DNA of 64,000 bases from NCBI GenBank assembly GCA_965116925.1, contig OZ220744.1, positions 5,856,001 through 5,920,000 on the forward strand. The letters are read 5' to 3'. Numbering within the stretch: the stretch's first letter is position 1; every line of letters begins with the position of its first letter. The notes under the pieces are model-generated. The model made no database searches and was not told the DNA's origin. It saw only the letters and a program-made list of their open reading frames with translations. This stretch comes from Candidatus Poribacteria bacterium. GTDB taxonomy: Bacteria; Poribacteria; WGA-4E; PCPOR2b. The translations under genes were made by a program, and so were the position numbers. Shown one piece after another: positions 1-64,000 of this stretch.

Positions 1-1
1 T

Positions 2-571
2 TTAGAGCATATCCTGCAGAGGGATTCGGGTTCAAACGGTGAAAGGACTGTTCGGATTAATGTCACTGAAATCAAGCGCCCTGAATTAGATGCTCAACTT
101 GTTGCTGAAGCGGTTGCCCTGCAAATCGTACGTCGATCCAATTTTAGGCAGGCAATGAAGAAAAGTATTATCGCTTCAATGAAAGCTGGTGCCCAAGGGG
201 TTAAAATCAGTATCGGTGGTCGACTTGGTGGCGCGGAAATGGCACGCTCAGAATCAAATATTGAAGGCAGGGTGCCGCTGCATACGCTCAGAGCGAACAT
301 TGATTATGGCTTCGCTGAAGCTGATACAACCTACGGTAAGATTGGCATTAAAACGTGGATTTTTAAGGGAGAGGTTATTGGCAGACCGGAGCTTCCAGTA
401 ACCGGTAGCCGTGCTACGCAGGTCCCGACTGATTCTTCTCAAAGACGCTCATCACGCTATTCAGAGGAAGAAGGACCCGCAGCGCGATCCGAAGGTAGGT
501 CTAGACGCAGAAGAGATCAGGATAGGCGACGGGGCCCACGTAGAACCAATCGTCAAAATAGAGACTCGTAA
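2..571 (+). CDS. rpsC: 30S ribosomal protein S3 (5'-partial)
   Basis: Frame open from the window edge ([14 protein letters not shown]); [10 protein letters not shown] and [15 protein letters not shown] motifs; Arg/Ser-rich C-terminal tail. Confidence 0.97.
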
Positions 572-610
572 ACGCTTGTTCACGAGTATGAATTAGAAGG
601 AGTAAATAAA

Positions 611-1024
611 ATGTTGATGCCCAAACGGGTTCTACATCGCAAAGTGCAGCGCGGAAAACGCCGTGGCAAACCTTACCGCGGTTCACGAATAGATTTCGGC
701 GAGTATGGCTTGAAAGCAATGGAGCCGGGTTGGATCACGAGCCGCCAAATTGAATCTGCGCGACAGGCAATCACCCGTCATGTGCGTCGTGGTGGCACGG
801 TTTGGATTAAAATTTTTCCGCATAAACCGGTAACGAAGAAACCCGCTGAAACCAGAATGGGAAGCGGGAAAGGAGCTCCTGAGTTTTGGGTGGCTGTTGT
901 TAAACCGGGGCGCATTTTATATGAATTGAGCGGTGTCCCAGAAAACGTAGCAAAGGAAGCCCTGACTAGGGCATCCCACAAATTGCCGATTAAGACGAAG
1001 TTTATCAGTCGAACGGGAGAATAA
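611..1024 (+). CDS. rplP: 50S ribosomal protein L16
   Basis: MLMPKR start, RMGSGKG motif, operon order. Confidence 0.98.
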
Positions 1025-1031
1025 TCAAACA

Positions 1032-1238
1032 ATGACCGCTAATGAGTTACGCAGCAAATCATCTGAGGAGTTGGAAAGCGACCTTCAAGATTTTAAGGAT
1101 ACTGCGTTCAACATCAAGTTCCGAAGACTATTAGGGCAACTTGAAGATACATCCCAATTACAAAAAGTCAAGAAGGATATCGCACGGATTCATACCATTC
1201 TTCGTCAACGTGAACTGGGGATTGAAGAGTCACCATAA
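1032..1238 (+). CDS. rpmC: 50S ribosomal protein L29
   Basis: ELR..S.EEL and KKDIARIHTIL; position after rplP. Confidence 0.96.
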   Translation: MTANELRSKSSEELESDLQDFKDTAFNIKFRRLLGQLEDTSQLQKVKKDIARIHTILRQRELGIEESP

Positions 1239-1260
1239 CTATAGTTACGAGAGGAAAAGC

Positions 1261-1536
1261 GTGGATAAGCATCAGCGATGGAACCGTAAGTTCAGAACAG
1301 GTACTGTAACAAGTGATCGGATGGATAAAACAGTTGCTGTTGAAATTGTGCGGACTTATCAGCACCCCCTTTATAAGAAAATTGTGAGACGTTCCACAAA
1401 GATTCTGGCTCACGACGAACAGAATGAGTGTCGTGTCGGCGATCTCGTCCAGATTGTCGAAGTTCGGCCACTTAGCCGTCGTAAACGTTGGAAAGTTCGC
1501 CAAATTGTCTCCAAGACAGAATCAATGGATGTGTGA
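1261..1536 (+). CDS. rpsQ: 30S ribosomal protein S17
   Basis: GTVTSDRMDKTV, HPLYKK, RPLSRRKRW; GTG start after a GAGGA RBS. Confidence 0.96.
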   Translation: MDKHQRWNRKFRTGTVTSDRMDKTVAVEIVRTYQHPLYKKIVRRSTKILAHDEQNECRVGDLVQIVEVRPLSRRKRWKVRQIVSKTESMDV

Positions 1537-1574
1537 AGTGGAAGACGGGGTTAAACTCAGGAAGGTAATGACCA

Positions 1575-1943
1575 ATGGTTCAAGCATATACTCTATTGAA
1601 TTGTGCGGATAATACAGGCGCAAAGCAGCTTATGTGTATTCGCGTGCTCGGCGGTAGTAGAAGGCGCTACGCACGAGTCGGAGATGTAATTGTGGCAAGT
1701 GTGAAAGAAGCAAATCCAAATAGCCAAGTTAAAAAGGGAGATGTTGTACGGGCTGTCGTAGTACGTGCAACCAAGGAACATCGCAGGCTCGATGGTTCTT
1801 ATATCAAATTCGATAGGAATGCTGCCGTATTGATTGATGCTCAGGACCAGCCTCGTGGAACACGCATTTTCGGGCCCGTTGCTCGTGAACTGAGAGAAAA
1901 AGCATTTGCACGAATTGTCTCTTTAGCCCCAGAGGTCATTTAA
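1575..1943 (+). CDS. rplN: 50S ribosomal protein L14
   Basis: [26 protein letters not shown]. Confidence 0.98.
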
Positions 1944-1965
1944 AGCCCCCTAGGAGGTAGTACCG

Positions 1966-2316
1966 TTGCAAACCAGATTTCACGTAAGAAAAAACGACCA
2001 CGTGGTCGTATTGACCGGGAAGGATAAGGGTAAAACAGGCGTTATTCTAGAAATGCTTCCGCATAAACGCCGTGCCACTGTTGAAGGGATCCACATGATC
2101 AAAAGGCATACCCGTCCGAACCCGCAAGCACCGCAAGGTGGCGTCGTGGAAAAAGAAGGGACAATTAATATCGCTAACCTAAAGCTGATTTGCCCAAAAT
2201 GTAACGCGCCCACTCGAACAAAGCGCAGTACCTTTGAGAAGGAAATTGGAGGGCGGACGAAAACATACCACGCCCGTGTCTGCAGAAAATGTGGTGAGTC
2301 TGCTGAACGCGACTAG
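1966..2316 (+). CDS. rplX: 50S ribosomal protein L24
   Basis: KOW motif VVVLTGKDKGKTG; CPKC/CRKC; TTG start after AGGAGG. Confidence 0.97.
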   Translation: MQTRFHVRKNDHVVVLTGKDKGKTGVILEMLPHKRRATVEGIHMIKRHTRPNPQAPQGGVVEKEGTINIANLKLICPKCNAPTRTKRSTFEKEIGGRTKTYHARVCRKCGESAERD

Positions 2317-2368
2317 TTGAGATGAGACCTGTCCCAAGGGAGTTACGCAACCTATAAGGTAAGAATTA

Positions 2369-2911
2369 ATGAGTGTATTTAAAGCTTTTTATCAAGACGA
2401 AGTTTTCACAGCGTTGCAGCAACGTTTCAATTATCCAAATGTTATGCAGGTGCCAAAACTTAACAAGATAACTCTCAATATGGGGGTTGGTGCTGCTATA
2501 CAGGATTCAAAACTTTTGGATAACGCTGCCGAAGAGCTGACACAAATCAGTGGTCAGCGGGCAGCTATTACCCGTGCCAAGAAATCTGTGTCAGCCTTCA
2601 AGGTCCGCACAGGTATGGCTATCGGCTGTAAGGCAACCTTGCGACAGGATAGGATGTACGAATTTTTTAATAAACTTGTCAACGTCGTCCTGCCCCAGAT
2701 TCGTGATTTTCGTGGACTCTCCCCGGATTCCTTCGACGGGCGCGGTAATTACTCTTTGGGTCTCCAGGAGCAAGTCATTTTTCCGGAGATTGAATACGAC
2801 ACCATAAGCGAAGTTCGTGGATTAAATATCACCATTGGAACAACTGCTCCAACTGATGAAGAAGGGCACGAGTTGCTCCGCCTAATGGGAATGCCGTTTA
2901 GAGAATCTTAG
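2369..2911 (+). CDS. rplE: 50S ribosomal protein L5
   Basis: [27 protein letters not shown]. Confidence 0.98.
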
Positions 2912-2958
2912 CACGTATATGCCACCCTTTGATAGTAGTGAAGGAAAGGAGCCTTCAT

Positions 2959-3144
2959 TTGGCAACAAAAGCTCTTATTGCCAAGCAAAAAAGAACCCCG
3001 AAGTTTCAGGTTCGAAAATATAATCGTTGTCGTAACTGTGGCAGGGCCCGCGGTTATCTGCGAAAGTTTGATCTTTGCCGAATCTGTTTTCGCCTCTTCG
3101 CAAGATCGGGTAAAATTCCGGGAGTCACAAAGGCAAGTTGGTAG
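2959..3144 (+). CDS. rpsN: 30S ribosomal protein S14, Zn-binding (type Z)
   Basis: 61 aa from a TTG start; RCRNCGR...[16 protein letters not shown]. Confidence 0.96.
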
Positions 3145-3180
3145 TGCCTGACTTGTCGGCACGAGTAAAGGAGAAAACTG

Positions 3181-3579
3181 ATGTCAATGACAGATCCGGT
3201 TGCGGATATGCTGACCCGTGTTCGCAATGCGAATATGGTTGGACATGAACGCGTCGAAATCCCCGCATCAAAACTAAAAATGGAGATCACCCGCACACTA
3301 CATGAGGAAGGGTATATCCGCAATTATCGTTGGATTGATGACAGCAAACAGGGCATTTTGCGCATCTATTTGAAGTATGGCGAAGGCAAAGAAAAGGTTA
3401 TAACGGGACTCAAGAGAATTAGCAAACCAGGACGGCGCGTCTACGTGAAAGCGGACCAGCTTCCTAGTGTGTATGGAAATTTAGGGATTGCTATATTATC
3501 GACCTCACAAGGTATTAAGACAGCCTCCGAATGCAGGAAATCCGGCGTTGGTGGTGAAGTCCTCTGTTATATTTGGTAA
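3181..3579 (+). CDS. rpsH: 30S ribosomal protein S8
   Basis: [33 protein letters not shown]. Confidence 0.98.
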
Positions 3580-3609
3580 TTTTTCAGTTTGAATTCGGAG
3601 ACGAATACA

Positions 3610-4176
3610 ATGTCACGAATAGGACAAATGCCAATCAGGATGGATTCAAAAGTTAAGATAGCTTTGGACCAAAACGACATTACTGTTGAAGGTCCAAAAG
3701 GCACTCTCAACTGGACAATTCCAGCAGGCATAGCAGTCAATTTAGAAGACGAATTCATCAGGATTGATAGATTAACAAACCAGAAATCACACAGATCGTT
3801 ACACGGATTGACACGGAGCCTTATCGCCAATATGATAACAGGTGTGACCGAAGGTTTTGAAAAACAACTCATCCTCGTTGGCGTTGGCTATCGTGCGGAA
3901 ATAGACCGCCAGAAACGTCTAGTCTTAAATGTTGGGTATTCTCACCCAGTAACCTACGCGCCCCCTGAGGGTATAACCCTAAGTGTCGGTGATTCCGAAA
4001 CTGTGGGGGGGCAACCTCACACACCAATAACTGTGAGCGGTATTGACAAAGCAGTTGTGGGGCAGGTTGCTGCTTCAATCCGTCAGATCAAGAAACCCGA
4101 AGTCTATGAACCTTCCAAAGGGCTCCGTTACGAAGGTGAACGCGTCCGTAACAAGGAAGGTAAAACTGGGGTGTAG
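3610..4176 (+). CDS. rplF: 50S ribosomal protein L6
   Basis: MSRIG, VEGPKG, LVGVGYRA, GYSHPV. Confidence 0.97.
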   Translation: MSRIGQMPIRMDSKVKIALDQNDITVEGPKGTLNWTIPAGIAVNLEDEFIRIDRLTNQKSHRSLHGLTRSLIANMITGVTEGFEKQLILVGVGYRAEIDRQKRLVLNVGYSHPVTYAPPEGITLSVGDSETVGGQPHTPITVSGIDKAVVGQVAASIRQIKKPEVYEPSKGLRYEGERVRNKEGKTGV

Positions 4177-4342
4177 GGTAGCGGTTTAATTGCTATATTT
4201 TGTAGACTAAAGGATCTACAAGTCGGTCAGCCAAAATTATCGTAGCTGGATTTGTCGATTTTTTTTATCGAAATTTCCTTTAGGTCTGTATCCCAAACAT
4301 TTATGTTTGTGGAGTATGTCAATAATATTGGAGGAACAATCG

Positions 4343-4711
4343 TTGGATCGGTCTAAGGCAAAATACATCGCGAGGCATAAGCGACAGAAACGGATACGAG
4401 AAAAAATAATTGGGACTAAAGAAAGACCGAGGCTTTCGGTTTTCAGGAGTTTGAAGCATATTTACGCCCAAATTATTGATGACGAAGCCGGCAACACGCT
4501 TATTGCAGCCTCAACCCTATCACCAGAGTTGAAAGACAGCTTGTCAACACAAGGCAACATTAGTGCAGCACAGCAGGTGGGGACATTAATCGCTCGCCGA
4601 GCAAAAGAGCATCAAATTGAATCAGTAGTCTTTGACCGTGGTGGAAATCTGTATCACGGAAGAATTAAAGCACTTGCTGAGGCTGCTAGAGAAGAGGGAC
4701 TCCGATTCTGA
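4343..4711 (+). CDS. rplR: 50S ribosomal protein L18
   Basis: [35 protein letters not shown] start after GGAGG. Confidence 0.96.
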
Positions 4712-4783
4712 AAATTGCAAGAGAAACTGCCATCGGCGTGTTCGCAAGATGAACTGACGCTTGATAACGAAGGAGAATTGCTT

Positions 4784-5287
4784 TTGAGGGAAAGAATAAA
4801 TCCGGCTGATTTTGAATTTGAGGAACGTCCAATAGATATCAACCGTGTGATGCGTGTTCGCAAAGGCGGACGAACACCTAGCTTTAATGCGCTTTCTGTC
4901 GTTGGAGATCAATCGGGTGTGGTTGGACTTGGCTTTGGGAGTGCAAATGAAATCCCATCAGCTATAGGTAAAAGTATCGCTGATGCGAAAAAAAACCTGA
5001 TTCGCGTGCCTCTATCAGGAAATACTATCCCCCATGAAATCATTGGGAAATATGGCGGTGCCAAGGTTCTGCTCAAGCCAGCTAGCCCCGGTACTGGGAT
5101 TATCGCCGGGCCCGGAACGAGAGTCATTTTGGAGTTTGCCGGGGTGCAAGATGTACTGACCAAGCGACTCGGTTCTCGAAATGTAAAAAACACCGCAGAA
5201 GCCACCATGGAAGCCCTAAAAGGTCTAAAGGATATCAACGACGTGGCTCGTCTTCGTGGAAAAACAGTTGAGGAACTGCTCGACTAA
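4784..5287 (+). CDS. rpsE: 30S ribosomal protein S5
   Basis: INRV.RVRKGGR, LKPASPGTGIIAG; TTG start after AAGGAG. Confidence 0.96.
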   Translation: MRERINPADFEFEERPIDINRVMRVRKGGRTPSFNALSVVGDQSGVVGLGFGSANEIPSAIGKSIADAKKNLIRVPLSGNTIPHEIIGKYGGAKVLLKPASPGTGIIAGPGTRVILEFAGVQDVLTKRLGSRNVKNTAEATMEALKGLKDINDVARLRGKTVEELLD

Positions 5288-5294
5288 TCTTTTT

Positions 5295-5448
5295 GGCTCA
5301 TATAAAAAGAGGGTGCAAAGCACGCCGGAGCAGCTGAGGTTTTAACAAAGGTTCAATAGGCGGGGAAACCAGATGCCCTGCCTACGGTAGAGCTTCTGTA
5401 ATTCCGATTGGGTGCGCCTAATTCGTTCGGAAAATTTAGTCCTGAACC
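5295..5448. repeat. Degenerate MITE-B copy at the usual rpmD position
   Basis: Begins GGCTCATATAAAAAGAGGGTGCAAAGCACG like the copies at 19629 and 43568; degenerate right end CTGAACC; no L30 ORF. Confidence 0.7.
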
Positions 5449-5500
5449 AAAATAAGAACTTCTAATCGTAACAGCCAATCGATAAAATGGAGAAATATTG

Positions 5501-5947
5501 ATGAAACTAAACGAACTCAAACCTGCAGAAAATTCGACACGTAATCGGAAGCGAGTTGGGCGTGGCGACAGTTCGGGTTGGGGTAAAACTTGTGGTCGTG
5601 GTCATAAAGGGCAAAAATCCCGTTCTGGTGTCTCCATTCCTGCGTGGTTTGAAGGGGGACAGATGCCATTGGTGAGACGCTTGCCGAAACGGGGGCCCAG
5701 AAGAATTGCACATAAACGGACTGAATATGAGATTGTAAATATCCAGACCCTAAACCATTTTGACAACGGGACAACGATTACCCCTGAAATTTTGCGAGAA
5801 AATGGTATTACAAAGAAGAAAGATGGGAAGATTAAAATCCTCGGAGAAGGTAACCTCGAAAAACAGCTAACGGTACAGGGGCACCGATTCTCAAAGTCTG
5901 CTATTGAAAAGATAGAATCAACAGGCGGTAGCATTGAGGTGATTTAA
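5501..5947 (+). CDS. rplO: 50S ribosomal protein L15
   Basis: RVGRG.SSG.GKTCGRGHKGQKSR, FEGGQMPL.RRLPKRG. Confidence 0.98.
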   Translation: MKLNELKPAENSTRNRKRVGRGDSSGWGKTCGRGHKGQKSRSGVSIPAWFEGGQMPLVRRLPKRGPRRIAHKRTEYEIVNIQTLNHFDNGTTITPEILRENGITKKKDGKIKILGEGNLEKQLTVQGHRFSKSAIEKIESTGGSIEVI

Positions 5948-7294
5948 GTGATTAAGGCATTCCAAAACGCTTTCAAAATTCCAGAATTGCGGCAGCGGAT
6001 TATCTTTACAGCCCTACTGCTAATTGTTTATCGCTTGGGCGCACACATCACACTTCCCGGCATTGACGATATCGAATTAGAAAAGTTTTTTGATAGTCTG
6101 AGAGGCCGCACTGGTGGAAGCGTCTTGGATTTCGTTGATCTCTTTTCCGGTGGTGCCTTCAAGCAGATGACAATCTTTGCACTTGGTATCCAACCGTATA
6201 TCAGCGCATCAATTGTCATGCAGCTCCTCACCGTCGTTATCCCCTTCCTTGAGAAACTATCCAAAGAACCGGACGGACGGAAAAAGATCACCCAATATAC
6301 GCGGTATGCCACTGTTATTCTTAGTGCAATTCAGGGTGTCATGATCAGCCTGATGTTGCAAAGGCCTGGAGCCATTATTAGCAGTGAAAACATTGAGATT
6401 GTGACGAATCCGGGTATCTGGTGGACTTTGCTAACCATGATCACCTTGATGGCTGGTACCTCCTTCGTTATGTGGCTCGGCGAACAAATTACAGAACGGG
6501 GAATTGGTCAAGGCATTTCCCTAATTATTACAATTGGTATCCTGTCGGGGATGCCGGGTGGAATTCAAACAATATTCAATCAACTCCTTAATCGTCAAAT
6601 TGACCTTCCAAAACTGGTCATCTTCCTCGCTTTGGGAGTTGTGGCGATTATGGGAACTGTGTATATCACCTTCTGTGTCCGCAAAATTCCTGTTCAATAT
6701 GCACGGCGAGTTGTGGGACGTAAGGTGATGGGAGGACAAGCAACCCATATCCCACTGCGCGTCAATGCAGCCGGCATGATCCCAATTATTTTCGCCGTTA
6801 CCTTGATGCAGTTCCCTGCAACGGTTCTGGGGCTTATGCAAAGTCAATTTCCCACATGGGCATGGATTGGGGGATTAATAGCAGTCTTCAGCGCAACGAG
6901 CCCCTTATATTGGACGATCTACGCCCTTCTAATTATCGGTTTCACATACTTCTACACAGCTGTTCAGATTAATCCCGTGCAAATGGCGGATGACTTGAGG
7001 AAATATGGTGGCTTTATTCCGGGCATTCGTCCGGGGAAAAAGACCGCAGATTATATTAACGATACCTTAACTAGAATTACTTTACCCGGTGCGGTATTTC
7101 TCGCTGCAATTGCGGTTTTCCCTTTGCTTCTGCAAGGCTGGCTCGGCACTGGAGCATTAATCAGTGGTGCCTCAGTCTTAATTGTTGTCGGCGTCGTATT
7201 AGATACAGTGTCACAAGTTGAATCCTATTTGACCATGAGACATTACGAAGGGTTCCTGAAGGATAGACGTGTGAGGGGACGTCGCACAAGATAG
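5948..7294 (+). CDS. secY: Preprotein translocase subunit SecY
   Basis: IFALGIQPYISASI, WLGEQITERGIG, GGFIPGIRPG; multiple TM segments. Confidence 0.98.
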   Translation: MIKAFQNAFKIPELRQRIIFTALLLIVYRLGAHITLPGIDDIELEKFFDSLRGRTGGSVLDFVDLFSGGAFKQMTIFALGIQPYISASIVMQLLTVVIPFLEKLSKEPDGRKKITQYTRYATVILSAIQGVMISLMLQRPGAIISSENIEIVTNPGIWWTLLTMITLMAGTSFVMWLGEQITERGIGQGISLIITIGILSGMPGGIQTIFNQLLNRQIDLPKLVIFLALGVVAIMGTVYITFCVRKIPVQYARRVVGRKVMGGQATHIPLRVNAAGMIPIIFAVTLMQFPATVLGLMQSQFPTWAWIGGLIAVFSATSPLYWTIYALLIIGFTYFYTAVQINPVQMADDLRKYGGFIPGIRPGKKTADYINDTLTRITLPGAVFLAAIAVFPLLLQGWLGTGALISGASVLIVVGVVLDTVSQVESYLTMRHYEGFLKDRRVRGRRTR

Positions 7295-7321
7295 GGTTCA
7301 TTTTCCAGTGAAGGAGAGATG

Positions 7322-7438
7322 ATGAAAGTCCGTGCATCAGTAAGAAAAATGTGTAATCAGTGCAAGATTATCAAAAGAAAAGGGGTTATCCGCGTTATCT
7401 GTGCTGCGGATCCAAAGCATAAGCAAAGACAAGGTTAA
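7322..7438 (+). CDS. rpmJ: 50S ribosomal protein L36
   Basis: Hand-translated [38 protein letters not shown]; not in the ORF track. Confidence 0.97.
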
Positions 7439-7471
7439 GTACTTTACCTAGTACGCAAGGAGGAACAAGAC

Positions 7472-7867
7472 ATGGCAAGAATTGCTGGTGTTGATTTACC
7501 CCGAACCAAGAGGATTGACATTGCCCTGACCTATATTTATGGGATTGGGCACCAAACCGCTTCAAAAATGGTCGAGGATCTGCATATTGATCCCGCCAAA
7601 AAGTCCCAAGATCTTGACGAGTCCGAAATCAGCCGGCTAAGAGAAACAATTAACCAAGATTACCAGGTGGAAGGAGACTTACGACGTGAAGTCGAGTTGA
7701 ACATCAAACGGCTGATGGACATCAATAGTTATCGCGGGTTGCGCCACCGCCGGCAGTTACCGGCACGGGGCCAGCGAACGAGCACTAATGCACGCACGCG
7801 CAAAGGGAAAGCAAAGACTATTTCGGTCGGAAGAAAGGCGAAAGAAGCGGCACGCAAGGGTGGTTAA
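7472..7867 (+). CDS. rpsM: 30S ribosomal protein S13
   Basis: [33 protein letters not shown]. Confidence 0.98.
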
Positions 7868-7905
7868 TCCCACTTGTGCATTAAGCTTCAGAAAGGAGAT
7901 CAGTT

Positions 7906-8298
7906 TTGCAAGATTCAGGTTCCGCCAACCGTCGAAGGCGGAGAGAACGAAAGAATGTTTCTGAAGGAATTGCACATATCCAAGCAACCTTTAATAATAC
8001 GATTATTACGATTACCGATCTCAACGGAAATGCAATTGCTTGGGCAAGTGCAGGTAGTAGCTTTCGCGGTTCTCGGAAATCCACGCCATTCGCTGCCCAA
8101 CAAACAGCGGAAACCTGTGCTAGGAAAGCGATGGAACATGGCATGAAACGAATTGAGGTAAGGGTCAAAGGACCAGGCTCCGGCAGAGAGTCCGCAATTC
8201 GATCTCTCTCAGCAGCTGGACTAGAAATTACCGCAATGAAAGATGTAACTCCAATTCCTCATAACGGTTGCCGACCGCCCAAACGGCGGCGCGTCTAA
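7906..8298 (+). CDS. rpsK: 30S ribosomal protein S11
   Basis: [37 protein letters not shown]. Confidence 0.98.
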
Positions 8299-8356
8299 CG
8301 TTTGAAAGTTGGGATTTTAAGAAAGGGGGAACTGGTCCTAATTTAACCAGAAAAGG

Positions 8357-8983
8357 ATGAGCAAATATTTAGGTTCTGTATGTAAGTTATGCCGAAGAGA
8401 AGGTGAAAAACTTTTTTTGAAGGGACAACGCTGCGATTCCCCGAAGTGTTCATTTGAGCGCCGTAGTTATCCGCCCGGTCAACATGGTCAAAAACTGCCC
8501 AAAGTCAAAGATTACGGACGCCAATTACGCACCAAGCAGAAATCGAAGCGCATCTATAGCATTTTAGAAAAACCGTTTAAGAACTACTATACAAAAGCCG
8601 CACATCAGAAAGGTGTTGTGAGAGAGAATTTGCTGACATTATTGGAGTGCCGGTTGGACAACGTGGTTTACCGTCTCGGTTTTGCCAACTCACGCTTGCA
8701 GGCTCGACAACTTGTCACACATAATCATTTCCTTGTGAACGGGAAAAGGGTCAATATTCCTTCTTACCTGATACAACCTGGCGATGTTATTCAGACACGC
8801 GAGAAAAGTCGTAACGTGGCAGTGATTCAAGAAGCCTTAGACCGTTCTCAACACCGGGGCACACCAGATTGGCTTGAGTTGGATATCGACAAACAAGAGG
8901 GAGTTGTTAGAATGTTGCCAAACGTCGAGCAACTTGCCACAGACCTCCAAACACAGTTAATCGTTGAACATTACTCCAAATAA
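8357..8983 (+). CDS. rpsD: 30S ribosomal protein S4
   Basis: [35 protein letters not shown]. Confidence 0.98.
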
Positions 8984-9011
8984 CACAGCTACTTGTAGGA
9001 GGGTAAGATAG

Positions 9012-9995
9012 ATGACAGGGCGGGAAATCACCAAGCCAAAACACCTCATTACGGACCTTGATAACTTGCGGCCTGATTATGGGAAATTTATCGCCGAACC
9101 GCTTGAGCGAGGATTTGGAACGACTATTGGTAACTCGCTTCGACGCGTTTTGCTTTCTTCGATTCAAGGTGCTGCTGTTATTGCTGTTGCTATTGATGGA
9201 GTGAAGCATGAGTTCTCGACGCTTGATGGGATGAAAGAGGATGTTACCCAGGTTCTCCTGAACCTTAAAGAAATTCGATTCCGAGTTCACACCAATGAGG
9301 TGATCACCCTGGTTTTATCCGCAGAAGGCTCCGGTAACATTACAGCAGCTGATATTCAACCGAACGGACAGGTTGAAATCATCAACCCGGACCAACATAT
9401 TGCAACGCTCGACCAATGCGATGGTTTGAATATGGAGATCCAGGTTTGTCGAAGCAGAGGATATGAGTTTGGGGAAGAACATCTGAACTATAATCAACAG
9501 ATTGGCGTTATCCCGGTCGATTCCAAGTTTTCGCCGGTCAGAAAAGTCAATTTCTTGGTTGAAGAAACACGGGTCGGGCACATGACCAACTATGACCGGC
9601 TTATCCTAGAAGTGTGGACAGATGCGAGTATCACTGCAAAAGAAGCGGTTACACAAGCCTCGGACATTTTGTTAGATCAATTTCGGCTCTTTAGCGATTT
9701 TGATGAAACCTACGTGGAGCCAGTCGAAGAAGTTGACGAAGAAGAACTACAGCGTGAGAAATGGCTATCGAAGCCTGTTGCGGAACTCGAACTTTCGGTG
9801 CGATCCGCCAATTGTCTGGAAGCTGCGAAGATTACAACCATCCGAGATCTTGTGGTCAAGACTGAACCAGAGATGTTGAAATTTCGTAATTTCGGCAGAA
9901 AATCCCTGAACGAGATTAAGGATATTCTGTCGGAGATGGGCCTGTCTTTAGGGATGACCCTCGGCAATGGCAATGACAATGGCAATGATGATTAA
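9012..9995 (+). CDS. rpoA: RNA polymerase alpha subunit
   Basis: [43 protein letters not shown]. Confidence 0.98.
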
Positions 9996-10049
9996 GTTGC
10001 CCAAAATACAGTGTTGAAAATCCCGATCTATCGGGGAGGATGGACAATC

Positions 10050-10403
10050 ATGCGTCACCGGAAAATGGGAAGGAAGCTTGGGAGAACAAGCGGACATCGG
10101 AAGGCGTTGTTTAGCAACCAAGCCACCGCACTATTCGAGCACGAACAGATTCGCACAACCCTACCAAAGTGCAAAGAACTCAGGCGAATCGCTGAAAAAC
10201 TGATTACGCTCGCTAAACGAGGGGATTTACATGCGCGCCGTCAAGCCGCTAAGGTTATCCACGACCACGACGTTTTGCAAAAATTGTTCGATGATCTTGG
10301 GCCCCGTTATCAAGACCGTAATGGCGGATATACCCGTATCATCAGAGGTGAACTGAGGCGTAGCGATGCCGCTCAGATGGCGTATATCCAGTTGGTAGAA
10401 TAG
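10050..10403 (+). CDS. rplQ: 50S ribosomal protein L17
   Basis: [28 protein letters not shown]. Confidence 0.98.
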
Positions 10404-10424
10404 TGCAAGCTTCCATAGGATCAG

Positions 10425-10461
10425 AAAAAAGGCGTTGATTAAAAAATCAACGCCTTTTTTT
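10425..10461. terminator. Bidirectional rho-independent terminator
   Basis: AAAAAAGGCGTTGATT-loop-AATCAACGCCTTTTTTT between convergent genes. Confidence 0.9.
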
Positions 10462-10496
10462 GTTGTAAATTCAAGATCCTGATCTAGTAGCGATTT

Positions 10497-11783
10497 TTAA
10501 TATCTATAGCCCGCAGACACGAACACCCGGTTAGCCGTCTGACTTTCCGTGAGCGAATCACTTGATTGCGCCCATGAACCTCGCATATAGGCGACATCAA
10601 TTTTGATAATCTGGTCGAAAACCTTGCCTACCCCAATTGTCAGAAAGTCCCGATCATCGTCTATATCTCTATCTCGGAACGGAATTGGATCACGGAAGTA
10701 GCCGACGCGTACACTGGTTTCAATTCCCGGTATACGATACTCCGCACCGAGGCGAACCTGTACGGTGCTGTCATAATACCGATTGAAGTTATTCTGTGCG
10801 TCTTCTGCTGGTAGCGGGTCATATTCAGTCTGTGTCCAGTCTGTAAACTGCATATCGCCGGCAAGCGTCAGACGCTTCTCTAAGAGCTTGATAGCAACGC
10901 CACCGCCAAACTCAAACGGGCGTTTGATATCGTATAAGATTGACCCACCATCACCGTCCACCCCCTCTTCACCATCGTCGAATTGCACTATCGTTTGTTG
11001 CTCCCAGACTTCGTTAACCTCAAGGTTTGCTGGGAGTGTGACAGCTCCACCGAGTGTTACATTTTCCCCGGCGAAAGCAAGCACGCCGACCCGACCACTG
11101 AGCCCTGAATAGTCTCGATCTACAGTGTCGTGAAAAGCGAAACCTTCTATTTCTGGATCAATGTTATTGATGTCTTCTGCTGCACTATCTAACTCGTTGA
11201 AACTTGAGCCGTGCCAAAAATCTATTGAGCCGCCAAGCAAGATATTTTTTGATATAAAGACACCCATCCCAAAACTCCAGATACCCATGCCACCGCTGTT
11301 GAAGGTCGTTTCATCTACATCAAATCCACTAAACACTGAACCAGAAGACGGGTCCAGTCCCTGAACAGCAACCTCCGAATCAAAATTCTGAGGACGATTA
11401 TATCCGAGTGCAAACGCAAAGCCGCCACGATTTGCGTATAAAGGGTAGACGAGACCTATTGAGTTGGGACGGGTTTTCGAGCTGTCAGCTTCAGCAGCAC
11501 GGCCGCGAGTGAACTCTGTTTCTGCATCTAGTTCGTTGTGTGACAGGCTGCCAAAAAATTCAAACTTTCTAATTTGAGCGAGCCCTGCCGGGTTCCAGTA
11601 AAGCGTCGTGAAATCATCTGCAACAGCGAGAAACGCCCCGCCCATCCCCATCGTTCTTGCGCCAAGGCCAAAGGTATTACCGATAGCAATTTCCTCCTCC
11701 TGTGCAACACTGTCCCCATTCCCAAACACAAAATAGGTGAGTATTAACGCGGAAGCAATGGCGGCTTTCATCAATCTTTTCAT
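10497..11783 (-). CDS. OmpP1/FadL-family outer-membrane beta-barrel
   Basis: Signal peptide; GARTMGMGGAF.AVADD..TLYWNPAGLA; C-terminal aromatic (GYRY). Confidence 0.85.
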   Translation of the reverse strand: MKRLMKAAIASALILTYFVFGNGDSVAQEEEIAIGNTFGLGARTMGMGGAFLAVADDFTTLYWNPAGLAQIRKFEFFGSLSHNELDAETEFTRGRAAEADSSKTRPNSIGLVYPLYANRGGFAFALGYNRPQNFDSEVAVQGLDPSSGSVFSGFDVDETTFNSGGMGIWSFGMGVFISKNILLGGSIDFWHGSSFNELDSAAEDINNIDPEIEGFAFHDTVDRDYSGLSGRVGVLAFAGENVTLGGAVTLPANLEVNEVWEQQTIVQFDDGEEGVDGDGGSILYDIKRPFEFGGGVAIKLLEKRLTLAGDMQFTDWTQTEYDPLPAEDAQNNFNRYYDSTVQVRLGAEYRIPGIETSVRVGYFRDPIPFRDRDIDDDRDFLTIGVGKVFDQIIKIDVAYMRGSWAQSSDSLTESQTANRVFVSAGYRY

Positions 11784-11790
11784 TGGATTG

Positions 11791-12405
11791 TTACCTCCTT
11801 CTGGATCTTCGGGATCTGTCACGCCGCGACTCAGACGAACTGCGGGCAGGAGTTTTACGCTCTTCACTCTTCCTTAATGACCGATCCAGACGACTTGAAG
11901 ACGGGTGGCGGGATCTAACCCCCCGATAGCTTTGTGAACGTCGTTTGCCGAAATTCAAATCACCAATCTTGGAGCGTGGCGTTGAGTAGCGGTATCGATG
12001 ATGACGGTACCCATACCCCCTGTAATAGGGGTAGTATCCATAATATGAATAGTATGGATAGGAATATCTGTAATAGGGATAGAGGGGATGATAGCCACCA
12101 TAGTAGGATGGATAGGCGGGATAGTAGTCATCGTAATAGTAGGATCGATAATAACGGTCAGAATAACTGTAACTCGGTTTGCGACGCCCGTAGTACCCTT
12201 CATCTTCCATTTCAGACGGTTTCAGCTCGGCTTCAACTTCCCCTTGCTCCTCCTGTTCGGATTCCACTTTTTCGCCCTTATCTTGGTGATGGTAGGCGGT
12301 TTGTCGGGTTGAAGACCGTGGCTCGTAGTAACCGATCTGCGTGTAACACCCTGCGAGAGTAATTACTGCCAGCAGGAGTGTGACAGAGAGAACGAGTCTG
12401 TTCAT
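11791..12405 (-). CDS. Lipoprotein with Tyr-rich core and Arg/Ser-rich tail
   Basis: Lipobox LAGC after a hydrophobic stretch; low-complexity Tyr-rich region. Confidence 0.75.
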   Translation of the reverse strand: MNRLVLSVTLLLAVITLAGCYTQIGYYEPRSSTRQTAYHHQDKGEKVESEQEEQGEVEAELKPSEMEDEGYYGRRKPSYSYSDRYYRSYYYDDYYPAYPSYYGGYHPLYPYYRYSYPYYSYYGYYPYYRGYGYRHHRYRYSTPRSKIGDLNFGKRRSQSYRGVRSRHPSSSRLDRSLRKSEERKTPARSSSESRRDRSRRSRRR

Positions 12406-12779
12406 GGTCAGTCTTCCTTTCGTGAATTGTTCGTAGGTTGACTCAGCGAGATATGTCGAGTATATCATAGGAAATACCTACTGCCAAGCGAAAAATCAAA
12501 ATCTGTTAAGTCCATAAACTGCCTGCTATAGATTGTGGTTGACAGATACACAAAGTTTCCATAAAATTTTGCTCGGCAGCAATTTCCTTGAGATAAGCAA
12601 TTAAGATGCCATAATTCAATTTTGTTGAAATAGAGCGGAATTCTTACGAAATTGTCTAAATAAATGCAGCAAATAGAGATTGAATCCGAAAAGATTGTGG
12701 CAACAATGATACAGTTTAATATCGTAAGTGCCACAGCGAATTGCATTGATGTAGGCATATAATATAAAAGGAAGCTAAG

Positions 12780-13676
12780 ATGAGAAGAGAAGTACGCTGG
12801 GAACGGATGTTTCCCGATGAACTAGAAGCTGCGCTAGAGGAATGCCCTGTTGTCTATTTCTGCTACGGCTTGTGTGAGCCCCATGGTCCTCAGAACACGG
12901 TCGGGCTTGACGCTTTGAAAGCGCATGCGATTGCGTGCCGAACAGCCCATGAGCACGGCGGTGTCGTTGCTCCACCCGATTACTGGCACATCCACGAACA
13001 TGGCGGTTATGCACTCTGGGGAAATCGAACCGTCGGAGAGGTGCGTCCATGGCTGACCGCTATGCCCGCATGGATGCATTTCAAGAATATCTGCTATCAT
13101 GTCCGCGCAGCCGATGCCTTGGGATTTCATGCCGCTATCCTTTTGACGGGACACTACGGTCCCAACTGGAAAGATCTTAAAACGCTGCTTGAAATCCTTC
13201 AACCGCATTTCGACATGCAGCTGTACGGTTTGCCAGATTTCGAGGCGAATCAGCCCGGTTTCGATGGCGATGGCAAAAGCGGGGGCGATCATGCCGGTAA
13301 GGTTGAGACCTCGCTGCTCTGGGCATTGGAGCCGGATTGCGTCGATGTTTCACGTCTACCAGCGCAAGATGCGCCGGGTCCCCACTTTGCTATGGGGGCA
13401 ACCGCACATGAATCGGATCGGCAAGTTGGTGAGCGAATGGTCGCCGATGAAGTCCAGTGGCTTGGTGCCAAAGCAAAAGTGCTGCTCGACGCCTACGCTG
13501 AATCAAGGCCCGCGCGTCAGCCGCTCACCTTCGATCAGATTGAGGAAATATGGGAACGCGATGTGCGTCCACGACTGAAGGACTTTGAAAGTATGCAAAC
13601 CCGCTGGAGCGATGATGAAGGACCATCGCAGGATTCCCGCTGGTACCCTCAATGGCGTGTGCCGGATCGCGGCTAG
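12780..13676 (+). CDS. Creatininase-family amidohydrolase
   Basis: EPHGP..VGLD, GHYG.N and DHAG..ETS metal-site motifs. Confidence 0.85.
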   Translation: MRREVRWERMFPDELEAALEECPVVYFCYGLCEPHGPQNTVGLDALKAHAIACRTAHEHGGVVAPPDYWHIHEHGGYALWGNRTVGEVRPWLTAMPAWMHFKNICYHVRAADALGFHAAILLTGHYGPNWKDLKTLLEILQPHFDMQLYGLPDFEANQPGFDGDGKSGGDHAGKVETSLLWALEPDCVDVSRLPAQDAPGPHFAMGATAHESDRQVGERMVADEVQWLGAKAKVLLDAYAESRPARQPLTFDQIEEIWERDVRPRLKDFESMQTRWSDDEGPSQDSRWYPQWRVPDRG

Positions 13677-13696
13677 ATACACGAAAGGAGCGAAAA

Positions 13697-14455
13697 ATGT
13701 CCCTCTCCGAAGGACAAATCAAGGCTTATGAAGCAGAAGGCTTCGTTCCAAAAGTTCAAATTTCCGACGAAACCGAAGCCACCCAACACCGAGCATTGTT
13801 CAACGAATTGGAAGCCAGATTGGGACGAGAGGAATGTGCGATCGGGTTAGTTGACCGGCATTTTGAGGAAGAATTCATCTGGGAAATTGCAACTCACCCG
13901 AAGATTCTCGACTGTATCGAAGCCCTGATAGGACCCGATGTTATGATGATATCGTCGCACTTCTTTTGCAAATATGGTCCCGATCAAAAAAAGTTTGTGG
14001 CATGGCATCAGGATGTAACCTATTGGGGACTTGAGCCGCCCGAAGCGATTACCGCGTGGTATGCAATTGATGACAGCGACTGCGAGAACGGTTGTATGCG
14101 TGTGATTCCTGGCACCCACCGTCCCGGCATTCGAGATCATGGGAAATCTGGACAGGTAGGAAACCTGTTGAGCATCGATCAGGAGGTGCCGGTCAGTGAG
14201 GATGAGGAGCAGAACGCCGTAGATCTGGTTTTGAAGGCGGGCGAAATCTCAATCCATCACGGCACCTTGATTCATGGAAGCCTACCCAATCAATCTACAC
14301 GGCGGCGGTGTGGGTTGACAATTCGTTATATTCCTCCCCGGGTCAAGCAGGTTGACAAGAATTCATTGGGGCTTAACTGGTCGACAATTCTGCTGCGTGG
14401 TGAAAACAGAGAGAAGAATTTTCCTGAACTCCCCAAGCCATTCCCGATGAAATAA
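13697..14455 (+). CDS. Phytanoyl-CoA dioxygenase (PhyH) family
   Basis: WHQD, ENGCMRVIPGTH, HGSLPN.S.RRR. Confidence 0.9.
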   Translation: MSLSEGQIKAYEAEGFVPKVQISDETEATQHRALFNELEARLGREECAIGLVDRHFEEEFIWEIATHPKILDCIEALIGPDVMMISSHFFCKYGPDQKKFVAWHQDVTYWGLEPPEAITAWYAIDDSDCENGCMRVIPGTHRPGIRDHGKSGQVGNLLSIDQEVPVSEDEEQNAVDLVLKAGEISIHHGTLIHGSLPNQSTRRRCGLTIRYIPPRVKQVDKNSLGLNWSTILLRGENREKNFPELPKPFPMK

Positions 14456-14477
14456 CTGATTAACAAAGGACGAAAAA

Positions 14478-15593
14478 ATGTATGACGCCATTGTTATTGG
14501 GGCAGGGGTAATGGGTAGTGCGACAGCCTATAATCTCGCTAAGGCGGGGGCAAGCACGCTGGTGTTAGAACAGTTTTCCCGTGGGCATACCTTCGGCAGC
14601 TCCCACGGAGACAACCGCATCATCCGCCTGATCTACGAGAAGCAATTCTACACAGAATTGATGAAACATGCCTATGCAGAATGGTGGGAAGTAGAAAAGG
14701 AATCGGGGAAGGAGCTGCTGTTCACCACTGGCAGTGTGATAATTGGGCCGGACGGGCACGATTATCTCCACGATATGCGCGTGAGCCTTGATGCTGCCGG
14801 CATCGAGTCCGAATGGTGGGACCAACGACAACTGGCAAACCGCTTTCCACAATTCAGGATTGGAGACGGTGTGGAAGTTTTGTGGCAGAAAGATACCGGT
14901 TTTCTGCCCGCTTCAACCTGTGTCCTGACCTATCTGCAACTCGCCGAAGCGCACGGGGCGGAGGTTCGGGAGGATACGCCAGTAACAGAGATTAACTGGC
15001 AGGGAACGCATCCCGAAGTAATTGCAAACGGGGAACGCTTTCGAGGGAAAAAAGTGATTGTGACTGCGGGAGCGTGGAGCGGACAGATTCTCAGTGAACT
15101 GAATCTCCCGTTGACTGTAACACGACAACAGGTTGTGTATTATCGACCAACCGATGCGAGTCTGTTTCAGCGGGGCAGATTCCCTATTTTCCTCGATGTA
15201 ACGTGGAATGAGGTTCTGTATGGATTTCCTGTGTTTGGACGTGAAGGCGTGAAGATTGCGCGGCACGGTATGGGGCAGCCGGTGTCTCCCGATACGTGTG
15301 ATCGGACACCCGACCCTGAGTATATCGAACATCTCCGTTCTTTTCTGCGTGAGCGTATCCCCGATGCCGCCGGCGAAGCACTTTTCGCACAGGTCTGTCT
15401 CTACACCGAAACACCCGACGAGGATTTTATTATCGACGCACACCCGGATTGCACGAATCTTGTTTTAGCAACTGGGTTCTCCGGGCACGGTTTCAAGTTC
15501 GCCAGCCTCGTCGGACGGATACTTTCGGAAATGGCACTTGAGGGAGCAACAGATTTCGACATCAGTCCGTTTCAACTGGCACGGTTTGAGTAA
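14478..15593 (+). CDS. N-methyl-L-tryptophan/sarcosine oxidase-like FAD oxidase (SolA family)
   Basis: GAGVMG, GSSHG..RIIR, CLYT.TPDEDFIID, GFSGHGFKF. Confidence 0.9.
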   Translation: MYDAIVIGAGVMGSATAYNLAKAGASTLVLEQFSRGHTFGSSHGDNRIIRLIYEKQFYTELMKHAYAEWWEVEKESGKELLFTTGSVIIGPDGHDYLHDMRVSLDAAGIESEWWDQRQLANRFPQFRIGDGVEVLWQKDTGFLPASTCVLTYLQLAEAHGAEVREDTPVTEINWQGTHPEVIANGERFRGKKVIVTAGAWSGQILSELNLPLTVTRQQVVYYRPTDASLFQRGRFPIFLDVTWNEVLYGFPVFGREGVKIARHGMGQPVSPDTCDRTPDPEYIEHLRSFLRERIPDAAGEALFAQVCLYTETPDEDFIIDAHPDCTNLVLATGFSGHGFKFASLVGRILSEMALEGATDFDISPFQLARFE

Positions 15594-15623
15594 TAGGATC
15601 GCTTGTCATATTCTCCTGACAAA

Positions 15624-16610
15624 TCAGTTCGCGCTCCAATTGGGTGTCTGAATGGTGTCAGCGATGGCGAATGCCCTCTGAAGTTCAGATTCGGTAAGCG
15701 GCGGCACATTGATAGCAGCCACGTTTTGTTCAATCTGTTGCATTGTTTTCGCCCCGGCGATGACGCTAGAGGTGCCGGGATGGTCAAGCGTAAAACGTAA
15801 CGCCGCTTGAACCATTGTACGCCCTGTGTTCTCCGCGAGGAAACCGAGTGCTGGGAGTTTTTGGAAGGCATCAACCGACCCCGGCCGATTAAAGCGCTCA
15901 TAGCGTATATCCTCTTTCGGGATCTCACTGCTCTGGAAATATTTGCCCGTCAACATCCCCTTTGCCAATGGAACACGGATGAGCGTACCGATATTCTCTT
16001 GCTTGGCGAAATGAAGTAGGTCGTCTGCATCGCGTTCGAGCAGATTGTAGCCAATTTGCAGCATGTGAATCTCGCCCAACCCCCGCAGTTTATCAATCGC
16101 CTCCCGATCATTCGTCGAAACACCGTACCAACGGATTTTGCCCTCATCTCGCAACTTTGCCAATGTCTCCATGACAGCCGGCATCGCCCCTTCCAGCGGA
16201 ATGGCATGAAGTTGATAGATGTCGATATAATCTGTATCCAGTCGTTTTAGACTCCCTTCGACCGCTTCAACGATTCGCTTTCGCGCTTGCGCCGATAGAT
16301 CCGGATCGTTCGCATCCAAGCCGTTGTTTGGGCTGACTTTGGTGGCGATAATCCACTTATCGCGCCTCCCCTGCAATGCCTGCCCAACAATTTCTTCGCT
16401 ATGACCGGTGCCGTAACTCTCTGCGGAATCGATCAGGTTCACACCAAGTTCTTCCGCACGATGGATGAGCGCGATTGATTGCTGCTCGTCGGTCCCTGTC
16501 CAACCTGTTCGTGAGCCGTCTGCCTGTTGGTATACACCAGAGATTGGAAACGCGCCTATCCCGATTTCTGAAACTTTGATTCCTGTTTGTCCAAACGTTC
16601 TATATTTCAT
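15624..16610 (-). CDS. Aldo/keto reductase
   Basis: IDSAESYG.GHSE, SLKRLDTDYIDIYQLH, PLAKGMLTGKY. Confidence 0.92.
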   Translation of the reverse strand: MKYRTFGQTGIKVSEIGIGAFPISGVYQQADGSRTGWTGTDEQQSIALIHRAEELGVNLIDSAESYGTGHSEEIVGQALQGRRDKWIIATKVSPNNGLDANDPDLSAQARKRIVEAVEGSLKRLDTDYIDIYQLHAIPLEGAMPAVMETLAKLRDEGKIRWYGVSTNDREAIDKLRGLGEIHMLQIGYNLLERDADDLLHFAKQENIGTLIRVPLAKGMLTGKYFQSSEIPKEDIRYERFNRPGSVDAFQKLPALGFLAENTGRTMVQAALRFTLDHPGTSSVIAGAKTMQQIEQNVAAINVPPLTESELQRAFAIADTIQTPNWSAN

Positions 16611-16635
16611 TGGGTTCCCTCCACTAGTCAAGATT

Positions 16636-16794
16636 TATAGTGAACCTTAGAATTAATACCGGTGCGGTTAGGAAACCGCATCCACTGTTCTCCCGTTTGG
16701 TAGGCACTGTTTCCAACTGTGCCTATGCGGTGCGGTTACAAACCGCACCTACCGGGGGGGCGCCAGTGTTTCTTTATTTTTTGAATTCACTATA
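16636..16794. mobile_element. MITE-A (TATAGTG...CACTATA ends) with REP-like palindromes
   Basis: Terminal inverted repeats; homologous copies at 28760, 31327, 45480. Confidence 0.8.
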
Positions 16795-16981
16795 TCCATA
16801 ATTGATTGACACAGACCATTTTACTTGAAAATCCCGTCAGAGTCAAACCAGTTTATGGATTATTGATGGAGGCACGGTAAAGAGCTATATTGCGTTTATC
16901 CTTGACAGATTGCCACACCATTTGTGAAAATAGTATCCACAGTTTCCGTATAAAACGATGGGACAGCAAGGACAGTTGGGG

Positions 16982-18331
16982 ATGCAAAAAGGCAATCAGC
17001 GCATTTATCTCATTAAAATCGCTATCGTTGGGGGGATAACTCTCCTCCTGATTTTGGGGATAGGTGCGCTGCGAACAACAACTCTGAACCCCGATACCGA
17101 TTCTGCGTTTGCTTCTGTTATCTCCAGACTCATTAGCAAGCCGCCCCCTGATCACCCAAATCCTGCGTCTAAGAAGCGGGATTATCTTAAAAAATCGGAT
17201 TGGCCCCAAGGCTTGCGAATCTATCGTGATTGGTGGACAGAACGGGATGCAGCGGTTTATGTCGCGGAAATGAGGCGCGAATCCGAAAATCTCCGCTTCG
17301 GGGTTGAACTCGCCAACAACCGTCTCTTGGGCAGGGAGACAATCACCAGCATGGCAGGACGGCTCGCACAACAGGACATTCCGTTGTTAGCTGGCGTTAA
17401 TGGGAGTTTCGGGCTTCGTGGAGATCGGGTTGGGCGTGGCGGGGTTATCTTTAACCTCCATATCCAAGATTGGGAATTGGTCAGTATTGCCCCTCGACGC
17501 GATTGGTGGGGTTTTCCACCGCCCTCCCCTTGGGGTGAAACCAGTTTCGGTGTGACAACCGATGGCGAATTTTTACTTGACGCCGTTGAATTAAACGGGG
17601 CTATCCATATTGATGGAGAATCGCTCGAAGTTGATTGTATAAATCAGATTCCTGAGGCTGATTGTGCTGCCGTGCTCTACACACCCCGATTTGGGGAACA
17701 GACCCTCGCACGAAGAAGCTATGAAGTTATCCTCAAGGGACTCGACTTGCCACTTACAGGCAGGTATCGTAGCAATTTCAAGGTTGATGCGGTCAATCGG
17801 CGGGGCAACAGCACAATCCCATCCAACGGCGTTGTGTTGGCACTCGATTATCAATTAGCGGTAAAATGGGATGCCACATTCAGGGCGGGCGGTACAGGTA
17901 CACTTGAAATCGCGCTTTCACCCACCAAATGGCAGCGGGTTACCGATGGAATCGGGGGAAATCTCCGTCTCTTACGGAATGGAAAAATTGAACCGGAGCT
18001 TGTGGAATTTCACCAGTCAGGCGGCAGATCTAATTACCGTCACCGCAACGGAGCCAGACTGAATCCGCGGAGCGCGTTGGGGTTTAATGACAATAAGCTA
18101 TTCCTTATTACGGTAGATGGCCGTCAATACGGATATAGTATCGGGATGACGCTTTATGAGATGGCTGGTTTTTTGCGGGACCTCGGCGCGAAGCACGCAA
18201 TAAACTTTGATGGTGGAAGTTCATCGGCGTTATGGGGACTTGGCGACATTGTGAATCGTCCATCGCGCGGCTACGAGCGGTCAGTTTTCAATGTAGCGAT
18301 GGTTACGACCCAGAGGAAGGTAAAAAAATGA
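16982..18331 (+). CDS. Phosphodiester glycosidase (NAGPA) family, membrane-anchored
   Basis: N-terminal TM; NPRSALG, TVDGRQ, AINFDGGSS. Confidence 0.85.
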   Translation: MQKGNQRIYLIKIAIVGGITLLLILGIGALRTTTLNPDTDSAFASVISRLISKPPPDHPNPASKKRDYLKKSDWPQGLRIYRDWWTERDAAVYVAEMRRESENLRFGVELANNRLLGRETITSMAGRLAQQDIPLLAGVNGSFGLRGDRVGRGGVIFNLHIQDWELVSIAPRRDWWGFPPPSPWGETSFGVTTDGEFLLDAVELNGAIHIDGESLEVDCINQIPEADCAAVLYTPRFGEQTLARRSYEVILKGLDLPLTGRYRSNFKVDAVNRRGNSTIPSNGVVLALDYQLAVKWDATFRAGGTGTLEIALSPTKWQRVTDGIGGNLRLLRNGKIEPELVEFHQSGGRSNYRHRNGARLNPRSALGFNDNKLFLITVDGRQYGYSIGMTLYEMAGFLRDLGAKHAINFDGGSSSALWGLGDIVNRPSRGYERSVFNVAMVTTQRKVKK

Positions 18332-19587
18332 TTGAATATAAAGCACCGCGTGCGTTTCATGTGATGACAAAGCCGATTGGGGCAATCTGTAATTTGGATT
18401 GTGAATATTGCTTCTATCTAGACAAAGAGAACCTTTATCCCGACACACGGTCGTTTCGGATGACGGATGAGGTCTTGGAAAATTATGTGCGTCAATATAT
18501 CGAATCGCAGCAGGTCAATGAGATAACCTTCGCTTGGCAGGGGGGCGAACCGACACTGATGGGGGTCGATTTTTTCCGACGGGCTGTGGAATATCAAGAG
18601 AAATACCGACGGGTCGGGACGCAAATCCAGAATACATTCCAGACCAATGCGACGCTTCTGAATGATGAGTGGTGCACGTTCTTCAAGCAGAACAACTTCC
18701 TCATCGGTATCAGCATTGATGGTCCCCCCGAATTGCACGATAAATACCGCTACGACAAACGGGGCAGACCTTCTTCCGATGATGTTCTTCGAGGATTGCG
18801 ATTTTTGCAGAAACATCAGGTGGATTACAATATACTTTGTGTCGTGAACAGTCACAACGCCGATTATCCGCTTGAGGTGTATCGCTACTTCAAAGAACTT
18901 GGTGCTCAATTCATGCAGTTTATCCCCGCTGTTGAGCGCGTGGATGAGAAAGGTGTGACCGACCGTACGGTTCGCGCAGCCCAGTACGGTAAATTCCTCT
19001 GTGCTATCTTCGATGAGTGGGTTGTCAACGATATTGGGAAGATTTTTGTCCAAATCTTCGATGTCGCGCTAGAGGCTTGGTTGGGGTATAACCCAAGTCT
19101 GTGTATCTTCAACGAGACCTGCGGGAACGCGATGGCTATCGAACATAACGGCGACCTCTATTCCTGCGATCATTACGTTGACCCGGAATACTTCCTCGGA
19201 AACGTCATGGACAACCCGATGGAAGCGTTGGTCGAATCGACATTTCAGCGGAAGTTCGGAACCGACAAGCGGGATACTCTGCCTCAGTATTGTCTAGACT
19301 GTGAAGTCCGTTTCGTCTGTAACGGCGGCTGTCCAAAGAACCGTTTCATCAAGACGCCGAGCGGCGAAGATGGTCTGAACTATCTCTGTGCGGGTTATAA
19401 GCAGTTTTTTAACCATATTGATCGACCGATGAAGATGATGGCTGCAGCGCTACAGGCTGGACGACCCGCCGATAGCATTATGCCACTGCTGCGCCCCAAG
19501 CCGGTAGCAGAGGCGCGGAAAGTTGGTCGTAATTCGCCCTGTCCCTGTGGCAGCGGCAAGAAGTATAAGCAGTGCTGTTTGAAATAG
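18328..19587 (+). CDS. Anaerobic sulfatase maturase (radical SAM/SPASM) with SEC-C tail
   Basis: CNLDCEYC, WQGGEPTL, SPASM cysteines, KVGRNSPCPCGSGKKYKQCC. Confidence 0.93.
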   Translation: MIEYKAPRAFHVMTKPIGAICNLDCEYCFYLDKENLYPDTRSFRMTDEVLENYVRQYIESQQVNEITFAWQGGEPTLMGVDFFRRAVEYQEKYRRVGTQIQNTFQTNATLLNDEWCTFFKQNNFLIGISIDGPPELHDKYRYDKRGRPSSDDVLRGLRFLQKHQVDYNILCVVNSHNADYPLEVYRYFKELGAQFMQFIPAVERVDEKGVTDRTVRAAQYGKFLCAIFDEWVVNDIGKIFVQIFDVALEAWLGYNPSLCIFNETCGNAMAIEHNGDLYSCDHYVDPEYFLGNVMDNPMEALVESTFQRKFGTDKRDTLPQYCLDCEVRFVCNGGCPKNRFIKTPSGEDGLNYLCAGYKQFFNHIDRPMKMMAAALQAGRPADSIMPLLRPKPVAEARKVGRNSPCPCGSGKKYKQCCLK

Positions 19588-19628
19588 GTTAATCCGGGAT
19601 GGCAGCCTACCGGCATTATGAGAAGGAA

Positions 19629-19719
19629 GGCTCATCTAAAAAGAAAGTGCAAAGCACGAAGAGAAACCGAGTTTTCAAGAAAAAACTCGGTTTCTTTGCA
19701 CTAAATCTTAACATGAGCC
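19629..19719. mobile_element. MITE-B with 9-bp target duplication
   Basis: GGCTCAT...ATGAGCC ends; GAGAAGGAA on both flanks; internal AGAAACCGAGTTTT/AAAACTCGGTTTCT hairpin. Confidence 0.88.
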
Positions 19720-19738
19720 GAGAAGGAAAACTGCTGAT

Positions 19739-21604
19739 ATGGAAAGGAAACTTTTCGCTTTTTCGTGTATTGCGCTTCTGATTTCAATGGACGTATCTGT
19801 GCACGCAAGAGAATTGGAAGACAGAATCGTTTTCGTTTCCGAACGCCGGGGCACTCCCGAAGTCTTCCTAGTTGAAGGCTTAGATGGACGCCCCGTTCAA
19901 CTCACCCGGAATCTGTTTGCCCGTTCGCCCTCAATTTCACCAGATGGTACTGAAGTTGTATTTGTTTCTTACCCTCCGGCACAGGCAGCAAATATTCTCA
20001 AACTGAACATTGCGAAACGCCGAATTGAGCAGTTGACCCACAATGCCAAAAAGGATATCCGATACAGAAGCCCAGACTGGTCTCCTGATGGACGGGAAAT
20101 CCTGTTTATCATGGTTACAGGTCCACTAGAAGATTCAAGAACAGATCTTTGTGTGATGGATATTAAACAACGCCATATTCGACATATCCTTCAACCAAAT
20201 CCGCCAACAAGGATTTTTCATCCCAGTTGGGCTCCCGATAGTAACCGTATCCTATATTATCAGGATACCGGAGATAGTTCAGGGATATTTATCATTGACG
20301 ATAATGGGAATAACGTTGTGAATGTCCCGCAGGACCAACGCAAACCAGCATTCCTCCCCGCTTGGTCGCCGAAACGCAACCAAATCGGATACATCGATGT
20401 CGTAGGAAGCAGACATGTGCCGCGAAATCCACTGCAAATTTACAAGATGGATCTGACCAAAGAGAGTGTAACCGCTTTGACATTTGGAGATAATGAGGAA
20501 AACATTCCGTTAGCTTGGCACCCCGATGGACAGAAAATCCTATTTGTCAGGCTATACCTCTTCGATCAAGAAATTCTAGGGAGTGACATCTTCGTCATGG
20601 ATAACAATGGTGAAAATATAATAAATTTGACACAAACGCCAGAGATGGAAATGTCTGCCAGTTGGTCGCCTGACGGAGGACAAATTGTGTTTGACCGAGA
20701 GGTAGGGGAAGAGGAAATTGCAATTTTTATAATGGAGGCGGACGGTCAAAACCCGCAGCGACTCACGTTTCAACCCGGTCGAAACTTCGTACCCTCTTGG
20801 TCTCCAGACGGAAACACAATTGCCTTCCTCTCAGATCGAAATCGCGCACCCAGAATCTACACGATGGACACAGATGGGCAAGATGTCCAACAAATCGCGC
20901 ATCATCAGCGCCTATTTGATGGACCGCCAGCTTGGTCCCCAGATGGCAAATGGCTTGCGTTTATGTCTGGAGATACTCAGGGGTCGGGACTTTATGTCAC
21001 GGATCCACAAGGTCACAACGAAAATCTGATTGTCCGCTTGCCCCACTCGCTCCTATCTGCGCTAAATTGGGATCGTCCGACTTGGCACCCCGATGGTCAA
21101 CATCTCATCTACGTCGTCGAAGAGCAAAATTCGGAGGGTTTAATGAAAATTCGGATTGATGGGGATATGTCAACCCGGTTAAAGACTGGCGAACTTGTAA
21201 ATTGGTTAAGTCCTGTATGGTCGCCGGGAGGAAACCACCTTCTGTTTAGTGCGAGAGAAGCAAGAGAACCAGCGATTATCGTAGAATATAGAATGTTAGT
21301 GATGAATCTTGATACTGAACAAAAACGTGCATTCGTATTACCGGGAGCATTTGAAAAGGATTGGAGTCTTTTTGGATTGGTTTGGGGACCTGATGGGTCG
21401 CAACTCATCTTATCAGTATCAGTAGGAGGGAAGGATCATCAGCATTTGCTCTATCTAATCGATACTGTTAACGAAACCGTAACGCTATGGATGGAAGAGG
21501 GATACGAAGCGGATTGGGTCAGGCCCGGTTTCGTGTATGCGGTGGAGGCTGTTGGGAAACGGATCACAACGTGGGGAGAATTGAAAAAATTAGAAGAACG
21601 CTGA
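19739..21604 (+). CDS. Secreted TolB-like (PD40) double beta-propeller
   Basis: Signal peptide; many WSPDG repeats; C-terminal GKRITTWGELK. Confidence 0.88.
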   Translation: MERKLFAFSCIALLISMDVSVHARELEDRIVFVSERRGTPEVFLVEGLDGRPVQLTRNLFARSPSISPDGTEVVFVSYPPAQAANILKLNIAKRRIEQLTHNAKKDIRYRSPDWSPDGREILFIMVTGPLEDSRTDLCVMDIKQRHIRHILQPNPPTRIFHPSWAPDSNRILYYQDTGDSSGIFIIDDNGNNVVNVPQDQRKPAFLPAWSPKRNQIGYIDVVGSRHVPRNPLQIYKMDLTKESVTALTFGDNEENIPLAWHPDGQKILFVRLYLFDQEILGSDIFVMDNNGENIINLTQTPEMEMSASWSPDGGQIVFDREVGEEEIAIFIMEADGQNPQRLTFQPGRNFVPSWSPDGNTIAFLSDRNRAPRIYTMDTDGQDVQQIAHHQRLFDGPPAWSPDGKWLAFMSGDTQGSGLYVTDPQGHNENLIVRLPHSLLSALNWDRPTWHPDGQHLIYVVEEQNSEGLMKIRIDGDMSTRLKTGELVNWLSPVWSPGGNHLLFSAREAREPAIIVEYRMLVMNLDTEQKRAFVLPGAFEKDWSLFGLVWGPDGSQLILSVSVGGKDHQHLLYLIDTVNETVTLWMEEGYEADWVRPGFVYAVEAVGKRITTWGELKKLEER

Positions 21605-21658
21605 GGCACAGTCAATTTGCTTAGGTCACAGAAATCGACATGAAATTTTGTGAAGTAT

Positions 21659-22624
21659 TTATTTCTCCTCTCCTTCCAGAACTTTTATCTCGCCCCATGG
21701 CGTCAGTAACCTTGTCTTTGGAGACACTGCCAATTCACCTAGAACCCACGAACCGCCTATATCACTTGCTGGGTTTTGCGTGAGATTGGTTGGATTGTCG
21801 CCGTCAGCGTCCATAACATAAATCTCATAATTTCCATTGCGGTTTGAATCAAAACCAATTTTTCGACTATTCGGAGACCAGAAGGGATTTCTATTGTAAA
21901 CGGGGAAATCGTTAGGGAGGGTATCAGTATTGGTGAGTTGGACCTGCTCCGTACCGTCAGCATTCATGACATAAATATCCCAGTTCCCATCACGGTTTGA
22001 TCGAAAGGCAATTTTCCGTCCATTGGGAGACCAAGCGGGCTCCCTGTTAAAACCGATGACGAAAGTCAATCTGATAGGGCGTTTGCCGTTAGCATTCATG
22101 ACATAAATATCCCAGTCTCTCTCAAAGGCGATTTTTCGACCATCAGGAGACCAAGCAGGATCTTTATCGTCTGTGGGCCCTTCGGTAAGATTGACCGGGT
22201 TTTCACCGTTGGCATTCATGATATAAATGTCCCTGTCCTTTGCAAAGGCAATTTTCCGACCATCGGGAAACCAAGCAGGTGCATGGCTCCCAGGGTTCAA
22301 CGGTTGATTCGGGGTTAGATTGATGAGATGTTCGCCGTCAGCGTTATTCATAACATAAATTTTCCCGAATCTCTCAAAGGCGATTTTCCGTCCATCGGGG
22401 GACCAAGCGGGGTCAATATGGACTGATGCAGGATTTTTCGTGAGATTGCGCTGCCGAGAGCCATCAGACTTCATTACAAAAATGTCAAGTCTACCCTCAC
22501 GGTCTGAAGAAAAAGCGATCATTGAATCAAGCGATTGTGCTGGACTTGCTGACATTAGAACAAGACCTAGTATCACAATCAAGCGGAGTGGGTAGGCGAC
22601 TCGGTTCAACAGTAGAAATTTCAT
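21659..22624 (-). CDS. TolB-like beta-propeller (cassette gene A, copy 1)
   Basis: Signal peptide; PAWSPDGRKIAF repeats; C-terminal TPWGEIK. Confidence 0.88.
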   Translation of the reverse strand: MKFLLLNRVAYPLRLIVILGLVLMSASPAQSLDSMIAFSSDREGRLDIFVMKSDGSRQRNLTKNPASVHIDPAWSPDGRKIAFERFGKIYVMNNADGEHLINLTPNQPLNPGSHAPAWFPDGRKIAFAKDRDIYIMNANGENPVNLTEGPTDDKDPAWSPDGRKIAFERDWDIYVMNANGKRPIRLTFVIGFNREPAWSPNGRKIAFRSNRDGNWDIYVMNADGTEQVQLTNTDTLPNDFPVYNRNPFWSPNSRKIGFDSNRNGNYEIYVMDADGDNPTNLTQNPASDIGGSWVLGELAVSPKTRLLTPWGEIKVLEGEEK

Positions 22625-22831
22625 TTTGGGTTGTCTCCTTTCTATAGGGATAAACGATCGTTTGTGCCCACAATTGAGATTATGACAGTCAAGGAATGGT
22701 AGAATTTTTTCACAGAGCACTTGCATTGAGGTTTTGGCTCCCTGCTTCAATTTCAGTCGATATTTTTGTCATTTCTGGCAAATTTCCGAAACACCGTGAT
22801 TTTATACTACTCCGTCAGCAGCGATTGCCTT

Positions 22832-23803
22832 TCACTGCTTTTCTGATTTCAACCGCCCCCAAAATGTAACACGCTTGCCTCGTGTATCAACAGGAAGCGA
22901 CCGGTCGGAAATCACCCAAGTCGGACGTGTATCAGCGTCTGGATGTGTCGTAACCCGTATCTTATCCCCTCCATTAGTATTTACGATGTAAATGTCCCAC
23001 CCTGTTTTATTTACAAATGACATGAAGGCAACCCACTGTCCATCGGGGGACCACGCAGGAAGACGGTCTGGGGCGGGGTCATCAGTCAGTCTGACGATGT
23101 TAGTACCGTCGGCGTTCATCACGTAGATGTCCTGTTGGGCAATATTGTGTAGATTGGAATAGAAAGCAATCTTTGTCCCATCGGGTGACCAGTCGGGGTA
23201 TCGCCCCTTTGGACTCAGTTGTATTTGATTTCTCCCATTTCGGTCCATCACAAAGATTCCGCCCCCATGAAATGCGATTTTTTCGCCATCGGGAGACCAT
23301 GAGGTGCCGCCATACTCGTGTTTATCGTCCGCGTTTGTTAGCTGTTTCAATCCAGCTCCGCCTGCCTCTATAATACAAATATTCGCACGAATTTCGTCGC
23401 GTTGCCGACATACCAATGCCAACCATTCGCCAATCCCAGACCAAGTAGGGGTATAAAAATTCATCCCCCACGCCGCACGCCGCCACTTGGTAATATTCTT
23501 CTGTTTCCCAGTGCGAAGTTCAATCACAACGAGATGGCTTTCTCCCTTGTCAGCAAACTGACTCAAAGCAACAAATTTTCCATCAGGGGACCACGCCACC
23601 CCTCCAAATCCATTAGGATTTTCAAGCCATTTGCGCTCGTTGGTGCCATCGGCGTTAATCAGATAAACCGACGTTGAAATGCCTTCATGGGGTGGTTTAC
23701 TATCTCGATCGGAGAGGAACGCAATCGTGCCTGTTGGTTCGGCAGTCACTGACTGAAAGCCAAATGCTCCCCATACAAAGAGGATTAGCCATTTGAGTTT
23801 CAT
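22832..23803 (-). CDS. TolB-like beta-propeller (gene B, copy 1)
   Basis: Signal peptide; WSPDG repeats; C-terminal GKRVTFWGRLK. Confidence 0.88.
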   Translation of the reverse strand: MKLKWLILFVWGAFGFQSVTAEPTGTIAFLSDRDSKPPHEGISTSVYLINADGTNERKWLENPNGFGGVAWSPDGKFVALSQFADKGESHLVVIELRTGKQKNITKWRRAAWGMNFYTPTWSGIGEWLALVCRQRDEIRANICIIEAGGAGLKQLTNADDKHEYGGTSWSPDGEKIAFHGGGIFVMDRNGRNQIQLSPKGRYPDWSPDGTKIAFYSNLHNIAQQDIYVMNADGTNIVRLTDDPAPDRLPAWSPDGQWVAFMSFVNKTGWDIYIVNTNGGDKIRVTTHPDADTRPTWVISDRSLPVDTRGKRVTFWGRLKSEKQ

Positions 23804-23849
23804 CTTTTCACCCTACCTTTCCATTTCCCTCCATGTCATTCGCTTGGAA

Positions 23850-24761
23850 TCATAACCCTAATTTGACCTGCACCCAAGCGACAGGCAATTTCCGCATAGG
23901 ACTTATCGCTGCTGGACCATCAGGCCGCCAAGATGGCTGCCCGCCACGAAGCAGAATGCGCCGATCCTGCCCATTGGCTTTCATCACACCGATTTTACTC
24001 TCGCCAACCAACAACCAAAAGGCAATATGTGTTCCTGTTGGCGACCATGATGGATAATGTTCGCCACGAAAGCTGATCCGTTTGAAATTTGCCCCATCTG
24101 CTGCATCCATGAGGCAGATGCCCGGTTTAAGATTTCGATCTGAGTAGAAGGCAATTTGACGTCCATCAGGAGACCAAGCGGGCGCGGCATCATTGGATGC
24201 ATTATCGGTCAACCGACGTAATTTGTCTCCATTGACCTCGATGACGTAGATGTCGTGTTGCCGGTCATGCTGGATTATGAATGCAATCTGTTTTCCATCC
24301 GGCGACCAAACGGCGTCCCGGAAACCGTTATCCCACCCGTTGAAGAACACTTGGGTTTCTATCTCCGTTTCAAGATTAAAAACTATCAGTTCCTCAAATC
24401 TTGTAAAGAGAATTTTCGTGCCATCAGGGTGCCAGGCAGGACGCGCCCTTAACGGCATATTCCATCTTAAACGTTCCAGATTACGACCATCTGCATCTAC
24501 CACGAAAAGTTGACCCAAATCAGCAATAAATGCAATTTTTTTCCCGTCGGGTGACCAAGCTGGCCAATTTGGAATGGGCTTACTTTTTAAGGGTTGGGGA
24601 GCGGTTCCATCCGAATTGATGATAACAATTCTCCTTTCAGGGTTAAATGCCTTTGATACAAAGGCAATTTGGGAACCCCAAACAAGATTCGCTTTAGAAC
24701 CGAATCCCCCGATGCACCCAACCCCTACCGCAATGAATGTAACAAACAGGACTTTTTTCAT
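23850..24761 (-). CDS. TolB-like beta-propeller (gene C, copy 1)
   Basis: WSPDG repeats; C-terminal RKLPVAWVQVK. Confidence 0.88.
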   Translation of the reverse strand: MKKVLFVTFIAVGVGCIGGFGSKANLVWGSQIAFVSKAFNPERRIVIINSDGTAPQPLKSKPIPNWPAWSPDGKKIAFIADLGQLFVVDADGRNLERLRWNMPLRARPAWHPDGTKILFTRFEELIVFNLETEIETQVFFNGWDNGFRDAVWSPDGKQIAFIIQHDRQHDIYVIEVNGDKLRRLTDNASNDAAPAWSPDGRQIAFYSDRNLKPGICLMDAADGANFKRISFRGEHYPSWSPTGTHIAFWLLVGESKIGVMKANGQDRRILLRGGQPSWRPDGPAAISPMRKLPVAWVQVKLGL

Positions 24762-24952
24762 TCTGATTTCTCCCCCTTCGTAGTACAGTCGTATAACTCT
24801 TGTGGAATCGGGACTGATGAAATATTTTTCATCGAATCGGTGGAGATGAAAGACTCAGAGAACCGTTGCAAGAATCACGCCTAACAAGAGGATTCCGCTA
24901 TACGTTATGGAAAGACTTTTCATAGGAATCTACATGAGATTTTGTGGAGTAT

Positions 24953-25939
24953 TTATCTCCCATCTCCTTGGATGGTTTTTATCTTCCCCCATAGCATTAG
25001 TAATTTCATTTTGGAAGAAACTGCCAATTTCCCCGGTGACCACGAAGCCACTTCATCTTCTGCCGGGTGTTGGGTGAGATTGGTCAGATTTTCGCCGTTA
25101 GCGTCCATGACATAAATCTCAGGGTTTCCATCGCGGTTTGACCTAAAGATAATCTTCATTCCCTCTGGAGACCAGCTGGGTGCCCCGTCCTTTGCGGGGT
25201 TCCTGGTCAACCTGACGGGATTTTCGCCGTTAGCGTCCATGACATAAATCTCAGGGTTTCCATCACGAGTTGACTGAAAGACAATTTTTGTCCCATCTGG
25301 AGACCAGCTGGGTGCCCCATCCCATGCAGGGTTTCTGGTCAATCTGATGGTATTCTCACCATCAGCGTTCATAACATAAATCTCAAGATCCTCAAGGTTT
25401 CCATCGCGGTTTGACGCAAAAACAATTTTTGTCCCATCTGGAGACCAGCAAGGAACAACGTCCCTTGCTGGGTTTCTGGTCAATCTGACGGGATTTTCGC
25501 CATCGGCATCCATGACATAAACCTCGAAGTTTCCATCGCGATTTGACTCAAAAGCAATGTTTCTCCCATCTGGAGACCAGCGAGGCGCGGCATCAATTTC
25601 GGGGGTTCTGGTAAGCCTGACGAGGTTTTCACCGTTAGGGTTCATGACATAAATTTCATAGTTTCCATCACGTGTTGAGGTAAAAGCAATCTTTGTCCCA
25701 TCTGGAGACCAAGCAGGCAGGTAATCCCATGATGTGGGGTGTTTCGTGAGATTGCGCGACTGAGACCCATCAGCCATCATTATAAAAACGTCATGATTCC
25801 CCTCATGACTATCACGGTCTGAAGAAAAAGCGATCATTGAATCAAGCGATTGTGCTGGACTTGCTGACATTAGAACAAGACCTAGTATCACAATCAAGCA
25901 GAGTGGGTAGGCGACTCGGTTCAACAGTAGAAATTTCAT
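24953..25939 (-). CDS. TolB-like beta-propeller (gene A, copy 2)
   Basis: Nearly the same N-terminus as the 22624 gene; regular 44-aa repeats; C-terminal MLWGKIK. Confidence 0.88.
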   Translation of the reverse strand: MKFLLLNRVAYPLCLIVILGLVLMSASPAQSLDSMIAFSSDRDSHEGNHDVFIMMADGSQSRNLTKHPTSWDYLPAWSPDGTKIAFTSTRDGNYEIYVMNPNGENLVRLTRTPEIDAAPRWSPDGRNIAFESNRDGNFEVYVMDADGENPVRLTRNPARDVVPCWSPDGTKIVFASNRDGNLEDLEIYVMNADGENTIRLTRNPAWDGAPSWSPDGTKIVFQSTRDGNPEIYVMDANGENPVRLTRNPAKDGAPSWSPEGMKIIFRSNRDGNPEIYVMDANGENLTNLTQHPAEDEVASWSPGKLAVSSKMKLLMLWGKIKTIQGDGR

Positions 25940-26145
25940 TTTGGGTTATCTTCTTTCTATAGGGATAAACAATCGTTTGCACCCACAATTGAGATTATGA
26001 CAGTCAAGGAATGGTAGATTTTTTTACAGAGTACCTGCATTGAGGTTTTGGCTCCCTGCTTCAATTTCAGCCGATATTTTTGTCATTTCTGGCGAATTTC
26101 CGAAACTGCGTGATTTTATACTACTCCGCCAGCAGTGATTGCCTT

Positions 26146-27141
26146 TCACTGCTTTTCTGATTTCAACCTCCCCCAAAATGTAACACGCTTGCCTCGTGTA
26201 TCAACAGGAAGCGACCGGTCGGGAATCACCCAGGTCGGGCGTGTATCAGTGTCCGGATGTATTGTAACCCGTATCTTATCCCCTCCATTAGCGTTTACGA
26301 TGTAAATATCCCACTCTGTTTTATTTACAAATGACATGAAGGCAACCCACTGTCCATCGGGGGACCACGCAGGAAGACGGTCTGGGGCTGGGTCATCAGT
26401 CAGTCTGACGATGTTAGCACCGTCGGCGTTCATCACGTAGATGTCCTGTTGGGCAATATTGTGTAGATTGGAATAGAAAGCAATCTTTGTCCCATCGGGT
26501 GACCAGATGGGTCTGCTCCCCTTTCGACTCAGTAGGACTCGATTTTTCCCATTTCGGTCCATCACGAAAATTCCCCGCTTCTCTTTATCCGCGTCTCCCA
26601 CCCTAAATGCAATCTTTTCTTGATTGGGAGACCAAGAGGGACTGCTGTGTTCGTGGTTGTTTTCATGGAACGCGTTTGTTATTTGTTTTAACCCATCTCC
26701 ATCCATTCTTATAGTACAAATACTTGGAGGGAGCTCGCCGCGTGGACTACAAACCAATGCCAACCGCCTACCATCCCCAGACCAGGTAGGGGAGAAAAAA
26801 TCCATCTCCAGTTTGTGCCACTGTCTGGTAATATTCTCCTGTTTTCCGGTGCGAAATTCTAACACAAAAAGATTACTTTCTAGTCTGTCGTTGTACTGAC
26901 TCAAGGCAACAAATTTTCCGTCATATGACCATGCCACCTTTCCAAGTCCGTTAGGATTTTCAAGCCATTTGCGCTCGTTGGTGCCATCGGCGTTAATCAG
27001 ATAAACCGACGTTAAACGGCCTCTGTGAGGGGGTTTACTATCTCGATCGGAGAGGAACGCAATCGTGCCTGTTGGTTCAGCAGTCACTGACTGAAAGCCA
27101 AATGCTCCCCATACAAAGAGGATTAGCCATTTGAGTTTCAT
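26146..27141 (-). CDS. TolB-like beta-propeller (gene B, copy 2)
   Basis: Near-identical ends to 22832-23803 with a divergent middle. Confidence 0.88.
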   Translation of the reverse strand: MKLKWLILFVWGAFGFQSVTAEPTGTIAFLSDRDSKPPHRGRLTSVYLINADGTNERKWLENPNGLGKVAWSYDGKFVALSQYNDRLESNLFVLEFRTGKQENITRQWHKLEMDFFSPTWSGDGRRLALVCSPRGELPPSICTIRMDGDGLKQITNAFHENNHEHSSPSWSPNQEKIAFRVGDADKEKRGIFVMDRNGKNRVLLSRKGSRPIWSPDGTKIAFYSNLHNIAQQDIYVMNADGANIVRLTDDPAPDRLPAWSPDGQWVAFMSFVNKTEWDIYIVNANGGDKIRVTIHPDTDTRPTWVIPDRSLPVDTRGKRVTFWGRLKSEKQ

Positions 27142-27187
27142 CTTTTCACCCTACCTTTCCATTTCCCTCCATGTCATTCGCTTGGAA

Positions 27188-28099
27188 TCATAAACCTAAT
27201 TTGATCTGTCCCCAAGCTATATGCAATTTCCGCATAGGACTTACCGCCGCTGGACCATCAGGCCGCCAAGATGGCTGCCCGCCACGAAGCAGAATGCGCC
27301 GATCCTGCCCATTGGCTTTCATCACACCGATTTTACTCTCGCCAACCAACAACCAAAAGGCAATATGTGTTCCTGTTGGCGACCATGATGGATAATGTTC
27401 GCCACGAAAGCTGATCCGTTTGAAATTTGCCCCATCTGCTGCCTCCATGAGGCAGATGCCCGGTTTAAGATTTCGATCTGAGTAGAAGGCAATTTGACGT
27501 CCATCAGGAGACCAAGCGGGCGCGGCATCATTGGACGCATTATCGGTCAACCGACGTAATTTGCCTCCATTGACCTCGATGACGTAGATGTCGTGTTGCC
27601 GGTCATGCTGGATTATGAATGCAATCTGTTTTCCATCCGGCGACCAAACGGCGTCCCGGAAACCGTTATCCCACCCGTTGAAGAACACTTGGGTTTCTAT
27701 CTCCGTTTCAAGATTAAAAACTATCAGTTCCTCAAATCTTGTAAAGAGAATTTTCGTGCCATCAGGGTGCCAGGCAGGACGCGCCCTTAACGGCATATTC
27801 CATCTTAAACGTTCCAGATTACGGCCATCTGCATCTATCACGAAAAGTTGACCCAAATCAGCAATAAATGCAATTTTTTTCCCGTCGGGTGACCAAGCTG
27901 GCCAATTTGGAATGGGCTTACTTTTTAAGGGTTGGGGAGCGGTTCCATCCGAATTGATGATAACAATTCTCCTTTCAGGGTTAAATGCCTTTGATACAAA
28001 GGCAATTTGGGAACCCCAAACAAGATTCGCCTTAGAACCGAATCCTCCAATACCCCCAAATCCCACTGCAATGAATGTAACAAACAGAAATTTTTTCAT
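27188..28099 (-). CDS. TolB-like beta-propeller (gene C, copy 2)
   Basis: Near-identical to 23850-24761. Confidence 0.88.
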   Translation of the reverse strand: MKKFLFVTFIAVGFGGIGGFGSKANLVWGSQIAFVSKAFNPERRIVIINSDGTAPQPLKSKPIPNWPAWSPDGKKIAFIADLGQLFVIDADGRNLERLRWNMPLRARPAWHPDGTKILFTRFEELIVFNLETEIETQVFFNGWDNGFRDAVWSPDGKQIAFIIQHDRQHDIYVIEVNGGKLRRLTDNASNDAAPAWSPDGRQIAFYSDRNLKPGICLMEAADGANFKRISFRGEHYPSWSPTGTHIAFWLLVGESKIGVMKANGQDRRILLRGGQPSWRPDGPAAVSPMRKLHIAWGQIKLGL

Positions 28100-28607
28100 T
28101 CTGATTTCTCCTTCCCTCGTAGTAAAGCGGCATTTTTAATAGGTCAGAACTTTCGGCAGCTATGCTTCGATATTCCCCAACAACTTCATTAAGTTTTTGA
28201 AGGACATCAGCAGCTATCTGCTCAAGTTCTTCCGGCGTTTGTCCAAATTCATCGGTCTGCTCTATGTCATCAAACACAACGTCTTCAAACTCGGATAATG
28301 GGTTGCTGTTTAGCGACTCAAATTGTGGAAGGACTTCATTAATTTGCGTCGTATCTTCCTGTGTTGTCGTATCCTGATATATGGCTACTTCCCACTCAGA
28401 TGATGGATCATTTTGAAGATATTGGGCTTTATATCCAATAGATGAGACTGGCGGCACATCTAAATTAACCTTAACGGCGTTTGTTGACAACGATTCACGA
28501 AAAATGATCCACAAAAAAATGGAAAACAGGCAAAGTCCAATCCCAGTAACAAACATCGCGGTCGTCGCCAACTGAAGCCAGTCAAATCCCTTTTGCTGTT
28601 TCATCAT
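28032..28607 (-). CDS. Hypothetical membrane-anchored acidic protein
   Basis: AGGAGG RBS, N-terminal TM helix; 3' end overlaps the next gene by 68 bp, so possibly truncated or frameshifted. Confidence 0.55.
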   Translation of the reverse strand: MMKQQKGFDWLQLATTAMFVTGIGLCLFSIFLWIIFRESLSTNAVKVNLDVPPVSSIGYKAQYLQNDPSSEWEVAIYQDTTTQEDTTQINEVLPQFESLNSNPLSEFEDVVFDDIEQTDEFGQTPEELEQIAADVLQKLNEVVGEYRSIAAESSDLLKMPLYYEGRRNQNEKISVCYIHCSGIWGYWRIRF

Positions 28608-28676
28608 TTCCTCCTGTACTGCTCCAACGCTAAACTTTCCGCACAGATACCCCCTTCTGAGCAATGTAATACGGTT

Positions 28677-28935
28677 GGCTCATATCAAAAGAAAGTGCAA
28701 AATGCAAAAACGTGATGCGTGAAACCGTGAAGACTTTGTTCATGGGTTCATTAGTACATTATAGTGGATCTTAGAATTAATGAGACACCCAAAATCGGCG
28801 CAGTTGAAAACAGCGCCTACCAAACATGGGGAGCGAAAGTGTTCATTTATTTTTTGACTTCACTATAGTTCATTAATGAACGGGTAAACTAATGTACTCA
28901 ATCGGTTTCTGTTGCACGATTTCTTAACATGAGCC
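28677..28935. mobile_element. MITE-B containing a nested MITE-A (28760-28867)
   Basis: Outer GGCTCAT/ATGAGCC ends; inner TATAGTGGA/TTCACTATA ends. Confidence 0.78.
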
Positions 28936-29295
28936 AAGATATTTAGCAGCCCAAGAAGGAGGGGCATTGCGCTTGAAATGTGCTTGGGATTCATTGGAGG
29001 TTCCTCGCTGAATTTGTAGATTGGATTGATAAAGCGCAACTTTTGTACCAAACACATGCAAATTTCAAGGAGAAAGGCTGTCGGAGGGAATTGTTATGGA
29101 TTGACACGCTATCCGGCTCATCTTTCGCTTAAGCATGGGTCAGAAATTGCCCGACATCGTGCAAACCGGAGGTCAGTTTAGCTCCAAAGGTGCGAAGTGC
29201 CCAACACCGTATTGGTCCTTGGGTAACAAATCTGCAAAATCTATAAATCCGTGCTAATCCGTGATTCAGATGATTTTCCAATCATCTCTAAGCAT

Positions 29296-31299
29296 CTACG
29301 ACACAATTTCGATTGCTTCAAATAAGCTCAGTTCAGGGATCTGAATCGTCAGCAGACCATCTGACCGGCTATATGCACATGTTTCCCCTGAAACGAGGCT
29401 TCGCACGGATCTCGGCTGCTTCGCTGATGGCAACTCAATTTCCAAGTCTACCATTTTGACCGGCGGGTAAAAACTCACCCCGAAATGCCCCGAACCGTTC
29501 ACTAGATGCAATAGTTGTGAGCTGCCGTCCACCTTTTCAAACCACGTGACCTCGACCATCGGAGACAGGTTGCCCCCGATTGGCGTCAGCCCGGCAACTC
29601 CTCGCAGTAGGTCAGTGACAAAATCGGAGGTATTGGGATAGCCCTGCCGGTGGAACAGCTGCCCCGGCTCCCACGGGATATAGATCGCCTTTCCATCTCC
29701 GAAGGGACGCACCGTGAACGCTGGATGCTCGGTAACTTGCGTGTAGTAGCACCGCTCAGGAGGACCGAAGTTGTGTGGTGGAATCAGTTTGAATCGTTGT
29801 TGGACATCCGATGCATACGCCGCATAGACATACGTCCCGTCCATATAGATAAGCTCAGTATCGGAGAATCGTTCAAACCCCTGCTTATTGTCCAACTTGA
29901 AATACGACCCGCGCATATCCGTCCGTATTCGTTGGACCTGTGTAATACCCAGACTTTTTAGTGCCGGCGTTGGTCTAGGTTCATCGTCCGCATCTCGGAA
30001 TCCGCTCTGGGAAGCGGCGATCACCGTTCCACCTTCCTCGACAAACCGATCTATCTTCTCTGCCAGCTCATCGCTCATCGATCGAACGTCGGGCAACACA
30101 ATCGCTTGATACCTGTCCCACGCCAAATCGAGTGCTGCATCCGCTGTCAGTGTATCGAAAAGGAAGTGGTTCTCTACCAAGAAACGGAACCACCCCTTGA
30201 ATGCCTCCGCGCTGACTCGGTCAGATTTCAGCAGCGCAATGTTTGCCTTCGATCGGTTGTCGGTGTATGCTGTCTCATTGGCTGCGTGATAGTGGTAGAT
30301 CGCCTTGATAGGCTCAAACCCGGATCTATCCTCATGATTGTCCAACCGTCCGATGAGGTAATAATCTAGTGCTCCACCGTTGGCTAAGTTCTGCGCCAAA
30401 CGTAACGCCTGCTGATGGGGCGACACCGCGACGTGCCGGTAGGGGAAGTCGATAAAGTCAACGGTCGTACCGCTGGAGGTCATCTCTGGATAACTGCTCA
30501 CCGCCCATTTCGTATTGTCGGACGCGCTGTACTGCCAGTGTGGCAGGGGGCGGTCTAACGCAGTGTTTGCCTCCATCCGGTTGAACCCTCGACGCATTTC
30601 CCGATGGTTGGCGATACAAATATCGGGCTTCAGCTTGTGAATAAAATCGTAGACCTTCTTGTGGTGTGCCTGTAATGTCCGTCCCTTGAAGAGGTTATAT
30701 TTCCGAAACGTCGGGTCGGCGTGATTCTCTTCGGTTGGCAGAGACAATCCAAACATCTCTGAAAAAAGTCGTTCGCAGTTGGCACAATGGCAGATGCCGT
30801 GATAGTTGCCGCTATAATCCCTCGTCTGGTAGCCGCCCATGTTAAAGAAGATTCCATCGAAATCGTGCGTTGTGAGCAGTTCCTCAATAATTCGCAAGGC
30901 GTACTCCTGCTGATAGCCTCCGTTCAGGCAGACCTGCACATCTCCGTTGTATTCGATAATCTCGCCGGCAGTGGTAAGGGACGCCCATTCCGGATGGGCT
31001 TCATAAATTGGGAAACGCACCTTAGAGAAATCGGTGCGTGCCATCACGCGGATATCGGCACGGTGACATGCAGCAATGATTGTTTGGAGGCTATCGCCCT
31101 TCAGAAACGGACTCTGAAAATGGTACGGCAGCTTCGTAGGATAGCTAGCGATAATCCCCGCTGCATTAATCATCAGCACATTTGCTTTGAACGCCTGCAT
31201 ATCGGCAACTACGCGCTCGGCATCAATGTCGAGCATGTCAATCTCTCGTAGGTTCGTTTGGATGAACCGCCATGTTTTGCTGTGCCACCAATCCGCCAT
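29296..31299 (-). CDS. Putative glycoside hydrolase (GHL6-like) with beta-galactosidase trimerisation-like domain
   Basis: QTNLRE.D, ARTDFSK, DFDGIFFN, CHC.NC; GATase-like C-terminal region. Confidence 0.75.
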   Translation of the reverse strand: MADWWHSKTWRFIQTNLREIDMLDIDAERVVADMQAFKANVLMINAAGIIASYPTKLPYHFQSPFLKGDSLQTIIAACHRADIRVMARTDFSKVRFPIYEAHPEWASLTTAGEIIEYNGDVQVCLNGGYQQEYALRIIEELLTTHDFDGIFFNMGGYQTRDYSGNYHGICHCANCERLFSEMFGLSLPTEENHADPTFRKYNLFKGRTLQAHHKKVYDFIHKLKPDICIANHREMRRGFNRMEANTALDRPLPHWQYSASDNTKWAVSSYPEMTSSGTTVDFIDFPYRHVAVSPHQQALRLAQNLANGGALDYYLIGRLDNHEDRSGFEPIKAIYHYHAANETAYTDNRSKANIALLKSDRVSAEAFKGWFRFLVENHFLFDTLTADAALDLAWDRYQAIVLPDVRSMSDELAEKIDRFVEEGGTVIAASQSGFRDADDEPRPTPALKSLGITQVQRIRTDMRGSYFKLDNKQGFERFSDTELIYMDGTYVYAAYASDVQQRFKLIPPHNFGPPERCYYTQVTEHPAFTVRPFGDGKAIYIPWEPGQLFHRQGYPNTSDFVTDLLRGVAGLTPIGGNLSPMVEVTWFEKVDGSSQLLHLVNGSGHFGVSFYPPVKMVDLEIELPSAKQPRSVRSLVSGETCAYSRSDGLLTIQIPELSLFEAIEIVS

Positions 31300-31326
31300 G
31301 GAATAACCTCCTAATCTAGAGTTATT

Positions 31327-31434
31327 TATAGTGAATTCAAAAAATAAATAGACACTTTCGCCCCCCATGTTTGGTAGGCGCTGTTTCCAACTGCGCCGAT
31401 TGGGAGTGTTTCGTTAATTCTAAAATCTACTATA
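31327..31434. mobile_element. MITE-A copy (reverse orientation)
   Basis: TATAGTGAATT...CTACTATA; near reverse complement of 28760-28867. Confidence 0.8.
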
Positions 31435-31697
31435 GTTTTCTGTTTTGGCTCATGCTGCGCTGTTCGTAGCAGCGCGTTCTATCTCTACCCGGTAGGCACT
31501 TGCATCCCGCCTGTCCCCCTAGTCCCGATTTATTGGACGATTCATCAGAGATCTATCGGGGCAATAATATGGGAGAATTATAGTGAATTAGAAAAACAAG
31601 TAGACATTTACCAATAACTCCAACCTTTGTGCAGTTTCAAAAGTCCCCCTGACAAGAGTTTCCCCCTGATAAGGGGGACTAAGGGGGTTAGGGGATT

Positions 31698-31901
31698 GGC
31701 TCATATAAAAAAAAGGTGCAAAACGCGAAGCGAAATCGTAGGGGCGGGGTCTCCCCGCCCGTGTCACATCCCGCCTGCCTGCTCTCGGCTTGTCGGAGTC
31801 CCCCTGGTCTCGATTCATCGGGGATTTATCGGGGCAGTAAGGGTTGGGGGACCCAACCCCTACAAACATTCGGTTCCTTTGCACTAAATCTTGCATGAGC
31901 G
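31698..31901. mobile_element. MITE-B copy carrying a GTAG REP doublet
   Basis: GGCTCATATAAAAA...GCACTAAATCTTGCATGAGC; internal GTAGGGGCGGGGTCTCCCCGCCC and CCCAACCCCTAC. Confidence 0.72.
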
Positions 31902-31987
31902 AAATCGGTTTCTGTTGCACGATTTCCCAGCATGAATCAAAGTTGGAAGGTGCTAAAGTTATCCATGCTTCCCAACATTAGTCCGCC

Positions 31988-33481
31988 TTATTTATCTTTT
32001 CCCTCAGAGTGCCACTGAATCTGCGGCATATTCGTGCGCGGGGGCTGGGGCCAATGTGAGCCGCGTTGGCTGGAGAGCCCTCTGTTGGGACCGGGGACAA
32101 AGTCTCGGTCAGGTAAGCCAACGAGCTGCCCATTTTCTGCCCAAGCCTCATCGCCGCCGTAGAGTTGACCAACCAGACGGTCAGTTAGATTGGTGAGGAT
32201 AGCGGCATGTTCAGCGGAAGTGGAGAGATCCGTCAATTCATTCGGGTCGTTCTGCAAATCGAAAAGCTGCCGACAGTTGCCAACCGGATAATAGATGAGC
32301 TTATAACGACCATCGTGAATCATGCGTGTGGCATGGTTATCCTCACCCACTTCGCCGTAGAACCAATCCCGTCTTCCCTCACCGACCATTGACCTCCCTT
32401 CAACCGTCTCAGGGATATCAATACCCGCCAAGTCGAGCAATGTTGGCATCACATCCGACCAACCGACCAATCGGTCATCTACACGGTTGTAACCGACCCG
32501 TTCATCCCCAGCGACGCCGAGCAGAATCATCGGGATGTTAGCGGAGTATTCGTAGAACAGTCGCTTCGCCCACATACCGTGGTTGCCGAGCATATCGCCG
32601 TGATCGGATGTAAAGCAGATAATCGTATTGTCAAGCTCGCCCTCTTCACGCAAAGTCCCGAGAATGACACGCAACTGATGATCAATATGGGTGCAAAGCG
32701 CATAGAAGGCACGCCGAGCGGCAATGGTCTGGTGTGGTGTCAGTTTAGCCCCTCGTGCAACATTGGCTTGCAAGCTTAAGGGCAAATCTTCTGAGGACGC
32801 TGCCCAGCTGCCACTGTAGGGTTCATCAATCGGAATATCGCTGTACAGATCCAGATAGGTTTGTAGGGGAACAATTGGTGGGTGTGGGTGACGGTAGGAG
32901 ATAAACCAGAAAGCAGGGCGGTTTGGATCCCGACGTTTGACAATCCGCGCCATCTGACTCGTCGCCCAATTGGTCGCATGGGTCTCTTCGGGAAGATGCC
33001 ATGGACGGTTGACATATTCGTTGTTACCCATCCCGTGATCAAAGTGGCGTCCTGCATATCCTTGATCGCCGAGAAACAGTTCGTAATCATCTAAAACCCC
33101 GTATTGGACGCGACCCTCTTCGTCCAAAATCACATCGTCGAAACCGATCCTATCGCGTTGCGGGTAGACGTGCAGTTTCCCGACCGCATAAGCCTGATAT
33201 CCTGCGTCCCGAAAGGTCTGTGCCATCGTCGGTATTTCGGGCATGGTCAGTTTATCTTTGAACACCCGATCCCCGTGGGTGCGGGGTGTAGTTCCTGTCA
33301 TAAGGGTCCGACGGGCGGGAATGCAGACCGGGCACTCCGCATAGGCGTTACTGAAACGAACCCCGCTGCGACAGAGTTCGTCGAGGGTTGGGGTTTGGAT
33401 GGCTGGATGTCCCGCAGCGCCGAACAGGGCAGCGGGCCAATGGTCAGTGCTTATTAAAAGTACATTTGGTTTAGCAGACAT
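31988..33481 (-). CDS. Sulfatase (Cys-type)
   Basis: CIPARRTLMTG (CxPxR), GKLH, TSDHGDMLG. Confidence 0.93.
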   Translation of the reverse strand: MSAKPNVLLISTDHWPAALFGAAGHPAIQTPTLDELCRSGVRFSNAYAECPVCIPARRTLMTGTTPRTHGDRVFKDKLTMPEIPTMAQTFRDAGYQAYAVGKLHVYPQRDRIGFDDVILDEEGRVQYGVLDDYELFLGDQGYAGRHFDHGMGNNEYVNRPWHLPEETHATNWATSQMARIVKRRDPNRPAFWFISYRHPHPPIVPLQTYLDLYSDIPIDEPYSGSWAASSEDLPLSLQANVARGAKLTPHQTIAARRAFYALCTHIDHQLRVILGTLREEGELDNTIICFTSDHGDMLGNHGMWAKRLFYEYSANIPMILLGVAGDERVGYNRVDDRLVGWSDVMPTLLDLAGIDIPETVEGRSMVGEGRRDWFYGEVGEDNHATRMIHDGRYKLIYYPVGNCRQLFDLQNDPNELTDLSTSAEHAAILTNLTDRLVGQLYGGDEAWAENGQLVGLPDRDFVPGPNRGLSSQRGSHWPQPPRTNMPQIQWHSEGKDK

Positions 33482-33505
33482 AGATTATTCCTCCCTACAC
33501 ATCGT

Positions 33506-34456
33506 TCATAGGTCAATATCATCGGTCTCTAGATTCAACCAACGCATCTCATCAGGGGATAGTTGGATCGCCAACGCTTCAAGACATGAAGATAACTCTT
33601 CGTGAGTTAAGGGACCAACGAGCGGAAAGGTTGGAAACGGTTGATGCAGAACAAACGCAAGTGAAATCTGTATCGGCGTGCACCCCTTCTTCTCCCCAAC
33701 TGTTTGCGCTCGGTTGAGTCGCTCAAAATTGGCATCGTTATAGTACACCCGCACCATGTCCTGATTTTCCCGTTTTTCAGGAGCAAAACGTCCGCTGAAG
33801 AACCCTCGTGCCTGCGAGGACCACGGCAGCAGCGGAAATTGCGTTTCATTATGCCATTCCCATGCCGTTTCTGATACAGACACAACACCTTTCCACATCG
33901 GTTCCATCGGGACAGCCAAGCTGATATTGTTGCTGCTGACCGCAAATCCGTGCAATCCATGTTCTGCGGCGTATTCATTCGCTTCTTGGAGGCGTTCAAG
34001 TTCCCAATTCGACGCTCCGATCGCTCGAAGGTTGCCCGCACGAATCTCCTGATTCAGGTGCTCGATGATTGTGCTGGCGGGAATGCTTGGATCATCCCGA
34101 TGCAGCAGAAACAGGTCGATATAATCGGTCTGTAGACGGAGGAGGCTTTCATGGATGTCGTGGGCAAGTTCCTCCGGACTCAAGCGTGGACGTGGCACTG
34201 CAGCGTGTGGATGTCCGCCCTTATCAACCAAGAACACCTCGGATCGGTTTTTCCGATTTTTCATCCACATACCGAGCAGCCGTTCACTGTCGCCGCCCCC
34301 GTAACTATGCGCGGAATCAAGTGCATTCCCGCCGGCTGCAAAAAATTCGTCTAGCATTGAATAACTGTGTTCCATCGTATCGGGCGTAAATAGCATACAC
34401 CCAAGCACAAGTTGAGAAACCTCTCTGTCTATTCCTGGGATCGTTCCGTAATTCAT
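33506..34456 (-). CDS. Aldo/keto reductase
   Basis: LDSAHSYG, RLQTDYIDLFLLHRDD, IGASNW. Confidence 0.9.
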   Translation of the reverse strand: MNYGTIPGIDREVSQLVLGCMLFTPDTMEHSYSMLDEFFAAGGNALDSAHSYGGGDSERLLGMWMKNRKNRSEVFLVDKGGHPHAAVPRPRLSPEELAHDIHESLLRLQTDYIDLFLLHRDDPSIPASTIIEHLNQEIRAGNLRAIGASNWELERLQEANEYAAEHGLHGFAVSSNNISLAVPMEPMWKGVVSVSETAWEWHNETQFPLLPWSSQARGFFSGRFAPEKRENQDMVRVYYNDANFERLNRAQTVGEKKGCTPIQISLAFVLHQPFPTFPLVGPLTHEELSSCLEALAIQLSPDEMRWLNLETDDIDL

Positions 34457-34598
34457 TGGGACTCCTCTCAATAAGTATGTTGGATACATGATAACAAAAA
34501 AAGGGAAAAAGGTCTATACTCGCCACAATTTTTGCCCTGTCAACGCAAACTATGCTACAATACTGACTGGATTTTTAACCTTTTGGAGGATTTCAACA

Positions 34599-35789
34599 AT
34601 GAAGATTAATACCCTTGAAATGATTACGCTGCACATCCCTTTTTACGCCGATTATGTCACTCGACACATGCAACGCGCCTTGACCCATTCGGAGCAGGTA
34701 GAGGTGTACCGCGTTGAATTGGATAACGGCGTTATCGGTTATGGCGAAAATTTGGGGGACGAATCCGGCAACTTCGATCGGGTTATCGGACAAAACCCGT
34801 TTGCAATTATGCAGGACGACAGCATCGGTTTCGGGATTCAGATGTCCCTGTTTGATGCCGTCGGCAAATCGGTTGGCGTTCCTGTCTACCAACTGTTGGG
34901 TGCAAAGGTTCGGGACCGCTGCCCGATTTCGTGGTGGGATATCGATATGCCGCCGGAGGATTGGGTGAAAGAGGCGGAGGAATCAATTAAACGCGGTTAC
35001 ACATCAATTAAGCTGAAAGCCCGTCCGTGGCGGGACATCTTCGAGCAGGTAGAGGCGGTTGGAAAGGTTGTCCCAGAAGGTTACAAATTGGACATCGACT
35101 TCAACGGTTTTCTCCGAACAGCGGAGGGCGCACAACCCGTTTTGCAGGAGTTGGATAAACACCCCAACGTCGCATACTACGAAAGCCCTTACTATCTCGG
35201 CACAGACATCGAAGGTGCCGGGCGACTACAGGAAGTGGTGGAAAAACGGATCGTCGAACACTTTAATGAATCGTGTCTACACGCCCGCTGCTGCGGTGGA
35301 TTTGTTGTTGGGGGTGGGGCAACGGGGACACGGAGAATCAATGCGTTGTGTGCTTCGTTTGACAAACCGTTCTGGCTGCAGATGGTTGGAACGGGGATTA
35401 CGACCGCCTACGCCATGCACATCGGCGCGGTTCTATCTCATGCACAGCTGCCGGCAATCACCTGCTTTGAGTTGTGGGAACACGATCTTTTAACGCAACG
35501 GTTGGAGGTGGTAGACGGTACAATTGCTCCACCGGAAGCACCGGGGCTAGGCATTGAAGTTGATGAGTACGCGCTAGAACGCTACCGCGTTGAGCCGGGA
35601 ACACCTTCACCCACAGCCCTCTACAAGCAGAGGGAACGGACCTGTCGTGTGCATATTCCCGATGGCAAAGGGGGTGAGGTTGTCCACGATTTCACTGGTG
35701 AGGATGTCTATTATCCCGCTTTTAGTGAAGGAGAGTATCCGGGATTTGTTCGTGGTGTCTGGATGGAAGTGATTGAAGGGGCAGGATAA
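34599..35789 (+). CDS. Mandelate racemase/MLE (enolase superfamily) protein
   Basis: FDAVGK..GVPVYQLLG, KxK motif, DFN, PGLGIEVD. Confidence 0.88.
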   Translation: MKINTLEMITLHIPFYADYVTRHMQRALTHSEQVEVYRVELDNGVIGYGENLGDESGNFDRVIGQNPFAIMQDDSIGFGIQMSLFDAVGKSVGVPVYQLLGAKVRDRCPISWWDIDMPPEDWVKEAEESIKRGYTSIKLKARPWRDIFEQVEAVGKVVPEGYKLDIDFNGFLRTAEGAQPVLQELDKHPNVAYYESPYYLGTDIEGAGRLQEVVEKRIVEHFNESCLHARCCGGFVVGGGATGTRRINALCASFDKPFWLQMVGTGITTAYAMHIGAVLSHAQLPAITCFELWEHDLLTQRLEVVDGTIAPPEAPGLGIEVDEYALERYRVEPGTPSPTALYKQRERTCRVHIPDGKGGEVVHDFTGEDVYYPAFSEGEYPGFVRGVWMEVIEGAG

Positions 35790-35809
35790 ATCTAGATGTT
35801 TAGGTGGAA

Positions 35810-35846
35810 GGTGCTAGGGGCAACAATCACCGTTGCTCCTAGCACC
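35810..35846. terminator. Strong hairpin between convergent genes (terminator or REP-like)
   Basis: GGTGCTAGGGGCAAC...GTTGCTCCTAGCACC. Confidence 0.6.
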
Positions 35847-35885
35847 CCGTCCCTACAAAATTGATAGCGTACTAACACTACAAAT

Positions 35886-36305
35886 CTAAAGCATATCGAG
35901 TTGAGCAGCAATCTCAGTCAACTTGCTTTCCATTTGACTTGCAGCTGCTTTAAGTTTTTCCTGATCGATTTTCAATCGTCGAATCCTATCATCTTGGTGT
36001 GACAGGATGCAAAACTGGTAGTTTTTCCGTATATCAAAGCCCGCCTGCTTAATGTTCTCTTTCACAGGGCCCTCCGGGTAATACCACCGCTGCCCTCGGG
36101 TCTGATCCAGATTCATGTGGCAATGCCCCTCGTCGCCGCCAAAACAGTCGAACCGCAAAACCTCGTTATCATAAAAATATAAAGAGGCTGCGGGCCCATG
36201 GCCACCCCGGTCGGATCTCCAATATACTTCCAATCTAACGTTATCCTGTACCGGATATTCAACCCAGTCAAACCTTTCCTGATTGTTCACTACCTTAGTT
36301 GCCAT
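35886..36305 (-). CDS. Hypothetical protein
   Basis: GGAGGAG RBS; contains EVLRFDCF...HCH. Confidence 0.65.
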   Translation of the reverse strand: MATKVVNNQERFDWVEYPVQDNVRLEVYWRSDRGGHGPAASLYFYDNEVLRFDCFGGDEGHCHMNLDQTRGQRWYYPEGPVKENIKQAGFDIRKNYQFCILSHQDDRIRRLKIDQEKLKAAASQMESKLTEIAAQLDML

Positions 36306-36439
36306 CTGCTCCTCCAACTATAATGGATGTGGGCGTAACGCCCAGATCTATCAGGGAAATCCCCGACCCATCAACCCTCAATCGGATTTTCCTAAGACTC
36401 TGCCTTACAGTCTAGCATTAACGGGCAAGAATGTCAAGT

Positions 36440-36522
36440 TTAAGATTTGATGCAAAGAAACCGAGTTTTGCCGAAAAAACTCGGTTTCTCTTCATGTTTT
36501 GCACTTTCTTTTTATATGAGCC
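36440..36522. repeat. Partial MITE-B copy
   Basis: Reverse complement of most of 19629-19719, one end missing. Confidence 0.75.
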
Positions 36523-36543
36523 TCCCCGTTTTTCACAGGTCCC

Positions 36544-37614
36544 CTAAGGTTGCTCAACCTCAACTCGGCGACCTGTCTGACTGGATTCCAAAGCTGCATC
36601 GATTATGCGGGCGACTTGGAGCGCGTCACGACCCGATGCAGGCGGAGTGCCTTCACCCTGCCCCGCACGAATAAAGTCGCGGATGAACTCCTCCCCAGCA
36701 ATACCGCCATAGGCCGGAGACTGACCCAAGGTATAGTCAAATTCGCGTTGAGGCGCAGATGCCCAAGAACCCTGAGTCGTTTCAACGCTCATATGCTCTG
36801 CAACCCCCGGGGAACCCCAGTGAATTCGACCATTCTGACCGTTGACACCCACATAGGTATCGTAACTGGGCTGGTTGGGATATTTCGATCCACTCAATGC
36901 AAGGGTATATCCCGCATGTAGAGAACCAACCGCTCCCGAACGCAAACGGAAAGAGAGTGTCGCAATATCCTCCACATCGATATCCTCGCCACTGCGTGTT
37001 GCGACCTCGGCAGACACCGACACGATTTCGTCGTGGGTAATGTAGCGTAGCATGTCGATATAGTGACAGCCCAACCATGCAAGGATGCCGCTCCCCGCGT
37101 ATTCGTGGCGAAACAGCCAACCTTCGGGGTTGCGGTATTGTACCTGCGTCGTCAGCATCCGCATCTCAATCGACATCAGCGGACCCAACAAACCCTGCCC
37201 CACAAGATCTCGCGCTTCACGGATCATCGGATTATACCGATTTTGATAGCAAACACCCAACTGCATACCTGTGCGTTCCGCCGCATCGACAATTCGCTGC
37301 ACATCTGGAGTGGTTCTGCCGACCGGTTTTTCTGCCATTAGATGTTTGCCGGACTCTAATATCCGTATAAAAATATCGGGCTTCAAGTCCGTTCTCATGG
37401 TGGCAATAGCAAAGAAGACATCGTCCTGTGCCAGAACTTCATCCAAATCGGTGGTGATGCTTTCCACCTTACGCTCCTCCAATTGTTGGAAGGCTTCTAG
37501 GGCGGATGGGTCTTCTCCCCAAACAAAAATGCTTTCAACCTCCGGCAATTCTTGTAATGTGCCGAGATGTCCTTCAAAATGGGCATGTCCCGGGCTTAGC
37601 AGCAACGCTTTCAT
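36544..37614 (-). CDS. Gfo/Idh/MocA oxidoreductase
   Basis: GKHLMAEKP, GCHYID. Confidence 0.88.
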   Translation of the reverse strand: MKALLLSPGHAHFEGHLGTLQELPEVESIFVWGEDPSALEAFQQLEERKVESITTDLDEVLAQDDVFFAIATMRTDLKPDIFIRILESGKHLMAEKPVGRTTPDVQRIVDAAERTGMQLGVCYQNRYNPMIREARDLVGQGLLGPLMSIEMRMLTTQVQYRNPEGWLFRHEYAGSGILAWLGCHYIDMLRYITHDEIVSVSAEVATRSGEDIDVEDIATLSFRLRSGAVGSLHAGYTLALSGSKYPNQPSYDTYVGVNGQNGRIHWGSPGVAEHMSVETTQGSWASAPQREFDYTLGQSPAYGGIAGEEFIRDFIRAGQGEGTPPASGRDALQVARIIDAALESSQTGRRVEVEQP

Positions 37615-37937
37615 TTGCTTCTTTCCTTTCATTTAGCAGAGTTACTCAGAAAAATATTATCCCATAGAAGTTTACAAAGAGATCGGTATAAGATCTGATG
37701 GCTTACCTTTGGCCCAATATTGTAGATGCAGCGACAACATAATAACATCTTTTCACAAAATTGGGCAGACCAATTATTGATAAATCTTTGAGAAGCAGCA
37801 CCGCACCTCCACCTACGTCGAAAACGCGAAAAACCGAACCCATCAATTGACAGCCTAACAGCAGTGTGGTATTCTTTTGTGAATTGAAGATGATTGGCTA
37901 TAATTCGTCGGAACGTTGAATCCAAGAGAGGTGAAAC

Positions 37938-38402
37938 ATGCCCAAATTCTATATCAACCTTGTACTTGCCCTGTTGGTGTTCGCCATATTTTTCGGGTTT
38001 GTGACATGGGCACAAAAGACGGAGGATGGAACTCAGAAGGAAGGGGTGACACTAGAAGCACTCGGGGTGACAGCGGAACAGAAGGAGCGGATCAAAGCCC
38101 TATGGGAATTCAAACGTCAAAGTCACCGCCAAGCAATCGAAAATCTGAAGCCCCTGAACCGGCTTGCTAAAGATAAGCTGACATCAGATGAAGAGGTCCG
38201 GGAGATTTTGAAAAAATTTCATCAGCAACGCTTGGCACAGGAACAGAAGATTAAGATGGCTGAAGAGAATCTCCTCAAGTCTCTGCCTCCGCGTGCACAG
38301 CTGCATCTGACCATCCTCGGTGTGCTAGACAACGGTTTACCGCCCCGCTTCGGTGCTGCTCCGAAGAAAGTCGACAATACACAAAAACCGAGCGACAGAT
38401 AG
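37938..38402 (+). CDS. Exported helical protein, possibly Spy/CpxP-like
   Basis: Signal peptide; LGVTAEQKERIK (LTxxQ-like). Confidence 0.6.
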   Translation: MPKFYINLVLALLVFAIFFGFVTWAQKTEDGTQKEGVTLEALGVTAEQKERIKALWEFKRQSHRQAIENLKPLNRLAKDKLTSDEEVREILKKFHQQRLAQEQKIKMAEENLLKSLPPRAQLHLTILGVLDNGLPPRFGAAPKKVDNTQKPSDR

Positions 38403-38431
38403 GAAAAAGAGATCTGCGGGCACAAAAAAGG

Positions 38432-38504
<73 letters not shown>

Positions 38505-38573
38505 ACTTGAACGCCTGTATTTTAACATACTGTCTGCCAAAGCGCAAGGAAAAATCAGCCTTGCCCAAAAACA

Positions 38574-39380
38574 TCATGAACCCGTACTGTGATAGCGTCG
38601 TAGTCCACTACACCAGAGCAGATAGCTAACACAGAGCATCACTAGCGCAACGACCGGTGCTCCGAATTGGAAGAGTTCAGGCATACCGAGAAAATCCTCC
38701 TTTTGAAGGAGCTGTTGGGCGGGATAATAGGTCACAAAAGCGACGGGGAGAATAAACGTCAAAAGTAGCCGTACGGCAAGCGGATAGATCGAGATGGGAA
38801 AAGCGGTTGCTTCTTTGGTTGCACTAATGAGCAGATCCGTCAATTTACCCGATTTTGTCGTCCATAGCGCGACGGTAGCACTGATGAGCATGAGTGTAAA
38901 CATAATCAGCGTACCACTCAAGATTGTTGTGAGAGTAAACAGCGCAACATCCAGCGTCCAGCGAATCCCGCTCAAATGGAACGCGACAACGAAGATAGCA
39001 ACACTGGTCAACGCCCGCGAAACGTGAATTAACTCTATGCGACTTGCAAGGATGTAGAATAGTGGTGGCAAAGGTCTAATTAACACGCCGTCCAACTCAC
39101 CACGGACGATGTACCGATCGAAATCGTCCAATTGGCTTCCCAATATCCGCATGAACGAATACGCCAAGTTCCCTAAGCCGTACAGGAACACCACCTCCGC
39201 CCATGTCCACCCATTAACGGTGCGAAACTTGGCAAGCAGCGCACCTAACAAGCCGAGCAAACAGACTTCGCTGATAACAATTCCGAAGCACATGAGTCCA
39301 AACGAGAGCCGGTATTGAAGCCGAGAGCGCACATACGCCCCAGCGAGAAGAAAGTAGAGTTTGAAGTAGCGTCGCACCAT
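38574..39380 (-). CDS. ABC-2 type permease (DUF990-like)
   Basis: GELDGVLIRP, FPISIYP, GLRRYHSTGS. Confidence 0.88.
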   Translation of the reverse strand: MVRRYFKLYFLLAGAYVRSRLQYRLSFGLMCFGIVISEVCLLGLLGALLAKFRTVNGWTWAEVVFLYGLGNLAYSFMRILGSQLDDFDRYIVRGELDGVLIRPLPPLFYILASRIELIHVSRALTSVAIFVVAFHLSGIRWTLDVALFTLTTILSGTLIMFTLMLISATVALWTTKSGKLTDLLISATKEATAFPISIYPLAVRLLLTFILPVAFVTYYPAQQLLQKEDFLGMPELFQFGAPVVALVMLCVSYLLWCSGLRRYHSTGS

Positions 39381-39402
39381 CGATCCCTCTATATCCCCAA
39401 AT

Positions 39403-39429
39403 GTGGGAACGCAGATCTGCGTTCCCTAC
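39403..39429. repeat. REP-like palindrome inside the ABC operon
   Basis: GGGAACGCAGATCTGCGTTCCCTAC (GTAG on the minus strand). Confidence 0.6.
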
Positions 39430-39447
39430 GATTCCAATGTGTTCATT

Positions 39448-40245
39448 TTATCCGCCTTGGATTACCAGTTTACGGAAGGCTGCACTATATGCCACCCGTC
39501 CAAACCCCGCTAATACAACCACCCAAATCAATTGTATCAACAGTGCCGTAACGAGACTCTCCCCTATTAATTGACCGGTGTAAATGGCGGTCGGAAAATA
39601 GATAATCGCGCGAAAGGGCAAGACCGCTGCAATTTTGGCTAAGAAATCGGGATAAAACTCCAACGGCAAAAAGTAGCCGGAAAACAACATAGCCAGTCCC
39701 CATATAACGAAAGCATAAATACCACGGATCTCGACAAGCCAGAAGGCAAAAATACCAATTATAAATTCTATACTGAACAGAATGATATATCCTAAGACCA
39801 CGCTAATAATAAAGAGGACTACCATCAAAATCGATGATGGTAGCGATAGCCCAAACGTGCTGTAAAATAGCAAGAATTTTGGGAGCATATTGAACAGTGC
39901 CGTATGGCTTGAAGTTCCCGCAGCGGTTGCAAGCATCATCAGCTGAAAATCGATCGGTTTCATTAAGTCGGTGACCACCTCGCCCGTGCGTACCTTCTCT
40001 TCAATAATACGCGCCATTCGGAGTGTAAACGTGAAGGTCAACAGGGTTTGCGAGACGACGATGTAGGTCAGAATCCCGTTCAGGTCATATCCTTCCACCG
40101 ATGTCCGCCCTGTGTATAACGCCTTCCACAGATAGACATAGACCAACATAAACAGCACGTTGATAAATAGTTCCATCCATAACTCAAACCGGTATGTCAG
40201 CGTCCGCTGGAAGGCTTTCACCGTAAAAGTGAGATATTTCTTCAT
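39448..40245 (-). CDS. ABC-2 type permease (DUF990-like)
   Basis: GEVVTDLMKP, FSGYFLPL, LVIQGG. Confidence 0.88.
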   Translation of the reverse strand: MKKYLTFTVKAFQRTLTYRFELWMELFINVLFMLVYVYLWKALYTGRTSVEGYDLNGILTYIVVSQTLLTFTFTLRMARIIEEKVRTGEVVTDLMKPIDFQLMMLATAAGTSSHTALFNMLPKFLLFYSTFGLSLPSSILMVVLFIISVVLGYIILFSIEFIIGIFAFWLVEIRGIYAFVIWGLAMLFSGYFLPLEFYPDFLAKIAAVLPFRAIIYFPTAIYTGQLIGESLVTALLIQLIWVVVLAGFGRVAYSAAFRKLVIQGG

Positions 40246-40265
40246 CGTAATGTGATCCGCGGGTA

Positions 40266-41249
40266 TTAATGCATCCCCAACTCATAGATACGTCGAACAA
40301 TCTCCTCAATCTCCGGCTCCGATATCGTTAAATCCTGAATCTCATAGCGTGCCGTCAATTGTGCGATGACTTCGGAGGCAGAAATGGTATCGCGATCAAA
40401 TGCAAGCCAGATACGATTGCCGTCGCGTCGGGTCAGATCTACACCCTCAAGTTGAATGTCGGGATACATCTGTGCAAGGTCAACGATGAGCATTCGAGTC
40501 TTCCCATAACGTTCTTTCAAAGCGTCGATCTCACCGTCATAGATGATCTTGCCGCTGTCAATGATGATCAGTCGCCGACAAACTTGCTCGACATCGTTGA
40601 GGTCATGCGTTGTGAGAATAACTGTGACTTGGCGTTCCGCGTTGACTTGCCTCAGAAACTGACGGACCTGCTCTTTGGCAACTACATCCAAGCCGATGGT
40701 CGGCTCATCTAGGTACAGGATTTCCGGGTTATGTAGCAGTGCCGCGGTCAGATCACACCGCATCCGTTGTCCGAGACTTAGTCTTCGCACCGGCGTGGAC
40801 AAAAATGGCTGTAATTGTAACATTTCACTGAAAAATTCGAGATTCTGTTTATACAGGTTTTGCGGGATTTCGTAGATATGCTTGAGCAGTTCAAAGGAGT
40901 CGATAACGGGCAGATCCCACCAGAGTTGGGTTCGTTGTCCAAACACCACGCCGATCCGGCGTGTATTTTCCCTTCGCTGGCGATATGGCGTCAACCCCAT
41001 CACATCAATATGTCCCGAAGTTGGCACAAGAATCCCCGTCAACATTTTGATGGTTGTCGATTTCCCCGCTCCGTTGGCACCGATGTATCCCACCAACTCT
41101 CCACGCTCAAGGGTGAAGTTCACATCATCAACTGCTTTGACAACATCGTGCTGGCGTGAAACTGTGCTGCTGAGATTTCCCCAAAACCCGGTGCGGCGTT
41201 TATGGACTTTGAAATGTTTGCTCAGATGTTCGACTGTGATAATCGGCAT
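40266..41249 (-). CDS. ABC transporter ATP-binding protein
   Basis: GANGAGKST, LSLGQRMR, LDEPTIGLD. Confidence 0.95.
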   Translation of the reverse strand: MPIITVEHLSKHFKVHKRRTGFWGNLSSTVSRQHDVVKAVDDVNFTLERGELVGYIGANGAGKSTTIKMLTGILVPTSGHIDVMGLTPYRQRRENTRRIGVVFGQRTQLWWDLPVIDSFELLKHIYEIPQNLYKQNLEFFSEMLQLQPFLSTPVRRLSLGQRMRCDLTAALLHNPEILYLDEPTIGLDVVAKEQVRQFLRQVNAERQVTVILTTHDLNDVEQVCRRLIIIDSGKIIYDGEIDALKERYGKTRMLIVDLAQMYPDIQLEGVDLTRRDGNRIWLAFDRDTISASEVIAQLTARYEIQDLTISEPEIEEIVRRIYELGMH

Positions 41250-41446
41250 TTTCGTCAGTGTCAGGTTATCAGGTTGAAAACTCTCGGAGCGGAGAGGTTA
41301 ATTTGTAGAAAGATAGAATTATTTGCATTAAGAGCGGGTTACAGTATACCATAATACCGCGTCAACAAAGTCCTCTTTTCATTGTTCGCAGCGCTGGTAT
41401 TCTCTGGAGTGGTAGGTTTATAGCACTTGGGCTGATAAATTATAGA

Positions 41447-41551
41447 GGCTCATGTTAAGAAATCGTGCAACAGAAACCCAGGGCAGAAGAAAGAAACCGA
41501 GTTTTGAAGAAAAAACTCGGTTTCTCTTTGCGCTTTCTTTTTACATGAGCT
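41447..41551. mobile_element. MITE-B with 8-bp target duplication
   Basis: GGCTCAT...ATGAGCT flanked by ATTATAGA on both sides. Confidence 0.87.
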
Positions 41552-41608
41552 ATTATAGATTGCTCTCCCTCTGAATTAAGTGGTAAAACAGTCGCGGAGC
41601 ACCATAAT

Positions 41609-42217
41609 ATGATGCAATTCACTGACACGCTCATCGAGTCTTATGAAAAACACGCCCATCGCAGGGAGTCTAGCACTACTGACGAGTTTAAGGAACGAGA
41701 ACGGTCAGAGTTTCTGAAACTCTTGAAGGTTGAACAACGAAAGACCCTCCTTGAAATTGGCTGCGGGCCCGGTCGAGATGCCCAGTTCTTTCAAAGTCAA
41801 GGGTTCCAAGTTCTTGCGGTGGACAACGCACCAACAATGGTGAGACTTACTGCAGAAAAGGGTGTCACCGCCCAAGTGTTGGATTGCTATGATCTCGATC
41901 AGATTGACGAAACCTTTGACGCGGTGTATACGCTGAATTGTCTTCTACACATACCAAAGAGGGATATCGGTCATATTTTCAGTCTGATCGCAGCTCGACT
42001 TAACGGAAATGGCTTAATGTATCTTGGACTTTGGGGCGGAGAAAATTTTGAAGGCATCTTAGAACAAGATACATACGAACCGAAGCGATTTTTCTCGTTT
42101 TGGGAACCGGAGAAACTCCTTGAAGGCGTACAACAATCATTCAGATTGGAATACTATCGTAAGTTAAACCCTCGTGAAGGCGTAACCTTCAATTCTATTA
42201 TCGTCCGTAAACGATAA
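41609..42217 (+). CDS. Class I SAM-dependent methyltransferase
   Basis: LEIGCGPG motif I; FDAVY..NCLLH. Confidence 0.88.
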   Translation: MMQFTDTLIESYEKHAHRRESSTTDEFKERERSEFLKLLKVEQRKTLLEIGCGPGRDAQFFQSQGFQVLAVDNAPTMVRLTAEKGVTAQVLDCYDLDQIDETFDAVYTLNCLLHIPKRDIGHIFSLIAARLNGNGLMYLGLWGGENFEGILEQDTYEPKRFFSFWEPEKLLEGVQQSFRLEYYRKLNPREGVTFNSIIVRKR

Positions 42218-42232
42218 TTTTTAGGATGGAAA

Positions 42233-43099
42233 ATGATCGAAATACAATCTCACAACGATGCAAACGAGCTCATCTCACTTTCAGGTGCCTACTTGGAATT
42301 GAATGAGGGTGAAAATAGTTTGCCGATTGGTCTAGCCTACAGGCTCGCTAAGAATCCTCGTTATTATGGATCCGAATCGCCGCTGCTGTTGAGTATTTTG
42401 GAGCAAGGTAGAGCCGTCGGTGTGGCAATTATGACACCACCTAGGAGACTCATCTTGAGCAGATTCGAGACAAGCATTGAAGTCGCTATGGCTCATCTTA
42501 CACGTTACCTACGTGGAATTGATACTCCAATACCGGGGGTTGCCGGGCCAGCGACCGAAGCCCAAGTCTTTTCCGATTGCTGGGTTGAGGGGATGCCTAA
42601 CGCATCGTCAAGAATCGCTGTGCGGCTGCGGATTTTTGAAGCGAGAACAGTGGCTGATGTACCGCTCTCTCCGGGGGAGTTACGCTTGGCGTGTATGGTT
42701 GATCACCCACTCATGACGCAATGGATTGTCGCCTTTTCAGAAACAATAGGCGAGCCTACGGATGTTGACAGTGCCAAAAGCACCGCCCAGCAGAACATCA
42801 AGGATAGACAACTATATATTTGGGATGATGGTGGGCCGGTCTCGATTGCTACTGAAACTCGCCCGATTAGAAATGGGACAACAATCAGCACGGTGTACAC
42901 GCCGCCGGAGCATCGCAGTAAGGGATATGCGACTTCATGTGTTTGGTCGTTGACAAAGAAACTGCTCTCAGGTCGCTACTCATTCTGTAATCTATATACC
43001 GATTTATCAAATCCAACCTCCAACAGTATCTACACCAAAATCGGATATGTGCCTTTGGGGGCTGCATTGTCATTCGATTTCGCCCCTTCAGCGCATTAA
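42233..43099 (+). CDS. GNAT acetyltransferase
   Basis: VYTPPEHRSKGYA, LYTDLSNPTSNSIYTKIGY. Confidence 0.9.
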   Translation: MIEIQSHNDANELISLSGAYLELNEGENSLPIGLAYRLAKNPRYYGSESPLLLSILEQGRAVGVAIMTPPRRLILSRFETSIEVAMAHLTRYLRGIDTPIPGVAGPATEAQVFSDCWVEGMPNASSRIAVRLRIFEARTVADVPLSPGELRLACMVDHPLMTQWIVAFSETIGEPTDVDSAKSTAQQNIKDRQLYIWDDGGPVSIATETRPIRNGTTISTVYTPPEHRSKGYATSCVWSLTKKLLSGRYSFCNLYTDLSNPTSNSIYTKIGYVPLGAALSFDFAPSAH

Positions 43100-43147
43100 A
43101 ACCGAACCGAACACCGTGTCCACCGCTGTGTGTTCTGGAGATAACCG

Positions 43148-43555
43148 ATGCAAGATTTCGACTATACGCTGACATGGTATCACGGCTCTCAGCAAGAGTT
43201 GACCAAACTTAGGGTCGGGAGTTCGATTACACAGAACAGAAATGTGGCAAAAGCTTTCTCACATAGCCCTTCACTGGTCACTCAGTCTGAGGGCGGTAGG
43301 GTCAAGCATGACGGCATAACGCCCGGTTATCTCTATACCGTTGCCGATGAGATTGATCCCGATGACGTGTATCCACATCCCCATCCCGTAAATGTTACTC
43401 GTTGGGAGTGGCTGACCAATCGAGAATTGAAACTGGAATTAATCGAACAAACTATCGTGACGGACGAGGAGCGTTTGACAGATCAAGAAATCACAGAGAT
43501 ACAGCGGAAACAGGAGGAAAGGGGCGAGAGGTCCTTCGTAGAGGAAGATGTTTGA
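43148..43555 (+). CDS. Hypothetical protein
   Basis: GGAG RBS; WYHGS N-terminal motif (seen in ADP-ribosyltransferase-like folds, unconfirmed). Confidence 0.65.
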   Translation: MQDFDYTLTWYHGSQQELTKLRVGSSITQNRNVAKAFSHSPSLVTQSEGGRVKHDGITPGYLYTVADEIDPDDVYPHPHPVNVTRWEWLTNRELKLELIEQTIVTDEERLTDQEITEIQRKQEERGERSFVEEDV

Positions 43556-43649
43556 TAAAAATACAGAGGCTCATATAAAAAGAAAGCACAAAGTACGAAG
43601 ATAAACCGAGCTTTGCGGAAAAAACTCGGTTTCTTTGCGCCAAATCTTA

Positions 43650-44536
43650 GAACCTGTTTGAAAAAGAAAAATCCTACTCAAAAGTTAATGTTTATGTTAA
43701 ATCATTGGTGCAGTAAAATACTGACCTAATGAAAGGCATACACATGACCTCAACGAAGTATCCTACTGATTTGACCGATGCCCAGTGGAACAACCTGTTC
43801 CCCTATTTGCCAGAACCTTCCCCCATAGGTAGACCTCTCAAATGGGAGATGCGCTCCATTATCAACGCTATTTTTTATATAGTCAAATCAGGGTGTCAGT
43901 GGCGAATGCTACCCCATCAAATGCCACCGTGGCAAACGGTCTATTCCCACTTCAGAAAGTGGCAAGCCGATGGCACATGGGTTATGATTCATCAAGCACT
44001 TCACCAGCAAACTCGTTGTGATATTGGCAAAGCACCCTCACCGACAGTAGCTATCATTGACAGCCAATCGGTCAAGACGACTGAACTGGCAGACACGAGA
44101 GGGTTTGATGCACATAAGAAAGTCAAAGGTCGTAAACGCCATATAGTCACTGATACCATTGGCATTCCATTGGGAATCAAGGTCACTGATGCCAATGTCA
44201 GTGATAATCGAGTCGCAATAGAGTTGCTAAAGGAAGTCTTTGATTGGCAGATAACGATTCAGTTAGTTTGTGCCGATGCTGGCTATCGCGGAGAATTAGG
44301 CGACTGGCTTTATTTGACGCATCAGTGTCAATTGGACATTGCCCCATCTTTTAGACAATCGGGGTTTGTGGTTGTTCCGTTGCGTTGGATTGTGGAACGC
44401 ACCTTTTCTTGGTTCGGGCGGTTTCGTCGACTGACTTTGGACTATGAACGCTCTGCTGAGACTGCTGAAGCTATGGTATACATTGCTTCTATTTACTTGA
44501 TGCAAAACCGTATCAAATGACTTTTAAAACAGGCTC
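43650..44536 (+). mobile_element. IS5-family element (IS1031-like), 887 bp
   Basis: TIRs GAACCTGTTTGAAAAAG / CTTTTAAAACAGGCTC; TTA target duplication. Confidence 0.9.
43744..44520 (+). CDS. IS5-family DDE transposase
   Basis: YPTDLTDAQW, GCQWRMLP, IDSQSVK, KGRKRH, ADAGY, RWIVERTFSW. Confidence 0.94.
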   Translation: MTSTKYPTDLTDAQWNNLFPYLPEPSPIGRPLKWEMRSIINAIFYIVKSGCQWRMLPHQMPPWQTVYSHFRKWQADGTWVMIHQALHQQTRCDIGKAPSPTVAIIDSQSVKTTELADTRGFDAHKKVKGRKRHIVTDTIGIPLGIKVTDANVSDNRVAIELLKEVFDWQITIQLVCADAGYRGELGDWLYLTHQCQLDIAPSFRQSGFVVVPLRWIVERTFSWFGRFRRLTLDYERSAETAEAMVYIASIYLMQNRIK

Positions 44537-44566
44537 TTAACATGAACGAATACAGATTGGAGAACG

Positions 44567-45448
44567 ATGAACGCTTGGAAAGAACATACCTTGCAGGTGA
44601 ACGGGCACGAAATGGCTTGGTTTGAGATCGGCACAGGACCGACCTTAGTTTGTCTTCACGGTAGTTGGGATCACCTGCTTTACCGTCCAATGGGAGAGCT
44701 ATTCGCCCAAAAATATAGATGTATCCTCTACGACCAACGCGGATCCGGTCAATCGAAACTGCTTGAGAGGGATGAGGACGCCATGGATATTAAGAAATTC
44801 ACCCAAGACCTCGACGCGCTTCGGGACCATTTGGGGTTGGATAAGATGGCACTGCTTGGGCATTCGTGGGGCAGCGGATTAGGGTTACTTTACGCCCAAG
44901 CGTATCCTGATCGCTTGTCCCATCTCATCTTAGTGGGGCCAGGACCACTCAATTCCGAAATGAGTAGCTGTTATCGCGCAAATAGAGATCGAATGGCATA
45001 CCCAACCTCGCCTGAAGAATTCGCAGCGATTCGGCGGTCATACGACGAAGCACGGTCTGAAACGGGTGTGGTTTCACGCGAGATTGACGAAGCCTTGATC
45101 CGGGTATGGGCTCGCGTCATATTCTATTCGCGTGAGACTGCGGGTCAGTTTATCGACTTCTATCTGAACTGTGGTGGCTATCTTAGACATGCTGAGTCAC
45201 CCACGAACTTCAGGCATGAAATGCAACTGGCAAACGCTGATAGGATTACCGCACCTACATTAGTTGTTTACGGATATCAGGACTATGAACCCATTACACA
45301 GGCATACTTAATCAAGGAGAGGATCCCTCAGACAGAGATTGCTTTTCTGAATGAGTGTGGACACGCGACTTGGGTGGATCAACCGGAGGAGTATTTCAAG
45401 GTCGTTGACACATTCTTATCAAAAGACAGCGTGAAACGTGATGCGTGA
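44567..45448 (+). CDS. Alpha/beta hydrolase
   Basis: YDQRGSGQS, GHSWG, CGH. Confidence 0.9.
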   Translation: MNAWKEHTLQVNGHEMAWFEIGTGPTLVCLHGSWDHLLYRPMGELFAQKYRCILYDQRGSGQSKLLERDEDAMDIKKFTQDLDALRDHLGLDKMALLGHSWGSGLGLLYAQAYPDRLSHLILVGPGPLNSEMSSCYRANRDRMAYPTSPEEFAAIRRSYDEARSETGVVSREIDEALIRVWARVIFYSRETAGQFIDFYLNCGGYLRHAESPTNFRHEMQLANADRITAPTLVVYGYQDYEPITQAYLIKERIPQTEIAFLNECGHATWVDQPEEYFKVVDTFLSKDSVKRDA

Positions 45449-45479
45449 AAACATTTTGTTCATTGGTTCATGAATGAAC

Positions 45480-45672
45480 TATGGTAGATTTTAGAATTAC
45501 TTGGGCACTGCCAATGGGCGAGGTTAGGAAACCTCGACTACCGGAGATGAAAAAATCTAGGCTACGACCCCGGTAGGTGCGGTTTGTAACCGCACCGCAT
45601 CGGCGCAGTTGGAAACAGCGCCTACCAAACACGGGGAGCGACAGTGTCTATTTATTTTTAGAATTCACTATA
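45480..45672. mobile_element. MITE-A copy with several REP-like palindromes
   Basis: TATGGTAGATTTTAGAATT...GAATTCACTATA; GTAGGTGCGGTTTGTAACCGCACC. Confidence 0.78.
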
Positions 45673-45684
45673 AAAGGAGTGGAG

Positions 45685-46590
45685 ATGAACATCGTTCAAT
45701 ATACCCCCAAATTGCAAAGCGTTTTGACGGCATTCTATAACCGTCAGACCGTCAATGTTCCGCACTGCTACCCGGTCAAGGAAGAAGAATTCGCCCTTGC
45801 GATGGTCGGGGTTACTACTGGTAAAGCTGACATACAGGAGGGTGGACTTGATTTTGAGACAGCCTTCGTTGCGATAGAGAACCGTGCTGTACAAGCGTTT
45901 ATTCACGTCGGTATCGGTCAGGTTGGAGCTAACAGGGAAATTCCTGTCGGCGTTATTCGGTTTTTGGGGTATGAGCGCGGTGCGCGGCGTGCCGGGCAAG
46001 CCGTGCTTGAAAAAGCGGAAGCCTATCTGAAAGCATATAACGTCGCCCGAATTTTTGCCTTTCCATATGGGTATCTGTATCGTTTCTATTATTTTGGAAG
46101 TGGTCACTTATCGGATGCGCTTGACCAAGTTCAGGCACTGCTTGGATTCAACGGTTACCATCGTAGTAGAGGTGAGGTCTTTTTGGATTGGGAGAACTAT
46201 TCTGTCACACCAACGCCTTCAAGCATGCCGGTAACGTTTTCTGTCGAATGGGAGCAGGGACGTGGGCAACTTCCAAACTGTACCGTAACTGCCTACCTAG
46301 ATGGCAAGGAGATTGGAGATTGCGACGCTGTCTCCGGCGGTCAGTTTTCAAGCCACCCCGATGCACAAGACTGGTTTTATACTGCTGCGATCGCTATCGA
46401 AGGTCCATTTCAAGGACGAGGTATTGGGCGTTATCTGCTCCAATACTCGCTTCAAGAGATGCGCAAAGTCGGATATCGTCACGCGGCGATTAGCACTGAC
46501 TGGGAGAACTACCGTGCATTCCTGTTTTACAGCAACTGTGGCTATCGCGCTGTAGATTGGACTTACAAATTAGAGAAACATTTCGATTAA
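45685..46590 (+). CDS. GNAT acetyltransferase (probably tandem domain)
   Basis: FQGRGIGRYLL, NYRAFLFYSNCGY; AGGAG RBS. Confidence 0.85.
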   Translation: MNIVQYTPKLQSVLTAFYNRQTVNVPHCYPVKEEEFALAMVGVTTGKADIQEGGLDFETAFVAIENRAVQAFIHVGIGQVGANREIPVGVIRFLGYERGARRAGQAVLEKAEAYLKAYNVARIFAFPYGYLYRFYYFGSGHLSDALDQVQALLGFNGYHRSRGEVFLDWENYSVTPTPSSMPVTFSVEWEQGRGQLPNCTVTAYLDGKEIGDCDAVSGGQFSSHPDAQDWFYTAAIAIEGPFQGRGIGRYLLQYSLQEMRKVGYRHAAISTDWENYRAFLFYSNCGYRAVDWTYKLEKHFD

Positions 46591-46615
46591 AGGTTCACAG
46601 CGCAAAGGTCTTGCC

Positions 46616-47500
46616 ATGGATGAAACCACTAAAATTGGAGCAGAGAACGTATACGATTTTCTTAAACAGTTCGCTGCAGATATCTCCCTAGCGGACCTGA
46701 AACCTGTATCCAATCATCACCGTGGCGGTGATAGTCTGACCTTTTACTATCGGAATAACAGTATCCTCAAGGTCCCCCGTTGTAACGACTCCCGCACAGG
46801 ACTCCTAAAAGAGGTCAAACTCACAGAATACCTGCATACACAGCCACTGCCCTTCGTTGTAGCAAAACCGATCACAGTACATGAAAAGGGGTTCTATGCG
46901 ATATTTTCAAGGATTAATGGTACTTCACTTTCGATAGAAGCATTTGAAGAGTTTACCCATAGAGAGTTGGAATCCTTTGGCAGATCTGTCGGCACCTTCC
47001 TCTCCTTTTTGCACAACCACAAATTTCCAGTTGAGGTCTTGAAATACATCCCACGTGCGGATGATCCCTTTGAAGTAGCACTTCACGAGGCAAGGCGACA
47101 ACTCGCTGTTATTGAGGCACATACTATAGAAGTAGACACAACCCAATGGACTGAAAAACTGGAAAGCTTATGCGAATCCTTAGATCAGCGGTGGGCTGTC
47201 GTGCACTGTGATCTCCAAATAAACCACCTACTTTTTGTCCGAGGAAATCTTGAACAGCTCGCGATTATCGACTTCGCAGATACGTTGATGCACGATCCCG
47301 CTGTAGACTTATCCGAGTTTGCTATAGAGATGTATTCAGATTTGCCCCCTGACGGTATCACAGCCAAAAAGATTGTCGATGCGGTTCTGAAGCATTATCA
47401 AACAGACGATCCTGCGATTGAAGCAAAAATTGAGTTCGGACTTCTCCTTTTTGCAATTAGCCGCGCCTACCAAGAGGCAATGAAACTTATCCGCCCATGA
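46616..47500 (+). CDS. Aminoglycoside phosphotransferase (APH)-family kinase
   Basis: ILKVP, HCDLQINH (Brenner-like), IIDFAD, DPAVDL. Confidence 0.82.
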   Translation: MDETTKIGAENVYDFLKQFAADISLADLKPVSNHHRGGDSLTFYYRNNSILKVPRCNDSRTGLLKEVKLTEYLHTQPLPFVVAKPITVHEKGFYAIFSRINGTSLSIEAFEEFTHRELESFGRSVGTFLSFLHNHKFPVEVLKYIPRADDPFEVALHEARRQLAVIEAHTIEVDTTQWTEKLESLCESLDQRWAVVHCDLQINHLLFVRGNLEQLAIIDFADTLMHDPAVDLSEFAIEMYSDLPPDGITAKKIVDAVLKHYQTDDPAIEAKIEFGLLLFAISRAYQEAMKLIRP

Positions 47501-47606
47501 ATTTCTCCGCTGCTATTTTTTCAAAGGTGGTATAATTAGACTTGAACCCTCTCAGGGCTATGGTCCGTTTGAGGTTGTCAAGCTACCATAGTCAATGAAG
47601 TTGCTA

Positions 47607-47981
47607 GGGCGTGTTGACATTTTGAAGCTGCTGATTCGGCAAACACTGTAATCATCAGGCAATCTGCCAAATGTAGCGCAAACTGTTAGTTTGCAGGCTG
47701 AGATCACAATCTAACAGATCGTGGTACAAAAGGAGATTGTAGGTCGAGATTCATATCTCGACAAAATACCCAGCGTGTCGCACCACAATCTTGGCTCAAT
47801 CACCTTGGAACATTGCACGCTGTTCTTAGGTATTGTCGATTTTGGAAAATCGACCTACAGCAGCAGTCCGAAATCGTTTCTGATGTGTAAGTAGAGGGTT
47901 GGGAAACCCACCCCCTACGAAGAATCATACGTCTGTGCGCTCTCCTTGATTGTCTAATTGCGATGACATGTCAACAGAACC
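47607..47981. mobile_element. MITE-C, non-coding, filled with REP-like doublets
   Basis: GGGCGTGTTGACAT / ATGTCAACAGAACC ends (11/14 match); TA on both flanks. Confidence 0.65.
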
Positions 47982-48019
47982 TAGATTTATACTTTTCTCT
48001 GATTCAGAAAGGAAATTCT

Positions 48020-49186
48020 ATGAAGATTAAAGAAATTCGCGTTGTAGAAATTGAGTTGAATCCGAACCCGACAACACCGCCACGGACACCGAGTCGAGCC
48101 AGTAAATATCCAATGAATCGACCCATTTCCCGTTACCCAACGTTCGACAAGAAAGTGGGGGATGCCTCCTTAGAATGGAAAAGACCCGCATGTATTGTGA
48201 CAGCGGAAGATGGTACTTGGGGGTTCGGTATTTCACTTCATGGCGGTCCAGTGACTCGAATCATCACGGATTACTTTGCTCCACGTCTCGTTGGCGAAAA
48301 CTGTATGGCGACAGAGAAACTGTGGGATATGATGGTGCGATCATCAACCGCCTTTGGTGCAACCGGTTTGATCAGCTATGCGATCAGCGCGGTCGATTGC
48401 GCCCTGTGGGATCTCAAAGGCAAGATTTTGAAGAGACCTGTTTACGAATTGTTAGGGGGACCGCAGAAGGAGAAAATTTTCTGCTACGCCTCCGGTTTTG
48501 ATCAGGAATGGTATATGGAACTTGGATTCAAAGCGACAAAATTATTCACACCTTACGGTCCGGTGCACGGGAAGGAAGGCTTAATCAAACTCGAAGAATT
48601 GGTGGCGAGCACGCGAGAAGTGATTGGCGATAAAGTTGAATTGATGTTGGATGCGTGGACCGGCTTTGACGTTGAACATACCGTGCGTGTCTGCGAGCTC
48701 ATGAAACCCTACGACTTGAAGTGGATGGAAGACTACATTTCCCCCGAAGATTTTGTAGGCTACGAAACCTTGCGTCAACGCATTCCTTGGCAAACACTCG
48801 CTACGGGAGAACATTGGTATCTGCCAACCGTTTTTGCCGCTGCTGCGGGTCGGCGGTTGGTCGACATCTTCCAGCCAGACGTATTGTGGTGTGGTGGTAT
48901 TACTGCTGCAGCCAAAATCTGTCACATCGCTGAGGCAAACGGTATCTCTGTGATTGCACACGGTGGAATGAATTATCCCTACGGTCAACATCTGTCGTTT
49001 GCCATGCCCGCTATCACATGGGGTGAACGGTCGGAGGGTATCTCTGCGCCCGGTGTGCCGCTTGAAGAGATGGTTAAGTTGCCCGGTACTCCAGTCATCA
49101 AAGATGGCTACCTCGTACCATCGGATGCCCCCGGTTTCGGTCTTGAAATTGATGAGGCTTGGATTGAGAGTGTAAGTACAGTGTGA
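48020..49186 (+). CDS. L-rhamnonate dehydratase-like enolase-superfamily enzyme (intron host)
   Basis: AISAVDCALWDLKGK, LMLDAW, WMED, ATGEH, QPD; unspliced stop TGA at 49184-49186, spliced stop TAG at 51537-51539. Confidence 0.88.
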   Translation: MKIKEIRVVEIELNPNPTTPPRTPSRASKYPMNRPISRYPTFDKKVGDASLEWKRPACIVTAEDGTWGFGISLHGGPVTRIITDYFAPRLVGENCMATEKLWDMMVRSSTAFGATGLISYAISAVDCALWDLKGKILKRPVYELLGGPQKEKIFCYASGFDQEWYMELGFKATKLFTPYGPVHGKEGLIKLEELVASTREVIGDKVELMLDAWTGFDVEHTVRVCELMKPYDLKWMEDYISPEDFVGYETLRQRIPWQTLATGEHWYLPTVFAAAAGRRLVDIFQPDVLWCGGITAAAKICHIAEANGISVIAHGGMNYPYGQHLSFAMPAITWGERSEGISAPGVPLEEMVKLPGTPVIKDGYLVPSDAPGFGLEIDEAWIESVSTV

Positions 49187-49312
49187 TTTTGCGTAGGGTT
49201 ATACATCGTCGGTAAGATAGGCGAATCTGAATCGTTAGATCGTAATTTCCCCCAAGATATTGTATACTGTAATGTTCCACGCTACAAAATACGATAGAAA
49301 GGGGAAATTACG

Positions 49313-49438
49313 ATGAGCACCATAAGCGTAAATGTTCCAGAGAAACTTTGGCGTGAGTATGAAGCGTATATATGTTTCAGTCGGTCAAGGGGTCAGTATT
49401 ATCCAACCTTTTGGTATTGGCTGAACTACATACGCTAA
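49313..49438 (+). CDS. 41-aa ORF within intron domain I, RHH-like N-terminus
   Basis: AAAGGGG RBS; MSTISVNVPEKLWREYEAY...; followed by a hairpin at 49451-49484. Confidence 0.45.
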   Translation: MSTISVNVPEKLWREYEAYICFSRSRGQYYPTFWYWLNYIR

Positions 49439-49946
49439 ACACTCAACCAGTATACACTTGGCAGAAATATATTGTCAAGTGTATGCCCAATTAAACCCGA
49501 CTCGGCGAACTTGCCGCCGTATACCTCACCCTAGCTGCGTCGCTGGAAACGGCGGGGTGGCAAACAAGGGAAAATGGCGCACGGACTGGAATGAATACAG
49601 ATACTCTAAATTGCCACGTCAGGTAAGCATGGTATGGTTAAAACGAAAGTTGAACTGCCGTAAGCTTCGTCAACTCTAACGGGTAAATCTGCGAGTGAAT
49701 GCCCTGAGAGGTGCATTCAGTAATCAGCCCGTAACCAAAATGGTAAGAGGTTAGAACGCTCACTTTATTCTTGAGCGTCATGATAAGGGTTTTTGTACTT
49801 AGCCTTTATTAGCAAGTCACAATTCCTTTGGGGTAAAGACAGAACCTAACCTATGCGTATATATATAGCGTGAGAGCGAAATAGTCCCTAAGTTGTCTCA
49901 TGCATCCAGCGCACACTGTCGAACCAGTATGCGCTGGTGTACGAAC

Positions 49947-50447
49947 CTATTCATAATAGAGGTTAGCCCGCAATTCTTTAATTGCAGGTTCAACAACGTG
50001 CTCGATGCGGTAGGGATTGTGTTTCCAAAGGGAACGCAATTCCCTTTCAACGTAATCAATCACATCAAGGGTCAAGGAACACGCTAATTCCTCAGCCCTT
50101 GCATAACCGTCCTTGAGAAGACAAGTATTCATTATCATCTCAAGGGTTGGGTGCGTATCATTACGCCCCACCTTTTTCGCAGAGTGGACTGTCACGACGT
50201 TCACCTCATAGAGGTTAGCTCGCAATTCTTTAATTGCAGGCTCAACAATCTCCTTGAGACGATCATCGTTGTGTTTCCACAAAGAGCACAACTTGCTCTC
50301 AAGGTCATCAACCCAGTGAGGGGTCATCGAATAGGCTAATTCTTCATCCCGTCGATAATCGTCCTTGAGAAGATAAGCATTCATTATCATCTCAAATGTT
50401 GGGTCACGCCCTACCTTTTTCGCAGAGTGCACTGTCACGACGTTCAT
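49947..50447 (-). CDS. Hypothetical protein of two ~80-aa repeats, antisense within intron domain II
   Basis: Duplicated unit NVVTVHSAKKVGR...EPAIKELRANLY with frame preserved; GGGAGG upstream of ATG. Confidence 0.65.
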   Translation of the reverse strand: MNVVTVHSAKKVGRDPTFEMIMNAYLLKDDYRRDEELAYSMTPHWVDDLESKLCSLWKHNDDRLKEIVEPAIKELRANLYEVNVVTVHSAKKVGRNDTHPTLEMIMNTCLLKDGYARAEELACSLTLDVIDYVERELRSLWKHNPYRIEHVVEPAIKELRANLYYE

Positions 50448-50633
50448 CTCCTCCCTTGTTGGATTAGGCGTGGTTGAACACGCCTTTTCCGCATAGGACG
50501 ATGAATCGATGTTTAGGTTTATGAGATGATAAGGGAGAGGAGGCAAGGTAGGATAGCAATACCTGAGCATTGCCAGAGTTAGGAAACTGAAAGCCTAACA
50601 AAAAACTTTACCAACATTGATGAAAAGCGGGGC

Positions 50634-50993
50634 TTGCCCTGTCAAACGACTGGATTCGGCGTGTTTTCATCTCAACGTATCACCGAGTTTGAAAATCACG
50701 TCCGAAGTATTCAGATGAAACTGGACAAAGCGGTTCCAAATGATGATAAAAACCTTGGTTCATATTAAGAAAGCGTGCAACAGCAATCGTAGGGGCGGGG
50801 TTTCCTCGCCCGCGCTTCACATTTTGCACTTTCTTTTTATATGAGCCAAAACCTTATCCGATGGTATGTGCATCTTTTGAGTAAGAAATCGAGAACCGTT
50901 AAAATCCTCGCAATTCACAACTAGCATTCCCGGAAAGAGATGGCAAACCTTATCGACAAAGATATTGACTATCTACGGTTGGTAAAGGTTTGA
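50634..50993 (+). pseudogene. Remnant of the intron-encoded RT/maturase (N-terminal RVT_N-like part), MITE-interrupted and internally deleted
   Basis: Removing the MITE gives FENHVRSIQMKLDKAVPNDDKNLIRWYVHLLSKKSRTVKILAIH*; located at the start of DIV; no YADD. Confidence 0.72.
50757..50847. mobile_element. MITE-B with REP, 8-bp target duplication
   Basis: GGTTCAT...ATGAGCC flanked by AAAACCTT on both sides. Confidence 0.88.
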
Positions 50994-51019
50994 TGAAGTC
51001 CGTCAAGTGAGATTAAGAC

Positions 51020-51382
51020 TCAATACCCGACTGTTTGCCAATAATAGATGATGCCATCAGGACGAACAAAAAACAATCTACGCTTTTCCACAGTGTATGT
51101 ACGCCCATGTTTATAAGTGGCGACAGGTATCAGTGGATGGTAGGATACAGACGAAGGAAATTGACCCACGACGCTGTTGTCCCAAATATAGATTGTCCCA
51201 CCCTTACCATCAGGGACGGACGATTGATAGACTCCCCATGATCTGATAACTTCAGAGATATGAGAACCTAACCAAGAATCCATAATCTCCCGATTGGAAG
51301 GGGGTAGAAGTTCACCTAATTTGGCACACCCAAGCATCAGGAAACAAAGGAACACAACGACAAATCTCATATTTCTCATCAC
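51020..51382 (-). CDS. Small lipoprotein, antisense within intron domain IV
   Basis: MRNMRFVVVFLCFLMLGC lipobox; WLGSHISEVIRSWG. Confidence 0.72.
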   Translation of the reverse strand: MMRNMRFVVVFLCFLMLGCAKLGELLPPSNREIMDSWLGSHISEVIRSWGVYQSSVPDGKGGTIYIWDNSVVGQFPSSVSYHPLIPVATYKHGRTYTVEKRRLFFVRPDGIIYYWQTVGY

Positions 51383-51588
51383 CTATTTTACTATTTTACG
51401 AATTATTTTATCGACGATAGAAAATTAGGAAGGTTTAACACATCATCATTTTTGATTCGGAAAGCCGTGTGCGGTGAAAGTCGCACGCACGGTTTGGAAG
51501 CGGGGAAAAGTCCGTGAGGACTCTACCTATGCTCACTAGAATATACAAGAAGGGTAGACATCGCTCGGCTATGAAGATGACTTTATCG

Positions 51589-52674
51589 CTATTGCTGCTC
51601 GTATTCAAATGGGAACGTCACCGGCTCACCATCGTTCGCCCACGATGTCGCCATCGCCACGTCAATTTCCCGGTCCTTACGACCGTTGTAAGCCCCATAT
51701 TCGGGCTCGGTGTCGTTGCGAACAGCGTTTGCGATACTCATCAGTTCTGACGCGACAGGAATTTCGCCATCACTGAGCGGGTAATTTTGCAACGGATTCT
51801 CCCACACCACTTCCGGCGTTGTATCCGCCACGAGTGCGGCGACGGTCTCAAACCCATTAACATCGTTGGTTTTGCGCGTGATTGTGATTTCGCGTTGCTC
51901 ATCGGTAGTGTCGCTCAGAATGACCGCTTCATCGCGGAAGCACATCCCGCGTTCAGCGTAGAACTTCGTGCCGTTGAAACCGCGAAGCGGCGAACCGTAA
52001 GACAAGCTGCTGAAATTGAATACCCCGACCGCGCCATCGGCAAATTCGATGATGCCGTGCTGCCATTCTTCTGAGTCGCGTGTCGGCTGACCTTGCCGCC
52101 AGATGTGTTCCTGCACGGTAAAACTCTTTCGGAACCCGAACACGCGCAGGGGTTCGTTATCAAATCCGACGTAACTGCGAATCAAGCCGATTCCGTGATA
52201 CCCGTGCCCGCGAAATTCGTTGTAGGCGACGTTGACTTTGCCGAATACCCCCGCCAGAATCATCTCGCGTTTAATCCGTTCCGAGGGCACACGATAATAG
52301 TTTTCGTTGACCTCAATCTTCGTTCCGTGCTGCTTTGCGGATTCGATCATTTTGTCCGACCAACCGAGGTCTGTGTCGATCGGCGTCTCGGTGCAGTAGC
52401 TTACCCCATGTTCAGAGCACAGCAGCCCCGGGATGTGATTGTTGCTCGGCGTAATTACGATGGAGCAGATATCTGGCTTCTCTTTTTCCAGCATCTCAGC
52501 GGTGTCTGTGTATGTGGCAATGTTATACTTTTCCCCCTGCTCTTTGACGGAATCTTCGTGTAGATCGCAAACGGCAACGAGTTCAAGGTCGTCCTTCAAC
52601 TTCGCAATGAGCGGCAGGTACGCGCCCGTTCCACGATTCCCTGTGCCGATATGTGCAATTTTGAGCTTGTCCAT
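51589..52674 (-). CDS. Gfo/Idh/MocA oxidoreductase
   Basis: IAHIGTGNRG, LVAVCD, ETP; GGAGG RBS. Confidence 0.88.
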   Translation of the reverse strand: MDKLKIAHIGTGNRGTGAYLPLIAKLKDDLELVAVCDLHEDSVKEQGEKYNIATYTDTAEMLEKEKPDICSIVITPSNNHIPGLLCSEHGVSYCTETPIDTDLGWSDKMIESAKQHGTKIEVNENYYRVPSERIKREMILAGVFGKVNVAYNEFRGHGYHGIGLIRSYVGFDNEPLRVFGFRKSFTVQEHIWRQGQPTRDSEEWQHGIIEFADGAVGVFNFSSLSYGSPLRGFNGTKFYAERGMCFRDEAVILSDTTDEQREITITRKTNDVNGFETVAALVADTTPEVVWENPLQNYPLSDGEIPVASELMSIANAVRNDTEPEYGAYNGRKDREIDVAMATSWANDGEPVTFPFEYEQQ

Positions 52675-53138
52675 TGATTCGCCTCCTCTGGCAATTGAAG
52701 ATTGCAGGTTGTTTTCACCGGTTTTTCTCCGCTGCGAAAGGCAACTCAACACCCCAATCTAACTTCAAACGCATTATAGCAAAAGGCTTTGCAGAAATCA
52801 AGTGTACCCGCGGATAACTAACAATCAGCCGCACTCACCAAAATTAAAGCCGAGCGAAAACACCAACAAACAAGCGGTTCAAGAAATAATTCCAAACAAT
52901 CCAGAAAGGACATTAACAGCGCGGAGTTGATAGTAGCCGTTCTAAATAAAAAATGCTACAATGCTTAAAGATTTGAAGAATTAATTGCTTGCAGGGGTTA
53001 TTCTTAATTGGAGTCTTTCTGATCTATAGAGGGTGACATCTCTGGGAAATTCGCCAACTTCATCCTGCACCACCAAAAGAAATCAATGTTGAGCTGAATC
53101 GTTCGTTTCTTTACACCATTTCTTAATAGGAAGGAAAA

Positions 53139-53861
53139 ATGATTAAAGCAGTATTTTTTGACCTTGACGATACGCTCTGTGATTCAGATACAGCTTGGCG
53201 TATCGCGGTAAGAGAAACATTCCAGCTTTTATGTAAGCGTGTGCCGGGTGTTTCGGAAGAGGCTTTTACAAAAGCATGGACCAAAGTTCATCAGAAACTC
53301 TTTCAGCAACTCGATATGGGGAAACGTTCCATGGCAGAGGTGAGAGATTTACGTTTCCAGTGCACATTCAAAGAATTAGACCTGCCGACAAGTAAAATTA
53401 CAGAAGAACTCAACGACTTTTTGAGTGCGCGCTACATTGCAAGTCTGCACCTTTACGAAGATGTCGCAGTGCTTGAAGAATTGCAGGCATATCATATCGG
53501 CATCATCACAAACGGCGCACACGATAAACATACAGACAGCCAACTCTCCAAAGTAAAACACTTGGGGCTCACTGACCGTATTCAGTCGCTTACAATTTCG
53601 GACGAAGTCGGTGTTAGAAAACCGAACATTGACATCTTCAAGGCAGCTTGCGAACGTGCTGGTGTTTTACCAACAGAGGCCATGTTTGTTGGCGATTCCA
53701 TTGAAAATGACATCGTTGGTGCCAACCGTGCAGGTATAACGAGTGTTCTCATTGACCGAAAATCAGATACTTTAATACCGGAGATTGCGGAGGGACGACC
53801 AGATTACTCAGTCTCAAACCTGTATGACGTTCTGTCCTACTTGGAGAACAAACGGGAATAG
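53139..53861 (+). CDS. HAD-superfamily hydrolase
   Basis: FDLDDTL, ITNG, KP, VGDSIENDIVGA. Confidence 0.92.
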   Translation: MIKAVFFDLDDTLCDSDTAWRIAVRETFQLLCKRVPGVSEEAFTKAWTKVHQKLFQQLDMGKRSMAEVRDLRFQCTFKELDLPTSKITEELNDFLSARYIASLHLYEDVAVLEELQAYHIGIITNGAHDKHTDSQLSKVKHLGLTDRIQSLTISDEVGVRKPNIDIFKAACERAGVLPTEAMFVGDSIENDIVGANRAGITSVLIDRKSDTLIPEIAEGRPDYSVSNLYDVLSYLENKRE

Positions 53862-53938
53862 AATTACAACGGTTGATACGCATTGTTGCTGCGTCTCTTT
53901 CACACCTTAGCTCTATTCTCCTGATATGGAGGCACACG

Positions 53939-54808
53939 ATGATTAACACCAAGCTAAAAGACAAAGTCGCTCTGATTACGGGTGCCAATCATGGCATCGG
54001 TGCCGCAACCGCTCTGGCTCTAGGCAATCAAGGCGTAAAGGTGTTTGCATCATTTTTTCGCCCACCGCCTCAATACAGTGAAACAGAATTGAAGCAAGCT
54101 GAAGAGACTGGATTGGGTGGAGATGCCTTCTACCGAGCAATGCAACAAAAGCCTATTGAGCACCTCGTAAATCAGTTTGAGGAAGGGGGCATGAAAATAT
54201 CCGTTTTAGAAGCCGACCTTGCTGATGAAACGAACATCCCGAAACTTTTCGATGCCTGCGAGAAAGAACTGGGACCCGTTGATATCTTGATTAACAATCA
54301 CACCCACTGCGTCTTGGAAACATTCGATCCTGAGCAAACTTCAAAAGACGGGAGAGGTATTTTTCTACCTACCACCTCAAGCATCGACACACATTTTGCT
54401 ATTAATTCGCGAGCGTATGTATTGATGATGCAGGCGTACTTGCAGCAATACCTTGAAAACGGTCTGAGCTGGGGACGCATTGTAAATACCAGTACGGATG
54501 CCGCACACTGCCATCCGCTGAACATCAGCTACGCCGCCAGCAAACACGCAATCGAATCCTATAGCCGCTCTGCTGCGTGTGAGATGGGAAAATACGGGAT
54601 AACTGTGAATGTAATTGCCCCCGGACCGATTCAGACGGGCTACATCACCCCTGAAGCTGAGAAAGAGATTGCAGAATCTACACCGTTAGGCAGGGTTGGT
54701 AAACCTGAAGATGTGGCGGAGGTCACTGTTTTTCTCTGTTCTGAGCAAGCCCGTTGGCTCACAGGACAACTACTCTATGTTGGAGGCGGCTATCGAATGC
54801 CTCAATAG
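53939..54808 (+). CDS. Short-chain dehydrogenase/reductase
   Basis: TGANHGIG, YAASK, VNVIAPG. Confidence 0.92.
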   Translation: MINTKLKDKVALITGANHGIGAATALALGNQGVKVFASFFRPPPQYSETELKQAEETGLGGDAFYRAMQQKPIEHLVNQFEEGGMKISVLEADLADETNIPKLFDACEKELGPVDILINNHTHCVLETFDPEQTSKDGRGIFLPTTSSIDTHFAINSRAYVLMMQAYLQQYLENGLSWGRIVNTSTDAAHCHPLNISYAASKHAIESYSRSAACEMGKYGITVNVIAPGPIQTGYITPEAEKEIAESTPLGRVGKPEDVAEVTVFLCSEQARWLTGQLLYVGGGYRMPQ

Positions 54809-54874
54809 ATAAATAGCGTTCGGTAGTTTGAAAGCCTTAACCGATATGTTGATACTTGGAAGGTAAAATTATCT

Positions 54875-55672
54875 ATGAGTAAAATTCATGAAGCCAATCG
54901 TCGGCACTGGAATAATCAGGCGACAACATGGGAGGAACGCCTAAACCGTGATGGGCGTTGGCGCAGGTGCCATAAAGAGCCTGAATTGGCATTTGAAGGC
55001 GAAACGCTTTCTACGATCCGAGAGATGGTAGGCGATCTTCACGACAAGCAGGTGTGTATCATTGGTAGCGGTGATAACATGGCAGCCTATGCGCTTTCAG
55101 GATTAGGGGCAGTGGTGACTTCCACAGATATTTCAGAGGAACGATTGAAGCTAGCAGCAAGTCGTGCAGAGACCCTCGGTGTGTCGATTGAATTTGTCCG
55201 TTCCGATGCCGCCGATCTCGGATTCGCAGACGATTCGACCTTCGATCTTGTCTGCTCCACAAACGGCTTCTTCGTGTGGATTGCGGATCTCGGCGCGGTC
55301 TTCCGTGAGGTTTCGAGAATCCTGAAGCCGGGAGGTGCATACGTTTTCTACGACATTCACCCGTTCATGCGTCCCTGGAAAGAACAGATAACGCCTATTG
55401 AAATGGAGAAATCTTATTGGGACACCGGACCATTTCGGGAGTCAGTGGATGGATCATACGAGTTTAACTGGACCTTAGCGGATCTGCTTAATCCGTTGGC
55501 ACAAGCTGGATTGATGTTGAAAAAAGTCCTCGAAAGTCCAGCGCAGGATCCCGGATTTTGGCGGGGCGGTGGTGATACCACTGACATTGACGAATCGTTA
55601 TTTGATTGGAGGCGGAATCCCCGTGCTGGATTGCCTGTTTGGCTAACAGTCGCTGCATCCAAAATGGATTGA
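54875..55672 (+). CDS. Class I SAM-dependent methyltransferase
   Basis: IIGSG, DSTFDLV, RILKPGG. Confidence 0.88.
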   Translation: MSKIHEANRRHWNNQATTWEERLNRDGRWRRCHKEPELAFEGETLSTIREMVGDLHDKQVCIIGSGDNMAAYALSGLGAVVTSTDISEERLKLAASRAETLGVSIEFVRSDAADLGFADDSTFDLVCSTNGFFVWIADLGAVFREVSRILKPGGAYVFYDIHPFMRPWKEQITPIEMEKSYWDTGPFRESVDGSYEFNWTLADLLNPLAQAGLMLKKVLESPAQDPGFWRGGGDTTDIDESLFDWRRNPRAGLPVWLTVAASKMD

Positions 55673-55720
55673 GGTACGACTAGAACACAATCGGATTACT
55701 TTGCGAAAGGAATCCACACA

Positions 55721-56233
55721 ATGGTAGAAATACGGGAGGAACGACAAGGAGAGTGTCAGGAAATTCGTCAGGTTATCGTCGCTGCATTCGGTGGTGACAC
55801 TGAAGCCAATGCCGTTGAATTGCTTCGAGACAGAAACAAAGCACCGGTCGCACTCGTGGCAGTCAGTGACAATAAAATTGTTGGTCATATCATGTTTTCA
55901 CCGGTGACGATAACATTCGCTCACACAACGCTCCGTGCTATTGGACTAGCACCCCTATCCATCCTACCAAAGTTCCAAAGGCAGGGTATTGGCTCCATGT
56001 TGGTGCGTGAAGGGCTAAAAAAATGTGCGGCGGCTGGATTTGAGATAGCGGTCGTGTTGGGAAGTCCCTATTACTACCCACGATTCGGTTTCTCCCGTGC
56101 CAGCCTTTACGGCTTGGGAAACGAATATAACGCTGACGAACATTTCATGACAATGGAATTGAAGGACGGTGCTCTTGATAAAGTCAGTGGCACCGTGCGG
56201 TATTCGTCAGAATTCAAGGAGTGTGGTTGTTGA
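55721..56233 (+). CDS. GNAT acetyltransferase (YhbS-like)
   Basis: GLAPLSILPKFQRQGIGS, VLGSP.YYPRFGF. Confidence 0.9.
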   Translation: MVEIREERQGECQEIRQVIVAAFGGDTEANAVELLRDRNKAPVALVAVSDNKIVGHIMFSPVTITFAHTTLRAIGLAPLSILPKFQRQGIGSMLVREGLKKCAAAGFEIAVVLGSPYYYPRFGFSRASLYGLGNEYNADEHFMTMELKDGALDKVSGTVRYSSEFKECGC

Positions 56234-56389
56234 GAAATTCATTTCAATAAAGAAGGGCGGCATGAGTCATCCAAATACTCTGCGAACAAGCATTGGCAGC
56301 CAACTCTCGAGTTCTATCGCGAACTTGGCTTTGAAGTGTGGTCCTTTTCTTTATTTCTCGATGAAACGCTGACATTCGCTTAACAAAAG

Positions 56390-56612
56390 TTGACATACTC
56401 CAAAGCTGAAGCATTGGGATTCTTATTAGAGAACCCTATTTTAGAATTGTGCTGCCAATGGTGAATTCTGGTTTTACTCCGGTCCTAGTTCACTTATCGC
56501 AAACCGGCGATCTCCGCTGCCCTGGTTCCTTCGGCAACCCGCTTCACGAGTTCGGTAACTTGAAAACGTCGGGTTGCTATAAAGCCGGCGGTCCGTTACC
56601 TGAAACGGATTT
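56390..56612 (-). ncRNA. IS200/IS605 right end with TnpB omega-RNA-like scaffold; no tnpB ORF
   Basis: Minus strand ends AAGAATCCCAATGCTTCAGCTTTGGAGTATGTCAA (subterminal hairpin plus TCAA); upstream ~190 nt resembles, from memory, the 3' region of cyanobacterial tnpB elements. Confidence 0.62.
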
Positions 56613-56619
56613 AATAATA

Positions 56620-57236
56620 ATGCAAGTTGCTAGTTGAATATCCATGGGATTTCCGTTAGAGTATTTGCGTTCTAAACAACACTCTTAAAACAGGAGAATT
56701 CCATGGACTTAGTAATCGTAGCATTTTATGCGCTTTGTGACGATCTCTTAATTCAACACCGATACCAAGGTGAAGCGTGGCGAGGACATATAGCTAGTAA
56801 CCGCAGATATTTCTATGGACTTAAACTGCATCTGATGGTCACTGAAGATGGCGTGCCGGTTGAGTTCTTCTTAACACCGAGCAGTTTTGGTGATGTTTTA
56901 GGGTTGCGGTGTTATCCGTTTGACTTACCTCAAGGGGCGGCCGTTTATGCAGATAGAGCCTACTGCAATTATGGGATTGAAGATGCGTTAGCTGAAGCCG
57001 GTATTACGCTCAAGCCGTTGCGAAAAAAGAACAGCAAACGCCAATATGACACGTGTAAGGTTTATCTCCACCATCACCGCAGGAAGCCTGTAGAGGAACA
57101 AATAGTCTCATCACCCAACGCCTACCCCGGTCAATTCACGCGGTCACTGCCGCTGGGTTTGAGATGAAAGTCGTTTTGTTTCTCATCGTTACTATGATTA
57201 CACGCATCATTACATAAAAACACTAGCAACTTGCGT
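56620..57236 (+). mobile_element. Internally deleted IS982-family element
   Basis: TIRs ATGCAAGTTGCTAGT / ACTAGCAACTTGCGT; flanks AATAATA / TATAATA. Confidence 0.8.
56703..57217 (+). pseudogene. IS982 transposase fragment
   Basis: FYALCDD joined directly to YFYGLKLH...VYADRAY; frameshifted C-terminus. Confidence 0.78.
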
Positions 57237-57286
57237 TATAATAAGCTGACTTTGAAAAAAACAACTGCGGGAAGACATGGAGGGTT

Positions 57287-57895
57287 GTGCGACCTAGGGA
57301 AGGACCAGCCGTGAAAGTCAAAGGAAAAATCCCTCAAGATAACAGAGCCCATAGCTACTGCCCCAAGTGCTGGAGCGAAAATATTCAACCTTATGCGGTT
57401 GAAGGCAGAGAATATTATCGATGTGGGGGTTGCGGGTATGATGACAGCCGCCTCATCATGCTCTACCCGCAAATGCGTTATCGCATTTTGCCCGACGGAG
57501 AGCTGTTGCATTATTCCGTCGGTGCGGTCATCGAATGGGAGGGGAAGATTCTCTTATTCCACCGAAGGTTGTTCCCATTTTGCTATACAATCGTTGCCGG
57601 GCATTGGGATTTGGACGATGAGACTCCGGAAGTTGCCGTTGCTCGCGAGATCGAAGAAGAAGCGGGAATTGAGGTTAGTCCTGAAAAGCCGGTATTTGTG
57701 GAAACGCTTGAAGAACCGTGTCGTCGCGGTGCGGATTTTCACGAATGGCGACTGTACCGGGCGACGGTAGATCAGAATACAGCGACGCTATCCGACGAAG
57801 CGGATATCATCGGGTGGTACGCTCCTGATGAGATAAGGGGACTTGATTTAACAATTCCGACCGAATATTTTCTAAAAAAGCTAGGGATTATCTGA
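57287..57895 (+). CDS. NUDIX hydrolase with N-terminal Zn ribbon
   Basis: CPKC...CGGC; Nudix box GHWDLDDETPEVAVAREIEEEAGI. Confidence 0.85.
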   Translation: MRPREGPAVKVKGKIPQDNRAHSYCPKCWSENIQPYAVEGREYYRCGGCGYDDSRLIMLYPQMRYRILPDGELLHYSVGAVIEWEGKILLFHRRLFPFCYTIVAGHWDLDDETPEVAVAREIEEEAGIEVSPEKPVFVETLEEPCRRGADFHEWRLYRATVDQNTATLSDEADIIGWYAPDEIRGLDLTIPTEYFLKKLGII

Positions 57896-57908
57896 TGAGG
57901 TGTGTTTG

Positions 57909-58631
57909 TCAAAGTTCACCGATACAGAACACGGTGTTCTTCGCTTCCAAACTCCGAATTTCGGAATAGTGATAGACTTGAGCAACTTCTGTCCCATCTT
58001 CAATAATCGGAGTTGGTTTCTCGATAACAAAATCAGCGAAGTGCGGGGCGTTGAACGCAACGTAAGCGAGACTGAACGTCTCAATCTGCGGATCGTATCG
58101 CTTTGACAGGTCTGGAAATAGGATTATCCCTGTATCGACTTGGTAGATGTCTGCTTGTTCATCTATATTCATCGTTTTAACTGGACATTCAATAATTGCC
58201 CGCTGAGATGTATTGGCATCCCATATTTCTGTGTGCGTTACGATTGGCAGGCTCTTTCGCGTGGCTTCAAAAATAGCTGCGTTGCTATCGAGGACCTGTA
58301 CCGGCGACGCCTCTTGGATATCAAACAGGGGTCCTCCCCACCATTCCTTCGCCGGTCTATACTCGGCGTAGTTATCGTTGCGGTAGGCATGTCGTCTGAA
58401 TACCGCCGAGTGTGCTTCTCCAAAAACCGGGAGAAAATCGTAGTTTGGGTTTACGAAAAGATCCCTCTTCGCGAAGGTATGTTCACTCTTACACGAACCA
58501 CACTGATAATAGTCGTTGAAACTTCCATCTGTGTCGTCTATCAAGCGGCATCGAGATTCGACCCAAAATCGGGGTGCATTTCCATTGCCGACAGAATTGA
58601 TAAAAGAGAGTCCATAGTCAAGGCAATTCAT
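57909..58631 (-). CDS. Hypothetical protein
   Basis: 240-aa ORF with AAGGA RBS; CGSCKSEH motif. Confidence 0.7.
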   Translation of the reverse strand: MNCLDYGLSFINSVGNGNAPRFWVESRCRLIDDTDGSFNDYYQCGSCKSEHTFAKRDLFVNPNYDFLPVFGEAHSAVFRRHAYRNDNYAEYRPAKEWWGGPLFDIQEASPVQVLDSNAAIFEATRKSLPIVTHTEIWDANTSQRAIIECPVKTMNIDEQADIYQVDTGIILFPDLSKRYDPQIETFSLAYVAFNAPHFADFVIEKPTPIIEDGTEVAQVYHYSEIRSLEAKNTVFCIGEL

Positions 58632-59146
58632 TGGTATTTCCTTTCGGTGCCGTTGGGATATAAGAGTATCTTTTCACTGCATCAACTACCATTTCACAGG
58701 CACCGAGCATCTCAACGTCATCTTCCAGACGATTTACGCTTGGACAGTGTGCGCCTTGGCTGTGTCCTCCTGCACCGATAAATCCTGCTTTGAGCATTGT
58801 GACCTTTCTTCTTCGTCTTAATGTTCGCTAAATTTCGTAGGTCAGAGTATCCGTACTTTAGCACAAGACTGAATTGATTGCAAGAAATTTTTCGGATATC
58901 GGAGAGCCTTGCGAAAATTTGGAAAGGCTCAGGGACGGTTATAAATCGAAAAGTTTGATTCTCTCAATCTTTTATGATATTCTTGGTACCATATTAATTT
59001 TCAAGCAATTAAAGCATTTCTCTGTTTACAGAGAAGTCCGAATTTACATTGGGATATGTCGTTGGATGATATGCCGGTACGTTTGAAGGTGCAAGGCGTT
59101 TTGTATCTGGTGGATACGCCAGAAATAGGGTAAGGAGAGTCGCCTC

Positions 59147-60436
59147 ATGACAGATTTATTGGCAGCACGCGCACAGATGGCGATGTCGCTCGCATTTCAC
59201 ATTATTTTTGCGGTGATCGGTATAGCGATGCCGCTGCTAATGGTGATTGCGGAAGGGCTATGGCTCAAAACGCGAGAAGAGGTTTACCTGACGCTTGCGA
59301 AACGGTGGGCAAAAGGGACTGCAATTATGTTTGCTGTCGGCGCGGTCTCTGGCACCGTTTTGTCTTTTGAACTCGGTTTGTTGTGGCCCAATTTTATGGC
59401 TTACGCTGGTCCGATCATCGGCATGCCGTTTTCATTGGAAGGGTTTGCATTCTTCCTGGAAGCGATCTTCTTAGGGCTTTACCTCTATGGCTGGGACCGC
59501 ATTCCAAAATATGCCCACTGGTTTGCTGGGATGATGGTGCTGCTCGGCGGCACCTTGTCCGGTATTTTTGTTGTCACCGCGAATGCATGGATGAACACGC
59601 CTACCGGATTCTCTATTGTCAATGGAGAGGTGACGGATGTCGATCCGATTGCGGCAATGTTGAATCCCTCCTCGTTTAGCCAAACACTTCACATGACTAT
59701 CGCTGCTTTTCTGACAGTCGGATTTGCGGTGGCGGGCATTCACGCCTATTTTCTGCGACGTGATCCCGACAACCTGTTCCATCGCCGTGCGTTTGCGATT
59801 GCCTTGAGTGTTGGTGGTGTGTTCGCACTCCTGCAACCGATTTCGGGTGACATCAGTGCCAAGAAGCTTGCGAAACACCAACCTATCAAGCTTGCGGCGA
59901 TGGAGGCGCAGTGGGAGACCGAACGCGGGGCACCTTTACGTATCGGTGGTATTCCTAACGAGGACACTGAAGAGACTCGATATGCGCTTGAAATTCCGAA
60001 GGCACTTAGTTTTCTTGCGTACTCTGACTTCAACGCTGAGGTTATGGGGCTTAAGGCGGTGCCACCGGAAGACCGTCCGCCTGTGGCGATTGTGCATTTC
60101 GCATTTCAAATTATGGTAGCGTGCGGGATAGTGCTGATTGCTGCTGGTGTTATCGGTGGTTGGCTCGCGTGGAAACATAAAAGACTACCGGATCAACGTT
60201 GGTATCTTCGGTTCGTTACATTCTGTACACCGCTTGGGTTTATCGCGATTGAGGCAGGTTGGACAGTCACAGAGGTTGGACGGCAACCGTGGATTATTTA
60301 TAATTACATGCGAACCGCTGAGGCGGTAACCTCAATGCCGAACCTCGTTGTTCCCTTTCTCGGTTTTACGGTACTTTATATTTTCCTCTCTATTATCGTT
60401 GTTATCCTATTACGTCGTCAGATATTTTTAAGCTAA
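59147..60436 (+). CDS. cydA: Cytochrome bd ubiquinol oxidase subunit I
   Basis: AFHIIF, EG.AFFLE, ANAWMNTP, QPIKLAAMEA, GWTVTEVGRQPW. Confidence 0.95.
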   Translation: MTDLLAARAQMAMSLAFHIIFAVIGIAMPLLMVIAEGLWLKTREEVYLTLAKRWAKGTAIMFAVGAVSGTVLSFELGLLWPNFMAYAGPIIGMPFSLEGFAFFLEAIFLGLYLYGWDRIPKYAHWFAGMMVLLGGTLSGIFVVTANAWMNTPTGFSIVNGEVTDVDPIAAMLNPSSFSQTLHMTIAAFLTVGFAVAGIHAYFLRRDPDNLFHRRAFAIALSVGGVFALLQPISGDISAKKLAKHQPIKLAAMEAQWETERGAPLRIGGIPNEDTEETRYALEIPKALSFLAYSDFNAEVMGLKAVPPEDRPPVAIVHFAFQIMVACGIVLIAAGVIGGWLAWKHKRLPDQRWYLRFVTFCTPLGFIAIEAGWTVTEVGRQPWIIYNYMRTAEAVTSMPNLVVPFLGFTVLYIFLSIIVVILLRRQIFLS

Positions 60437-60583
60437 CGCCAAGCGTTAAACACGATTGTTAGTTAAACAATATTTCTCGGATAAGTTCCGCAGGACTCCG
60501 ATGTTGCCCTGCTGCTTGCACTTCAATAGATTGTTGCGACGAACCTACTGCCAGGCACCCACCGATACGTCGAGAGAACTTTC

Positions 60584-61624
60584 ATGTTGAGTCTTGACTT
60601 CTGCATTGCATGTGTAATGCTTATTTCCCTGATTATCTATATGTTGACAGGTGGTGCTGATTTTGGCGGCGGCATCTGGGATCTGTTTGCAACAGGTCGC
60701 CGTGCGAACGCACAGCGCTCGCTTATCGCACACGCGATTGGACCCATCTGGGAAGCGAACCATGTCTGGTTGATTGTGATTGTCGTTCTACTTTTCGTGG
60801 CGTTTCCTTTTGCATTCGCTGCAATTAGCACAGCTTTACATATTCCATTGACATTTATGCTCATCGGTATTGTGCTTCGCGGCACGGCGTTTGTGTTTCG
60901 CACCTATGATGTTCAATCGGATGTAATACACCGCCGTTGGAGCCGAGTATTCGCTGTTGCAAGTGTTATTACGCCTGTGATGTTAGGGGTTACGTTGGGC
61001 GCGGTCGCGTCCGGCACGATACACGTTGACGTGGAGAGTGGACAGGTGGACACAGATTTCATCTCGGCATGGTTTGCGCCGTTTCCGTTTGCAATCGGGT
61101 TCTTTACCTTGACGCTTTGTGCGTTGCTTGCGGCGGTGTATCTCACCCTTGAGACTGAGGACACAGAATTGCAGGAAGATTTTCGGCGACGTGCTCTCAT
61201 CTCGGCAGTGAGTGTCGGTGCGATGGCAGGACTGAGTTTTATCTTGTCTGCGGAGGGTGCACCAGCAATTCGACGCGGACTCGGTAGCGCGTCTTGGTCG
61301 ATCCCGTTTCATATTTTAACGGGTGCGATGGCACTGTGGGCGATCTGGACAATTTGGAAGCGTCAATTTCGCCTCGCGCGTATCCTCGTTCCGATACATG
61401 TTACGCTCATCGTTTTCGGTTGGGGGCTGGCACAGTATCCGTATCTTGTCACACCGGACTTAACCTTTTCAAATACGGCTGCACCGGATACAGTGTTGCG
61501 TCCGTTGTTGATTGTACTGATTGCGGGGGGTGTGCTGTTGGTGCCTGCTTTCTGGTATCTGTACGCTGTGTTTAAGGGTGCAGCGCGGAAGGCGGAGCAA
61601 ACCAAAGAAGAGATTGGTCCTTAA
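60584..61624 (+). CDS. cydB: Cytochrome bd ubiquinol oxidase subunit II
   Basis: GADFGGG, IGPIWEANHVWLI, LRG.AF.FR. Confidence 0.94.
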   Translation: MLSLDFCIACVMLISLIIYMLTGGADFGGGIWDLFATGRRANAQRSLIAHAIGPIWEANHVWLIVIVVLLFVAFPFAFAAISTALHIPLTFMLIGIVLRGTAFVFRTYDVQSDVIHRRWSRVFAVASVITPVMLGVTLGAVASGTIHVDVESGQVDTDFISAWFAPFPFAIGFFTLTLCALLAAVYLTLETEDTELQEDFRRRALISAVSVGAMAGLSFILSAEGAPAIRRGLGSASWSIPFHILTGAMALWAIWTIWKRQFRLARILVPIHVTLIVFGWGLAQYPYLVTPDLTFSNTAAPDTVLRPLLIVLIAGGVLLVPAFWYLYAVFKGAARKAEQTKEEIGP

Positions 61625-61722
61625 CGTGAATGGGATGAAAACGCCATTCCGATTCCACTCGGCATCGGTTAAATAACCAAAGTTAAGAACTTAGGCAACT
61701 GACTCCGTTTGAATGTTGAACT

Positions 61723-62778
61723 TTAACTTATCGAAAAAACGCTCACCCCACCCGACTCGTCACCAACAGCAACATGCTGATCATTCGGTGACCAAACGAG
61801 GCTTGTGACCCCCGCTGTCAGACCGACTTCATGAACCGCGAGAGAACGGTGGCGACCTCGCAATTGCCAGACGTAGACCAGACCGTCGGTGCCGCTTGAG
61901 GCTAGCAGTTTTCCGCGATGTTGAAAACGCACAACGCTGAGAAAATCCTGATGCCCGGAAAGCATAATGGGACTGGTATTGGCCGGTCCGCGACCGGAAC
62001 AATCCCACACCACAACGTCCTGACCGCCTCCCGTAGCCAAGTATCGACTCGTGGCATCCCACGAGAGTTCTCGCACTTTCGTTGGATAGCCAGACATTTG
62101 CAAGTCTTCACCGGTAGACATAATCCAGAAATGTACGGTCGAATCTTGATCGCCGGTGGCGATGTATTTGCCGTCAGGGCTCCACTCAATCACCAGTGAT
62201 GAGCCTTGCCATTCCAATCGGCGGACGGCTTCCGACTGTTGCGGGTCCCACAGCGTGACGCCGCCGTAGGCGATCGAGGCAAGTTGCCTCACATGCGGTC
62301 TCCACTGGAGACCAGAAATCGTGCTCTGATGGTCGGGATATTCGCGAACAAGATCGCCGACAGCGTTCCAGAGTTTCAGCTTACGACCAGCGGCAGAGGC
62401 GAGTATCGGTTTTTTGCCGCCACTCCAAGCGAGGTGCTCAACCCATGCTGCACCCCCATCAAGCGAATAGGTCGCTTCGCCACTTGTTATATCCCATAAC
62501 CGAATTTTCCCATCTTGTCCTGCGCTTGCAAGCACCTTGCTGTCTGGACGCCACGCGATTGACATTGTGCCGAATTCATGCCCTTTGAAGGCATGGATAA
62601 CCGATCGACGACGACCTTCAAAAATTGTCACCGGACCGAGAGCCGACGCAGCAGCGATGTATCTCCCATCAGGTGACCATGCTAGATCGATGACGTGGTC
62701 GCTGATGGTTGCGGTCCAATTTTCGCGCAGTTGAGAGGATTGGACAGAGCTGTTGTTGAGGTTGTTCAAGCGAGACAT
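61723..62778 (-). CDS. WD40-repeat protein
   Basis: GH...LASAGQDGKIRLWD repeats; no signal peptide. Confidence 0.9.
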   Translation of the reverse strand: MSRLNNLNNSSVQSSQLRENWTATISDHVIDLAWSPDGRYIAAASALGPVTIFEGRRRSVIHAFKGHEFGTMSIAWRPDSKVLASAGQDGKIRLWDITSGEATYSLDGGAAWVEHLAWSGGKKPILASAAGRKLKLWNAVGDLVREYPDHQSTISGLQWRPHVRQLASIAYGGVTLWDPQQSEAVRRLEWQGSSLVIEWSPDGKYIATGDQDSTVHFWIMSTGEDLQMSGYPTKVRELSWDATSRYLATGGGQDVVVWDCSGRGPANTSPIMLSGHQDFLSVVRFQHRGKLLASSGTDGLVYVWQLRGRHRSLAVHEVGLTAGVTSLVWSPNDQHVAVGDESGGVSVFSIS

Positions 62779-63998
62779 GCTTTAAACCCTTCAGTCAATT
62801 CTGCCCGGTCGAGGTTGCGCCCGATGAAGATGAGGCTATTGTAGCGCGGTTCACCACCCCACGGGCGGTCGGGGCGACCGTCGAAGAGCATATGAACACC
62901 TTGGAAGACAAATCGGTCTGGTTGACCCTTGATGCTCAGAATACCTTTCATGCGGAAGATGTCAAGACCTTTTGTCCTAAGCAGATTGCCAATCCAATCG
63001 TTCAGCCGGTCGGGGTCGAGGTCGCCGGGGGTTGTGATGCCGACCGATGTGACTTCGTCATCATGTTCGTGGTCTGGCTTAAATTCGCGGTCAACAACTG
63101 GCTTGATAAGGGCACCGCTGCCAAAGAGTTGTGCTTGGAATTCGTTGGGGTGATGCTCGGTAAACAGCGCGTAAGTGCCGGGGTGGTCGATCTGCACGTC
63201 AAAGCGTAATTCGTCCGCCGTGAGATTCAACTCGATGAGTTGTCCACTCGGTTGAAGGACGCCGCCTGCCGAAAGTTCATGCTCATCATCGGAGAAAACC
63301 ATAACGACTGGCTCAACAGCGGCCTGCAAAGCTTCATCGGTTGACTCATTTACGGGCACCAACGCGAGTTTCATCGTCGGGTCAGGACCTTCTTGGAGAA
63401 CCAGTTCATGCGTGCCTGCCGAAAGGTTATAAACACCAGCCCATTCAAAGGGATACTCCGGTTCCATAAACTGTGGGTCAACCTCCATCGCCCGATCCAG
63501 ATCGAATCCGCCGACATTGAGAATCTTGTCCATTTCCACCGCGGCGTTTTTCGTTCGATAAATCTTCGCTGCAGCGTTCATGCTGCGAATTCTAGCTTCC
63601 AGTTGATCCAACTCTTCCTCGGTCACAAGGTCAATCTTGTTCAACAAAATGACATCGGCAAAGGCAATCTGTTCACGCGCTTCGTCGCTGTCATCGATGT
63701 GCTGCCAGATGTGTTTGGCATCAACTACCGTCGTGACGGAATCCAGTTGCAGTTTCTCTTCCATTTCGGTGTCCATGAAGAACGTCTGAGCAACTGGCCC
63801 AGGGTCCGCAAGCCCTGTGGTTTCGACCATGATGTAGTCGAACTTATCGCGACGCTTCATCAGATTCCCCAAAATACGGATGAGATCGCCGCGCACCGTG
63901 CAGCAGATGCAACCATTGTTCATCTCGAAAATCTCTTCTTCGGCACCGATGACCAAATCATTATCGACGCCGACCTCGCCAAACTCGTTTTCGATGAC
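62766..63998 (-). CDS. CobW/COG0523 G3E GTPase metallochaperone (5'-partial)
   Basis: IENEFGEVGVD, NGCICCTVRGDL, ETTGLADP, NKID, C-terminal RMKGI...FQGVH. Confidence 0.93.
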   Translation of the reverse strand, partial: VIENEFGEVGVDNDLVIGAEEEIFEMNNGCICCTVRGDLIRILGNLMKRRDKFDYIMVETTGLADPGPVAQTFFMDTEMEEKLQLDSVTTVVDAKHIWQHIDDSDEAREQIAFADVILLNKIDLVTEEELDQLEARIRSMNAAAKIYRTKNAAVEMDKILNVGGFDLDRAMEVDPQFMEPEYPFEWAGVYNLSAGTHELVLQEGPDPTMKLALVPVNESTDEALQAAVEPVVMVFSDDEHELSAGGVLQPSGQLIELNLTADELRFDVQIDHPGTYALFTEHHPNEFQAQLFGSGALIKPVVDREFKPDHEHDDEVTSVGITTPGDLDPDRLNDWIGNLLRTKGLDIFRMKGILSIKGQPDRFVFQGVHMLFDGRPDRPWGGEPRYNSLIFIGRNLDRAELTEGFKACLA

Positions 63999-64000
63999 GG

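Follow-up and report, generated by a model that had tools for sequence, protein, structure and literature searches.

A non-autonomous group IIB intron directly before the stop codon of a Poribacteria mandelate racemase family gene, with an in-frame UGA that looks derived

The locus

The window (the whole 64,000-nt stretch of contig OZ220744.1 that was analyzed, from a Candidatus Poribacteria bacterium) contains a catabolic gene of the enolase superfamily, which has paralogues. A genuine group IIB intron is inserted in this gene, between its last sense codon and the TAG. The features of the locus are summarized in Table 1.

Table 1. Features of the intron and its flanks, in window positions
Feature	Position	Strand	Remarks
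Host gene and 5' exon	47963..49180	+	mandelate racemase / muconate lactonizing enzyme family; Pfam PF02746, PF13378; ORF list; likely start ~48020
IBS2 (exon -14..-9)	49167..49172	+	pairs with 49761-66, one G-U
IBS1	49175..49180	+	6/6 Watson-Crick with EBS1
Group IIB intron, non-autonomous	49181..51536	+	2356 nt
Intron 5' end GTGTGA	49181..49186	+	T49184, a non-family base, creates in-frame TGA 49184-86
DI basal stem, 5' strand ATTTTGC	49186..49192	+	partner GCGAAAT 49876-49882; covariation, 26 copies
Cargo 1, ~273-nt structured insert	49217..49489	+	terminal loop of hairpin IA, arms 49208-12 and 49497-501
41-aa ORF in cargo 1	49313..49438	+	ribosome-binding-site-like stretch paired inside hairpin
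Palindromic hairpin	49449..49486	-	contains 11/12 sigma70-like promoter facing back into 41-aa ORF
Presumed alpha loop of hairpin IB	49508..49514	+	partner GCAAGT 49812-17; label assumed from general IIB anatomy
IC1 hairpin (theta)	49541..49554	+	GAAA-capped
Epsilon-prime bulge AAAC	49562..49565	+	A49564 compensates U4
EBS2	49761..49766	+	pairs with exon -14..-9; not in preliminary description
EBS1	49794..49799	+	
EBS3 (A)	49836..49836	+	pairs with T51537; not in preliminary description
Domain II	49885..50536	+	enlarged by ~600 nt; short in relatives
Cargo 2, 166-aa ORF	49947..50447	-	two ~82-aa repeats; behind GGGAGGAG site
Domain III	50542..50574	+	fold
RT remnant	50589..50987	+	residues ~1-77 joined directly to ~556-581; contains stops; tblastn with family RTs
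REP-like genomic repeat in RT remnant	50754..50851	.	125 blastn hits in G000, 7 of at least 80 nt
Cargo 3, 120-aa small lipoprotein-like ORF in DIV	51020..51382	-	homologues in 81/176 genomes, G000 included
Domain V	51462..51495	+	AGC triad intact; RF00029
Domain VI	51500..51536	+	branch A 51529; AC end
3' exon, original TAG	51537..51539	+	intron-free orthologues
Gfo/Idh/MocA oxidoreductase gene, convergent	51589..52674	-	ORF list, Pfam

Ribozyme architecture and intron boundaries

The RNA has the features of class IIB, with GUGYG...AY ends, a catalytic DV, a bulged A in DVI, an AARC epsilon-prime bulge and exon pairing by EBS1, EBS2 and EBS3. Rfam RF00029 matches positions 51460-51536 with 64.4 bits, compared to a gathering score of 40. 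AARC is the epsilon-prime motif of class IIB (PMC12350094), and the AAAC sequence fits this.

A preliminary description had placed the splice sites by inspection, and the sequence and ORF list agree with it. The 5' exon runs GTA AGT ACA to 49180 and is followed by GTG TGA, which read in frame gives an unspliced product ...ESVSTV*. At the other end CTATGCTCAC terminates the intron at 51536 with TAG next, so that the spliced product is ...ESVST*. The in-frame TGA was taken as given in that description. The proposed EBS1 could also be located; domain I contains a single 8-nt match complementary to the exon end, at 49794, within the loop of the hairpin 49781-49811. Across the family the EBS3 pairing is Watson-Crick in 52 of 58 cases, with two G-U pairs and four mismatches. 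Both intron ends are fixed by the pairing of EBS1, EBS2 and EBS3, by family covariation and by the empty orthologues.

The GAAA hairpin at 49541-54, the base of DII (49885-89/50532-36), J2/3 GAGGA (50537-41) and the branch A at -8, bulged in the DVI fold, all lie where they had been placed. The DI basal stem does not. The pairing of 49187-93 with 49869-75 is out of register, with G-U at three of seven pairs. Among 26 distinct family copies (leaving out nine that did not match the pattern) the register 49186-92/49876-82 is 87% Watson-Crick and 98% paired, compared to 33% and 71% for the earlier one.

Intron-free alleles

Intron-free alleles had been suggested as a check on these boundaries. A readable gene end was obtained from 15 of 19 genomes of the same genus, and all 15 lack the intron and terminate in TAG. 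Seven have ACA TAG, and one orthologue (L009) reads AGTACA TAG AATATACAAG. The C-termini of the orthologues differ, ending ESVST, ESVSA, ESVSR, ESVSK or ESVSSL.

The same intron-containing allele is present in contigs of two public runs. There are zero differences across the 5' junction in X19, which may be the source sample, and zero from 30 nt before that junction onward in X20. The GTGTG is therefore not an assembly error. A second intron, suggested by a blastn match at the end of a paralogous gene, was rejected; the paralogue ends normally, and a DV/DVI remnant 6.7 kb from it belongs to the start of another gene.

An in-frame stop codon and a compensating change in epsilon-prime

The family sequence begins with GTGCG, found at 64 of 67 5' ends. 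Only the copy studied has GTGTG(A), and the two remaining exceptions, TTGCG and ATGCG, are unpaired remnants. With C at nucleotide 4, translation of unspliced RNA would read through 38 amino acids, compared to a single valine with T49184. GTGTG is accompanied by AAAC in one of 70 copies, and C4 by AAGC or AGGC in the other 69, a further eight rows giving no call. Judged from these alignments, the in-frame TGA looks like a derived change that is unique to this copy in the set examined. As U4 is matched by the change in epsilon-prime, the stop codon would have arisen while the ribozyme still worked. Within that set we found neither a GUGUG/AAAC copy at another site nor a GUGCG copy at this one. 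A phylum-wide search for GTGTG copies with a weak pattern gave chance-level matches, and none of 30 fetched loci fit the family HMM, a result that does not imply absence.

GUGUG nevertheless conforms to the general consensus GUGYG (PMC4424553), and the U4/epsilon-prime pair may therefore be a neutral covariant, already present in a mobile ancestor, and the insertion may have survived because its start happened to give a stop. Both GUGYG and AARC permit either state, and since the nearest copy is only ~75% alike in DI some of the differences may be old. Two copies near but not at stop codons (L314 and L325) keep GTGCG; their read-through is at most three codons, ended by the family TAA/TGA at nucleotides 9-11, and this looks like the sorting of survivors. 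Yet such sorting does not readily account for the confinement of GTGTG to one of the 67 5' ends, nor for the copies at ssb, the sole other stop-codon target among the family sites. In both of these (L315 and L318) the intron starts GAGCG and converts T|AA to T|GA, rebuilding a TGA, so that the protein is the same either way. Here it is nucleotide 2 that has changed, outside the GUGYG consensus, and again the change makes exactly a stop. A stop-making 5' end is found in both stop-site target classes, and a non-consensus start in none of the 49 other classes with a 5' end (Fisher p = 0.0008, a post hoc test on two events and hand-made classes). A pattern search for further ssb copies returned only the two known ones, and the intron was present in one of 10 loci checked, L387, which is the L318 copy. 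We consider survival of a neutral variant a possible but rather doubtful explanation.

The RT remnant and the cargo

DIV does not hold the intact RT/maturase ORF of an autonomous retroelement. RT residues ~78-555, and with them the polymerase, thumb and HNH, were lost by one deletion. No RT was found in the complete genome G000, and the other intron copies there are clearly decayed.

There are three blocks of cargo, all in loops: IA, DII and DIV. Cargo 1 is structured (fold z = -6.5) and is absent from the 5' ends of relatives. Homologues of its 41-aa ORF were found by phmmer and not by word search; these are P0122 and P0123, and homologues are also present inside two other family introns. The same palindromic hairpin follows the homologous small ORF in L103 and L116. 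A small ORF with a convergent promoter is a layout that could fit a type I toxin-antitoxin module. No hydrophobic membrane segment is evident in the peptide, which also lacks an NCBIfam match, and the scan for sigma70-like sites, with five found and 5.1 expected, is by itself no evidence. Two other candidates were rejected, as a match to the ORF in G015 sits in an unrelated long ORF and a hairpin in G039 is not in an intron.

The two repeats of cargo 2 differ at 21, 8 and 22 first, second and third codon positions. It has one homologue cluster, no match in 175 other genomes and nothing usable in Pfam, NCBIfam or Atlas. Cargo 3 has Atlas clusters at 0.93-0.94 and is without a Pfam family.

Splicing and the host

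The preliminary description argued that splicing is dispensable here, and that this would have relaxed selection on the RT and let cargo accumulate. The first part is supported. The host protein hardly needs splicing, given that orthologue C-termini vary and that the genome is devoid of RTs; with a convergent gene as its neighbor, there is also no downstream cistron to depend on the intron. The remainder did not stand. The ribozyme shows no sign of relaxed selection, with 11 departures at 192 conserved columns, where three RT-bearing copies have 10, 14 and 21 and all 18 copies compared range from 0 to 21. None of the 11 lies in the DIII, DV or DVI part, and two are accounted for by the compensated tertiary pair. 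Nor can RT loss and cargo be ascribed to this site, as family members that lack the ORF or carry cargo are also found elsewhere, including at IS ends and REP-like repeats.

The destroyed RT, the three large inserts, the lack of a maturase in the genome and the decay of the other G000 copies might suggest a long-dead relic, placed by chance, in which the 5' and epsilon-prime changes are decay. But two of the 11 departures restore a tertiary pair, DV and DVI are intact and every exon pairing is kept, and we regard this as highly improbable.

Because the genome lacks a maturase, the intron probably splices little, or only in the absence of protein. No spliced junction of this strain was found in the RNA runs (contigs, with shares of 0.05-0.10 only). 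One RNA contig joins across the site with nine exon differences and unknown letters between, and looks like an intron-free relative; the high depth on core pieces in run X2 stems from related introns. We propose that today the intron amounts to a structured 3' UTR separating two convergent genes.

The following history, taken as a whole, is the one towards which we lean slightly. It would begin with a mobile group IIB intron, from a lineage in Poribacteria with a CL-type RT containing HNH, that retrohomed by EBS1/EBS2/EBS3 pairing to the point where the last sense codon meets the TAG; of this, the insertion site, the pairings and the intron-free alleles are observed. With the family GUGCG start, unspliced mRNA would have carried the 38-residue extension. 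A change of C4 to U would have reduced this to the valine of GUG UGA, probably favored because the host protein was spared, and the G to A change of its epsilon-prime partner would have kept the tertiary pair, probably favored because the intron still had to splice in order to spread. Afterwards the internal deletion would have removed the RT, followed by entry of the REP into the stump and of cargo into the loops.

The family and its target sites

In a tree of intact relatives (the RT of the studied copy being a stump) the RTs from Poribacteria group together with support of 100, and the intron appears to belong to this clade, which is distinct from the one known for groEL introns at start and stop codons. 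Monophyly with the RTs of groEL introns gave p = 0.0009 in an AU test, performed on a quick tree with only two groEL RTs and a group named after the first tree. A blastn search of E. coli genomes with the family RT gave no match, and the groEL intron was found by way of an intron on a plasmid.

Start codons (-3..+4) or stop codons are the targets in nine of 52 classes, labeled by hand from homologue-checked inspection, compared to an expectation of 0.5%, 2.7% or 5.2% (p = 3e-12, 1e-5 and 1.3e-3 respectively). Seven more target classes are probable starts. Such an enrichment could mean that the lineage is actively guided to translation signals by the ribosome or another host factor, the site being chosen as a stop codon; a similar guidance has been speculated upon for the groEL clade. 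However, stops make up only two of the 52 classes, and the family is also found at IS ends, REP-like repeats, tRNA genes and promoters and inside genes. EBS1 matches each exon, which is sufficient to explain the sites, and the enrichment can stem from survival at harmless but conserved positions. Active targeting is therefore unlikely.

Comparison with known introns

Introns at stop codons are not new, having been known since 2003. A specialized IIB1 clade at start and stop codons includes Avi.groEL and EcKTE56.groEL (Ferat 2003, Michel 2007, as cited in PMC12584367). Our intron shares with it a IIB ribozyme, a CL-type RT with endonuclease (here known from relatives that are intact) and a large insert in domain I close to its 5' end. 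Both are placed at a stop codon, ours directly before the TAG, in such a way that unspliced mRNA still contains a stop, and both have relatives located at start codons. The RTs are 38% identical. The groEL clade has a subdomain Ia of 300-700 nt in the 5' branch of the DI basal internal loop, inserts between the second and third bases of the stop, makes its stop from the ordinary first G and resides in housekeeping genes. Here the corresponding branch measures 4-5 nt, the insert of 273 nt lies in the hairpin IA loop and is lacking in relatives, insertion is before the stop, the stop comes from an altered base of the intron whose epsilon pairing is compensated, and the host gene is catabolic, though ssb is targeted by relatives. 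Membership of the groEL clade was rejected on the position of the insert and on the RT tree.

What is new here is that the rescuing stop looks derived. PMC12584367 states that it is unknown how group II introns reach start and stop codons. The occurrence of an unrelated lineage at such codons without subdomain Ia argues for a convergent habit, with survival at harmless yet conserved positions as its driving force, and U4 with its epsilon-prime partner constitutes a two-base natural experiment separating selection on the host protein from selection on the ribozyme. Tentatively, Poribacteria might host a second, independent lineage of boundary specialists that lacks subdomain Ia and occupies start and stop codons, promoter +1 regions and single-copy tRNA genes. 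Its 5' consensus would be rewritten after insertion to rebuild a stop (GUGUG and its compensated epsilon pairing here, GAGCG at ssb), and its RT-less members would be cargo carriers, with a small-ORF and antisense-promoter module, maybe an addiction module, moving between intron domains.

The top solved-structure match of the family RT is the T.el4h-type IIB1 / CL1 intron (PDB 6ME0, E 4e-102), and with this type and EcI5 our intron shares recognition by EBS1/2/3; identity to the E. coli CL1 RTs is ~38%, outside the Poribacteria clade. In keeping the ribozyme and losing the RT it resembles ORF-less bacterial introns such as those in Trichodesmium dnaN and C.te.I1. These are nearly always accompanied by a helper RT in the same genome, and C.te.I1 was then the only known exception (PMC4424553), whereas G000 is without any RT and ORF-less copies are common in this Poribacteria family.

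An intron immediately before a stop codon

The preliminary description had placed an intron just before the stop codon of its host gene (49161..51545), and the same feature was seen again in the window sequence and the ORF list. The host gene encodes a member of the MR/MLE enolase superfamily, and its downstream neighbor is a Gfo/Idh/MocA oxidoreductase gene in convergent orientation. Intron-free orthologs had been proposed as a check. Among 19 genomes of the same genus, 15 have a readable gene end (G003, G004 and G019 have no usable one); all 15 lack the intron and have TAG. Seven end in ACA TAG, and ortholog L009 reads AGTACA TAG AATATACAAG. Because the orthologous ends are intron-free with TAG, the intron separates the stop from the last sense codon, with the limits in the table. 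The G015 ortholog stops at TAA, followed 13 nt later by another family copy, which is truncated. The G004 gene carries a different RT-bearing group II intron (L099) in mid-gene.

EBS1 and EBS2 pair with the 5′ exon, and EBS3 with the first nucleotide of the 3′ exon; across the family EBS3 matches exon position +1 in 52 of 58 cases. EBS-directed homing would have put the intron at this site. The DI basal stem first proposed was out of register, and its position was revised from covariation over 26 copies. The same allele is present, unchanged, in two public sequencing runs.

Coordinates of the intron, its parts and associated loci (window positions unless a contig or locus is named)
Feature	Location	Strand	Remarks
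Intron	49181-51536
DI basal stem	49186-92/49876-82
Cargo 1	49217-49489		structured 273-nt insert in hairpin IA, with 41-aa ORF
EBS2	49761-66
EBS1	49794-99
EBS3	A49836		pairs with T51537
Cargo 2	DII	antisense	166-aa ORF, two repeats
Cargo 3	DIV	antisense	120-aa lipoprotein-like ORF
DV-DVI	51460-51536		Rfam
X2 contig	49578-50522		lacks DII cargo
X2 contig	51537-49626		intron end back into DI
ORF, presumably IS transposase-like	43729-44520		from ORF list
Presumed broken transposase fragment	56703-57167		from ORF list
L002	G000:C1:1003601-1003694	-	DV/DVI remnant of family
L003	G000:C1:364306-364634	-	DI remnant
Decayed DV remnants (three)	G000 C1:3282280-3282358, 735461, 753129
L099	G004:C1:1532569-1535783		interrupted host-gene ortholog
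DUF2188 gene	L303:4171-4395		E. coli groEL intron locus

A stop codon at the start of the intron

The 5′ end is GTGCG in 64 of 67 family copies; two unpaired remnants have TTGCG and ATGCG, and GTGTG is found in the window copy only. With C at position 4, read-through of the unspliced window copy would extend for 38 residues; with T it is one. Position 4 and the AARC bulge in IC1 are partners in the epsilon pair. This bulge, epsilon-prime, reads AAAC solely in the window copy; in 69 others it is AAGC or AGGC, in a tally with eight rows that gave no call. The AARC motif is described in PMC12350094.

The stop at the start of the window copy therefore looks like a derived change. Since position 4 and epsilon-prime are both altered, the 5′ boundary of the intron is confirmed, and the paired substitutions indicate that selection continued to act on the ribozyme at the time the stop-making base became fixed. 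U4 may have been favored by selection on the host, and the epsilon-prime change by the need of the intron to splice. The main rival explanation is that the U4/A pair predates insertion, the site having survived as a filter effect. L153, the closest relative by its RT stump, lies four codons before a host stop and keeps GTGCG, with a 16-residue read-through. L314 and L325, one codon from a stop, also keep GTGCG, and read-through halts after three codons. Two RT-bearing copies (L315 in G144, L318 in G106) interrupt the stop codon of ssb (T|AA) and start GAGCG, so that TGA is rebuilt; spliced and unspliced ssb mRNA both give ...DDIPF*, with the tail exact. These are a parallel case to the window copy.

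Loss of the RT and state of the ribozyme

The RT of the window copy consists of residues about 1-77 fused to about 556-581, and the stump holds a REP-like repeat and stops. No PF00078 match was found in G000, the genome holding the window (one contig, 99% complete). Loss of the RT probably followed the changes at U4 and epsilon-prime. The ribozyme core has 11 departures at 192 family-conserved columns, every one in DI; RT-bearing copies have 10, 14 and 21, a range that takes in the window copy, although 11 is above the median of the 18 copies compared. Splicing was not seen in public-run contigs, which are unable to show its level. The present-day element may be mostly an unspliced 3′ UTR. RNA library X2 contains abundant RNA of related introns, including the two contigs in the table.

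The intron family and its targets

RF00029 matches occur in 25 of 41 related genomes, with a maximum of 27 in one. The family set is a part of these, mainly from G004, G005, G015, G020, G021 and G022, and comprises 67 5′ ends; the 3′ end was also recovered for 55 of these. Many copies lack an ORF and measure 650-900 nt. An intact family RT was matched in 35 of 176 genomes; these RTs pass TIGR04416, contain an HNH domain and have the T.el4h maturase as nearest solved structure. G005 has six ORF-less copies at repeats and no match to the family RT. Bacterial ORF-less introns lacking a helper RT are exceptional, according to PMC4424553.

PMC12584367, which cites Ferat 2003 and Michel 2007, describes a IIB1 clade that has subdomain Ia and occupies start and stop codons; deletion of Ia is reported to leave target specificity unaltered. 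The window intron works like this clade, but stands apart from it both structurally and phylogenetically. In a quick tree the family RTs form one clade (support 100), and the E. coli and Nitrincola groEL-intron RTs lie apart, nested among ordinary CL1 introns; a constrained tree uniting the two was rejected (p-AU 0.0009). The window intron is a real feature. A literature search found no account of group II introns in Poribacteria, and bioRxiv 2021.09.28.462093 makes no mention of them.

Insertion sites were hand-sorted into 52 target classes: 7 at start codons (supported by homologs or ORFs) and 7 at probable ones; 2 at stop codons and 4 close to them; 5 within genes; 3 repeat, 4 tRNA or tRNA-like, 1 promoter, 2 nested and 17 unassigned. 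Most copies fall in the repeat classes. Starts predominate and stops are rare. The nine strict start/stop classes compare with expectations of 0.5% (all positions, p = 3e-12), 2.7% (intergenic, p = 1e-5) and 5.2% (intergenic sense, p = 1.3e-3). Since kin are non-independent and class labels hand-made, the preference is a tendency rather than a rule.

ORF-less copies of 680-750 nt have multiplied on three repeated targets, two REP-like and one an IS terminal repeat, in G004, G005, G015 and G002 (e.g. L067, L083, L162-L167; L074-L077; L072, L161). L084, L148 and L322 are nested within other family introns, twintron-like. L080 (G015) and L048 (G006) lie at -1 of other genes. In G000, L002 stops 1 nt short of the ATG of another enolase-like gene, and an antisense heptad-repeat ORF lies upstream; L003 lies at an IS end and is split by a further IS copy. 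A sub-clade of 2.9-3.9 kb copies (L328, L331-L334; G154, G119, G118, G090, G114) targets a TTGACA...TATAAT promoter, at a point 9-11 nt past its -10 box and close to the probable transcription start.

RT-bearing introns of a sister sub-lineage split tRNA genes: tRNA-Arg(CCT) in the D arm in five genomes (L317 in G148, L319 in G172, L320 in G129, L323 in G107, L327 in G175), tRNA-Arg(ACG) in the D arm (L324, G089), tRNA-Arg(TCG) behind the anticodon stem (L321, G109) and a tRNA-like gene of uncertain kind (L326, G171). ARAGORN recognized the three Arg tRNAs only with exons joined (L317, L324 and L321 tested), and the split CCT gene is the sole copy found in all five genomes. A literature search, which covered few subscription journals, gave no report of a bacterial tRNA gene with a group II intron. 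These introns may merit separate study.

Cargo in the peripheral loops

The peripheral loops of the window intron hold three cargo blocks. The repeats of cargo 2 differ least at second codon positions, and cargo 3 has homologs in 81 of 176 genomes. The 41-aa ORF of cargo 1 and the palindromic hairpin behind it occur again in two sibling introns of G022 (L103, L116), placed behind DII, so cargo 1 appears to move between domains. The small-ORF module (41-51 aa, motif YxAxICFxRxxG..TF, then a palindrome with a convergent sigma70-like promoter) turned up exclusively within family introns, in differing domains; by its layout it is a candidate type I toxin-antitoxin module. A profile search gave one further, weak match in G000 (E 2e-4). 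At the E. coli groEL intron locus, a DUF2188 gene directly behind the RT is probably cargo carried by the intron.

Follow-up and report, generated by a model that had tools for sequence, protein, structure and literature searches.

To our knowledge, the gene content of bacterial group II introns is limited to the intron's reverse transcriptase (RT)/maturase and, in rare cases, a homing endonuclease. Engineered targetrons are known to bear cargo in domain IV, and in the published literature we found no natural precedent for an intron bearing passenger genes of the kind described below. The closest described systems are the following (all sources as excerpted). IIB1 introns at start or stop codons can contain a large 5'-subterminal 'subdomain Ia', as in Avi.groEL and EcKTE56.groEL (Michel et al. 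2007, according to the excerpt of PMC12584367), with a size of 300-700 nt (same excerpt). The TeI3 introns of Thermosynechococcus elongatus became ORF-less by ORF deletion and are mobilised in trans, and an IS lies within one intron (excerpt of PMC2882425). The compact ORF-less intron C.te.I1 of Clostridium tetani self-splices, its genome having no IEP gene, and other group II introns contain LAGLIDADG endonuclease ORFs (both from the excerpt of PMC4424553). In engineered targetrons the cargo is placed in domain IVb, where it reportedly lowers the insertion efficiency (excerpt of PMC8524655).

The window, a stretch of 64,000 nt to which all coordinates refer, comes from a Candidatus Poribacteria bacterium. 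The host is a sponge symbiont. The following features define the intron and its insertion site:

47963..49186, plus strand: host gene, an enolase-superfamily member (MR/MLE; Pfam MR_MLE_C 9e-42, MR_MLE_N 4e-14)
49175..49180, plus strand: IBS1 AGTACA, the final six nt of the 5' exon and a perfect complement of EBS1
49181..51536, plus strand: the 2356-nt group II intron, with GTGTG at its 5' end and ...CTCAC at its 3' end
49794..49799, plus strand: EBS1 TGTACT, in the loop of a domain I hairpin

Both intron ends are exact, since all 17 orthologous loci of the same genus (17/17) are intron-free at this position and read ...GTAAGYACA|TAGAATA... there. The termini GTGTG...CAC fit 5' GUGYG and 3' AY. 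Domains V/VI (51460-51536, plus strand) scored 64.4 bits with the Rfam model RF00029 (gathering score 40), whereas the second model consulted, group-II-D1D4-7, gave a sub-threshold match at 49501-49634 (25.9 vs 34 bits). In proposing a group II intron that holds non-RT material in domains I, II and IV, the earlier note was right. EBS1 and IBS1 pair at six of six positions; in nine sister introns this pairing covaries and is the sole candidate. Contigs from two other runs are identical over the intron junctions, which are thus not assembly artefacts; the exception is the ends of a repeat described below (50757 and 50847), which are uncrossed among the contig pieces listed.

The intron is situated directly 5' of the TAG stop codon of the host gene, whose orthologues in 17 congeners are 88-93% identical. 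The present stop codon TGA is made up of intron bases (GTG|TGA), and the spliced form would end ACA|TAG. Among 22 sister introns, which served as the comparison set, 11 are preceded within 14 nt by an SD-like AGGAG/AAGGA, and in several an ATG follows within 8 nt downstream. The intron would have entered by reverse splicing into DNA just 5' of the stop codon, in the Poribacteria species of the window only; we hold this with the same moderate confidence as the explanation given below, of which it is a part.

The ribozyme and the RT have fared differently, as had been claimed before. In the predicted structure of the domain I-II core 95 of 101 consensus pairs are kept (89-101 in the sisters), and the RT is reduced to two terminal stubs:

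50604..50993, plus strand: RT remnants, N-terminal ~70 aa (broken by a MITE) and C-terminal ~26 aa; the stop codon ends at 50993
50757..50847, no strand assigned: dispersed repeat of ~90 nt (MITE/REP-like), flanked by the direct repeat AAAACCTT

When the intact 582-aa RT of a sister was used as tblastn query, residues 2-73 (E 1.8e-16) and 552-577 (E 0.008) alone were recognisable. The sister RT comprises the domains RVT_N, RVT_1, GIIM and an HNH endonuclease; the nearest solved RT structure is 6me0 (E 7e-88), which we take to be the RT of the T. elongatus intron. In the 99.1%-complete genome neither RVT_1 nor GIIM found a match, and tblastn with the sister RT returned only the intron's own stubs. 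As the genome is without an RT, the intron is immobile at present. It is the one full copy in this genome, the other intron pieces being decayed fragments. A decayed second intron contains an antisense 113-aa ORF whose C-terminal 26 residues are 58% identical to a payload of sister G012. Of the 56 matches in the genome only two fall outside the ~90-nt repeat; the repeat is missing from sister L023, where its flanks abut. Relative to the 22 sisters four changes are lineage-specific: the domain I insert, the domain II insert, the MITE in the RT remnant, and the RT deletion.

The first of two antisense genes lies in domain IV:

50576..50585, plus strand: 5' strand of the stem that closes domain IV, pairs with 51449-51458 (10 bp)
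51020..51382, minus strand: 120-aa passenger gene for a small lipoprotein, between the C-terminal RT remnant (stop 50993) and domain V
51401..51459, plus strand: conserved 3' part of domain IV with the motif AGGTTTAAC and the closing strand, 81-87% identical to sisters L025 and L023

Gene and stem are as the earlier note had described them. The stem is the best pairing found in a wide search that also yields chance pairings; at the matching position the stems of sisters differ compensatorily (GAGTCAA/TTGACTC, GCGTTAT/ATAACGT). The ORF contains the lipobox LMLGC (...FLCFLMLGC, read from the sequence), the cysteine of which is invariant in five of five aligned sequences. An AGGTGA lies 8 nt upstream of the ATG at 51370, the likely start codon, from which the protein would have 116 aa. 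Homologues are 39-44% identical with 36 invariant columns, and a search of 29 family genomes gave 13 matches, spread over ten of them; neither an intron core nor an RT was found in the 11 homologue loci examined. No Pfam family matched. For the structural model (pLDDT 73) the best Foldseek E value was 0.1, and TM scores of 0.5-0.6 to BamE chains and to a T6SS immunity protein hint at a weak resemblance to the BamE fold. Judged by its homologues, the gene is genuine and would stem from a chromosomal family of Poribacteria.

The second gene occupies domain II:

49885..50536, plus strand: domain II, stem 49885-49901 / 50521-50536, TCCCTAAGTTGTCTCAT / ATGAGATGATAAGGGA, around the insert
49902..50520, plus strand: insert in the terminal loop of domain II, 619 nt
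49947..50447, minus strand: 166-aa passenger gene, in which a ~83-aa helical unit is duplicated in tandem and in frame

An antisense 166-aa repeat protein in a loop of ~620 nt closed by the domain II stem had been postulated, exactly as found here. In seven mini-introns the domain II hairpin has a loop of 2-6 nt and compensatory changes in the upper stem, and the sister introns are continuous from intron position ~719 to ~1341, that is, they do not have the insert. Read on the minus strand, the insert is a compact cassette of a hairpin, the SD-like GGGAGGAG, the ORF and a GC-rich hairpin. Seven relatives of the 166-aa ORF were found at E <= 0.001 (best 82% identity, 7e-29), none of them in 175 other Poribacteria genomes. 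From these relatives the gene is considered genuine and foreign to Poribacteria. Its two repeats have a dN/dS of 0.36 at a dS of 0.56. An RNA library with a 96-97% variant shows three synonymous and five nonsynonymous changes in this ORF, one of them at a family-invariant residue, together with a 1-nt deletion near the start.

Both passenger genes are co-directional with the gene that follows the intron:

51589..52752, minus strand: convergent GFO/IDH/MocA oxidoreductase gene (Pfam 6e-14), ending 52 nt from the intron 3' end

Promoter-like sites numbered 5, with 5.2 expected from shuffles. The passengers may now be expressed from the minus strand, either because transcription of the oxidoreductase gene reads through or because they have weak promoters themselves.

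The third insert is located at the base of domain I:

49208..49501, plus strand: small hairpin with the stem 49208-49212 / 49497-49501 and the insert in its loop
49220..49496, plus strand: structured insert of 277 nt resembling 'subdomain Ia', with three long hairpins

In the predicted structure this hairpin stands after the 5' strands of two basal domain I helices. Its stem GUCGG/CCGAC covaries over 22 aligned rows (variants GUCGG/CCGAC, GGGGG/CCCCU, GAUGG/CCAUC and UUUGG/CCAAA); it is this stem that is supported, not the closing stem 49197-49216 / 49510-49526 proposed in the earlier note. The insert is missing in 20 of 21 aligned sisters, which have a 17-nt hairpin instead, and found no DNA match among 28 family genomes. 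The remaining sister, G004, contains an unrelated insert of 243 nt at exactly the same point. The 277 nt fold with -98.7 kcal/mol vs -62.9 +/- 4.9 for shuffled sequences (z = -7.4). As regards the loop location of the inserts in domains I and II, two of two is a small sample.

Sister copies with different payloads, which had been predicted, do exist: congeners harbour RT-intact relatives as well as different payloads in the same domain IV slot, and some of the RT-intact introns carry payloads themselves. Seven related introns have spacers of 407-983 nt past the RT stop codon, the longest ORF being antisense in six of them, whereas four full-length sisters have only 24-107 nt there. Six sister introns contain other ORFs in this slot (five antisense), and AGGTTTAAY is the right-hand boundary motif common to the sisters with a spacer. 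The payload of G004 (171 aa) shows 30% identity to that of G022 (160 aa; E 1e-12), the two introns lying at different sites and in different genera; a third member of this payload family adjoins a decayed domain V in G008. Searched against five genomes, each of the payload spacers of G020, G016 and G022 found itself and nothing else. A conserved antisense ORF of 63-65 aa in three sisters failed the coding test (dN/dS 0.47 vs 0.48-1.68 in controls).

We favour, with moderate confidence, the explanation that the intron is a fossil of a payload-tolerant IIB-type lineage and holds genuine passenger genes. An intron of this Poribacteria lineage, often found beside start codons, would have reverse-spliced before the stop codon of the enolase-superfamily gene; its RT would then have been lost by internal deletion and the MITE inserted, leaving an immobile fossil. 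The extra content is of two kinds: a structured 277-nt expansion of the RNA in the small basal hairpin of domain I, which is probably not a gene, and two antisense protein genes, one in the terminal loop of domain II and one in the slot between RT stop and domain V. Because the inserts sit in terminal loops, the helices are intact and related introns hold post-RT ORFs, selection presumably still acted on the ribozyme when the payloads were acquired, and this would mean a payload-tolerant lineage rather than random decay. The anatomy, the boundaries, the RT loss, the reality of both genes and the recurrence of the slot in the lineage are shown, whereas this order of events, passenger expression and any benefit to the host are what we infer. 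The earlier suggestion of a 'safe harbour' is supported, and the IS elements and the MITE that landed in these introns fit it. Several observations speak against the explanation. The loaded introns are single-copy, both the one in the window and, by the spacer search in five genomes, those of G020, G016 and G022. Further, the domain I expansion is missing in 20 of 21 sisters and the domain II insert in all sisters compared, so that both could be late one-off events. The explanation is also weakened by the failure to see a spliced-exon junction in the contigs of four runs, by promoter-like sites being no commoner than in shuffles, by the changes that the variant shows in the 166-aa ORF, by the negative coding test of the 63-65-aa ORF and by the small sample of two loop positions.

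A bolder version is less likely than not: the lineage could consist of natural gene carriers with the post-RT slot and the hairpin tips of domains I and II as exchangeable slots, through which antisense genes for small secreted, membrane or lipoproteins would be retrohomed to new sites and perhaps new hosts. If so, the intron would be a stranded vehicle that delivered the foreign 166-aa gene and a relocated lipoprotein gene.

Rather unlikely is that the RT was lost first and that the dead intron then accumulated chance insertions with useless hitchhiking ORFs, their loop positions being due to luck or to a DNA-hairpin hot spot. Insertions do occur, as the MITE in the RT remnant and independent IS insertions in three G022 introns and in one mini-intron of the window's genome demonstrate. 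At the stop-codon site splicing alters one residue only and there is thus little selection on the intron; the single-copy payloads and the nonsynonymous changes in the variant strain also suit accretion. Chance insertion has to contend with both non-DIV inserts having landed in terminal loops of 4-7 nt within a structured core of ~560 nt, 95 of 101 pairs of which survive. Moreover, the lipoprotein gene, the sole copy in the genome, is intact with its family motifs kept, the dN/dS of the 166-aa gene repeats is 0.36, and RT-intact sisters have payloads in the same slot.

It is quite improbable that the loaded intron is an active gene vector, still spliced, moved in trans by a related maturase or RT, and spreading its cargo. 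An intact ribozyme core and EBS1, RT-intact related introns in congeners, homologous cargo shared by introns that differ in site and genus, and multi-copy compact ORF-less relatives in congeners (up to 30 domain V matches per genome) would be in keeping with it. Against it, an RT of whatever kind is missing from the genome, and the mobilisation in trans that the earlier note had envisaged is not supported; neither is vector activity, the intron being single-copy among decayed pieces and none of the three payloads searched having a second site. A spliced-exon junction was not seen in contigs of four runs, which cannot show its absence.

Finally, the earlier note had taken the domain I insert, too, for protein cargo with the following payload:

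49313..49438, plus strand: 41-aa ORF inside the hairpins of the domain I insert, ATG preceded by GGGGAAATTACG

Despite this start context such a payload is very improbable, as the ORF has neither a homologue among the searched proteins of 22-72 aa nor a Pfam family, the segment consists mostly of long hairpins, and the unrelated insert of G004 at the same point is the behaviour published for subdomain Ia (excerpt of PMC12584367). The ORF is thus probably spurious and the insert, by analogy, more readily explained by an expansion of structured RNA, as in subdomain Ia; of the three cargo ORFs claimed, the 166-aa and 120-aa genes stand with their homologues.

Two genuine, unrelated protein genes thus reside in a natural group II intron with its fold unbroken. 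That a payload slot recurs among related introns, of which some have an intact RT, suggests that this retroelement class could acquire host genes and perhaps relocate them. This would guide targetron design as to where and in which orientation payloads are tolerated, and would add a route for the shuffling of small secreted-protein genes among symbiont genomes. By analogy, the start/stop-codon habit and the Ia-type expansion would extend beyond Proteobacteria.

Compared with the known systems, the intron shares a non-RT ORF with the LAGLIDADG introns, but those ORFs are sense mobility enzymes, whereas here a lipoprotein and a small helical protein are encoded antisense with no mobility signature. 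As in targetrons, foreign genes are situated in domain IV, and the reduced insertion efficiency of loaded targetrons fits the single-copy state of the loaded natural introns; unlike these man-made constructs it is natural, its payloads are antisense and domain II is also occupied. Like C.te.I1 it is a stand-alone RT-less intron in a genome without an intron RT; C.te.I1 is compact and known to self-splice, whereas our intron is loaded with foreign DNA. With TeI3 it has in common an internal RT deletion leaving N- and C-terminal remnants, the occurrence of both full-length and compact ORF-less family members among related genomes, and IS insertion into an intron. It differs in its single copy, in the lack of a helper RT and in the foreign genes aboard, which TeI3 does not have. 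From the IIB1 introns with subdomain Ia it is set apart by its host, Poribacteria and not a proteobacterium (a DNA search gave no match in E. coli genomes), by an expansion confined to 2 of 22 lineage members, the others having the 17-nt hairpin, and by a size of 277 nt (243 nt in G004) just below the published range; protein genes in domain II or after the RT are not described in the excerpt of PMC12584367. It resembles them in its position, adjacent to a stop codon here and in the gap between SD-like motif and ATG in about half of the sisters, in the HNH endonuclease domain of the sister RT, and in a large structured insert at domain I's base that has no sequence similarity between copies.

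The intron that carries the inserts (the loaded intron) is situated at the 3' end of an MR/MLE gene. Positions refer to the window unless stated otherwise.

38432-38504, minus strand: tRNA gene (Rfam, 63.9 bits)
47963-49186: MR/MLE enolase-superfamily gene, upstream of the intron
49181-51536: loaded group II intron
49947-50447, antisense: 166-aa ORF in the domain II loop
51020-51382, antisense: 120-aa ORF in domain IV
51589-52752, minus strand: GFO/IDH/MocA oxidoreductase gene, downstream of the intron

For the empty-site comparison the orthologous MR/MLE locus was taken from 17 same-genus genomes. All 17 loci read ...GTAAGYACA directly followed by TAGAATA... and have no insertion at this position. 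The loaded intron therefore comprises exactly 49181-51536 and lies immediately 5' of the TAG stop codon. Since the intron's GTGTGA supplies a TGA stop, the unspliced MR/MLE mRNA ends ...STV*; the spliced mRNA is predicted from the sequence to end ...ST*. In the congener G015 a different mini-intron is present 18 nt farther downstream. In the related genome G004 an insertion of ~3.2 kb (G004:C1:1532569-1535783) interrupts the orthologous gene elsewhere, at the equivalent of window ~48735. An Rfam search, proposed as a check in the earlier note, detected a full domain V/VI (RF00029) at 51460-51536 with 64.4 bits (gathering score, 40); the group-II-D1D4-7 model matched 49501-49634 with 25.9 bits, below its threshold of 34. 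An assembly artefact was ruled out, because two other DNA runs (X2 and X3) gave contigs with the identical sequence at both exon junctions and at each end of the DI and DII inserts. The X2 pieces (49151-50786 and 50822-51471) are identical to the window, as are several X3 pieces over both exon junctions; no listed piece from either run crosses the ends of the MITE at 50757 and 50847.

The EBS1 sequence TGTACT in a DI hairpin loop (49794-49799) is complementary to the IBS1 sequence AGTACA (49175-49180), the last six exon bases. In nine related group II introns (sisters) such a complementarity was the sole candidate, each time with a different sequence. The hexamer complementarity, here and in these nine sisters, shows that the loaded intron arrived by reverse splicing; its EBS1 is still matched.

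A DV-DVI piece was matched in 23 of 29 family genomes by DNA search, with up to 30 matches per genome and three in the intron's own genome, G000, a single contig of 6.47 Mb in which the window occupies C1:5856001-5920000. Thirty sister loci were fetched, 22 of them delimited by both the 5' end and domain V and eight with domain V only. The delimited sisters comprise full-length copies with an RT of 579-591 aa (RVT_N, RVT_1, GIIM, HNH), copies with a frameshifted or internally deleted RT and compact ORF-less copies of 717-868 nt. The solved structure nearest to the sister RT is 6me0 (E 7e-88), which we take to be the T. elongatus intron RT. In about half of the sisters the insertion site is preceded by an AGGAG-like motif and followed by the ATG that starts the downstream gene, suggesting that the lineage targets translation-initiation regions. 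The Shine-Dalgarno-like AGGAG or AAGGA was seen at most 14 nt upstream in 11 of the 22 sisters (L023, L024, L026, L029, L048, L050, L051, L055-L058), and a decayed G000 copy (genome positions 1003601-1003694, minus strand) stops 1 nt short of the ATG of a further MR/MLE gene. In three sisters (L023:1426-1872, L024:1386-1828 and the matching region of L025) the domain III region contains an insert of ~400 nt, which opens with a sense-strand consensus sigma-70 promoter (TTGACA-N17/18-TATAAT or TACACT) upstream of the RT. A candidate antisense coiled-coil ORF of 63-65 aa is conserved in this insert (dN/dS 0.47, controls 0.48-1.68).

Compared with its sisters, the loaded intron is altered in three domains. 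After intron nucleotide 39 the sisters form a hairpin of 5 bp with a 7-nt loop, the stem of which covaries, and within this loop lies the DI insert of 277 nt (49220-49496). At this point a G004 sister carries an insert of 243 nt that is unrelated. The DNA of the DI insert was not found in 28 family genomes. A 41-aa sense ORF had been claimed for it; this ORF has no homologue, and the insert RNA folds into three long hairpins (-98.7 kcal/mol vs -62.9 +/- 4.9 for shuffled sequences, z = -7.4). We read the 41-aa ORF as spurious. The stem said to enclose the antisense repeat ORF matches the domain II hairpin exactly, and its terminal loop is filled by the DII insert of 619 nt (49902-50520). In the sisters, ~719 joins ~1341 directly (loaded-intron positions), without an insert.

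In domain IV the RT can be recognised only over aa 2-73 and 552-577, its stop ending at 50993. Inside this remnant a MITE copy is found at 50757-50847 with AAAACCTT on both flanks as an 8-bp direct repeat. The MITE is a dispersed repeat of ~90 nt; all but two of 56 matches in G000 are due to it. This palindromic repeat, with the core GTAGGGGCGGGGTTTCCTCGCCCGC, occurs at ~50 other places in G000 and is common in congeners too. The RT stop is followed by ~400 nt without relation to the sisters; they contain the antisense 120-aa ORF and extend to the conserved 3' part of domain IV, which begins at 51401. Of the predicted DI-DII consensus pairs, 95 of 101 are kept (89-101 in the sisters), in agreement with the earlier statement that the core looks intact while the RT has decayed. 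A scan for promoters and terminators in the loaded intron gave nothing above chance, the best promoter-like match being inside a 15-bp palindromic hairpin. This anatomy is firm.

Both antisense ORFs hold up as genes, as had been proposed, since homologues were found for each, the two repeats of the longer one have a dN/dS of 0.36 (dS 0.56) and the family of the shorter one has 36 invariant columns. The 166-aa ORF consists of a unit of ~83 aa duplicated in tandem and in frame; between the repeats, 22, 9 and 23 changes fall on codon positions 1, 2 and 3, second positions being least changed. A 207-aa reading, with a start outside the insert, is less likely. A search of 1.84 billion representatives gave seven relatives at E <= 0.001, five of them proteins of 61-81 aa with a single unit, the best at 82% identity. 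The gene was not found in 28 family genomes, 175 other Poribacteria genomes, metagenome_contigs or viral_contigs; being absent from these 175 genomes, the family is foreign to the phylum. The 83-aa unit had no Pfam match above cut-off, and its model (pLDDT 68) no Foldseek match better than E 4. A Pfam function via two long repeat-protein relatives was dropped, as these gave spurious multi-family matches only. A 96-97% variant is present in contigs of X17, an RNA library (sponge metatranscriptome), at 49644-49850, 49887-50040 (across the DII insert junction) and 50212-50469. Relative to the 166-aa ORF it lacks 1 nt close to the start and is longer by a net 9 nt around codon 15; three synonymous and five non-synonymous changes were counted.

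The 120-aa ORF probably encodes 116 aa from the ATG at 51370, with AGGTGA 8 nt upstream, and has a lipobox. It has homologues at 39-44% identity, and in the 29 family genomes it found 13 matches, distributed over 10 of them; neither intron core nor RT was present nearby in any of the 11 loci examined. The ORF is the sole member of its family in G000. The gene had one distant relative in genome_contigs and nothing in metagenome_contigs. Its model (pLDDT 73) shows a weak similarity to BamE and to a T6SS immunity protein (E ~0.1). Cluster look-ups returned no names.

The earlier note had called for sister copies with different cargo or an intact RT, and both were found. In four full-length sisters the RT stop lies 24-107 nt from domain V. 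Seven related copies, including the loaded intron, have 407-983 nt in this slot, and the RTs of the slot-bearing copies in G016, G012 and G020 are intact. The longest slot ORF is antisense in six of the seven.

Longest ORFs between RT stop and domain V in the seven slot-bearing copies (related genomes are given by their handles)
Loaded intron: antisense 120 aa, sense 68 aa
G004: antisense 171 aa, sense 110 aa
G022: antisense 160 aa, sense 93 aa
G006: antisense 144 aa, sense 52 aa
G016: antisense 91 aa, sense 72 aa
G012: antisense 75 aa, sense 59 aa
G020: antisense 66 aa, sense 69 aa

Common to the spacers are only the last 35-59 nt, plus an AGGTTTAAY motif in the spacer-bearing sisters. The 171-aa payload of G004 and the 160-aa payload of G022 are homologous (30% identity, E 1e-12), and their host introns have different exons. 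Their profile matched 22 times, in 16 of the 62 order genomes searched, and 19 of these loci lack intron sequence; a third member, in G008, abuts a decayed domain V. A fragmentary G004 intron (L064) carries an antisense 143-aa lipoprotein of a large chromosomal family (36 matches in 19 of 29 genomes). Inside the decayed second intron of G000 (1003601-1004348, minus strand) there is an antisense 113-aa membrane/coiled-coil ORF, whose C-terminal 26 residues match the G012 payload with 58% identity.

The proposed mobilisation in trans found no counterpart in G000: RVT_1 and GIIM gave no match, and tblastn with a sister RT detected only the RT stubs of the loaded intron. No second copy of the loaded intron or its inserts was found in this genome, where the other intron sequence consists of decayed fragments (364306-364634, cut by an IS; 1003601-1004348; 3282280-3282373; two short domain V pieces). 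A search of five genomes with the payload spacers of G020, G016 and G022 gave a self-match only for each. L055 and L062 of G022 are not one loaded intron at two sites, as they had seemed, but diverged introns that one IS hit independently: core identity is 75% and IS identity 98%, and the IS entered at different points. This IS of ~950 bp, in which two transposase ORFs (155 and 139 aa) overlap, has eight full G000 copies (1749589-1750553 and seven further sites) and inserted independently in at least two G022 introns (L055, L062) and one G000 mini-intron (G000:363979-364314). L049 of G022 contains a different IS with an IS5-like transposase.

Since every loaded form examined is single-copy, we argue that loading cripples spread; this agrees with PMC8524655, where cargo is reported to make targetrons less efficient. 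We infer the order of events from the inserts being in loops, the preserved core and the payloads in the same slot of RT-intact sisters, which suggest that payload uptake dates from a time when the ribozyme was still of importance. If the RT simply switched template to an mRNA, the cargo would be in sense orientation; this does not account for the antisense bias, which may be due to selection against having sense-strand terminators, or translation, within the intron RNA. The RNA library X14 has an identical 217-nt contig (50930-51146). The RNA-library contigs are small pieces only, and no exon-exon joint was seen in them; the X14 and X17 pieces may be DNA carry-over. Related-intron contigs of X17 over the DIII/DIVa and DV regions (window 50549-50742 and 51422-51518) reach a word depth of several thousand, that of neighbouring genes being in single digits, and the holobiont may contain very large amounts of RNA from this intron family.

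A full-text literature search for natural group II introns with a passenger gene other than an RT or LAGLIDADG gene found engineered cargo only, and the excerpted text of a 2015 review of variant forms (PMC4424553) lists no such gene. Passages of PMC12584367 describe a IIB1 clade located at or beside start or stop codons, with a DI insertion that lacks sequence similarity except between close relatives and whose deletion lowers retrohoming about eightfold. A DNA search of the RT against E. coli groEL introns gave no match. As far as these passages go, the Poribacteria introns resemble that clade in their location, the loaded intron at a stop codon and about half of its sisters ahead of an ATG, and their DI expansion is at the same structural place. 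They differ in that only two of the 22 Poribacteria copies have the expansion and the host is not a proteobacterium.
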